From: a virus
Length of the DNA: 37,326 nt
Virus record (IMG/VR): IMGVR_UViG_3300025381_000007
Strand: one strand, 5' to 3'
A program made the position numbers and the translations under genes. Below, in pieces: positions 1 through 37,326 of this stretch. The first letter of the stretch is position 1, and each line of letters begins with the position of its first letter. The notes beneath the pieces were generated by a model. It saw only the letters and a list, made by a program, of their open reading frames with translations. It was not told the origin of the DNA and ran no database searches.

Positions 1-812
1 CCGTAGTTGCCGCCTTGTCCTCCACTGGAATTGCTGCCGCCCGAGCCACCCTGACCAGGACCACCACTGGCTCCTTGGCCCCTATAACCAACGCCCCCGC
101 CGCCATGATTGCTGTTGCTACCTGCGCCCCCGCCGCCGCCGCTACCGGATTGATATCCGGGTTGACCAGTACCACCACTGCCACTATAACCGCCAGCGCC
201 GCCTGCCCAGCCTAGTGAGCCTCCATTGCCGCCATAGCCACCGCCACCCCCGGCATAGGATCCACCGTTACCACCATAAGCATAACTACTGCCGCAGCAA
301 CAACCTGCTGCTGCGCCGCCACCGCCGAGGCCAGCTACTTGCCCGCAGCTAATGAACCAAGAATCAAAACCATTGCCGCCCCCACCAGAACCATTGCCTA
401 CCTGCAGGTTATAACCAGAGCCGGGCGTAACAGAAATGTTATTTCGCCAACCCAGACCTCCACCCCCACCGCCTGCGTAGAAACTTCCATTATAACAAGC
501 GCCGCCACCTCCACCACCAATAGCAACCACACTCACTGAGGTAACCCCAGCAGGAGCAAACCATGTGTAGAGTGACGAAGCGCCGCATGAAAAGTAAGTC
601 GCACACCCACTAGAACTCTTTCCATAAAAGTCACTGAAACTAATACGGGTACCACTGCCCGCTTTTCCCGCCAAACTGCGTAGCGTGGAGCAGTTCAAAC
701 TCAGTGTGGTACGGGCGGTGTCGCCTACTTCAGCGCCGATTTGGTTACGGGATCCACTGCCGCCGGTGCAGTTATTATTCAATCCCAATGTGCCTGATGA
801 TTTAATGGTCAT
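1..812 (-). CDS. Glycine-rich tail adhesin / receptor-binding protein (gp38-like), 3' end off window
   Basis: Hand-translated, absent from the ORF track: MTIKSSGTLGL...ISFSDFYGKS...WFAPAGVTSVSVVAIGGGGG then poly-Gly loops, open to position 1. TAAATA on - at 846-851. Confidence 0.7.
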   Translation of the reverse strand, partial: MTIKSSGTLGLNNNCTGGSGSRNQIGAEVGDTARTTLSLNCSTLRSLAGKAGSGTRISFSDFYGKSSSGCATYFSCGASSLYTWFAPAGVTSVSVVAIGGGGGGACYNGSFYAGGGGGGLGWRNNISVTPGSGYNLQVGNGSGGGGNGFDSWFISCGQVAGLGGGGAAAGCCCGSSYAYGGNGGSYAGGGGGYGGNGGSLGWAGGAGGYSGSGGTGQPGYQSGSGGGGGAGSNSNHGGGGVGYRGQGASGGPGQGGSGGSNSSGGQGGNY

Positions 813-845
813 ATGTATGTGGCCGCCCTATAATATATCTCATGG

Positions 846-864
846 TATTTATCGACTTTAAATA
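846..864. promoter_or_regulatory. Back-to-back divergent late promoters (TAAATA on each strand)
   Basis: TATTTA 846-851 and TAAATA 859-864; core of the T4 late consensus TATAAATA. Confidence 0.6.
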
Positions 865-872
865 CAAGTACA

Positions 873-1091
873 ATGAAAGCCTGGGAACCCATAGACACCA
901 CACCAGTGGCACGCCTTTACAATCAAAATGGCCGTGGCATCAGCATATACCTCAACGATCTCACAATCCTAGCATGGTTTGAAGCCACTCAGCCCCACAA
1001 TGAGTGGACTTGGTTTGACTACCCAAGAACACTGACCATGACCGCCCGAGTCTATACCATGTTCTTGCTCAAATTTGGCAGCGGTATATAA
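873..1091 (+). CDS. Hypothetical protein (C-terminal FLLKFG motif)
   Basis: 72-aa ORF 8 nt after TAAATA. Confidence 0.65.
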   Translation: MKAWEPIDTTPVARLYNQNGRGISIYLNDLTILAWFEATQPHNEWTWFDYPRTLTMTARVYTMFLLKFGSGI

Positions 1092-1138
1092 AAAACACAC
1101 ATTATAACCCCAAAAATATATCATGTGTGTATGTGTGG

Positions 1139-1167
1139 TTGACTAGGTGCCCCGAATCCAGTATAAT
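1139..1167 (+). promoter_or_regulatory. sigma70-type promoter
   Basis: TTGACT-N17-TATAAT. Confidence 0.75.
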
Positions 1168-1205
1168 ATTAACTTCTAAACACACACACGCATATATACA
1201 CGCAT

Positions 1206-1679
1206 ATGACTGAACAAGAAATAGACAGCATTTTGGCTTTGGGCGACCGAGTAATCATGGACATGGCCTGGGATGTTTTGATGTCGGGCAACAGCAAGTG
1301 GTTGTACCAAAGAATCGATGAGGAAACTGGCACCAAGCTCAGTACCGTGCTACATGGCATGAAACTGCGTGCCACCAAGTGCTGGAATCGTAGTCAACGC
1401 ATGGGTTTTGACTACGGTCTAGACATGCAGGATCTAACCCGACTGTGGATCACGCAACGGGGACGATGCGTTATAACCGGTATAGCCATGAGCTTTGAAA
1501 CATCAGCTGACCGTAATCCCCGTAGCTGTAGTGTGGACAGGATTCTCAGCTACAGGGGCTATACCAAGGACAACATTAGACTATGCAGTTTTTGGGCCAA
1601 CAATGCCATGAATGCGTGGGGACGAGACCTCCTAGAAGAAATGATTAGAGCCAGCGCACAGCAAATGAACTTGGTATGA
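1206..1679 (+). CDS. His-Me finger (HNH / Endo VII-like) endonuclease-family protein
   Basis: GRCVITG...SVDRILSYRGYTKDNIRLC...AN pattern typical of phage beta-beta-alpha nucleases. Confidence 0.65.
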   Translation: MTEQEIDSILALGDRVIMDMAWDVLMSGNSKWLYQRIDEETGTKLSTVLHGMKLRATKCWNRSQRMGFDYGLDMQDLTRLWITQRGRCVITGIAMSFETSADRNPRSCSVDRILSYRGYTKDNIRLCSFWANNAMNAWGRDLLEEMIRASAQQMNLV

Positions 1680-1861
1680 CAACATCAATACCCACTGTGA
1701 TACTGAGTTTTTGGCTAGCAGTAAATGGTGTACCACAATGGGTTGAACAGGGGCGATATGCCACACCAGAAGCCTGTAGTCGCGCTGCGCGAAGCGCAAC
1801 GAAAAACAATCCAACCCAAAACCCACCAGTGTGGCGCTGTATATACGCACAGCAACAATAA
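1676..1861 (+). CDS. Hypothetical small protein with hydrophobic N-terminus and two Cys
   Basis: ATGA overlap with upstream gene. Confidence 0.55.
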   Translation: MTTSIPTVILSFWLAVNGVPQWVEQGRYATPEACSRAARSATKNNPTQNPPVWRCIYAQQQ

Positions 1862-1904
1862 CAGTAACTCAGTCACACACACACAATATAAGTAATGTGT
1901 ATAT

Positions 1905-2189
1905 ATGTCAAGAATCACTAGCTTTGAACCCACTAACTACATCCAGCAACAACAGCATCAACAACAGTACGTGCCTGTGAAGTTTGAGTTTACAACAACA
2001 ACGACGTCCACAGAACAGGAAGTGGCTAATAGACAAATACAGGAAAATATACGGCAAGCACTGGCCTATGTGGAACATGTACACGCTGATCAAGAGTGGC
2101 AAGATCACGTATACAGTGACCTAGTGAGCCAAAGACAACATCAAGCCTACATAGCGAGCACCTACGGACTACTGGATATCACAGTGTAA
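1905..2189 (+). CDS. Hypothetical protein with Q/T low-complexity tracts
   Basis: 94-aa ORF; TAAGTA 10 nt upstream. Confidence 0.55.
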   Translation: MSRITSFEPTNYIQQQQHQQQYVPVKFEFTTTTTSTEQEVANRQIQENIRQALAYVEHVHADQEWQDHVYSDLVSQRQHQAYIASTYGLLDITV

Positions 2190-2256
2190 GAAACTCCCTA
2201 CTAGATATATACACTATATACACAGCGTAAAAACCCCGCTGTAGAGGTCTAGTGTG

Positions 2257-2300
2257 AGAACGGTGAAACTATGGTTGAAGAACGGTGAAACTATGGTTGA
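2257..2300 (+). repeat. 22-bp tandem duplication
   Basis: AGAACGGTGAAACTATGGTTGA x2. Confidence 0.9.
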
Positions 2301-2524
2301 CCATTCTACGATAGCCTCCCAACCTGTCAACCACGGTTCAACATTTTAGCCACAGATTTTCTCAAGTTTTTTCACCTTTTCGAGTCATTTTGGAGGGCAT
2401 TCTGGCCTGTTTTACCACCTTTAGGCCGGGTTTTTTCACCGTTGATCATCGTGGTTATAAGCAGGTTTAAACACCCTAAATACAGTGAGTCCACAGTGAG
2501 TCTACGGTGACGACAACCCCCTGA

Positions 2525-2553
2525 TTGCCCAAACCGTGGACTGATGTTATACT
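2525..2553 (+). promoter_or_regulatory. sigma70-type promoter
   Basis: TTGCCC-N17-TATACT with extended -10 TG. Confidence 0.55.
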
Positions 2554-2601
2554 ATATACAGTACATGAAAACCCCGCTGTAGACTTTATACTATATACTA
2601 T

Positions 2602-2847
2602 ATGACACTAAGCAAGGAAGAAGCAGATATACTAGCACTTAAACAGTATACACATGACTATGAGGATGCTGCTATACTGGCCTTTAGAGGAGACTTCTAT
2701 ACACTATACCAAGTGTTCCAGGAGCAGTTTGAAGCGCTAATCAACTATGACAGCACGGAAGACTGCATGGGCACCATAGTATACCGTAGCGGTGGGCGCA
2801 TGATTGCCTACTATGACTGGGAGCGGTTCGCTGGCGCTGTACTATAA
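2602..2847 (+). CDS. Hypothetical protein
   Basis: 81-aa ORF bracketed by two copies of the 15-bp repeat. Confidence 0.65.
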   Translation: MTLSKEEADILALKQYTHDYEDAAILAFRGDFYTLYQVFQEQFEALINYDSTEDCMGTIVYRSGGRMIAYYDWERFAGAVL

Positions 2848-2882
2848 AACCCCGCTGTAGTATATAGTGTATATAGTGTGTA

Positions 2883-3044
2883 CTAGACCACTAGATCCAT
2901 GAACTGCTGTAGGACCTGATGATAAGCTTCTAGTTCCTGCTCTGAGAAGTCTTCCCTATGAGTTTCTATATACTGTAGAGTTTCTAGCAGGGGCATGTCT
3001 AGTTCCCAGCGGATGCTCATTATGGTGTTTAGGGCTTCACTCAT
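2883..3044 (-). CDS. Hypothetical 53-aa protein
   Basis: Hand-translated MSEALNTIMSIRWELDMPLLETLQYIETHREDF...; SD GAGGAG. Confidence 0.7.
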   Translation of the reverse strand: MSEALNTIMSIRWELDMPLLETLQYIETHREDFSEQELEAYHQVLQQFMDLVV

Positions 3045-3047
3045 GGT

Positions 3048-3326
3048 TCACTCCTCGATCAAGTTCAGCATGTTGGCAGGCACTTTCCAAAGTCCTTCAA
3101 TGGTTCTTACTGTTACGTACTTTTGAGCGATCTTGTTGACAGTGCCATTAACTGTGCGGCCCGTTTTAGTACTAGTAAAGTACACACTGTCGCCCAACAT
3201 AAGGCTGCGGATCCGGTTTTTGCCCAGACGTGATTTGGCATACTTAATGGCTTCTTGTATACTGTTAAGTTCATCGTTGGTGTAGTTGCCGGCGATGATT
3301 GTGCTAGCGACGGTGTTTGCGTTCAT
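3048..3326 (-). CDS. Hypothetical protein, C-terminal SH3/KOW-like beta barrel
   Basis: LGDSVYF...GTVNKIAQKYVTV...GLWKVPANML; has its own promoter. Confidence 0.75.
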   Translation of the reverse strand: MNANTVASTIIAGNYTNDELNSIQEAIKYAKSRLGKNRIRSLMLGDSVYFTSTKTGRTVNGTVNKIAQKYVTVRTIEGLWKVPANMLNLIEE

Positions 3327-3356
3327 AGCGAGTGCCTTTCTAGTGTTGATGTGTGT

Positions 3357-3385
3357 ATTGTACTACAGTGAGCTCAAAGTGTCAA
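3357..3385 (-). promoter_or_regulatory. Early sigma70 promoter
   Basis: TTGACA-N17-TACAAT then ACACACATCAACACTAGAAAGG leader. Confidence 0.85.
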
Positions 3386-3422
3386 GAGGTTTACAAAACT
3401 TTACATTCCGTTGTTTTTCTGC

Positions 3423-3480
3423 GATAATGGGGATAATCATTATCCAATACGATTATCGGGGATTATCTCCCCGGATTATC
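3423..3480. promoter_or_regulatory. GATAAT/ATTATC hexamer array with a Fur-box-like palindrome
   Basis: GGATAATCATTATCC at 3431-3445 plus four further hexamers. Confidence 0.4.
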
Positions 3481-3482
3481 AT

Positions 3483-3668
3483 TTAATCAATAACCATATT
3501 AGCAAACTGCATTAACTCCGAATATGTTTCATCGTATGCGATAATCAAATCATTATCGATCTCAGCAAGTTCGTCATAATGATCGCCAATATAACGTACA
3601 GCTTCAATTAATGTAAATCCAGTATCTCTAACATAATTTGCAAATACTACTAAATGATGACGTGACAT
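3483..3668 (-). CDS. Hypothetical early protein
   Basis: 61 aa; SD AGGAG; own promoter. Confidence 0.75.
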   Translation of the reverse strand: MSRHHLVVFANYVRDTGFTLIEAVRYIGDHYDELAEIDNDLIIAYDETYSELMQFANMVID

Positions 3669-3702
3669 AATACTCCTATAATGTTTTAGTGTTTAAGCGT
3701 GT

Positions 3703-3731
3703 ATTATACTGCGTTTTGGCTCAATGAGCAA
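3703..3731 (-). promoter_or_regulatory. Early sigma70 promoter
   Basis: TTGCTC-N17-TATAAT. Confidence 0.8.
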
Positions 3732-3745
3732 GCAACTTTACAATT

Positions 3746-3763
3746 CGTTGTGTTTTTACAACG
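3746..3763. promoter_or_regulatory. Palindromic operator-like site GTTGT-N6-ACAAC (copy 1)
   Basis: CGTTGT-GTTTTT-ACAACG between divergent promoters. Confidence 0.55.
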
Positions 3764-3856
3764 GTAGCTCACTTTACATAACTTTACAATAAACTTGTTG
3801 ACACGCTGGGCAAGAGCTTGTATAATACACACATACACTAAAAAGGAGCACTCACT

Positions 3857-4114
3857 ATGCTTACAAACTGCACTGCTTACGCTAAAATTGTAACTGTAAA
3901 GCGCACTAATACTCAGCGTGTTTTAGTAACTTTTGATAATACAAAAAAGGATAAACATAACTGCATTATAGTTAATAGCCATAATGCTGTATATAAAAGC
4001 GGGGACATTATAAATTTGGAAACTTATAATGCACAACAACGGGCCCATGCTATTGCTACAACTATGCAAAGTGTTAGAGATACCCTGCGTGTCAAAAACA
4101 TTGTGCTAGTTTAA
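3857..4114 (+). CDS. Hypothetical early protein
   Basis: Promoter + AGGAG SD. Confidence 0.8.
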   Translation: MLTNCTAYAKIVTVKRTNTQRVLVTFDNTKKDKHNCIIVNSHNAVYKSGDIINLETYNAQQRAHAIATTMQSVRDTLRVKNIVLV

Positions 4115-4177
4115 AAAAAGACTTGACAGCGGCGCCGTTCCGCTGTATAATACACACTTAAACACTAAAGGAGCACT

Positions 4178-4405
4178 ATGTCAAAAGCACTTAACAAACG
4201 CATTGCCGACGCCTTCGCTACAATTTACGACCAGGGCGACAACGGGCTAGAATACATGGACGGCCATATTGCAATGGACCATGTGTTAATGGAGCATTTT
4301 TACAACGACACGCTAGAGACTCTAAACAAAGAGGACAAAACAAAAATGGCAGTAATGTTAGAGGAAGTTGTAAGCGATATGTCGTTTGACTTAGAGTCTT
4401 TTTGA
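4178..4405 (+). CDS. Hypothetical early protein
   Basis: Promoter + SD. Confidence 0.8.
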   Translation: MSKALNKRIADAFATIYDQGDNGLEYMDGHIAMDHVLMEHFYNDTLETLNKEDKTKMAVMLEEVVSDMSFDLESF

Positions 4406-4441
4406 TGTTATAATACACACATACACTAAAAGGAGCTGACA

Positions 4442-4657
4442 ATGTCTAACTACCCAAATATGAGCTATTGTATGTGCGAGAACACGCTGGCGGCCCTGCG
4501 TCAAGTGTTGAGCGCTATGCAGGAGGAAGGGCCCATGTTCCTGCAGGATATGAGCAGGGACGAGCGACGGGCTTTTGAACAGTTGTTCAACGCTTGCGAA
4601 ACTTTTGTCAATGTGGCAGAAGAGTTGGAAGAAGAGCTTGACACCGCTGAGTTTTGA
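4442..4657 (+). CDS. Hypothetical early protein
   Basis: Promoter + SD; NMSYCMCENT N-terminus. Confidence 0.8.
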   Translation: MSNYPNMSYCMCENTLAALRQVLSAMQEEGPMFLQDMSRDERRAFEQLFNACETFVNVAEELEEELDTAEF

Positions 4658-4694
4658 TAGTATAATACATTTTTAACACACAAAGGAGCTGACT

Positions 4695-4835
4695 ATGGAT
4701 TGGATAGAACTTGCGCTAGAGCAGATAGTTCGAGATGTTGAAGCAGGCGACTTGAGCGCCGTTGCTGAACTGTTGAAGTTTGTGCCCGAAGAGAATCTTA
4801 TTGCTTTTTTACCTGAGGAGATCCAAAATGCCTAA
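4695..4835 (+). CDS. Hypothetical 46-aa early protein
   Basis: Hand-translated MDWIELALEQIVRDVEAGDLSAVAELLKFVPEENLIAFLPEEIQNA; promoter + SD. Confidence 0.75.
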   Translation: MDWIELALEQIVRDVEAGDLSAVAELLKFVPEENLIAFLPEEIQNA

Positions 4836-5424
4836 TTGGTGCTATAACACTGTGGAACTGACCCACGAAGATCCCACTATGATTGCTCGTGCAAAGTCCG
4901 CGTTCTTAGACAAAGGCTTGCTCAATGAGTTCGTGCCCATTCCTGAAGAACTCAAGATCACCGCAGGCTGCTTAGGAGAAGGTGCTGAACAAGCGGCTCT
5001 CGAAGCACGAGAAGCAGCCAACTTGGAGAAGCATGGCTACCGCAACTGGTATGACTACTGCGTCAACGAGTGGGGTACCAAGTGGGATGTCACTGGACAA
5101 GAAGTCAACGATATCCCCAACGGTGTGATCCTGACCTTTGATTCGGCTTGGGCACCTCCCACTGGTGCCTATGACAAGCTCTTGGATTTGGGCTTTGAAG
5201 TTCGTGCTATGTATTACGAACCCGGCATGGGTTTCTGCGGTGTTTGGGACAATGGACAGGACGATGAGTATAGTTTGGGCGGCTTGAACAGCGATGAAGT
5301 AGCGGAGCTCTTGCCCCCTGAACTCGATGAAGCCTATGGTATCTCTGAGTCCATTGCTGAGTATGAGGACGAGGAAAATATCGACATCGAGTTAAACGGC
5401 GGTATTGACAGCATCAACGAATGA
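4828..5424 (+). CDS. DUF1281/YubB (Api92-like) ferredoxin-like domain protein
   Basis: MPNWCYN, WYDY..NEWGTKW, FDSAWAPP and YYEPGMGFCG motifs; SD GAGGAG. Confidence 0.75.
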   Translation: MPNWCYNTVELTHEDPTMIARAKSAFLDKGLLNEFVPIPEELKITAGCLGEGAEQAALEAREAANLEKHGYRNWYDYCVNEWGTKWDVTGQEVNDIPNGVILTFDSAWAPPTGAYDKLLDLGFEVRAMYYEPGMGFCGVWDNGQDDEYSLGGLNSDEVAELLPPELDEAYGISESIAEYEDEENIDIELNGGIDSINE

Positions 5425-5461
5425 CTGTATAATACATACTTACACACTAAGGAGCACCACT

Positions 5462-5836
5462 ATGCAATACTATGACACACTGACTAAGTTTGAACGCAAC
5501 GGTTTGACTGTCATCGTTGACAAGACCTATGAGGACTTGAGCCCACGGGACTTGTTTGAAGAATCGGATGTTGATGAGATCATCCGCAAGATTGATCGTG
5601 GCATCTACGATTGGTTTATGTTGCGTGTTCGTGTTATGTTTGAAGACTTGGAACTGGCTAGTGAGTATTTGGGTGGATGTTGCTATGAAGACGCCAAGGA
5701 AGTGCTCACTGACGGTGTTGCCGAAGACTTGATCTTCGAGGCCATGGCTCACGCCCAAAAGCGAGTCTCAGACTTGGCCAATAAGTTCACATTGAAAACT
5801 TGGGAACTGGCAATGGTTGACAAAGAGTTGGCTTGA
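5462..5836 (+). CDS. Hypothetical early protein
   Basis: Promoter + SD; start MQYYD. Confidence 0.8.
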   Translation: MQYYDTLTKFERNGLTVIVDKTYEDLSPRDLFEESDVDEIIRKIDRGIYDWFMLRVRVMFEDLELASEYLGGCCYEDAKEVLTDGVAEDLIFEAMAHAQKRVSDLANKFTLKTWELAMVDKELA

Positions 5837-5871
5837 TAGTATAATACATACTTCACAACAAGGAGAGGGCT

Positions 5872-6084
5872 ATGGCATATCGCGTTTTGGACACTGTGGA
5901 TCGTATGCGCGACAAGTATGGCCCCCGTAAGGGGCTGGAAGGTCCCTTTAACTTCTCGGGTCGTGTGTTGTACTATGATCCCAAGGAAGGGCAGTACTAT
6001 GATCCTACCACAGACTTCTATGTGAGCCAAGAGGATATGGATTTTATCAACAAAGAGTTTATGGATAGGTTTCGAGCGGCATGA
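5872..6084 (+). CDS. Hypothetical early protein
   Basis: Promoter + SD; YYDPKEGQYYDP repeat. Confidence 0.8.
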   Translation: MAYRVLDTVDRMRDKYGPRKGLEGPFNFSGRVLYYDPKEGQYYDPTTDFYVSQEDMDFINKEFMDRFRAA

Positions 6085-6302
6085 ATGAACGACTACAGTG
6101 GGCCGGCACGGCCTGCTTCATGGTGATGTACGTGTTAATGAGCTTCTTCCCTGAACTGCATCCTTGGAATGTGGTAGCGGGAACGTTAGGGGGCTTATTC
6201 TATATGGCATGGAGTCTGCGTGTCAAGAATCGGCCGCAGATCATTACAAACGGCGTAGGCATCACTGTCTGCGTCTGTGGATTAATAAAATATTTTGGTT
6301 GA
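6081..6302 (+). CDS. Small three-helix membrane protein
   Basis: Three hydrophobic segments; ATGA coupling. Confidence 0.7.
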   Translation: MNERLQWAGTACFMVMYVLMSFFPELHPWNVVAGTLGGLFYMAWSLRVKNRPQIITNGVGITVCVCGLIKYFG

Positions 6303-6348
6303 CAAAGCAGCGTTTTGGTTGTATAATACAATTTTAGGAGCAGCAGAA

Positions 6349-6585
6349 ATGATTCTAGCACACACTCTCAAGACACTTATCTCATTTGAAGCACCCATGC
6401 TGAGTAGTTTGGCTGGGGAAGAATACACTGGCGCTGAGTTCCTGGGTATCACCAACGGCGGCGAGTTTTGCTATACCGTAAACTTCCTGGTCAAAGGTGG
6501 CACTGACAGCAAAAAAGTATTCCTGAGATTTGATGCAGGCAGCGTGAAATTGGTTGACAAAGAACACGCTTGGCACTATAATTAA
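6349..6585 (+). CDS. Hypothetical early protein
   Basis: Promoter + SD; start MILAH. Confidence 0.75.
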   Translation: MILAHTLKTLISFEAPMLSSLAGEEYTGAEFLGITNGGEFCYTVNFLVKGGTDSKKVFLRFDAGSVKLVDKEHAWHYN

Positions 6586-6609
6586 GACTTACACACACTA
6601 GGAGCACAC

Positions 6610-6849
6610 ATGAAAGTATCAGCACTCATCGAAATGTTGCGTGACTTCCCAGAAGATGCCGAAGTCCATTTCTCGTATAACTACGGCGATCACTGGCGTA
6701 CTGAAGTCGCTCCCCGTGTGAACCAAGTGTTCGAGGGCATTGTCAAACATAGTGACTATCACCGTATGGACAAGCTCATGGACGAGCATGACATGTACGA
6801 AGATGAAGGCGACTTCGAAGGTACTCGCCGTGTAGTAGTTATTGGTTGA
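6610..6849 (+). CDS. Hypothetical early protein (V..LI..L.....D.EV family)
   Basis: Promoter + SD. Confidence 0.8.
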   Translation: MKVSALIEMLRDFPEDAEVHFSYNYGDHWRTEVAPRVNQVFEGIVKHSDYHRMDKLMDEHDMYEDEGDFEGTRRVVVIG

Positions 6850-6904
6850 CAGTTGAGCAAAACGGCGTTATAATATACACTTAAACACACTAGGAGTATT
6901 ACAA

Positions 6905-7372
6905 ATGGGAACACGAAGCACTATCGCATTGGAATTCGCAGACGGTACCGTAGAGCAGATCTACTGCCACTGGGATGGCTACTTGGAACACAATGGCGCT
7001 ATCCTGCGCGATCACTATTCAGATCCATTCGTATTGCGCGATTTGATTGACATGGGTGATATGAGTTCGCTGGGCAAGGTCATTGGTGAGGCACATCCGT
7101 TCAGCCCGCACTCTAGCCCAGAAGACAAGGCCCTGTACGAAGCCGCTCGTGAAGCAGGCTACTGCACATTCTACGCACGAGATCGTGGCGAGACTGGTGT
7201 AAGTGCCAAGAAGTTCGCAGACTTTGAGGACTACAGAAAGAATCACCAGTATGAAGAATACGAATACATCCTGCGCAACATCGACGGCCGGGCCACTTGG
7301 TTCGTTGATGATCACGGCGGCGGCTATGTAACATTGGCAGAAGCATTTCAAAAGGAAGAGGTCGCAGCATGA
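6905..7372 (+). CDS. Conserved phage hypothetical protein (MGTRS...YCHWDGY family)
   Basis: Recognisable motif; promoter + SD. Confidence 0.8.
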   Translation: MGTRSTIALEFADGTVEQIYCHWDGYLEHNGAILRDHYSDPFVLRDLIDMGDMSSLGKVIGEAHPFSPHSSPEDKALYEAAREAGYCTFYARDRGETGVSAKKFADFEDYRKNHQYEEYEYILRNIDGRATWFVDDHGGGYVTLAEAFQKEEVAA

Positions 7373-7542
7373 GCAAGATGAATGAACTGAACTACGAGAT
7401 TGAACAACTCTACATCGAGGGCTATCGCCCTTCGACCATAGCCACAAGGCTTGGCATCGCTGTGGACATTGTCTATCAGTGGATTGAAAACGAGAGCCTG
7501 GCTCAAAGTGAGTATGATCCCTACGAAACAATCAATTCATAA
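7369..7542 (+). CDS. Small helix-turn-helix protein (57 aa)
   Basis: Hand-translated ...LYIEGYRPSTIATRLGIAVDIVYQWI...; ATGA coupling. Confidence 0.7.
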   Translation: MSKMNELNYEIEQLYIEGYRPSTIATRLGIAVDIVYQWIENESLAQSEYDPYETINS

Positions 7543-7562
7543 GTGTTGTGAAAATACAACAC
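7543..7562. promoter_or_regulatory. Palindromic operator-like site (copy 2)
   Basis: GTGTTGT-GAAAAT-ACAACAC, 8 nt before a -35. Confidence 0.6.
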
Positions 7563-7657
7563 AAAAAGAGTTGACAGATAAACCATTTGACATTACAATA
7601 TATACATAAGTTGAAAGATCGACTTATATTTTTTAAACACACACAGAAAGGTATTTT

Positions 7658-8101
7658 ATGACTGATAAGCTCTTCTCCCACGCTGGTTTTTCCCTCCACA
7701 AAGGCTCTTACAAAGCTCGTTTCGCCAATGATGCTCTCCGCGTCAAGGTTCTCGAAAAGGATGGCCATACTGACATCCAAATGACTGCGTTGATTCAACC
7801 TTCTACCAAACAAGAAGCTGTTGAAGCACTGTTGAAGGCCAACTTCGCAGGTGAGAACGCATTGGCCAAGGCCGCATTGGAAGCCGAGTTGGACAAGCGT
7901 AGCGACGCTCCTAAAGCAGTAAAGGCCACTCCTAAGGCCAAAGCAGCTCCTAAGGCCAAGGCCAAGAAGGACATCACACTGGACTCTATCATGGCCAAGG
8001 CTATCACTAGCCCTGTAGAGATTCCTCAGGTTGCCGCTAAGGAAAAGTCTCGTGCAGAGATCCAAGCAGAATTGGATGCCATGGACGCCGCTCCATTCTA
8101 A
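7658..8101 (+). CDS. Hypothetical protein with Lys/Ala/Pro-rich histone-H1-like linker
   Basis: PKAVKATPKAKAAPKAKAKK. Confidence 0.8.
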   Translation: MTDKLFSHAGFSLHKGSYKARFANDALRVKVLEKDGHTDIQMTALIQPSTKQEAVEALLKANFAGENALAKAALEAELDKRSDAPKAVKATPKAKAAPKAKAKKDITLDSIMAKAITSPVEIPQVAAKEKSRAEIQAELDAMDAAPF

Positions 8102-8115
8102 CCCTGGTGTGACAG

Positions 8116-8144
8116 GAAAGGGGTTGACACAGCCCCTTTCTTCT
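8116..8144 (+). terminator. Terminator-like hairpin overlapping the next -35
   Basis: GAAAGGGGTTG-ACA-CAGCCCCTTTC-TTCT. Confidence 0.6.
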
Positions 8145-8172
8145 AGTATAATACAATTTTAGGAGCCGATCA

Positions 8173-8391
8173 ATGAGCAAGTTAGAACTATTTGGCCGTC
8201 CTTGGACACCATTCGATGCCTATAACAAAGACCATCGTCGTTGGTTCTTTGAGTTCCAAACTCGAAAGACTTGGGGTCATTGCCCAGTCCGTTTCATTAT
8301 TCCCGATGATGGTGGTGATTTGATTACTCTATGCCAACGACGTCTTGTGGACTTCTACAGCAAGAAAGAGTTTGGGCAAACTGAAGGTTGA
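8173..8391 (+). CDS. Hypothetical early protein
   Basis: Promoter + SD; WGHCPVRF motif. Confidence 0.8.
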   Translation: MSKLELFGRPWTPFDAYNKDHRRWFFEFQTRKTWGHCPVRFIIPDDGGDLITLCQRRLVDFYSKKEFGQTEG

Positions 8392-8434
8392 TTATAACGC
8401 TATCTCCTGTTATACTATATAAAAGGAGAAAACG

Positions 8435-8680
8435 ATGAGTTTTACAACATTGAAAACAACACAAAACGAGTTCTTGGAACAACACCTACGTGGTACAGGC
8501 CGCACAATGAGCGCCCGTCAAGCAGAAGTCACATATGGTATCAAGAACATTAGAGCACGAATGACCGAGCTTCGTCAAGCCGGTTTGAAGGTCAATCGCA
8601 CAGTGAACACAGAAGGCCGCAGTGCTTACTCTGTGAGCGCTCGTGACGTCAAAGGTAGCCGAGCTGCTATCTTTGCCTAA
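8435..8680 (+). CDS. Winged helix-turn-helix DNA-binding protein
   Basis: MSARQAEVTYGIKNIRARMTELRQAGLKV plus beta hairpin. Confidence 0.7.
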   Translation: MSFTTLKTTQNEFLEQHLRGTGRTMSARQAEVTYGIKNIRARMTELRQAGLKVNRTVNTEGRSAYSVSARDVKGSRAAIFA

Positions 8681-8681
8681 G

Positions 8682-8797
8682 ATTCGGGGGTAGTGTCCCG
8701 AATAGATCCCGATTGCTCCTCGGGATCAATGTTAGTGTGCCGGGGGTAGTGTCCCGGTTCTGGATAGGGCCGCTCGGGAGAGCCGCCCTATTCTTTT
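8682..8797 (+). ncRNA. Candidate four-hairpin small RNA (3'-UTR-derived) ending in an intrinsic terminator
   Basis: Stems at 8682-8703, 8705-8727, 8739-8758 and 8764-8791 (GGGA tetraloop, TCTTTT tail); identical GGTAGTGT loops in hairpins 1 and 3. Confidence 0.65.
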
Positions 8798-8847
8798 GGT
8801 TGCATTTTGGCTCGTTTGGTTGTATAATATACACATAGGGAAAAGAA

Positions 8848-8982
8848 ATGCAGTATACACTAATCACCCCAAAAGGCCAAATCTTACAATTCTTCCTGAA
8901 AGCAGTGGCCGAGCAGTTCCTACAAGCCTATGGCGGAACTCTAATAACAGACAAGATTTTGGTTGACACTGAGCAAGTTTGA
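8848..8982 (+). CDS. Hypothetical 44-aa early protein
   Basis: Hand-translated MQYTLITPKGQILQFFLKAVAEQFLQAYGG...; own promoter. Confidence 0.7.
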   Translation: MQYTLITPKGQILQFFLKAVAEQFLQAYGGTLITDKILVDTEQV

Positions 8983-9020
8983 CAGTATAATACATACATA
9001 GACAGCAAGGAGCACACACT

Positions 9021-9239
9021 ATGAACGAACGAATCGCAAAACTATATGACCAAGCAACCATTTTAGAAGGCAATGGCGACTACGTGGCAGGTGAGTTGGA
9101 TCCTGTAAAGTTCGCCGAGTTGATTGTGAAAGAATGTGCTCAAGTTGCTAATTTGACTGAAGACTATGATACTGATGATTATAAATCAGGACGGCAGTGG
9201 TCAGCATTTGATATTAAAAACCATTTCGGAGTTGAATGA
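9021..9239 (+). CDS. Hypothetical early protein (MNERI...FAELIV.EC family)
   Basis: Promoter + SD. Confidence 0.8.
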   Translation: MNERIAKLYDQATILEGNGDYVAGELDPVKFAELIVKECAQVANLTEDYDTDDYKSGRQWSAFDIKNHFGVE

Positions 9240-9303
9240 TGATTGGTTGACATCCTGCCCAAACGGCAGTATAATACATACATCGCAACAAGGAGCACAC
9301 ACC

Positions 9304-9600
9304 ATGGATTGGAACTTAGAAGGCAAGCGCATAAACGGTATCTACTTGGGCTTGTTCCCCTACAAGGGTATGGTCATGGAAAGCCGTGTCAAGTACGGTG
9401 GACAAGTTCAGCATACCGTGGCGCTGGACGAGACTATCAAGGTCTTCGGCGAAGTCCGCGAATACATCCTTGTGGATACAGGCACTGGCGAGATCAATCG
9501 CATCCTGGACGAGCAGGACGACATGTTCGATCGTATGACCCCACAAGAGCAAGAAGACTTCATCAACGGCTACGAGTCAGCCAAATATTACGGCGCTTGA
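9304..9600 (+). CDS. Hypothetical early protein
   Basis: Promoter + SD; start MDWNLEG. Confidence 0.8.
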   Translation: MDWNLEGKRINGIYLGLFPYKGMVMESRVKYGGQVQHTVALDETIKVFGEVREYILVDTGTGEINRILDEQDDMFDRMTPQEQEDFINGYESAKYYGA

Positions 9601-9631
9601 CAATACTCCCAAAAGGCAGTATAATACACAC

Positions 9632-9853
9632 ATGAAACAGAAAAAGCAATACCAAATCATGCGAGAGACCACTATGTGGGAGGATGGCCTAATGGACACA
9701 GGGCGTCATGTCTACGTGTTCACAGACTACAAGCCCAACGCACGAGCAGCCACTGTGGTCGCGTTCTCAGGCTTTGGACGCCATCCTGTTCGCAAGTATC
9801 CCAAACCCCTAGTCATTGACCTGCGCGGTCGCACATTCGAGGAAGTAGTATGA
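9632..9853 (+). CDS. Hypothetical early protein (probably leaderless)
   Basis: ATG 6 nt after TATAAT. Confidence 0.75.
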   Translation: MKQKKQYQIMRETTMWEDGLMDTGRHVYVFTDYKPNARAATVVAFSGFGRHPVRKYPKPLVIDLRGRTFEEVV

Positions 9854-10065
9854 ACAAAGAAGAAATCACCGTCACTGGACTTACACCTATCCAAAAGATG
9901 ATCTGCGAACTCCTGTGGAAGATGCCTTCCATGCACGCCGTAGAAGATCTTTGCCGTGCGGGTGGACCAGAATACTATGCCATGCGTGATCTCATGGTAG
10001 CGGCCCATTTTGACCGAGATGACACCCTTCAAGAAGGCCTCAAAGAATGGTTGACAAGCCTTTGA
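9850..10065 (+). CDS. Hypothetical early protein
   Basis: ATGA coupling; SD GAGG. Confidence 0.75.
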   Translation: MNKEEITVTGLTPIQKMICELLWKMPSMHAVEDLCRAGGPEYYAMRDLMVAAHFDRDDTLQEGLKEWLTSL

Positions 10066-10105
10066 AATTCGGTTATAATACACTCATACACACTAAGGAG
10101 CTATC

Positions 10106-10444
10106 ATGTACGACTTTATCCGCCCTATGGAACTGAAAGACGCTATCAACTACCTAGGCGCCTCTCGCAAAGCCTACAACAAGAACACAGGAGAAAAGCT
10201 CTCCTTTAAAGGCGCCTTTGACATGATCGACGAGTGTGCCTGTAATGTGGGCACCAACAAGGACTTGGCCATGATGAAGGCCATCCGAGCTTATATCACA
10301 GCTGAGTTGGAGGAGCGTGAAGCAGAGCTGTGGAAGCTGATGGCATCGGTGGTAGACAAGAACGCCGTTAACAAGATGCTCAAAGATGATACCCTGTTTG
10401 AAGACAGCGACGAATATCAGATGGCTGACGAAGAATGCTATTAA
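10106..10444 (+). CDS. Hypothetical early protein
   Basis: Promoter + SD. Confidence 0.8.
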   Translation: MYDFIRPMELKDAINYLGASRKAYNKNTGEKLSFKGAFDMIDECACNVGTNKDLAMMKAIRAYITAELEEREAELWKLMASVVDKNAVNKMLKDDTLFEDSDEYQMADEECY

Positions 10445-10483
10445 ACGGTTGACAACACCATCAAACTCAGTTATAATACTGAC

Positions 10484-10726
10484 ATGAAACAAAGAAAGGA
10501 AATCAAAATGGATATTTACACTCGTCGCGCTGTATACAAAGTTCTGGGACTGGTTGCTATGAGCTGTGCCGTTGGTGCTTTCACAGCGGCTTTGATCGAC
10601 ATCATTGGCCTCTCAGCAGTGGGCGGCCTATTCACCCTAGCACTCTTAGTCTACCTCTGCTACCACATGGTCGTCAGCGATGCTGAAGCCCAACGCAGTC
10701 AAGCTCGTTTGAAAGAAATGGAATAA
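10484..10726 (+). CDS. Two-helix membrane protein (alternative start 10508)
   Basis: Two hydrophobic segments; promoter. Confidence 0.75.
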   Translation: MKQRKEIKMDIYTRRAVYKVLGLVAMSCAVGAFTAALIDIIGLSAVGGLFTLALLVYLCYHMVVSDAEAQRSQARLKEME

Positions 10727-10730
10727 CACT

Positions 10731-10853
10731 ATGAACAAAACCGCGAAAAGCTCTACCGGCGGCACTATCACTTACACAAAGACTGGTCTGATTCACCGTG
10801 CTGGCCAAGCCTATAGTGGAAAAATCGCACAGCAGGAATCCAAGAAGCGATAA
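10731..10853 (+). CDS. Hypothetical basic 40-aa protein
   Basis: Hand-translated MNKTAKSSTGGTITYTKTGLIHRAG... Confidence 0.6.
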   Translation: MNKTAKSSTGGTITYTKTGLIHRAGQAYSGKIAQQESKKR

Positions 10854-10861
10854 ATAATTTC

Positions 10862-11155
10862 ATGTATATAGTAACCACCACACTGACCCGAGTGACCACA
10901 TCTACTCAGTGGTATGATGATTTTAATCCCGTAGGCTATCAAGGCTATTTGGATTACATAACCACACAGACCGGCTTCATAAGTCTAACTGACGCTAGGC
11001 CCGATGATTTCACTAGGGTCAGGGTTACAACCTTTGACAACCAAGCCAACTACGATGCATTCATGAGCAGTGCCTATCGTAGTGAAGAACTACTAGATCT
11101 AATGACCTATATCTTCCAAGAAGGCATTCAAATCGATCTCAAAGAACCTGAATAA
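10862..11155 (+). CDS. Hypothetical protein, late-promoter class
   Basis: TAAATA 5 nt upstream; no SD. Confidence 0.7.
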   Translation: MYIVTTTLTRVTTSTQWYDDFNPVGYQGYLDYITTQTGFISLTDARPDDFTRVRVTTFDNQANYDAFMSSAYRSEELLDLMTYIFQEGIQIDLKEPE

Positions 11156-11219
11156 AAACGGTTGACACACCCGCCCTTTGACAGTATAATACACACATAC
11201 ACAGCAAGGAGCACACACT

Positions 11220-11417
11220 ATGAAGAATCCCGTCCCCCACAGCTCAATGTTCGCCACTCCCATTAACTTGGAAGCTCTCTTGCTCCAAATTGATACGATT
11301 TCCAACCGGAGTGAGCGAGCCACCGTTATGACCTACGTCATGATGGCCTTGAACACCGCACATAATTTAGTTGAACAAGAACTTGAAAATGTGGTTGACA
11401 TCTTGGAACGTCCGTAG
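11220..11417 (+). CDS. Hypothetical early protein
   Basis: Promoter + SD. Confidence 0.8.
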   Translation: MKNPVPHSSMFATPINLEALLLQIDTISNRSERATVMTYVMMALNTAHNLVEQELENVVDILERP

Positions 11418-11455
11418 TATAATAACACTCATACACACACTAACAAGGAGCTAAG

Positions 11456-11677
11456 ATGTTTAAGACAGATGCACAAGTAGAGTTTGAAAAGATCCTCAAA
11501 GAGTTTTCCGCTGTGACCTACGAAGTCTACGGCAACCATTCCTACGCTACGGGCTACTACGAAAGCCTTATGACTGAGATGTTCCGTAGCTTGAGCAAGA
11601 AGTCACAGCAAGAACTGATCCGTGACATGGACTCAGCTGTAGAACAACAACATGAAAAGATGTTGACACAAGCCTAA
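11456..11677 (+). CDS. Hypothetical early protein
   Basis: Promoter + SD. Confidence 0.8.
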   Translation: MFKTDAQVEFEKILKEFSAVTYEVYGNHSYATGYYESLMTEMFRSLSKKSQQELIRDMDSAVEQQHEKMLTQA

Positions 11678-11723
11678 TCCGGCTGTATAATACATACTTG
11701 TTTAACACACTAAGGAGCACACT

Positions 11724-11903
11724 ATGAAAAACAAACTAACAGTAGCAGAATTGATCGCAATCTTGAGCAAGTTGGATGGCACGATGGAAGTTGAGATTGG
11801 TATGAACCAAGAATACCAACGCGGTATTGATGCTGAAGACATTCGTGTTGAGTCGTTTGATTTCCACAACAACGGCGAGCCGTATGTGTTTATCGGCGAT
11901 TAA
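11724..11903 (+). CDS. Hypothetical 59-aa early protein, related to 6610-6849
   Basis: Hand-translated MKNKLTVAELIAILSKLDGTMEV...VFIGD; promoter + SD. Confidence 0.75.
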   Translation: MKNKLTVAELIAILSKLDGTMEVEIGMNQEYQRGIDAEDIRVESFDFHNNGEPYVFIGD

Positions 11904-11974
11904 CCCTAGAGGTTGACAGAAGTCTAAAAGAGCAGTATAATACACACATGTTAAACACAAAGCAGGAGCAAAAA

Positions 11975-12322
11975 ATGGAACTCACAGCACAGCAAGTAGA
12001 AGCTATCGTTCAAGACGCTATGATCACGGCCCGCGAGGCAGCACAGCGAGCCTTGGCCCAACACGGCGACGCAGATGCCTGTGGCTTTGCTTGGGTCAAC
12101 ATCTGGGAACACAATGGTAAGAAGATCCGTGCTAACAGCAAGCTCGGTAAGGCGCTCATTGCGGCAGGTGTTCGCAAGGACTACACGGGCGCCTACTGCC
12201 TGTGGAACCCCAGCAAGTTGGGTGTGCAAAGCATGGGCATACTAGAAGCAGGCGCATACGCAGCCGCAGAAGTATTCAAGCTCAACGGATTTACTGCCTA
12301 CGCTGGCAGTCGTATGGACTAA
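11975..12322 (+). CDS. Conserved phage hypothetical protein (CGFAWV family; alternative start 11948)
   Basis: DACGFAWV motif; SD AGGAG. Confidence 0.8.
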   Translation: MELTAQQVEAIVQDAMITAREAAQRALAQHGDADACGFAWVNIWEHNGKKIRANSKLGKALIAAGVRKDYTGAYCLWNPSKLGVQSMGILEAGAYAAAEVFKLNGFTAYAGSRMD

Positions 12323-12340
12323 CTGATAAAAAGGGTTTGG

Positions 12341-12375
12341 TCCCCCGTTGAGCTAGGCTCCGGGGGATTTTTTTT
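12341..12375 (+). terminator. Rho-independent terminator closing the early island
   Basis: TCCCCCG-TT-GAGC-TAG-GCTC-CGGGGGA + T8. Confidence 0.85.
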
Positions 12376-12433
12376 GACTGGAGGTGGTGGTGTGGTTGGG
12401 CATGGTGGGGGCTTTCAGGTGTATACGCTAAAC

Positions 12434-12451
12434 TGTTGTAAAAATACAACA
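12434..12451. promoter_or_regulatory. Palindromic operator-like site (copy 3)
   Basis: TGTTGT-AAAAAT-ACAACA. Confidence 0.55.
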
Positions 12452-12467
12452 ATCGCTTGCCAAATCT

Positions 12468-12586
12468 TTCTAAAACTTCTTCTAAAACTTCTTCTAAAAC
12501 TTCTTCTAAAACTTCTTCTAAAACTTCTTCTAAAACTTCTTCTAAAACTTCTTCTAAAACTTCTTCTAAAACTTCTTCTAAAACTT
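12468..12586. repeat. Tandem array of about 10 x TTCTAAAACTTC
   Basis: Nine perfect 12-mers plus one 11/12 copy. Confidence 0.97.
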
Positions 12587-12779
12587 TCACCACTAAAAAA
12601 CTCGACTTAGAGTAAAACCACCTAGATCTAGATCTGGAAACCACTTTTTTACTGCGCCCTAATTTTTTAGCTACTATATAGACCGGTGTCCCTGCACAAT
12701 CTCAGATCTAAAAATTTTTTAGCAGAATTTTTTAAATACTGTATATAGATTTTTTGGGAAAGGTGTCGATACACACGCT

Positions 12780-13100
12780 ATGAGTCATGATACTGATGAT
12801 TTCTCACATAGGCACGGGCCAACGTCCCGTATGCTTTGGGACCGTTGGCCCTCGCTACCATTCCACGCTGTAGCTCCTTGGCCACACATAGAAGATCCAC
12901 GCCACCTAGGGCAAGGGGATTGGGTCAATCAAGTCAATACAGTGGAATCATGGTTAGATCAGTACATAGGGCGTCACTATGTGGATTGGACTTGGGACAT
13001 GTGGTCGCTCAAGCAGGCCTTTTACTGTGGAGTGGCTTTTAGGGAAAGCCGTAGTGTTACGCTGTTTTTACTGCGTTTTGGCTCAGTTGCCCCCACTTAG
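12780..13100 (+). CDS. Hypothetical Trp-rich protein (C-terminal FLLRFG motif)
   Basis: 106-aa ORF. Confidence 0.65.
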   Translation: MSHDTDDFSHRHGPTSRMLWDRWPSLPFHAVAPWPHIEDPRHLGQGDWVNQVNTVESWLDQYIGRHYVDWTWDMWSLKQAFYCGVAFRESRSVTLFLLRFGSVAPT

Positions 13101-13906
13101 TGTGCTAGATCTATGCCCCCACCGTATCTTGCTATCAGTGCTTGTTGCTGTGTTTGATAAGTTGTGAGATACTGTCTTGCACCTTCTGGTGTAGCCATGC
13201 CAGTTATTTCACTTAGTTGTGCCAGTACAGAGTCACTGTTTTGCCATATGTCTCTACTGGCAATAGTCCACACACGATCCCCGTACTGGCCAGCTATCTG
13301 TGGATTCACAAACAGTTCACTGCGATTGATCGGCCATCGACGCATCAAATCCCTGGGATATTCACGTATATAACGACCCAAGTCTTCACTGGTGACTTCC
13401 AAGGGAGAACTATAAGCGCTGAATATTTGGGGGATTCTAGTTTGTAAATCACTCCATATTGTTTGAACTTTAGTGCCTTGATCGTCATACTGCCATGTCT
13501 GTACTAGATCTTTATACCAAAGGTTAAAGTCCAACAAGGGCCACGACTCCTGATCCACTGTGACTATTATGACCTTGCCTAAAGGCCAACGATCAAAGTA
13601 CTCCCTGTACAAGGGCACATTGTTGATGATGAAAATACAGGGTCTAGTGCTATCCCTGGGATCGATCAAGGCACTGATCCAGTTAATGCCCTGTGCATAC
13701 GTGGTCAAAGGCACGCCCTGTCCCTCTCCCCAGTTATTCAGCTGTTCATTGTGGCCGATGTGACTGTTGTTGAAAGCACTGGGTTTGAATGATAGACCTA
13801 GATCACCGTTGACATAGTAGTGCAACAGGGTGTTAACGGTACTGCCGCCTGATCCCGGAGTGTGTGCTATGAGATAGCAGGGTGTATTGGGCCAAGTAGT
13901 ATTCAT
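13097..13906 (-). CDS. Divergent sulfotransferase-like (P-loop fold) protein
   Basis: N-terminal IAHTPGSGGSTV; C-terminal TIASRDIWQNSDSVLAQLSEITG; paralog at 36239. Confidence 0.5.
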   Translation of the reverse strand: MNTTWPNTPCYLIAHTPGSGGSTVNTLLHYYVNGDLGLSFKPSAFNNSHIGHNEQLNNWGEGQGVPLTTYAQGINWISALIDPRDSTRPCIFIINNVPLYREYFDRWPLGKVIIVTVDQESWPLLDFNLWYKDLVQTWQYDDQGTKVQTIWSDLQTRIPQIFSAYSSPLEVTSEDLGRYIREYPRDLMRRWPINRSELFVNPQIAGQYGDRVWTIASRDIWQNSDSVLAQLSEITGMATPEGARQYLTTYQTQQQALIARYGGGIDLAH

Positions 13907-14067
13907 ATGTATGGTGGTGGTGGTGTAGTGTGGTGTGTTTGGAGTTTTTGTTTATATACGCACTATTAATTATCCCCCTGCGGGCCTTCGTTAACTGACT
14001 ATATAACTAGGGTGTGTAAAAATCTGCACCGGGATTTTTTGGCGCTTCGCGCTTTGCGGGCAGCGTT

Positions 14068-14790
14068 TTAGGCCTTGACCGGACCGCCACGATGTCCGAT
14101 TAAGAGATAGTAGTAGGGATTACGATCAATGTCAAAGTTTTCACAGGGCACTTCTTTGATGACTTCCAAGCCCGCGGCTTCGATCATGGGATCAAATATG
14201 CTGCGGGGGCCGGCGCCTGAGTTGCCGTTTTCACAGATCCAAATCACACCGTCGGGTCTAAGATAACGGGGCACACTGCGAAAAAACTCCCTATGCGCTT
14301 CCCATCCCCAATCACTGAGCACACGGATGTCATCAGCGTTTTGTCGGGGATTGATGTCTGCGCTGTGCGGAGGATTACCAATGATCAAATCATACTGCTC
14401 GGACTCGGGCAAGTCCTGTATTTCACTGATGTGGAAAACACTCACACGGCCCTGCGTGTCTAGACCATCCATGTTGTTATAGGGTGCGTTCACAGTGGCA
14501 TTGGCATAGATCAGTGCAGGTGCATGTATGTCCGCTAGAGCCATGGTGCGAGCCATGCCCCAATCCATGATTTCAAATCCACAGTAGCCCGGACCACAAC
14601 ACCACTCTAACACTCGGTCAAACACACGGTCGGGAAATAGGGGTTTGAGCAAACGAGGAAACTCACTGCCCCACTTGCGGCCGCCACCGTCTAGACCCTC
14701 GGTGTCATAGACACGGTATTTTTGATTTGTGGTCACATAGTAGGGACTGGTCTCGTAGTCAATTTGGCTGGTGGTAGGAATAGTAATCAT
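14068..14790 (-). CDS. Class I SAM-dependent methyltransferase (HemK/PrmC-like NPPx type)
   Basis: VLEWCCGPG, LADI and YDLIIGNPPH motifs; start set 8 nt after TAAATA. Confidence 0.8.
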   Translation of the reverse strand: MITIPTTSQIDYETSPYYVTTNQKYRVYDTEGLDGGGRKWGSEFPRLLKPLFPDRVFDRVLEWCCGPGYCGFEIMDWGMARTMALADIHAPALIYANATVNAPYNNMDGLDTQGRVSVFHISEIQDLPESEQYDLIIGNPPHSADINPRQNADDIRVLSDWGWEAHREFFRSVPRYLRPDGVIWICENGNSGAGPRSIFDPMIEAAGLEVIKEVPCENFDIDRNPYYYLLIGHRGGPVKA

Positions 14791-14798
14791 AGTATCAT

Positions 14799-14832
14799 TA
14801 TTTATTATGTGGGTATTTAACTTCAATAAATA
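14799..14832. promoter_or_regulatory. Back-to-back divergent late promoters
   Basis: TATTTA 14799-14804 and TAAATA 14827-14832. Confidence 0.65.
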
Positions 14833-14840
14833 TTGACATC

Positions 14841-15044
14841 ATGATCAACGTACAAGTAAAACCCTATAAAGTAACCATAGACCTGACCATAACATCGGGC
14901 AACGAAGTCAGCGCCCAGGCTGTGGCTCAACAGATTGTTGAGTATGCTGCCCTACATCCGCGCATTGACCAAATCACTGCGGCCACGGTGCAGGTCAGTG
15001 ATCAAGCTAGTCCTAACTCAATACCCCCGGAACTAAGAGCCTGA
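14841..15044 (+). CDS. Hypothetical protein
   Basis: 67 aa after TAAATA. Confidence 0.6.
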   Translation: MINVQVKPYKVTIDLTITSGNEVSAQAVAQQIVEYAALHPRIDQITAATVQVSDQASPNSIPPELRA

Positions 15045-15551
15045 TATATGTTGGTCTAATAGGGCTTGTAGTTCTAGAACGGCTTCATGCGGGCGGGAAC
15101 CCAGGACCTGTACAGCCACACCGCCCTGTTCACGCCATTCAAAACAGTTGCTGGTACGATCGTCGACTAGTATATCCCCAGGGCGACAGTGATTACACTT
15201 GTCATGACTGTAGGGGCCAAATCGCACTTCTATTTCAGGATAGTAGTCCCGCATCCATAGAATCTTGTCATGAAAACAATCGGGCATGTCATTTTTACGG
15301 GGAATGGCAGTAAGCATGTATAGATTATAACCACACTGGTCCCTAAACTGTCGGGCCAAAGCCATGATGCTATCGGCTATGGCAGTCTTGGGCAAGTGAC
15401 GATAAAAGTGGGGGATTTCCCTAATGCGAGCCCACTCTGATTCAATCCAACGACCGTCAATAACGGCATCTTTGCGGGCTTCTAGGGCATCTCGAGCAGC
15501 AGCATCAAAGTCTGCTACCACTCCATCCATGTCTATGTAAATGTTGTTCAT
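15033..15551 (-). CDS. HAD-family 5'(3')-deoxyribonucleotidase (NT5C-like)
   Basis: IYIDMDGVVADF, LTA, K..W and ILVDD motifs. Confidence 0.85.
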   Translation of the reverse strand: MNNIYIDMDGVVADFDAAARDALEARKDAVIDGRWIESEWARIREIPHFYRHLPKTAIADSIMALARQFRDQCGYNLYMLTAIPRKNDMPDCFHDKILWMRDYYPEIEVRFGPYSHDKCNHCRPGDILVDDRTSNCFEWREQGGVAVQVLGSRPHEAVLELQALLDQHISGS

Positions 15552-15559
15552 AGCATATA

Positions 15560-16255
15560 TTATATGCTAAGATCCTGATCGTGAGCAAGATCTATGAGCT
15601 TTTGTAGTGCTCGAACTGTGTCATCGTTGCGTAGGCTTTTGTAAACAAGGTTAGGTATACTAAACTCGCCACGGGGGTCATTGTGTAGTCCCTTGCGACG
15701 ATAGGTACGCAACAACTTCATGGTGCCCCGCATGGTGTTCAACTTGCCGCTACGTATGGCATGTTTGATTATGGTGTGCCATATGTCCACCCAATGTGCT
15801 AGTTCTTGGGTGTCAATCTGTGGTATATTTTTAGTGGGCTTGCGTAGCCAAGCATTCTTAACAATGCTATAACAGCCCCCGCTTTGGGCAGGCATATCTC
15901 GATCTTCTACATAAAGTTCCACAGGTATACCGTAGACTTCTAGACTGCGTTGTTGTTTGTATAACAAGCGTTTGGTGTCCATGAGCTCATGCACTTCACG
16001 GTCACAACTAACTTTTCGAAAATCTGCTATTAGATGCAGATCGATATCACTTTTATTGGTATAGGTATAGTTGGCGTTACCACCAGTGATCACTATGTCT
16101 ACCACATCCAAGGGAACATCTATGAACTTTTGGAAATCTTCGGCCATGCGTAGCAGTGCGCCACGTACTGAGCTTTTTAGTGTATTGTGATCCCATATCT
16201 TGGTATTCAACACAGGGTTAACATCAACCGGAGGGGCAAATTCTTTAAAATTCAT
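15560..16255 (-). CDS. Pol-beta superfamily nucleotidyltransferase
   Basis: ITGGNANYTYTNKSDIDLHL and PVELYVED motifs. Confidence 0.8.
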   Translation of the reverse strand: MNFKEFAPPVDVNPVLNTKIWDHNTLKSSVRGALLRMAEDFQKFIDVPLDVVDIVITGGNANYTYTNKSDIDLHLIADFRKVSCDREVHELMDTKRLLYKQQRSLEVYGIPVELYVEDRDMPAQSGGCYSIVKNAWLRKPTKNIPQIDTQELAHWVDIWHTIIKHAIRSGKLNTMRGTMKLLRTYRRKGLHNDPRGEFSIPNLVYKSLRNDDTVRALQKLIDLAHDQDLSI

Positions 16256-16261
16256 ATTTGG

Positions 16262-16280
16262 TATTTATGCTGTGTAAATA
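16262..16280. promoter_or_regulatory. Back-to-back divergent late promoters
   Basis: TATTTA 16262-16267 and TAAATA 16275-16280. Confidence 0.65.
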
Positions 16281-16290
16281 CACGAGCTTT

Positions 16291-16857
16291 ATGACAAAAC
16301 ATACTATCACAAACTATCGAGGGCATCTACTAGTGGCCAATGCCAATAATCCGCAGGACGAACTAAGTCGTGCAGTTATCCTTATTGTCGACCATCAAGA
16401 CAGTAAAGCCGTGGGACTACAAATAAACATGCCCACAGGTAAGACCACACTAAGCGACATAGCCGAAAACATAGGACTAGAATATCAAGGACCCCCCAGC
16501 AGTCCCCTGTACTTTGGAGGACCACATCAACACAGTCGAGTACACCTAATCCACAGTGCCGATTGGTTTACAGGCACTACTCAACCATTGACATCTGAAG
16601 TTTCTATGACCAGTGATATTACCGTACTCAGTGCTATATCTGCTGGAGAAGGCCCCAAACACTTTAAGGCCTGTGCAGGATTCTTTATTTGGGAAAATCA
16701 CTCACTGGATCTGTTATTGAGCAATACCAATAAAAAACTACACCGTTGGGAAATAGTGCCAGCTACTGCTGAACTAGTATTTGACTACGACGAGGACACA
16801 CTGTGGAAGGCTGCATTGTTGGAAGTGGCCCACTACAATGCAGCCATGTGGTTTTAA
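16291..16857 (+). CDS. yqgE: YqgE/AlgH (DUF179) family protein
   Basis: GHLLVA, RAVILIVDH, GLQINMP, LYFGGP, IHS and W..vPA..eLvF motifs. Confidence 0.8.
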   Translation: MTKHTITNYRGHLLVANANNPQDELSRAVILIVDHQDSKAVGLQINMPTGKTTLSDIAENIGLEYQGPPSSPLYFGGPHQHSRVHLIHSADWFTGTTQPLTSEVSMTSDITVLSAISAGEGPKHFKACAGFFIWENHSLDLLLSNTNKKLHRWEIVPATAELVFDYDEDTLWKAALLEVAHYNAAMWF

Positions 16858-18338
16858 TCTCGTTCGGGATTTAGATTATCCAGCATACTGCGAATCTTTG
16901 GAGCCGCTGACTCAGTACGTGGTCTACCCCCGGGTAGAATATCAAAAGGATCCGGACGATCAGCTCGCCGTTGCGGCTTTTCCCACGCTGTACTAGTTGT
17001 GACCACACTGGTACGTTTTAGTCCATCCATGACACTTTGAGTAGTGGGGCTAACACGTTGCTGATTGATATTACCTTGAGCGTCTTGTTCACCTTCTTCA
17101 CCCAAGTCCGTGATGCGTAGTGTATCGAGATTAAACTCTAAATCAACCTTTTGTCCCACACCAGAACTTGAACGTGTCTTCATAAACTGGATTTGATAGC
17201 GTCCCCGTTCCTTCATAGCACGGCTAGTAAAGATACCGATCACGTTATCCGCCGTCATAATCTTACTCAACCCACCACTAATATGACTGTGGTCAAACTC
17301 GATTTCTTCAACAGCACTACGATTCAACTGACTGGCTGTGACTGTGATACATTGTGTTTCCATGGCCAAGTTTCGAATCTCTTCCGACACATATTTGTCC
17401 TTGACAAACAAATCACTGGGACTAACCTTCACACTCAAAGGCATCATTAAATCCAAGTAATCTATTAACAAAACGTCAGGTTTCACACCTGTTTTCACCT
17501 GATATTCTTTAAGATATGCACGAATATCGTTACAGTTTTTACCACTGGGCATATACTTAACTTGTAGGTGTCCACTACGTTTTTCCAACATTTTGACTTT
17601 GAGTTCCACATCATCAATGTTACGGAAAATATCTCTAGTACCAATACCAGTGGTCATACTATCCAAACGCATAGACACCAAACCTTCACTCAACTCAAAT
17701 GTTAGATAGATCACATTCAAGCCCATAAGTGCCCAGTTCACCCCCATGTTGGCTAGGAACAAACTCTTACCACCACCCGATGCCGCACAAAAGATATTGA
17801 GTTCTCCACGGTTAAATCCGCCATAGAGTTTTTTGTCCACCATGGGCCAGCCTGTGCTAATCTGTCCATTGTTGTCTTTGAGTTTGCTTAGTCGAGCACG
17901 GGGATCAGCAAAGTAGTCAGTGCCCATGTCCTTGTTCAAACTGATTTGAATAGCGTCCTTGATCAGCTTTTCCACTGGACCATAATCGCCATCTTCTAGC
18001 AAATCGCTAGATTTAATAATAGCACGTTCTAGTCCCTTGTGTCGACTAAAGTTTTCAAACTCATCCATTAACCAGTTGTAGTTTTCTTTAGGCAGAGTCA
18101 CTGATTCAAAATCGCTTTTAGTAGCAGCATTGACAATGTTGGCTTCGGGCATGACCTTGTATTCATCTACATACTTGTGAATGAATGTGGCTGCGTCTTG
18201 TAGTCGTTGATCAAAGTTTTCTGGGTCAAAAATGTTTTGGCATCTAATAAAAGTTTCGGCATCACTGAGAAACATCTCGATATAGAGTTTCTGCATGTTG
18301 TAATCATAGTTGGGTTTTGGTTGTTTAGTCTTGGACAT
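16854..18338 (-). CDS. Replicative DnaB-like helicase (T4 gp41-like)
   Basis: ISTGW, AASGGGKS, IDYLDLM and TASQLNR motifs. Confidence 0.93.
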   Translation of the reverse strand: MSKTKQPKPNYDYNMQKLYIEMFLSDAETFIRCQNIFDPENFDQRLQDAATFIHKYVDEYKVMPEANIVNAATKSDFESVTLPKENYNWLMDEFENFSRHKGLERAIIKSSDLLEDGDYGPVEKLIKDAIQISLNKDMGTDYFADPRARLSKLKDNNGQISTGWPMVDKKLYGGFNRGELNIFCAASGGGKSLFLANMGVNWALMGLNVIYLTFELSEGLVSMRLDSMTTGIGTRDIFRNIDDVELKVKMLEKRSGHLQVKYMPSGKNCNDIRAYLKEYQVKTGVKPDVLLIDYLDLMMPLSVKVSPSDLFVKDKYVSEEIRNLAMETQCITVTASQLNRSAVEEIEFDHSHISGGLSKIMTADNVIGIFTSRAMKERGRYQIQFMKTRSSSGVGQKVDLEFNLDTLRITDLGEEGEQDAQGNINQQRVSPTTQSVMDGLKRTSVVTTSTAWEKPQRRADRPDPFDILPGGRPRTESAAPKIRSMLDNLNPERD

Positions 18339-19305
18339 TCAATAGTTTCTTTTCTAGTAGATGTAAATTTATCTCGCCCTGTACTTTATAGTGCAGGATT
18401 GTGGTTAGGGTGTATAATCTGCCATAGCGTTTGACAGCATCAGCAACGTCTTTGATGTCATCTTCCCAAGGAGGCAAACTGGCACTCCATTTATTTTCAA
18501 TAGCAGCTCTAACTAACTTAGCACCCGGTTGATCACGATCTGGTACTACAATAACTTCTCTAGCTAGATTATTGATTCTAGTACATTGGGTTTCGTTAGG
18601 TTCGTTGTGCATGATAGCTACACCTTCTATGGCAATAGCATCAAACTGTCCTTCTGTAACAATAACAAATGCTTTATCACTGGTTTGAGCATCGATATTA
18701 AACACGTAACCGGGTTGTGCATCAGTAAGGTATTTTGGTTTACCATCTCGAATCTTGCGTCCGGTATAGCCTACAATCTTACCATTGTGATAGAATGGGA
18801 TAATGACCCTGTCCCTATATCCAGGGGCCGCACTCCAATGCCAGTTATACCACTCCCAAGAAACTTGCCGAGTGTCTACTAGGTATTGTACAACTTCTAG
18901 CAGTTCAGGTTCTTGACATCCTTCCTGTATCCATGTGTCAATAGACAAGCAGTCATCAGGCAATGCTCGTTCTTCTAGAGTAAAGTTTAAGGCTTTTTTA
19001 AGTACAGGTTGATCGTCTTTGACTTTTAATGCTGCAAGATTAAGCCGTCCTATTTCTTGTTCACTAAGATTGAGCCATTTGAAAAGCTGTCGTGTATTTT
19101 TGCTGAGTAGTTTGCCCGGGCTCCAGCCACATTTGAAGTTACAGTTAAAACAATGATATTGAAATCCACCATCAGTATTGGTTAGTACCCCGCCGCGTTT
19201 ACGAGTATCTTGGCAGCAAACCGCGTCAAAACTGATCCACCCGCTGGGAGTAGCTTTTCGTTTAGGAGGCAGTAATGCTAAGACTGTATCTTGAATTTCG
19301 TTCAC
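18325..19305 (-). CDS. DNA primase (T4 gp61-like)
   Basis: Zn site CC...HCFNC; RVIIPF; TOPRIM EGQFDA, PDRD and KDVAD. Confidence 0.9.
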   Translation of the reverse strand: MNEIQDTVLALLPPKRKATPSGWISFDAVCCQDTRKRGGVLTNTDGGFQYHCFNCNFKCGWSPGKLLSKNTRQLFKWLNLSEQEIGRLNLAALKVKDDQPVLKKALNFTLEERALPDDCLSIDTWIQEGCQEPELLEVVQYLVDTRQVSWEWYNWHWSAAPGYRDRVIIPFYHNGKIVGYTGRKIRDGKPKYLTDAQPGYVFNIDAQTSDKAFVIVTEGQFDAIAIEGVAIMHNEPNETQCTRINNLAREVIVVPDRDQPGAKLVRAAIENKWSASLPPWEDDIKDVADAVKRYGRLYTLTTILHYKVQGEINLHLLEKKLLNVQD

Positions 19306-19311
19306 ACTACA

Positions 19312-19340
19312 AGTTTAACTTCTGTAGAGGACTTTGTCAA
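19312..19340 (-). promoter_or_regulatory. sigma70 promoter for primase (leaderless GTG)
   Basis: TTGACA-N17-TAAACT, 6 nt before GTG. Confidence 0.7.
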
Positions 19341-20361
19341 GGCTTCCGTAGTAACTAGGATTGTCGTTTGTGCTATCACCAGGTTTGGTAGCAGGTGTGT
19401 ATATGATTCGAACGTAGCTGTAGATACCGTTAGAGTTTATATAGTCAATACCAGTGAATCCGTCATAGGTTCGAGTTTCTAGAGTATCATAAACTACACT
19501 ACTATCTGGTTGATTACTTAATGTACCTTGAAAAGTTACAGTACCTTTATAGTTAGTCATGTATATAGCCACAGTGTGTAAAGCACCACCAGTTTCATTA
19601 AATTCTGGATGAGCATATAGATTACCACTGAACCATTCGTACAGAGAAGATACTGTATTGAATCTGGATAAGAAGGTATCTACTTCTAAACTGGGTTGTA
19701 ATTTAGGATAAATGTCGTCCTTTAGTGTTAGTGTTCCAGTAATACCATAGTAGGTATTTGAATATACGGGTGCATACCCTCCCAAATCTGGATCAACATA
19801 TTTGATGCTGTATTGATATTCACCCACATCCAAATTGAGTGTATTGCTTTCGGTCAAGACAAGTTCGCCGGTACCACGTAGACCTACTGTTCCGAGAGTT
19901 AGTGTAGTAGATGATGTTACTGGATATGTAGTGACTTGATTTAATGTTACCGTACCAGAAGAATAGCCAATAACTACAGAGTTAGGAGCTATGCCAAAAC
20001 CTGTAATAGTTTGTCCAATGGTAACATTGGTGGCAGTATTAAATGATAGGGTATTGCCAACAGTAGTTTGATCTTGAATAGTAGAAGCAGTAAAGGAGTC
20101 GTCTAAAACAGTAATAAGTTTCTCAAAAAGTTGTCGTTGGTCAGTAGCATTGAACATTGTGAACACGTATGTACCTGTATTAGATATCGGTAACAGTTTT
20201 TGATCACTGTTCTTAAACTGTATTCTTATCTTGTTCTTAACGCCCTTTTGAATGACTAGGTCGCGTTGATACATAACGTTGTTAACTCCTCGGGTAGTAG
20301 GATCCAAATCTAGTATGACACTGAGGGTATTTGGATATAAATAGATTGGCAAACTTAGCAT
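19315..20361 (-). CDS. Hypothetical beta-rich, Thr-rich protein, probably virion structural
   Basis: 348 aa; TAAATA 4 nt upstream. Confidence 0.6.
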   Translation of the reverse strand: MLSLPIYLYPNTLSVILDLDPTTRGVNNVMYQRDLVIQKGVKNKIRIQFKNSDQKLLPISNTGTYVFTMFNATDQRQLFEKLITVLDDSFTASTIQDQTTVGNTLSFNTATNVTIGQTITGFGIAPNSVVIGYSSGTVTLNQVTTYPVTSSTTLTLGTVGLRGTGELVLTESNTLNLDVGEYQYSIKYVDPDLGGYAPVYSNTYYGITGTLTLKDDIYPKLQPSLEVDTFLSRFNTVSSLYEWFSGNLYAHPEFNETGGALHTVAIYMTNYKGTVTFQGTLSNQPDSSVVYDTLETRTYDGFTGIDYINSNGIYSYVRIIYTPATKPGDSTNDNPSYYGSLDKVLYRS

Positions 20362-20381
20362 ATGGTATTTATTAAACTATA

Positions 20382-20762
20382 ATGACATCAACGACTCCCT
20401 TTCAAGAAAATCATCCCTTTGTATCCTGCATAAAATCAAATAACATCGAATATGTGGGGATAGTAATCAATTTCGATGATTTTGTTACCAGTATCTATGA
20501 CATTAGTGTTATAAAATCCGACGAAGACAAAATAAAGTTTTTAGAACTAGGTGAAATATGGTGGTGGGAAAGTAACAGGAAAATTCCTATTAACATTTTC
20601 CTAAAAAGAGAGATGCAGACCTACAGATATGCTATCAAAACATTTAATAGCAAAGATGTTGAACTATTATTTGGACCCAGTGTCAATTTAAGCGAGATAG
20701 CAGAAAAACGTATCAAACGCAAATCGATTCAACTGGTTCGTGTGCCTAAGAGTAGTCGTTAA
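20382..20762 (+). CDS. Conserved hypothetical protein
   Basis: WWWESNRKIPINIFL motif; 126 aa. Confidence 0.75.
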   Translation: MTSTTPFQENHPFVSCIKSNNIEYVGIVINFDDFVTSIYDISVIKSDEDKIKFLELGEIWWWESNRKIPINIFLKREMQTYRYAIKTFNSKDVELLFGPSVNLSEIAEKRIKRKSIQLVRVPKSSR

Positions 20763-20786
20763 TATTTTTCATAAGTTCTTCTACAG

Positions 20787-21392
20787 TTATAGAACTTTTT
20801 GATCCTTTACTAGAATTTTTTCACATATTAAATTTAACTGCACTATAACTACTGCGGCATAACTAATAGCATGTGCATGTTTGAATACGTAACTTCCGTC
20901 AATCGGTTTAACCCATATTTCATCTTTGATCGCCTCGAATCCTTCTTTCTCGCATACTGGGATCAAATGTTTTTTACCGGGTCTGAGCAGGGCCAAGAAC
21001 ATAGCAAGCTCAACAACTGATTTAGGTTTCAATCGAGCTACTAGTTCGTGATAGCCATTGATGTGAAACAGTTGATCACACATATCTTTTTCACCTAGTA
21101 GATCCCACAGCGGTTCTGTGTTCAATAAGCGAATCAAATGTTCTTCATTTTTAACACCTGCATAGGCACTGACATTTAAGAAATCAATCTTAAAGTAGCC
21201 GCGAGCTTCAGCAGTTTTGTAGTTAATGCTAGCACATCCTGTTAGAGGGTTAACAGGAATAGGTTGGCAATAGACGCCGGTATTGTGCTTCTTTCCATCT
21301 CCAAGCGCAGCAGGGACATGTTTGATTACATCAAGGATCTGCTGTCTGTTCAGGAGGTCGACATCAATATCCGGCAGTTCTAATTTCGTCAT
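20787..21392 (-). CDS. dnaE: Miniature DNA polymerase III alpha (C-family) catalytic core
   Basis: PDIDVD, H..GV, FKIDFL, ALLRPG and YVFKHAHAISYA motifs; start uncertain. Confidence 0.8.
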   Translation of the reverse strand: MTKLELPDIDVDLLNRQQILDVIKHVPAALGDGKKHNTGVYCQPIPVNPLTGCASINYKTAEARGYFKIDFLNVSAYAGVKNEEHLIRLLNTEPLWDLLGEKDMCDQLFHINGYHELVARLKPKSVVELAMFLALLRPGKKHLIPVCEKEGFEAIKDEIWVKPIDGSYVFKHAHAISYAAVVIVQLNLICEKILVKDQKVL

Positions 21393-22122
21393 ATGAAGGT
21401 GCGTAGTTTCCACGGTGTTGTACAGTTATGCCTGCAGCCACATTAGCAAATATAATAGCTTTTTCTATGTCTTTTGTCGAGAGATATTGAGCAACTAGTG
21501 CAGCAAGGAATGTATCGCCACAACCGCATACGTCTGTAACTTCAATAGGATTAATACCAAACAGTGTTTCAGTTTGTGGAAGTTTAAGCATAGCACCTTT
21601 ATTTCCTAGTGTAACAATTAAGTTACTAGGGAGGCTACGAGCACTTTTATATTCTAGTTCATTAATTTTAAAATAAACATGATCGGCACTAATATCTGCT
21701 AACTGAGTTTTCTTGGTATCAATAAAAACAGGACATTTTGCTTCTTTGATAATCTGCTCAATAGCTTCGTATGTTAAAAACCCTTTATTATAATCTGAAA
21801 TTACAATGGCATCAAAACTTTCAATAGGTTCCGATAACTTACCACTCCACGGAGTGATTTTAGATTCTACATCTACACGGATCATATGTTGTCCCGATCT
21901 TTGATCAATATACCGAGTTTTAATAATGTCTTCGGTATTATGAACAAAGTAAGTATCAATGTTTAAGTTTTTTAAATTGAGATTAACATTACTGGCCATG
22001 CCAGGCACAGTTTGTGTTTCAATAAGTTTAATAATAGGAACTGGTGCTTCAGGACTTAACCTATCGATTGTTCCTATCTTGTATTCATCAATACAACTAT
22101 CACCGATTAATAGTACTGTCAT
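21364..22122 (-). CDS. rfaE: D-glycero-D-manno-heptose-7-phosphate kinase (HldE/RfaE kinase domain, PfkB family)
   Basis: RLSPEAPVP, ISDYNKG and DVCGCGDTF motifs. Confidence 0.88.
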   Translation of the reverse strand: MTVLLIGDSCIDEYKIGTIDRLSPEAPVPIIKLIETQTVPGMASNVNLNLKNLNIDTYFVHNTEDIIKTRYIDQRSGQHMIRVDVESKITPWSGKLSEPIESFDAIVISDYNKGFLTYEAIEQIIKEAKCPVFIDTKKTQLADISADHVYFKINELEYKSARSLPSNLIVTLGNKGAMLKLPQTETLFGINPIEVTDVCGCGDTFLAALVAQYLSTKDIEKAIIFANVAAGITVQHRGNYAPSYDEIRTAGY

Positions 22123-22895
22123 GGGTTATAATACTTTTTAATTTTTGTTAGGTCAGCACAAGTATATGTTTGATACTGATTTTTAATATTATCAGGAATA
22201 GGAATATATTCTATTCTAGCATTGTATTCTTTGGCAATTTCTTCAGCAACTTCCTGAAATGATTTTGCTACTCCAGTGCCCACATTCCAAATACCAGATT
22301 CTTTGACATTAAAGAATAACTTATGTACATCTGTTACTGTATTAACAGGAACAAAATCTCTTTTAAAATTTTCAGACCCTTCGAATAACTGAATTACTCC
22401 AGATCTTTTTGCTTGTTCTGTAAACTTGTGATAAGGACTGGCTTGTTCGCCTTTGTGATCTTCATGGGGGCCGTAGACATTGAAATATCTAAAACCTTGA
22501 ATAACGATCTTCCACTTATACTTTAAGCCAATCACATATCTGTCAAACATGACTTTACTCCATGCGTAAGGATTTAAGGGATTAACTGGAGCATCTTCGG
22601 CAAAATTATTTCTTAATCCATAGACGCTGGAAGAACTTGCATATTGCAGATTAACACCATAGTTTTGGCATTCGGCAGCAATCCATCGACTAAAGTCATA
22701 GTTTTGTCCCATCATGTGTTCAACATTCTGATCGGTAGTAACACTATGAGCACCGAGATGTATTACCCAGTCATGATCGCGTATCGAAGGGATAGTTTCT
22801 CCCCAATCAAATGTTGTTACTTCATGTTCGTCTTTAAGAGCTTTGACCATATTTTGACCAATAAAGCCCCTAGCCCCGGTTATTAAAATTCTCAT
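22119..22895 (-). CDS. rfaD: ADP-L-glycero-D-manno-heptose 6-epimerase
   Basis: TGARGFIG, YASSSSVYG, YAWSK, FRYFNVYGPHEDHKG and YQTYTCAD motifs. Confidence 0.88.
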   Translation of the reverse strand: MRILITGARGFIGQNMVKALKDEHEVTTFDWGETIPSIRDHDWVIHLGAHSVTTDQNVEHMMGQNYDFSRWIAAECQNYGVNLQYASSSSVYGLRNNFAEDAPVNPLNPYAWSKVMFDRYVIGLKYKWKIVIQGFRYFNVYGPHEDHKGEQASPYHKFTEQAKRSGVIQLFEGSENFKRDFVPVNTVTDVHKLFFNVKESGIWNVGTGVAKSFQEVAEEIAKEYNARIEYIPIPDNIKNQYQTYTCADLTKIKKYYNP

Positions 22896-23251
22896 CGTTG
22901 ACTATCGCCTTTCATTACACGATAGTTATCTTCAACGCTGTCCGGTGTACTAACTTCAATAATAGTGCCAGCTTCTAGGCAAATAACTTGGTGGGGTAAC
23001 AACGGTTCATTACGCCAAACATCGCCTACGTTTAATTCATTTTCGTATTGACTAGCATTCTTTGTATCGATGCAGATAACTTTAAACTTACCGCTTAGAA
23101 CATACCAAGTCTCATCTTTCTTAGCATGAAAGTGCATACTAAATCTAGCACCTTGATTAAACTCTAATAGTTTACCGCAATACTTGTCGTTGGTGGCCCA
23201 AATATTTTCTCGTCCCCAACCTTTAGTTACAAATCCTGATAGCTGTGTCAT
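22892..23251 (-). CDS. Cupin protein (sugar-phosphate isomerase-like)
   Basis: KGWG.E, SMHFH..KDETWYV, H and EVSTPD motifs. Confidence 0.8.
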   Translation of the reverse strand: MTQLSGFVTKGWGRENIWATNDKYCGKLLEFNQGARFSMHFHAKKDETWYVLSGKFKVICIDTKNASQYENELNVGDVWRNEPLLPHQVICLEAGTIIEVSTPDSVEDNYRVMKGDSQR

Positions 23252-23940
23252 TCTATTCCTACCTCATTACATATTTCTTTTACCAGTGCTGTATCTGCTG
23301 GTAGTTCTTTAAATCTTTTTAACCAATATGGGACATCAAATGCTGGAGCAATAATGTTTAGTTGCTCATCGGTCATTTTACGAATCATTTCTTTACCATC
23401 TGTAGAGTTCAGTATTACCCAACAACTAATCTTACCGTTTACAATATCATGTACTGCTCTATTCAAACTAACGTAACGAAAATAATGTGCAAACTCTGCA
23501 TTATGCTCATCTCCCCATTCCATCATAGTTTGTATGGTTCTTTGTACTGCGGACTCTACTGGTTCAGTTTTTAATACATCATAAAGATAAGAATAATATA
23601 GATTATCACTGCACCACTTGTCAAGTTTAGTTCCACTACGGATTACGTAGTCCACAAACTTATCAGGGTATAGAGCATTAGTATTATTGAGGAAGCTGCC
23701 AAACTTAACAAAAGCGTTGTAATAACTGGTGTCGCAGAAATCTTCATAGGTCTTGGTCTTTCCACCTTGTGCTAGGGTCCAAAAACGGTTAAAGGCCATA
23801 TATCCGGCCTGTACTCGTTTTTCATTTTTTTGCAATACTCGACGTTTGCGTTCGCACATATGTGCTACAAGTGTTTTTTCTTGTACAAACTTTTTATTAC
23901 AGTGAACACATTTAAATGGTTGTGGCACCAAAGCAATCAT
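23248..23940 (-). CDS. Hypothetical protein with N-terminal zinc finger
   Basis: FKCVHCNKKF...HMC. Confidence 0.75.
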   Translation of the reverse strand: MIALVPQPFKCVHCNKKFVQEKTLVAHMCERKRRVLQKNEKRVQAGYMAFNRFWTLAQGGKTKTYEDFCDTSYYNAFVKFGSFLNNTNALYPDKFVDYVIRSGTKLDKWCSDNLYYSYLYDVLKTEPVESAVQRTIQTMMEWGDEHNAEFAHYFRYVSLNRAVHDIVNGKISCWVILNSTDGKEMIRKMTDEQLNIIAPAFDVPYWLKRFKELPADTALVKEICNEVGIE

Positions 23941-24401
23941 TCGTATTCTTTCCGTTGTTTCTTATCAAAACCCATTTTATCAAACAGCTCTTCTTTGTCT
24001 GCTTTGGTCATCATACTGGCCCATAGTTTGATATCACTCATCTTCATAGCAGGTTTTAGTTCTGCTAAAAGTTTTTCAATCTTATTGGCTTTTTCTTTTT
24101 TACCTGCGGCAAGATATGGATGATAACAGTTTATACCAGCACCCGTGGCGGCAAACAACTTCCACAATAATGCCTTATGACCTTTACTTAAATCATTGAA
24201 GTTTTTATTGACACATTCGTTGGTCATTTCAACAAACCACTCTTGAATATCTCTATCACCTTGTACGTTACTGGTATAACGCATTAGAATAAAGGGACTA
24301 AACGCTTTCTTTTCTTCGTCAGTTAGGTTATCGTAAAAGTCGTAGTTCTTTTGATCTACTGCATTTAGTTCACGTTTGATATCAAGTTTTGCTGTTGCCA
24401 T
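23937..24401 (-). CDS. Putative clamp-loader small subunit (gp62-like)
   Basis: FSPFILMRYTS resembles the gp62 N-terminal motif; size and context fit. Confidence 0.45.
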   Translation of the reverse strand: MATAKLDIKRELNAVDQKNYDFYDNLTDEEKKAFSPFILMRYTSNVQGDRDIQEWFVEMTNECVNKNFNDLSKGHKALLWKLFAATGAGINCYHPYLAAGKKEKANKIEKLLAELKPAMKMSDIKLWASMMTKADKEELFDKMGFDKKQRKEYE

Positions 24402-24402
24402 T

Positions 24403-24699
24403 TTATTCGTCTCGTAAGTCAATTTTACCGCCGTAACGGTCTTCGTATTCTTTGCTGAGTTTGTATAATATTATACACTGTTCCATGGCTTTTTGTATAG
24501 CAGGATTTGTCCCAGCGGCCCGACGAATTTCACCCCAAAGTTTATCTTCACGGATCTGATCTATTGTATTTTTTGCTTTAATACTTTGTCCCACAAGTTT
24601 ACGTTCGCGTGGATCTTGACCAACCTCTCGAGCGTAGACAGTTTCTCCACCGTCTGGACTTTCATATACATAACGAGCATTAGGAGTTAACGATCCCAT
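24403..24699 (-). CDS. Hypothetical protein (YESPDGGETVYAR family)
   Basis: In operon. Confidence 0.75.
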   Translation of the reverse strand: MGSLTPNARYVYESPDGGETVYAREVGQDPRERKLVGQSIKAKNTIDQIREDKLWGEIRRAAGTNPAIQKAMEQCIILYKLSKEYEDRYGGKIDLRDE

Positions 24700-24702
24700 A
24701 TA

Positions 24703-25206
24703 TCACCAGCATTTGGTGTAATCGACTAGTTCACTTTGACGACTGACTTCTTTAACAAAGTAAGCGCATCGTGGTTTGGGGCCCGGCTCTAATGGTGTGC
24801 AGAGTAGCTGTCCGGGACGCATCTTGGGAAAATACCATTTAACATCTTGATAAACATCGATGATATCGATTTCTAAAAACTCTGGACGGAAACTACTACG
24901 TGGATTAAAACAGAATGTTTTAAATCCTCTATCGTTTAAACTAGTCAGTGGTAGCACTTCCATTTCCGGACCTTCTGGATCTCCCACAATAGTACACCAA
25001 TCTAATGGCATAGTAAGTTCGTGTTCGCCGATTTTAAGTACTACAGCAGGACCAGTAAAACTTTCTAAAAAGATTAAAGGGATAAACAAGTGATCAGGAT
25101 TACTGCTATCACTGTTATCTAATACTGCGAATCGTAAATCTTCGTCGATTTCGTCTGGTAGGTTATTGAGATAAAATACCTCATTGTCAAGAGTTAGGAT
25201 TTGCAT
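24703..25206 (-). CDS. Conserved hypothetical protein
   Basis: 167 aa, coupled to uvsW. Confidence 0.75.
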   Translation of the reverse strand: MQILTLDNEVFYLNNLPDEIDEDLRFAVLDNSDSSNPDHLFIPLIFLESFTGPAVVLKIGEHELTMPLDWCTIVGDPEGPEMEVLPLTSLNDRGFKTFCFNPRSSFRPEFLEIDIIDVYQDVKWYFPKMRPGQLLCTPLEPGPKPRCAYFVKEVSRQSELVDYTKCW

Positions 25207-25207
25207 T

Positions 25208-26671
25208 TTAATATTTTGTTTTTTGAATCGTGAAGGGGTATTTGGCTTCTTTGTAGAAGCGTTTGCGTTCTGTTAGGTGTCGTTTGGCGTATTTGCTTGC
25301 TGCGGTGATATCCCAGATTTGAACGAAGTCTTTGTCGTCGGCTTTTCGAATACCTCGGCCAATTGATTGTATAACGCGAACAAAGCTCTTTCCGGGCTCC
25401 ACCAGAACCAGATTAAAAATACGAGGGATATTAATACCCACAGCGGCCACACCATAAGTCGCCACAATGATCTTGTTATTAACCGTTTTAACCTCATCGT
25501 ATTCCTCTTTTCTATCTTTTGTTTTTACTTCGCCACTAATAAAAACGCTATCAGGAATTTTCTCAATCATTGCTTTGCCAGACTCGATTCGTCCAACTAG
25601 AACAAGTGTGTTACCTTTTTCTGCTATGTTTTTAATCAAGTCACACATATAATCTAATCTAGCATTATCGGTGACCAAATACTTTAGTTCTTCTGCGTAG
25701 GATTTAAATTCTTTCCATTCAGCAGTCTGGATAATATTTACATGACAGTTACTTAGCACTCCTGCTTCTTGAAGTTCGTGAGCAAAAACATGATTTGTAA
25801 CTTCACCTAGGCTGGCTTTGATGCTTTGAAATTCGTGGTCTGCTTTAGGTATAGTACCAGTTAGTCCCCATCGAATAGGAGCATTGGCAAGGTTGCGTGT
25901 TAGAAGATTTTTTAATACTTCAGCCTTGGCCATGTGTACTTCATCTACCATGACACAGCAAACATCGCTCAGTAACATCTCCATTTTTGCACTAGCAGCT
26001 TCGTCCCAATTTTTGCTATTTTTGTCCAAAATATTCAAACTTTGCCATGTACAGATTGTATGGGTTTTATCTAGGTCTTTTCTATCACCGTAGTAAACTC
26101 CAACATCCAATCCGCAGTTTACAAAATCTTCTTCGGTTTGTTCCACTAAACTTTTGTTAGGAACAATGGTTATTGTTCGACCGTATTTTTCACAAATTTT
26201 GCTCAAAGTTGCAGTGGTAATAGTCTTACCAAAACCTGTGGCAATTTCCTGTATGCTCTGTGGATGTTCGAGGAATGTGTTGATAACTTCAACTTGATCT
26301 TCACGCAACCTAATAGGTTGACCTTCAAATCGATGTCCTTTAGGCCATGTAGCATCACCCCAAAAATCCACCGAAATTTTGTCAAATTTTAGGTCAACAG
26401 GAATGCGCTGATCTTCCAGTTCAATATAGAAGTTTTTACTTTCTAAATATTCTAAAACCTGCGGAAGCATACTTAGATAAGTTGTTCCTCCAAGACCGAA
26501 AAAACTCACCGTGCCGTCCCAACGACCTAGTTTATAGGCTGGTCTAAAGCGAGCAGTAGGGTCTTCATACTTGAATTTTTTGACCAAGGCTTTGCGTGTA
26601 TCAAGATCTAGATTTTCAATCTTAATATTGACTTCATCTTTAATAACTATTTTACAAGTAGCCAAAATCAA
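25208..26671 (-). CDS. uvsW: UvsW-like SF2 helicase
   Basis: WDG, ATGFGKT, DEVH, GLTGT and QSIGRGIR motifs; TTG start could be 26665. Confidence 0.9.
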   Translation of the reverse strand: MILATCKIVIKDEVNIKIENLDLDTRKALVKKFKYEDPTARFRPAYKLGRWDGTVSFFGLGGTTYLSMLPQVLEYLESKNFYIELEDQRIPVDLKFDKISVDFWGDATWPKGHRFEGQPIRLREDQVEVINTFLEHPQSIQEIATGFGKTITTATLSKICEKYGRTITIVPNKSLVEQTEEDFVNCGLDVGVYYGDRKDLDKTHTICTWQSLNILDKNSKNWDEAASAKMEMLLSDVCCVMVDEVHMAKAEVLKNLLTRNLANAPIRWGLTGTIPKADHEFQSIKASLGEVTNHVFAHELQEAGVLSNCHVNIIQTAEWKEFKSYAEELKYLVTDNARLDYMCDLIKNIAEKGNTLVLVGRIESGKAMIEKIPDSVFISGEVKTKDRKEEYDEVKTVNNKIIVATYGVAAVGINIPRIFNLVLVEPGKSFVRVIQSIGRGIRKADDKDFVQIWDITAASKYAKRHLTERKRFYKEAKYPFTIQKTKY

Positions 26672-27830
26672 ATCCTATGTATTTTTGTTTTACCCCAAAA
26701 TTAATGAAATTTTGGTGATTTTTGGTATATTCTTTAAGTGTGTAATGTGCCATAGCATACCCTGTGTTTACTATTGTATTAAATTTTATTTTAGATTTCA
26801 ATAGCGGTTTAGGTAGTTTAGCACTGATAAACACTACTTTTGTTTCTGACGAAATTGGACCATTTAGACTCTGATTTTTTACAAAATCATTAAATTTTCT
26901 ACCAGTTTCAGAAGGTAATCTGAATAAAATTGACATGTTTTTTTCAGGGATACCTATGCCCTTTAAAATGTCAAAAACCTGCAGAGTTTTATTATATTCA
27001 TCGCCGCCGGGGATAATGATCAATGTTGGGCCATTATGTTTGATAATGGTTTTTAGGGCAGAAATTCCAGTTTCTGTAGGATCTAAATGAAATCCGGTAT
27101 TGGTATCTTTGATTAAGAAATTTTTAACTTCATTTTGAACATAAGAACTGTTTAGGTATTCATTTATATGATCATCCCATAGTGTTACACCTAAATTACG
27201 GGCTTGGAACACCGCTTCTAAAATATCATCAGTTTCAATTTCTGGCATATTTTTTGGAGAATTTTGTATTTTCAACTCTCCATTAATAATGCTTAACATA
27301 GGTGCATATTGCTCTGCGTTATTAATAATATTTTCAACCGTATCTGCGTAATTTTGAAAATCTTCACTAAAAGTAAAAGAATCATCAGAACATAGATCTG
27401 ATATAAATTTGATATTTTGCTCAGAAATTGGAAAATGCCAGGCTGTTGTATCTTTATCCCAAACAATGCTTGCGTTGTTATTATGTTTTGCTTTAAATTC
27501 TCTTATTGCCTTAACGCCCTCGTCTGAGTAGGGAAACTTTACTTCAATAATATTTCCATCGATAATGTTAACAGATTTGTTTAACACAGATTTACGTATT
27601 TTTAGTTTAAAATTGGGATTTTCTAAAAATGGCAGTATTTCGGTTTTTAATCTACTAGACAAAGAAGATTCATATCGTTTAATAATACGTATTGCTAACA
27701 CACTTTGTTTTTCAGTAAAACCCGTACCGTTGAAATATTGATCAGAAAAACTTTGTAGAATAGCCATGTCGGCATCATTTACAACATGCCGAGATCTCGA
27801 TAATTCTTCAACCAATTCTTCTATATACAT
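26652..27830 (-). CDS. Hypothetical protein
   Basis: Long AT-rich ORF; start MYIEE 6 nt after TATAAT. Confidence 0.75.
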   Translation of the reverse strand: MYIEELVEELSRSRHVVNDADMAILQSFSDQYFNGTGFTEKQSVLAIRIIKRYESSLSSRLKTEILPFLENPNFKLKIRKSVLNKSVNIIDGNIIEVKFPYSDEGVKAIREFKAKHNNNASIVWDKDTTAWHFPISEQNIKFISDLCSDDSFTFSEDFQNYADTVENIINNAEQYAPMLSIINGELKIQNSPKNMPEIETDDILEAVFQARNLGVTLWDDHINEYLNSSYVQNEVKNFLIKDTNTGFHLDPTETGISALKTIIKHNGPTLIIIPGGDEYNKTLQVFDILKGIGIPEKNMSILFRLPSETGRKFNDFVKNQSLNGPISSETKVVFISAKLPKPLLKSKIKFNTIVNTGYAMAHYTLKEYTKNHQNFINFGVKQKYIGFDFGYL

Positions 27831-27836
27831 AATATT

Positions 27837-27865
27837 ATTATACACTTATATTGAAATATCTTCAA
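27837..27865 (-). promoter_or_regulatory. sigma70 promoter (leaderless)
   Basis: TTGAAG-N17-TATAAT. Confidence 0.65.
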
Positions 27866-28301
27866 GTCCTGCTGTGCGTAGTTTGACAATATTTGTTATT
27901 TGCCATTGTTTTTGATCCAATGCTTTAATAATGCCTAACCATTGATTACGAAGCATGGCAAATTCATTAATGATTTTTTCCATATCAATAACTTCATCCT
28001 CACCTTCGACATATTTGTTAACATCGCTAGAACTCAAGGCTCGTGCATAAGTTTCTAAATATTTACGAAACAATTTAGATCTTATTTTACGAAGGTCAAT
28101 GTTTAACGATTCAAGAATAGCTTCAAGTTCTTGCAGTTGGTTAAATCTTTGTTCAACAATACCCGGCAAAGAAGCAGAGGCCTTTTCCACGCTGCCGTGG
28201 ATCTTGACCTCTGTTCTTGCTTGTTCGAGTTCGTTGTAAAAGTAATCTAAACAGCCTGGAAGGTTTGCTATGTCTTGGGAGACTTTAGCATACCATCCCA
28301 T
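27846..28301 (-). CDS. uvsY: Recombination mediator UvsY-like
   Basis: Helical 151 aa; KYVEGEDEV...IIKALDQKQWQITNIVKLR; lies between uvsX and uvsW. Confidence 0.75.
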   Translation of the reverse strand: MGWYAKVSQDIANLPGCLDYFYNELEQARTEVKIHGSVEKASASLPGIVEQRFNQLQELEAILESLNIDLRKIRSKLFRKYLETYARALSSSDVNKYVEGEDEVIDMEKIINEFAMLRNQWLGIIKALDQKQWQITNIVKLRTAGLEDISI

Positions 28302-28303
28302 GT

Positions 28304-28552
28304 TTAGTATTCCTCGTCTTCGTAGCCGTAGTCGCTCTCGTCCTCATCCTCGTCGAGTTCTTCATCCCCGACTACAAGTTCAATAGCTTCGTCTAGACTA
28401 GTGTCATAACCTACTAGGCCTTGTAAGACACTGACATCAACATCTTTACCTAGCAAATAATCGACAAAATGATTAGCCGCAGTTTCTTTGTTTTTGTCAG
28501 AGATGTATTCTTTGAACACATCCCAAATCTCGATGATTTGATCTTCTTCCAT
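28304..28552 (-). CDS. Small highly acidic protein
   Basis: 82 aa with D/E tail. Confidence 0.75.
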   Translation of the reverse strand: MEEDQIIEIWDVFKEYISDKNKETAANHFVDYLLGKDVDVSVLQGLVGYDTSLDEAIELVVGDEELDEDEDESDYGYEDEEY

Positions 28553-29611
28553 TTATGTTTCCTCTGATGCTTCTTCAGTGACAACAGGAGCACTTACTGC
28601 TGATTCATCCCATTCCTGCATGATAGTCATCAACTTATCTTCAGTCCATCCCTTACGGAAATATGCTTGGATTTCGCCTGTTGCCTTACTTGTATATTGT
28701 AACTTATTTCCCGACTTTGTCAATACGCCCATCTTTTCAAACATATCAACTAGGCCACTTGTAGGCTTCATACCAGTACTGTAAGGAATCTGAACTTGTA
28801 CACTTTCAAAAGGTTTAGCATAACGAGTTTTCATGATCTTACAGGCACTACGAATACCTAGTACATCACTGACCTTGTTGCCATCTTCATCTTCTTTCAA
28901 CTTCAACTTCTTCATGGCAACCACGATAGAAGATGCATAAATGAATCCCTGTCCACCAGAAATTTTATCGTCTGGATCGAACATATCTTGCGAAGCGTAT
29001 GTGTGATTTGTACAAACCATTCCAACATTATAACTCCCAAACATATTTACACAGTTACGAACTAGTGATGTAAGTGCTTTAGGCTTACGGCCCATGTCAC
29101 CTTTCATTTCGCCTGCTTCGAACTGATTAATATCAGTTGGTGTTAGTAACATACCCAAACTGTCGATTACAAACATAACCTTGGGACGTTCGTCTTCGGG
29201 CATGGCTTTGTATTCTTTCATGAATTCTGAAATGGTTTTTGCCACATCATCAATCATTGCCATATTGAGTTTTAGAAGTTTTTCTTCGCTAGTATCAACA
29301 CCAAGATCTTTCAACCATTTTTCATCTAAAGCATTTTCGCTGTCAACTAAGACAACAAAGATACCTTGTTCTTGTGCATGTCGAACCAAGTTGCCGGAGC
29401 AAATATAACTCTTACCAGCGCCACTTTCACCAGCAAAAACCGTTACTTTACCCAATGGAACTCCTTTGAAGAAGTCCCCTGAAATAAGATAATTTAAAGC
29501 ATAGTTGCCAGTGCTAACCCAGTCAGTTGGGTCATTGAAGCCTATGCCAAGTCCATCGATAGACTTGGTGATAGACTTACGGAACTTCGAAATATCGAAG
29601 GCTTTTACCAT
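28553..29611 (-). CDS. uvsX: RecA-like recombinase UvsX
   Basis: AGESGAGKS, DSENAL, IDSLG, TNHTY and SGG.G motifs. Confidence 0.92.
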   Translation of the reverse strand: MVKAFDISKFRKSITKSIDGLGIGFNDPTDWVSTGNYALNYLISGDFFKGVPLGKVTVFAGESGAGKSYICSGNLVRHAQEQGIFVVLVDSENALDEKWLKDLGVDTSEEKLLKLNMAMIDDVAKTISEFMKEYKAMPEDERPKVMFVIDSLGMLLTPTDINQFEAGEMKGDMGRKPKALTSLVRNCVNMFGSYNVGMVCTNHTYASQDMFDPDDKISGGQGFIYASSIVVAMKKLKLKEDEDGNKVSDVLGIRSACKIMKTRYAKPFESVQVQIPYSTGMKPTSGLVDMFEKMGVLTKSGNKLQYTSKATGEIQAYFRKGWTEDKLMTIMQEWDESAVSAPVVTEEASEET

Positions 29612-29625
29612 AGTCTATCTCCTGA

Positions 29626-30618
29626 TTATTGTTGGTTACGTTTACGGATCATCGCAATGATGTCGCTAGCACGGCTACCTGCATCGCTACTTGTCGGAGT
29701 GTCTGCTGGTGTGGATGCTGGAGCATCTTCTTCCCAAGGTGCGGCATCTTCGTCCATTGGAGCGGCTGCTACTGGAGCAGGGGCAGGTGCTGGACGGGCT
29801 GCCGGAGCAGATTGAGTTTGGTTGTTATTACCGCCTCTCATACCGTCTGGTTTGAAGTATTGTCCCCAACGATCCATGTCAAATGCTTCGCCATCGACTG
29901 ATGCTTCAAACATTTCTTTCATGACCTTAAGTTCAACATCTGTAGGTTTCTTTGGCAAGAATGTCTTCAAATCAAACAAACCATATTGTTGGATAGCGGC
30001 TTTTTCTGTTTCGCTTAGAGCACGTTCACGACGACTCCAGGTTGAAGTTGTGTAATCTGCATAACCACCTTTGCTTGTCTTAGCAATCTTGAAGTCCAAG
30101 CCACGGACATAGTCAGTTGGCAATTCTTCAATTTCACTATCCATCAAAGCATTCTTAACAATGTTAAAAATTTGGCTGCTCATGATAAAGCGACGGATTG
30201 GATTTTCCGGTGTCTTATCTTCTTGTAGTTTAGAGTCTACAACCAAACCTTGGAACAAATATGACTTTTTCTTCCAGTACTTACGACCCATATCTTCCAA
30301 GCTCTTGTCCTTAAACCATGGACGAACTTCTGTTAAGATTGGACAAGTTTCACCCCACATTTCCATGCATGGAACTTGTACTGTTACAGGTTTTGAATTT
30401 GTATCACCTTTCACACCAGCGAAAGGCAACTTGATCATTGCTCGTTCAATCCAGAAAAAAGTATTGTTGGGATCTGCGTCAGGAAGGAATCTAACTGTTG
30501 CTGTTTGCCCTTCTGCAATATTCCAATGTGCGAAAATTGCGTTGTCTCCCCCGCTTGTGGAGTTTTGTTGTTGTGAAGAAGCTTGAAGCTTCGCGCGGAT
30601 TTCTGCTAAAGTTGCCAT
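29626..30618 (-). CDS. Single-stranded DNA-binding protein (T4 gp32-like)
   Basis: VRFLPD, C......CPI, G.DFKI.K and YADY..S.W motifs; acidic, Pro-rich tail. Confidence 0.88.
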   Translation of the reverse strand: MATLAEIRAKLQASSQQQNSTSGGDNAIFAHWNIAEGQTATVRFLPDADPNNTFFWIERAMIKLPFAGVKGDTNSKPVTVQVPCMEMWGETCPILTEVRPWFKDKSLEDMGRKYWKKKSYLFQGLVVDSKLQEDKTPENPIRRFIMSSQIFNIVKNALMDSEIEELPTDYVRGLDFKIAKTSKGGYADYTTSTWSRRERALSETEKAAIQQYGLFDLKTFLPKKPTDVELKVMKEMFEASVDGEAFDMDRWGQYFKPDGMRGGNNNQTQSAPAARPAPAPAPVAAAPMDEDAAPWEEDAPASTPADTPTSSDAGSRASDIIAMIRKRNQQ

Positions 30619-30676
30619 AATGATTTTCCTTAATAAATGTAAATGTTATGCCTCTCTTTTATAGACCACTGCCTAC

Positions 30677-30715
30677 AAAAGAAAAAAAGTGCATATAACT
30701 ATTATATGCACTTTT
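30677..30715 (-). terminator. Intrinsic terminator overlapping the gp32 promoters
   Basis: 14-bp perfect stem AAAAGTGCATATAA/TTATATGCACTTTT plus T-run. Confidence 0.75.
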
Positions 30716-30729
30716 ATTTATCATAGCAA
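30701..30729 (-). promoter_or_regulatory. Nested sigma70 and late promoters for gp32
   Basis: TTGCTA-N17-TATAAT with TAAATA (30715-30720) in its spacer. Confidence 0.65.
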
Positions 30730-30753
30730 CCTATACAGTTGCAAATATTGGTA

Positions 30754-32772
30754 TTATTTTGCCAATCCGGAAAGTTTCAAAATGTCTGTAATATCTTCTT
30801 TCATTCCCATTTTTGATTTAAGATTTGACAAACCTTGACTGCTTGTTAGGCTCTTGGATCGTTCTTTTTCCAAATCTTTTGTACTCATTTTCCAATCACC
30901 GCCCTTTTCTTTACGCTGTGCCGCAGGAATTTCGCTCTTGTCAACTTCTTCTGATGGCATGATATTGGTGTTGAAATCAGTACCACCATTGCCACGATCG
31001 CCGATTCCTTCTACTTTAGATTTAACATTGCCTAGTAGTTCTTTCAAACGGCTTAGACCGTCATCTTCAACTGGGCCGTGTTTGGCTTCCCATTTTTTGG
31101 TAAGTTTTTCCATGAATTCTAATGCTAGTTGTTCGCATTGGTCACCAACTTCATCACCGAACATTTCAGCACATTTCTTTTTAACGTCTAGAGCAATGTT
31201 TGGAGCACCGTTGAATGGACCGACTTCTGGGTTATCTTCATTGAAACGACTCTTAACAAGTTTAGCAACTTCTTTAACCACTGCTTCGCGAGTTGGCATG
31301 GTTTTGTTAGCAGGGCCACTCATTTCCTCGTTTTCTGTTGCTGGTTGTTCTGGAGGTACTTCTGTTGGTTCTTGTTTGTTGCCGCCTAATCCCAACGATG
31401 TTACTAGGTTAGGATAGTTTTCTTCAGCCCAGGGAGTTAGTACATCTTTAATAGGATCAGCTTCTGGATTGATTCTAGATTGAGCTTGAAACTTTTCCGC
31501 TAGTTCGGGGTGTAGTTCAACTAGTTCATTAAAAAACTCAATAGCAGTTTGACCGTTTGGACCTAACTGTAGTTTGCCGTCCGGAAGTTCATTGATAGCA
31601 GATTTTAAAGTTTGGATCTGATCTTGAGTAAGTTCTCCACCTTCAGTGGCATTAGCCCAATCTTCAAACTCTGATTCTGGACCATTGCGGCCATGGCTGG
31701 CTTGTCCCATGCCAATATCAAATGCTTCATCCGACTGTTCATCTCGAGATTCTTCTACATAATCGTCAAGGTCAACAGTATTTGTTTCACTCATGATTTT
31801 GTGTAGTAGCGGAAAGAAATCAGTTAGGCTTTCTTCAAAACTTGTTTGTGTAAATTTTTGTTTGTATTGTTCCATAGTGACATCATCTAACATTGTGTCG
31901 CTATCATCGATACCACCATGGAATTCATTAATCCAATTTTCGTAGTGTTGTCTTTTTCCTAGTGCTGCTATTTGCGCTTTTAGTTCGTTCATACGGCCTA
32001 TGGCACGTTCTGTAATTCCTGTTGCATCATCATGCAAAGTAGCACTTCTAACTTTCTTTTGAAACTCACCTAACTTGGCAATTTCTTCACTCATTTTCAT
32101 TATTGCTTTGCCTGCCGGATCGTGAGGCACACCGCCGTGATCTACGTGTTGTGCCATTGCAAAGGCGCCTGCTGTATGAATGAATGGATACTTAAAGCGT
32201 TCGCCGTCTGCGTTCTGAATAAAGATTGATTTGATATGTTTAGGGCTACTACGTGAGCCTGCGTATGTTTCTTGGAAATCGTTCTTGTGACGAACAATAA
32301 CCTCAGTTTTGCCTGATGTAGCACGGCTAGTTTTTTTACTGCTTCTGCCGTTCCAGCGTGATTCATTCATTGTGCTCATTGGTTCTTCCTTGGGGCCTTG
32401 AGTAGTGGCCAAATGTTGAAAATCGTTTTTATCTAGATTTGTTTTAGCAATATCGCGTGTGTCAAATCTTAGCAGACGACGCATAGCAAAGAAACGCATT
32501 TCTTTTAAGAAAGCAAACCACGCTTTCTTAACTGGTTCATCGTTGTTTTCTGTAATACCTTGGCTATAATAAACTTTTAGACTACCTAAATCTCCTAGGC
32601 TAATGCTAACACGGCCTAGATTGTTTCCCTCTGCAACAAAGTCAAAATCGAAGAATACAGCTTCAGATGGATCAATGGTTACAGCGCCAGTACTATCACC
32701 CATTTCCAAATTTTGAAAACGGCTGCGTACTTTGTCGAATAAGTCTTGGGAAATAATTTGAATAGGTGTCAT
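30754..32772 (-). CDS. Large acidic hypothetical protein, possibly head-internal
   Basis: 672 aa; TAAATA 6 nt upstream; ends DILKLSGLAK. Confidence 0.75.
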   Translation of the reverse strand: MTPIQIISQDLFDKVRSRFQNLEMGDSTGAVTIDPSEAVFFDFDFVAEGNNLGRVSISLGDLGSLKVYYSQGITENNDEPVKKAWFAFLKEMRFFAMRRLLRFDTRDIAKTNLDKNDFQHLATTQGPKEEPMSTMNESRWNGRSSKKTSRATSGKTEVIVRHKNDFQETYAGSRSSPKHIKSIFIQNADGERFKYPFIHTAGAFAMAQHVDHGGVPHDPAGKAIMKMSEEIAKLGEFQKKVRSATLHDDATGITERAIGRMNELKAQIAALGKRQHYENWINEFHGGIDDSDTMLDDVTMEQYKQKFTQTSFEESLTDFFPLLHKIMSETNTVDLDDYVEESRDEQSDEAFDIGMGQASHGRNGPESEFEDWANATEGGELTQDQIQTLKSAINELPDGKLQLGPNGQTAIEFFNELVELHPELAEKFQAQSRINPEADPIKDVLTPWAEENYPNLVTSLGLGGNKQEPTEVPPEQPATENEEMSGPANKTMPTREAVVKEVAKLVKSRFNEDNPEVGPFNGAPNIALDVKKKCAEMFGDEVGDQCEQLALEFMEKLTKKWEAKHGPVEDDGLSRLKELLGNVKSKVEGIGDRGNGGTDFNTNIMPSEEVDKSEIPAAQRKEKGGDWKMSTKDLEKERSKSLTSSQGLSNLKSKMGMKEDITDILKLSGLAK

Positions 32773-32781
32773 AACTTATAT

Positions 32782-34368
32782 TTAGTATGTGCTAATGTAA
32801 ATCGGCATAGGTAAATCATATTCGTCTAGGCCTTCTTGGTCCCGCATCTTGTCGTAGATTGCCGGATCCCATTCTTGTAATGTAGAAATCATACGGATGT
32901 TTAGTAACATACTGGCCACTAAGTCATCATGGTGTCCCGTTTTAGCCTTAAAAGTAACACCCTCTGCAACATAAGTTTTTAGTTCACTAATCAGCGCTTT
33001 ACTGTGAATTTTTAGTTTATTAGTTTCGACTAACTTTTTAAGTTGAGCACAGGCAGCAACTTTAGCCAGATGCGTTGTATTGAATCCTTTACGGAATCTA
33101 CGAACATGACCGCGTTTAACTGGTTCACTTAAAAATAGTCCTGGAAAAGTTTCCTCTCCTAGTGCATCGATACATACTAGGGCACTTTCACCTAGTGTAT
33201 TGTTTTCTACACTGTAATAAATGCTAGGTGTAACTCCTGCTTTTTGATATCGTTCTGCTAAATGGTTTAACATATCTCTCATGATACGAACTTGACTTTG
33301 TATGGGTGTCATATTATGATGCCACTCTGCTACCTGTTCCATGCAAGGCAACTCTAAAACTTGTATGGCGGCATAATCACCTCCAGTGCCTAAACTAGGG
33401 TCTAAACTAACCATGTAGGTGCTTTTAGCATTAAATCTCTTATACCAACGAGCTTGTCCCATCTTCATAAATGGTTCGTCTCCGGTCATTCCAGCGAGGC
33501 ACAAACTATTGATAAGAGTTTCGTCAAAAATCAAGAACTTACATTCGTGTTCACGTTCGAATCGTTCTTGACCGACACGCGACATTTCTTCATGTTTCCA
33601 TTTTTCATCACGATCTGGATGTTGACTCCAAATAGCCATGTAAGGATGAAAACCGTTTTTACCAACTTCTGTGGTATTGCCGAACTCATCTGTCATCTTG
33701 TTGGCTTCGTTCCAAATAGTAGCAAACTGATCTTCGTCGCTGTTTGGAGTGCTGGTAATAATAGCCTTACCGCCAGTTGCTAATGTGGGAGATATGGAGG
33801 TCCAAAACTCTACGGCAATGTTAGGCTCAACATAAGCAAACTCGTCACAGTATAGCAATGACACAGACATACCACGACCGGTTGTTTCTGTTGTTGTCTG
33901 TGCTACAATGCGTGATCCATTGTCAAACTCGATACTTTGTTTGTTATAACTTGTAGCACCTGCACGAATAAAATCAGGACATGTTTCGTAGGCATAGCGT
34001 AGGCGTTGCATAATTTCTAAAGCGCCAGTATGCTTGTGAGCTGAAATTAAGATAGTGCTATCTGGCACGAACATAGCATACCACAACAAATACCCCACCG
34101 CAGTTGTAGTTTTGCCCATTTGTCGTCCCAACATATTAACGCTGAAACGATGATCATGATAACTTTTTAATAGGTCTTCTTGGTACTGAAAAGGTTTGTA
34201 TTGTATCTGACCCTTTGTAGGATGTTGTATGTAAAAGAAATTTTCAATAAAATACTTTGGTCCAGTTTCGGGATCCATACAAGCAGCCATGTGCATCAGA
34301 TCTTCTTCGGACCATTTTTGCGTTGCATGGGCTTTTTTGATTAAATTGCCTTCAAGTGATTTTGCCAT
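32782..34368 (-). CDS. terL: Terminase large subunit (T4 gp17-like)
   Basis: GRQMGKTT, YCDEFA, ITSTPN, LDPSLG..GDY and HDDLV motifs. Confidence 0.95.
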   Translation of the reverse strand: MAKSLEGNLIKKAHATQKWSEEDLMHMAACMDPETGPKYFIENFFYIQHPTKGQIQYKPFQYQEDLLKSYHDHRFSVNMLGRQMGKTTTAVGYLLWYAMFVPDSTILISAHKHTGALEIMQRLRYAYETCPDFIRAGATSYNKQSIEFDNGSRIVAQTTTETTGRGMSVSLLYCDEFAYVEPNIAVEFWTSISPTLATGGKAIITSTPNSDEDQFATIWNEANKMTDEFGNTTEVGKNGFHPYMAIWSQHPDRDEKWKHEEMSRVGQERFEREHECKFLIFDETLINSLCLAGMTGDEPFMKMGQARWYKRFNAKSTYMVSLDPSLGTGGDYAAIQVLELPCMEQVAEWHHNMTPIQSQVRIMRDMLNHLAERYQKAGVTPSIYYSVENNTLGESALVCIDALGEETFPGLFLSEPVKRGHVRRFRKGFNTTHLAKVAACAQLKKLVETNKLKIHSKALISELKTYVAEGVTFKAKTGHHDDLVASMLLNIRMISTLQEWDPAIYDKMRDQEGLDEYDLPMPIYISTY

Positions 34369-34382
34369 AATATTATTTAATG

Positions 34383-34410
34383 AAAAAAATAGGCTCCGAA
34401 GAGCCTATTT
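34383..34410 (-). terminator. Intrinsic terminator with cUUCGg tetraloop
   Basis: AAATAGGCTC-TTCG-GAGCCTA-T7, followed by TAAATA at 34374-34379. Confidence 0.88.
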
Positions 34411-34432
34411 GGGGACTATGTCCTAATACTTA

Positions 34433-35110
34433 TTATTTGTCGCTTTCTTCATCGTCACATTCGCATTTATCCATAGGTTTGTGACAATCATCACATTCTT
34501 CTTCTTTTGATTCGTTGATAAACTTTTGATATTCCTGCATCAAACTTTCGAATGTAGCATTGCCTTTTGGCATAGTACCGTCCATACGATCGCCAGCATC
34601 TGGTTTGTTTTCTTGATTAGCAAATCCGTTTGGATCAAATGGTTTTTGTTTGGTAGGATCGTTAGGAGTTGTATCAACGCCTGGGATACCGTGTTGATCA
34701 AGTTCTTCGCCTTCATCGGTTTCCTCTTCTTCGCCACTTTCTTCCCCATCGTCGCCGATGTTGTTCATTTTATCTAAGACACTACGCATACTATCGCGTT
34801 CGGAATCAGCAGCCGCAGGACCTACAGCCATTGCTGGACCAGAAGTCATAACTGTTGGTTCTTTTTCAACACCCATGTGTTCGTCACCGACTTTATGTAC
34901 GCCAGCAAGTTGCATAATAGCAGCCAGCATGTTGCCTAGTTCTTCACCATCACCGGCTGTGATATTTAATGTAGCGGGGGTCTTTGGTTCTTCTGCTACA
35001 GGCATGCCCATGGTCATTGGACCACATTCTGAAACCTTAGTTTCATAAACTACATTTGAATTTTTAGCATCTAGTTCAGCTAAACGCTTTAGTACATCGA
35101 TCATTTGCAT
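34433..35110 (-). CDS. Acidic, disordered hypothetical protein (possible prohead core/internal protein)
   Basis: 225 aa; IMQLAGV and FINES motifs. Confidence 0.7.
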   Translation of the reverse strand: MQMIDVLKRLAELDAKNSNVVYETKVSECGPMTMGMPVAEEPKTPATLNITAGDGEELGNMLAAIMQLAGVHKVGDEHMGVEKEPTVMTSGPAMAVGPAAADSERDSMRSVLDKMNNIGDDGEESGEEEETDEGEELDQHGIPGVDTTPNDPTKQKPFDPNGFANQENKPDAGDRMDGTMPKGNATFESLMQEYQKFINESKEEECDDCHKPMDKCECDDEESDK

Positions 35111-35112
35111 TT

Positions 35113-35712
35113 TTATTTCTTCCTTGGGTCGTAGTCCGTTTGTTCAATAGGACTCTTGTTATTGTAAGGTGAATCGACGTTGTATGTTGCCGCACCTTCT
35201 GTGGGAATTTCTTCTCCACGAGCTTTACGTTGTAGTTTTAATAGATCGTTAAGTTCTTTAACAAATCCGCTATTGTATTTGTCACCGTAGTAATCTTCAA
35301 ACTGAGGATTACCTGCTTCTTTATATTCTGGATCATTCAACAATGCACCTTCACGTTCGGCCATTGGAGTTTGATATTGTTCGCTGGGTTCATTAGGACG
35401 AACTACTGCTAGGTTTTGTTTGTTAACACCTAATCCAGTGCTTAGATACTCCATTAATTCAAACTGTGTAGTAGGATAATCTACAGTAACTTCGTAGATA
35501 TGAACTTCACAGTTGCGAACTTGTGGGAAGTCTAATGGTAATGATTGAACAGGGGTAGTCTTTACTTTCTTGAAAGAATCTACCTTAAAACGTTCCATCA
35601 TGGTCTTAAGTTTTGCTTCTTGCTCGGTGGTAAAGTCACCTGCCACTTTAACACGGAAATCGTGTTTTTGAGCATTAAGACTTTCAGATAGGTATTCTTT
35701 GAAGTTTTTCAT
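35113..35712 (-). CDS. Hypothetical head-associated protein with capsid-targeting-like N-terminus
   Basis: MKNFKEYLSE; TAAATA 8 nt upstream. Confidence 0.7.
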   Translation of the reverse strand: MKNFKEYLSESLNAQKHDFRVKVAGDFTTEQEAKLKTMMERFKVDSFKKVKTTPVQSLPLDFPQVRNCEVHIYEVTVDYPTTQFELMEYLSTGLGVNKQNLAVVRPNEPSEQYQTPMAEREGALLNDPEYKEAGNPQFEDYYGDKYNSGFVKELNDLLKLQRKARGEEIPTEGAATYNVDSPYNNKSPIEQTDYDPRKK

Positions 35713-35719
35713 AGTGTGT

Positions 35720-36199
35720 TTATTTATTCAGATTCTTTAGTTTTTCTAGTATGGAATTACGGTCTGTAAGAATGAACCCCTGTCCTTCTACAGTTCCAGT
35801 ATCTCCGCTATCATTGCCATGTTTCTTATCAATGGCCAACTTTTTAAGTTGTAGATCTACCATCTTTAACTTTTTATCAATCTTATTAGTCTTAGCAGTA
35901 ATGGCTGCGGTCATCATTTGTGCTGCTACTTCAAACATACGTGTACTATACCGTGCTTCTACATTCATGCCCAGATCCATTAGATCATTATAGGCTTGTT
36001 CTGCTTTAGCAGCAAGAGAATCTAGCTCACTGTCTGCAATATCGCCTAGACCTTTTACACGAGGTAATGCGGCAGCGATTTTGTCAAATTCCTCTAATCT
36101 ATCTTCTAGACTGATAACTTCTGCAACAACAGGTTCAGGAGCTGCTAGTGGTTCTTCGTTTTTAGGAAGGTCAAAAAGTTCTTCGAGTTTTTTTGTCAT
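35720..36199 (-). CDS. Terminase small subunit (T4 gp16-like)
   Basis: RMFEVAAQMM resembles the gp16 R..EV...LM motif; helical; close to terL. Confidence 0.6.
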   Translation of the reverse strand: MTKKLEELFDLPKNEEPLAAPEPVVAEVISLEDRLEEFDKIAAALPRVKGLGDIADSELDSLAAKAEQAYNDLMDLGMNVEARYSTRMFEVAAQMMTAAITAKTNKIDKKLKMVDLQLKKLAIDKKHGNDSGDTGTVEGQGFILTDRNSILEKLKNLNK

Positions 36200-36238
36200 A
36201 AACTTACTTATACTTCCTAAATCTGCTTTAAGATTTTT

Positions 36239-37033
36239 TTATTGTGTAATCCACGGCAACTTACTAGCAACAAACGAAGCCTGTGTAGCCAAGAATCTAG
36301 AATATTTTTCTTGTATTTGCGGAGTAACAGTACCACCGGTAGCCTGTGCCAATGTTGCTAACACAGTCGACGAGTTCGCTGTAATATCGGACATTTTGAT
36401 AGTGTAGATAGAATCCTTGTATTGTGTAGGAAACTCATATCCTTCTGCATATATTTCTGTCGGTGCTAAGGGAGGAGCAAATGCTAGTTCAGCCACATCA
36501 GCCGTTAGTTGGTCTGGAGAGGAAACACCTTCTAACTGTGGGAAATAATCTTTCATATCGATCCACAGATTATTCCATCCGTAAATAGCAGGATCAGTTT
36601 TGGCAGGATCCCAAAATTCAACTGTATTATTATAAAACTGGTTTCCTCTGATTCTTGAACTATCAGCTTCCTCAAAAGTCACAACTATATTAGTGCATGA
36701 TGAAAATCTTGTATAGAGAGCATTATAATCTGGTACTAGATTTGAAAATAGTGCCAACGGTTTTGTAGGGTCAACTGGGCAAGCAAACTCGTAGATTTGC
36801 AATGTTGCTGTAGAAGTAGGAGAATCTACTTCAGGATATAAAGGTAAATTTATTTGATTATCACCTAGTCGAGTTAAACCTGCTCGTGCGCTTCCGTAGG
36901 TAGTAAGCGACGAATCGGCATAGCCGTAGAGTAAATCTGCAACCAGATCGCAAATGAACTCCCCGTGTGTACCATCTCGATAGTTTATATAAACTACTTG
37001 AGTGTTTGGAAATTTTGGTGCAGTTTCGCTCAT
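36239..37033 (-). CDS. Divergent sulfotransferase-like protein, paralog of 13097-13906
   Basis: YINYRDGTHGEFI and TIKMSDITANSSTVLATLAQATG. Confidence 0.5.
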   Translation of the reverse strand: MSETAPKFPNTQVVYINYRDGTHGEFICDLVADLLYGYADSSLTTYGSARAGLTRLGDNQINLPLYPEVDSPTSTATLQIYEFACPVDPTKPLALFSNLVPDYNALYTRFSSCTNIVVTFEEADSSRIRGNQFYNNTVEFWDPAKTDPAIYGWNNLWIDMKDYFPQLEGVSSPDQLTADVAELAFAPPLAPTEIYAEGYEFPTQYKDSIYTIKMSDITANSSTVLATLAQATGGTVTPQIQEKYSRFLATQASFVASKLPWITQ

Positions 37034-37045
37034 ATTCTAATCCTT

Positions 37046-37326
37046 TTATTTTTGAAAAATATCTTTTTCGTTAATTACTCTAAATTTTATTCCCTGATTT
37101 CTACACCAGGAACTAGCAGCTTGCCATTTGGCCATATTCTTAATATACTGTGCCTGGTTATAGGGATTCTTACCTACCTTTTCTGCAATCATTTGATTAG
37201 CAGGTTTAATCTCTACTAACTCTACATGACTCTTCTGGTTCCTGTCTGTATATTTAATCAAAAAGTCAGGAACATACACAGTTTGTTTACCAGTTAAGGG
37301 GTCTCTGTAAGGAATTTTAACCGGTT
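37046..37326 (-). CDS. Head-completion nuclease (T4 gp4 / TnsA-N PD-(D/E)XK type), 5' end off window
   Basis: IPYRDPLTGKQTVYVPDF...VEIKP...N.AKW.AA..WC...G..F....E. Confidence 0.85.
   Translation of the reverse strand, partial: PVKIPYRDPLTGKQTVYVPDFLIKYTDRNQKSHVELVEIKPANQMIAEKVGKNPYNQAQYIKNMAKWQAASSWCRNQGIKFRVINEKDIFQK

Follow-up and report, generated by a model that had tools for sequence, protein, structure and literature searches.

A structured RNA family behind a phage winged-helix gene, with loops complementary to early leaders and a predicted role as an anti-leader small RNA

The window, which here means the whole stretch of 37,326 nucleotides that was analysed (IMG/VR record IMGVR_UViG_3300025381_000007), carries an array of early promoters and leaders, a small gene encoding a winged-helix protein and, directly behind this gene, a structured element (Table 1). 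The nearest record, G001, has 130,850 bp, was estimated by CheckV to be 36% complete, and is numbered such that a window position equals the G001 position plus 141. Genes of the phage include those encoding a T4-type large terminase, a DnaB-like helicase and a UvsW-like helicase, and one structural protein bears a distant likeness to those found in giant phages of the PA5oct type. The window forms the left end of a record from an uncultured giant phage of fresh water.

Eighteen perfect TTGACA-N17-TATAAT promoters were found on the plus strand of the array, at about 3.8-12 kb, compared with 0.04 expected. The number rose to 21 when the hexamers TTGACT and TACAAT were allowed, and includes one promoter (1139-1167) that lies outside the array as delimited in Table 1. 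Behind each early promoter comes a short leader, rich in C and A, of the type ACAUACACUAAGGAGCAC..AUG. The array is a PeSL-like early cassette array and has the features by which PeSL (promoter-early stem-loop) cassettes, described for T4-type phages (PMC2839356), are defined, namely numerous repeats of a strong promoter with a stem-loop beside it. Unlike such cassettes, the structured element occurs in single copy in 130 kb and outside any promoter, and it is the loops, not the stems, that are conserved.

The early promoters, with their perfect consensus, are stronger than the promoter-like site of the winged-helix gene, and the winged-helix promoters of relatives likewise have non-consensus -10 hexamers (TATACT or TATTAT). 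The leader of the gene (AAAAGGAGAAAACGATG; AAAAGGAGAAAACG) contains neither ACACUA nor GGAGC. In every clade checked, this leader has a different Shine-Dalgarno (SD) sequence, of the AAGGAAA type, with no GGAGC; the exemption, which an earlier note on this DNA had described for the window, was found in all clades examined. In most relatives the gene also has a 5' hairpin. An AlphaFold model of the winged-helix protein showed an H-H-H-E-E topology at low confidence (pLDDT 61), and Foldseek analysis of this model returned weak and generic matches only, to winged helices of the MarR/Fur type (best E 0.086), which say nothing on whether the protein binds RNA or DNA. A sequence-profile search of the PDB with the winged-helix protein found nothing.

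Table 1. Positions of the features discussed, numbered from the first letter of the window
Feature	Position	Strand	Description
Early promoter-leader cassette array	3798..11975	+	Predicted targets
Promoter-like site of the winged-helix gene and RNA unit	8388..8416	+	TTGATT-17-TATACT with TG before the -10 hexamer; 9/12 matches
Winged-helix gene	8435..8680	+	81 aa; Pfam HTH_39, E 3.6e-6; TAA stop 8678-8680
Hairpin 1	8682..8703	+	Stem AUUCGGG/CCCGAAU, loop GGUAGUGU at 8689-8696
Hairpin 2	8705..8727	+	Stem GAUCCCGA/UCGGGAUC, loop UUGCUCC at 8713-8719
Linker AAUGUUAGUGU	8728..8738	+	Unpaired in the MFE structure; contains UGUUAGUGU
Hairpin 3	8739..8758	+	Loop GGUAGUGU again, at 8745-8752; outer stem GCC/GGU, unlike that of hairpin 1 and with one G-U pair
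Hairpin 4	8762..8797	+	Terminator-like stem 8762-8793, GGGA tetraloop, then UUCUUUU tract; UUUU to 8797

The element (8682-8797) begins 2 nt past the TAA stop of the winged-helix ORF and thus lies between a stop codon and an intrinsic-type terminator (GC stem and U-tract), a position that is the same in relatives. RNAfold analysis of the plus strand of 8670-8810 gave -62.7 kcal/mol (z = -4.14), and none of 200 shuffled sequences folded as well. The layout that the earlier note had read from the letters, namely four hairpins, a loop shared by hairpins 1 and 3, a UUGCUCC loop in hairpin 2, a linker and a GGGA-capped terminator, was confirmed by the sequence and by RNAfold. GGTAGTGT occurs in the window at the two hairpins 1 and 3 only. 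Both of these are closed by a G-U pair in the MFE structure, which may narrow the open loop from 8 nt to 6 (GUAGUG). The G at 8739, next after the linker, already starts the stem of hairpin 3. The UAGUGU in the loop of hairpin 1 is the antisense of the leader tag ACACUA, the loop of hairpin 2 together with its closing U is the antisense of AGGAGCA, and the linker, summarised as UGUUAGUGUG, is the antisense of (C)ACACUAAC(A).

The element is a member of an uncatalogued family of structured RNAs, which is present in dozens of IMG/VR phage contigs and whose members mostly lie directly 3' of an HTH_39 winged-helix gene. No Rfam family matched the whole window at gathering thresholds, and a search of 8400-9000 at E values up to 10 returned six weak, unrelated rows, none of them C4, of which the best was sX14 (19.5 bits, compared with a gathering threshold of 80). 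ARAGORN found no tRNA or tmRNA. Among cultured phages, blastn analysis with the locus and with the element of a relative returned nothing, and tblastn analysis with the winged-helix protein of a relative matched only Pelagibacter phage HTVC008M (46.6% identity). The sole match in bacterial genomes was a 2.6-kb contig binned into a MAG, which provided no clue to the host and no host RNA of this sequence.

A 16-mer from hairpins 1 and 3 was found in 40 IMG/VR stretches, representing 33 distinct sequences. In 26 of these 33 the common element was located just past a stop codon, and the other seven were chance matches. The usual upstream gene in relatives encodes an 89-aa relative of the window's winged-helix protein, and the gene in front of it is the 72-aa one that also has this place in the window. 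A search with the 89-aa protein yielded 80 loci of an estimated 1,400 stretches, with 71 distinct downstream regions that take several forms. The commonest of these, form 1, consists of UCGCUCC, GAAGU, a hairpin with the core GGGGGUAGUGUCCC, GCAAACCCCC and a terminator; form 1 relatives have CGCUCC, 6-7 nt and the hairpin. Type B comprises the window, L157, L007, L035, L017, L027, L110 and L131, and has a GGUAGUGU hairpin, a second hairpin with a YYGCUCC loop, and then UGUUAGUG and a terminator. The YYGCUCC loop is kept in relatives on eight different stems of 7-8 bp, UGUUAGUG is retained in seven of eight type-B relatives, and L007 and L035 have a nearly identical terminator. L157, which was the sole addition recovered by a pattern search for type B, has the full four-hairpin layout of the window on other stems, and the same third hairpin. 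Form 2 has only a CCG-AUUCGCUCC-CGG hairpin within an outer stem, plus a terminator. Many other loci have the terminator alone, or a third hairpin type (CGCUG-hairpin-CAC).

With a covariance model (R1) built from five relatives, the element of the window scored 52.7 bits (E 8e-14) and was found in single copy in the 130,850 bases of G001. In an alignment of the eight type-B members, which was fitted to the model, 97.1% of the cells were paired compared with 68.6% in shuffled alignments, a level reached by none of 500 shuffles, and 10 of the 14 pairs had changes on both sides. The covariation score of these members was 0.74, compared with 0.23 in shuffles and at most 0.15 in slid controls. The stems vary wholly while the loops stay constant, which is the pattern of stem covariation with fixed loops that the earlier note had proposed to look for in relatives. 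Hairpin 1 keeps the core GGGGGUAGUGUCCC in relatives, while its outer stem covaries. The minus strand folds too (-54.8 kcal/mol, z = -5.7), with no U-tract after its hairpins; a U-tract follows the last hairpin on the plus strand only, and four G-U/U-G cells in the type-B alignment would be A-C on the other strand. The element is a selected RNA structure of the plus strand.

A search that was anchored on the 5' flank and blind to the loop collected 33 stretches, including 25 true members. The 14-nt core GGGGGUAGUGUCCC, three stem pairs included, was identical in all 25, and the flanks GAAGU and GCAA(A)CCCC were likewise conserved. This scaffold-anchored search, which was aimed at new loop variants, returned the same loop only. 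The invariant core and the conserved flanks exceed the needs of a 6-nt seed and suggest the likely involvement of a bound protein or a tertiary contact.

The winged-helix gene, to which the earlier note had tied the RNA, is its usual neighbour but not an obligatory one. Five distinct loci were found to have the RNA without a winged-helix ORF. In three of them (L009, L017 and L021) the gene in front of the RNA is the 72-aa gene, and in the other two (L012 and L022) another gene has this place; the RNA of L017 is located directly behind a TTGACT-17-TATAAT promoter. Retention of the RNA in these loci indicates that it is kept for its own sake, and fits a role in trans better than a role in cis on the winged-helix mRNA.

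Both sequence words to which the element is antisense are enriched in the window, with 48 copies of ACACTA (23 expected) and 16 copies of AGGAGCA (3.8 expected). Ten of the 16 AGGAGCA copies are in early leaders, in agreement with the count in the earlier note. ACACUA was found at all of the leader positions listed there, with the qualification that the copies at 9016 and 11215 overlap the start codon and are not upstream of the SD. At least 6 nt of complementarity to the single-stranded segments of the element was present in 17 of the 21 promoter-defined early leaders, compared with a mean of 3.2 for composition-preserving shuffles of the loops (p ~0.001). Complements of at least 7 nt were present in 14 of the 21 leaders (0.8 in the null) and a 7-nt complement to the linker in 11, and four leaders had no 6-nt match at all. 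The summed energy of the bipartite duplex averaged -18.6 kcal/mol for the early leaders and -13.3 kcal/mol for 52 other G001 gene starts (Mann-Whitney p 1.8e-5). Shuffled loops averaged -12.2 kcal/mol, and 0.2% of them were as good as the real loops. Complementarity was above chance for the early leaders only.

The loops and linker are antisense to the most frequent 7-mers of the leaders. AGGAGCA was the most frequent leader 7-mer in GGUAGUGU-bearing phages (72 of 186 leaders), and ACACTAA was the fifth (53 of 186). Across 530 leaders, GGAG was followed by CGA in 78, CAC in 45, CAG in 38 and CAA in 26. A C after GGAG is a trait of the early class: GGAGC was present in 15 of 17 early G001 leaders, compared with four of the 27 non-early G001 genes with GGAG, which otherwise had GGAGA (14), GGAGT (7) or GGAGG (2). 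The leaders hold both words side by side (ACACUAAGGAGCA), whereas the element splits them over separate loops and the linker.

In order to compare loops with leaders between clades, leaders were counted per locus, with one locus for each distinct winged-helix protein (102 distinct loci). The 30 GGUAGUGU-bearing loci had 186 leaders, among which AGGAGCA was found in 72, ACACTA in 80, GGAGCGA in 4 and GGAGC in 103. The corresponding numbers were 1, 8, 47 and 53 among the 82 leaders of the 14 loci with AUUCGCUCC only (form 2), and 7, 5, 2 and 15 among the 114 leaders of the 58 loci with no RNA motif. The full 8-nt complement GGAGCGAA was present in 32 of the 82 form-2 leaders. The form-2 loop, the linker and the loop of hairpin 1 each pair better with the leaders of their own clade, but the hairpin 2 loop of the window pairs at least as well with the leaders of the other clade (-10.5 vs -9.4 kcal/mol). 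The UCGCUCC of form 1 matches GGAGCGA, yet the leaders there read GGAGCA, which leaves a pairing of 5 + 6 bp only. In the tree of winged-helix proteins, a single independent contrast separates the two RNA classes. A comparison of RNA presence with GGAGC leaders was underpowered, with four supported pairs, about 3.2 of them in the same direction (median p 0.25). The suggestion that loop changes match leader changes was thus upheld in part: a sister clade with another loop has matching leaders, but this is a single contrast, and the hairpin 2 loop of the window shows no preference for the leaders of its own clade.

The explanation that we prefer, and to which we give about an even chance, is that the element is a 3'-UTR-type small RNA that represses the early regulon by pairing with its leaders. 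The interpretation offered in the earlier note, that one small RNA could silence the early mRNAs at once, was supported in part. Placed at the 3' end of a predicted winged-helix transcript, the structured RNA would act in trans; in most early messages its exposed GCUCC(U) would pair with the GGAGC-type ribosome-binding site, and its UAGUGU with the tag ACACUA. Such pairing in vivo would be expected to block translation of these messages, leading to repression and not to stabilisation. The RNA might accumulate by processing from the mRNA or, as the arrangement in L017 suggests, from a promoter of its own. The shut-off of about 15-20 early genes might be timed in this way, a job that RegB of T4 does by cutting GGAG sites.

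A broader proposal, which we make tentatively and at somewhat less than an even chance, is that hundreds of uncultured freshwater T4-like and giant phages have a tag-and-silencer system. Early messages in these phages would have a 5' tag and an extended ribosome-binding word, and one modular small RNA beside an exempt winged-helix regulator would hold the antisense of both in GC-clamped loops and shut off the early regulon after infection, with tag and loops co-evolving between clades. Such a system would be an RNA counterpart of T4 RegB/RegA. Among the sequencing runs listed as matching the locus, 24 were freshwater DNA runs and none was an RNA run.

An alternative explanation is that the element serves as a protein-binding hairpin platform, possibly a nut-like antitermination site, and that its complementarity to leaders is secondary. 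A phage or host protein would then bind the unvarying GGGGGUAGUGUCCC hairpin, together with (in relatives) the single-stranded (U)CGCUCC located 6-7 nt upstream; candidates are the winged-helix protein, an N-like factor and Nus factors, and binding would result in a modified RNA polymerase or an RNP. The identity of the 14-nt core in all 25 true members, base pairs included, the conserved flanks and the tight linkage to the winged-helix gene in most loci are consistent with this, and the order of the elements recalls the cro-nutR(boxA, boxB)-tR1 layout of lambda. A nut-like site would be difficult to reconcile, however, with the GCUCC inside hairpin loops in the window, the type-B relatives and the AUUCGCUCC clade, where it is not a 5' single strand at a fixed spacing, or with the lack of CGCUCC 5' of hairpin 1 in the window. 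The loops, at 7-9 nt, are unlike boxB pentaloops, and the downstream genes have consensus promoters of their own, so that read-through is not needed. A protein platform in general would leave the 8-nt match between UUCGCUCC and GGAGCGAA in the form-2 leaders unexplained, and the RNA persists in the five loci without a winged-helix ORF. We regard this explanation as unlikely. An ordinary 3'-end structure, in which stabilising hairpins and a terminator guard the winged-helix mRNA and insulate the next cassette, would account for the placement exactly between stop codon and terminator, and for the 58 of 102 distinct loci without motifs, many relatives having a simple terminator there. The match to leaders would in this case be a by-product of G/U-rich loops and of C/A-rich leaders homogenised by recombination; recombination between PeSL cassettes is a published cause of uniform leaders (PMC2839356), and the co-variation of loops and leaders consists of one contrast. 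Conserved loops on changing stems are nevertheless the opposite of what is expected of protective hairpins, and composition-preserving shuffles rarely reached the observed match, whether counted by leaders or by duplex energy. In each of two separate clades the RNA matches the leader word of that clade, and the element survives loss of the upstream ORF. An ordinary 3'-end structure is distinctly unlikely.

The remaining alternatives do not involve a plus-strand RNA. GGAGC(GAA)/ACACTA might be a double-stranded DNA operator, bound by the winged-helix protein just downstream of the early promoters, with inverted copies behind its own gene. A DNA-binding-type protein is indeed encoded alongside, and a duplex site reads alike on either strand and would give rise to apparent antisense; the resemblance of the middle hairpin of L006, L029 and L043 to the reverse complement of that of L009 also points in this direction. 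Motifs in loops within covarying inverted repeats, with G-U pairs that mark one strand, are not expected of duplex sites, however, and neither is the division over loops and linker of words that are adjacent in the leaders. The RNA is also present with no gene for the protein nearby. A DNA operator is very unlikely. A minus-strand transcript might serve as a decoy for a leader-binding factor, by means of loops (ACACUACC and GGAGCAA) that resemble the leaders. The minus strand does fold, as described above, and a weak promoter-like site (9/12 matches) at 8880-8852 points into the element, but such sites are common by chance (37 vs 14.6 in shuffles). The lack of a minus-strand U-tract after the hairpins, the occurrence of the family's G-U pairs in the plus sense only, and the plus orientation of all neighbouring genes and consensus promoters count against this explanation, which is extremely unlikely.

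The preferred explanation, an anti-leader small RNA, has a precedent in its principle, as a loop-displayed RNA directed against ribosome-binding sites is known. In the c4 RNA of phages P1 and P7 (immI; Rfam C4), short sequences exposed in loops anneal to a phage mRNA at its ribosome-binding region and thereby prevent translation (PMC12197685, section 7 and Table 1). The earlier note, in stating that no described phage system was like this one, had overlooked c4, which follows the same principle with one target. The window RNA resembles c4 in being a small structured phage RNA with loops complementary to the ribosome-binding region. In both cases loop and target (here a predicted target) differ together between related phages (for c4, PMC12197685), with one contrast in the window family. 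The two RNAs have no sequence or structure homology, as indicated by the lack of an Rfam match. The single transcript under the control of c4 (icd/ant) belongs to the same operon as c4, which is processed from a precursor, whereas the window RNA matches about 17 early leaders, and these predicted targets are dispersed over about 8 kb. Unlike c4, the window RNA is modular, with 1-3 seed hairpins, and is located in a 3' UTR; its function is predicted.

Lytic phages are known to shut off early genes by proteins such as RegB, the repressor RegA and anti-sigma factors. RegB of T4 inactivates many early messages via GGAG in the Shine-Dalgarno region, while middle and late messages escape, and its own gene is early (PMC3014915). 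The window RNA, as proposed, would likewise hit many early messages via a short word in the SD region. The difference is that RegB is a protein nuclease helped by S1, whereas the agent in the window would be an RNA predicted to pair with GGAGC and the 5' tag, with no cleavage implied. Bacterial small RNAs derived from 3' UTRs come from the 3' end of an mRNA, share its terminator, and have their seeds upstream of the terminator hairpin. The element is also located at an mRNA 3' end with a shared terminator, but its seeds are repeated and presented in GC-clamped loops, and its predicted targets are the phage's own early regulon.

In lambda, cro, nutR (boxA and boxB) and tR1 follow one another in this order, and NusB:NusE binds single-stranded BoxA. 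Relatives of the window element resemble this arrangement in having a small HTH gene, a short CGCUC-type single-stranded word, a spacer, a GC hairpin and a terminator. They differ from it in that the word is often part of a loop or, in cases like the window, missing, as well as in having longer loops, several hairpins and downstream genes with promoters of their own. Repetition of the same short loop word in several hairpins is shared with the CsrB/RsmZ sponges. Unlike in those RNAs, the plus-strand loops (GGUAGUGU and UUGCUCC) contain no GGA, which is found in the GGGA tetraloop of the terminator only, and the words of the element are complements of mRNA leaders and not copies.

The phage small RNAs compiled in Table 1 of a 2025 review (PMC12197685) have one or few targets each, and none in that table acts on the phage's own early regulon. 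No description of an early-regulon anti-leader RNA system of this type was found in the literature; the modular, regulon-wide version directed against a phage's own early leaders is not known. If the proposal is true, it would add a post-transcriptional timer to phage development and would account for a conservation of early leaders that goes past the SD and extends to the unusual C behind GGAG. Matched pairs of tag and silencer would also become available as a compact set of orthogonal parts. Whatever its function, the element represents a new structured-RNA family and is a candidate for RNA family libraries.

Several other comparisons were made and then set aside. A YUNR loop motif was inconsistent across the loops. 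What we took to be a likeness to the tRNA D-arm and to the 16S 790 loop was considered and dropped. HTVC008M was rejected as a second test case for matching loops and leaders, as the complement ATTTACGAG occurs twice on its forward strand with neither copy in a leader. Three downstream hairpins in this phage share the loop word CUCGUAAAU.

Eighteen perfect sigma70 consensus promoters, each serving one small ORF, are packed into an early array on the plus strand of the window, and the leaders across this array are nearly identical. Terminator-like plus-strand sites are sparse there, with only one of the six identified scored within the array. The small ORF that follows the four-hairpin element located directly 3' of the winged-helix gene is a further cassette, with a perfect TATAAT, a weak -35 and a GGGAAAAG-type Shine-Dalgarno sequence upstream (region 8800-8850), but without a GGAGC/ACACUA leader.

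Coordinates of features in the window and in related loci
Feature	Locus	Position	Strand	Remark
Early promoter array	window	3798-11975	+	
Perfect TATAAT ahead of the next small ORF	window	8823-8828	+	paired with a weak -35, TTGCAT
Next small ORF after the element	window	8848-8982	+	
Weak promoter-like site, TTGGCC-17-TATACT	window	8852-8880	-	9/12 matches, a class frequent by chance; directed into the element from downstream
C-run of form 1	L036	1517-1540		
5' hairpin in winged-helix leader	L112	about 1564-1610		
Three hairpins 3' of the HTVC008M winged-helix homologue	L158	1425-1520 (KC465899.1, about 91768-91863)		two of three with loop word CUCGUAAAU

Among the related stretches, mostly phage loci from IMG/VR, the leader of the winged-helix gene itself contains a conserved 5' hairpin upstream of the start (L112, L128, L074, L036 and others), for example CGCUGUUAGGGAACAGC or ACUGC..GCAGU, which is followed by AACAAAGGAAAC. 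The corresponding leader in the window is shorter than those of the relatives and lacks this hairpin.

In form 1 relatives, which carry UCGCUCC, GAAGU, the GGUAGUGU hairpin and then a terminator, a conserved C-run (GCAAACCCCC) follows that hairpin, ahead of the terminator, and could form an alternative structure by pairing with the G-run in the 5' strand of the hairpin. An extra middle hairpin between GCUCC and the GGUAGUGU hairpin was found in L006, L029, L043/L044 and L009. Its loop reads (CA)UCGCGUA in L006, L029 and L043, whereas that of L009 reads UGCGAUG; the two loops appear to be roughly reverse complements, as if the hairpin had been inverted. The L009 loop is antisense to CAUCGCA, a word of a second leader subtype.

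A third element type, also directly 3' of the winged-helix stop codon, was observed in L084, L085, L089, L095, L097, L099, L105, L107, L111, L132 and L136, in the order (U)CGCUG, a hairpin of 5-6 bp, CAC and a terminator. The hairpin stems covary, and the loops include AUUCACA. In phages with this type, consensus promoters are scarce and GGAGC leaders are absent.

The sole cultured-phage homologue of the winged-helix gene belongs to Pelagibacter phage HTVC008M, in which it adjoins a phage-encoded ribosomal protein S21 and is followed by three hairpins. The complement of the loop word CUCGUAAAU, which two of these hairpins carry, was not found in HTVC008M leaders. Among bacterial genomes, the only match of the element was a short contig of 2,649 bp (L195) binned into a Syntrophomonadaceae MAG. 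This contig probably represents a piece of phage DNA and not a copy of the element carried by a host.
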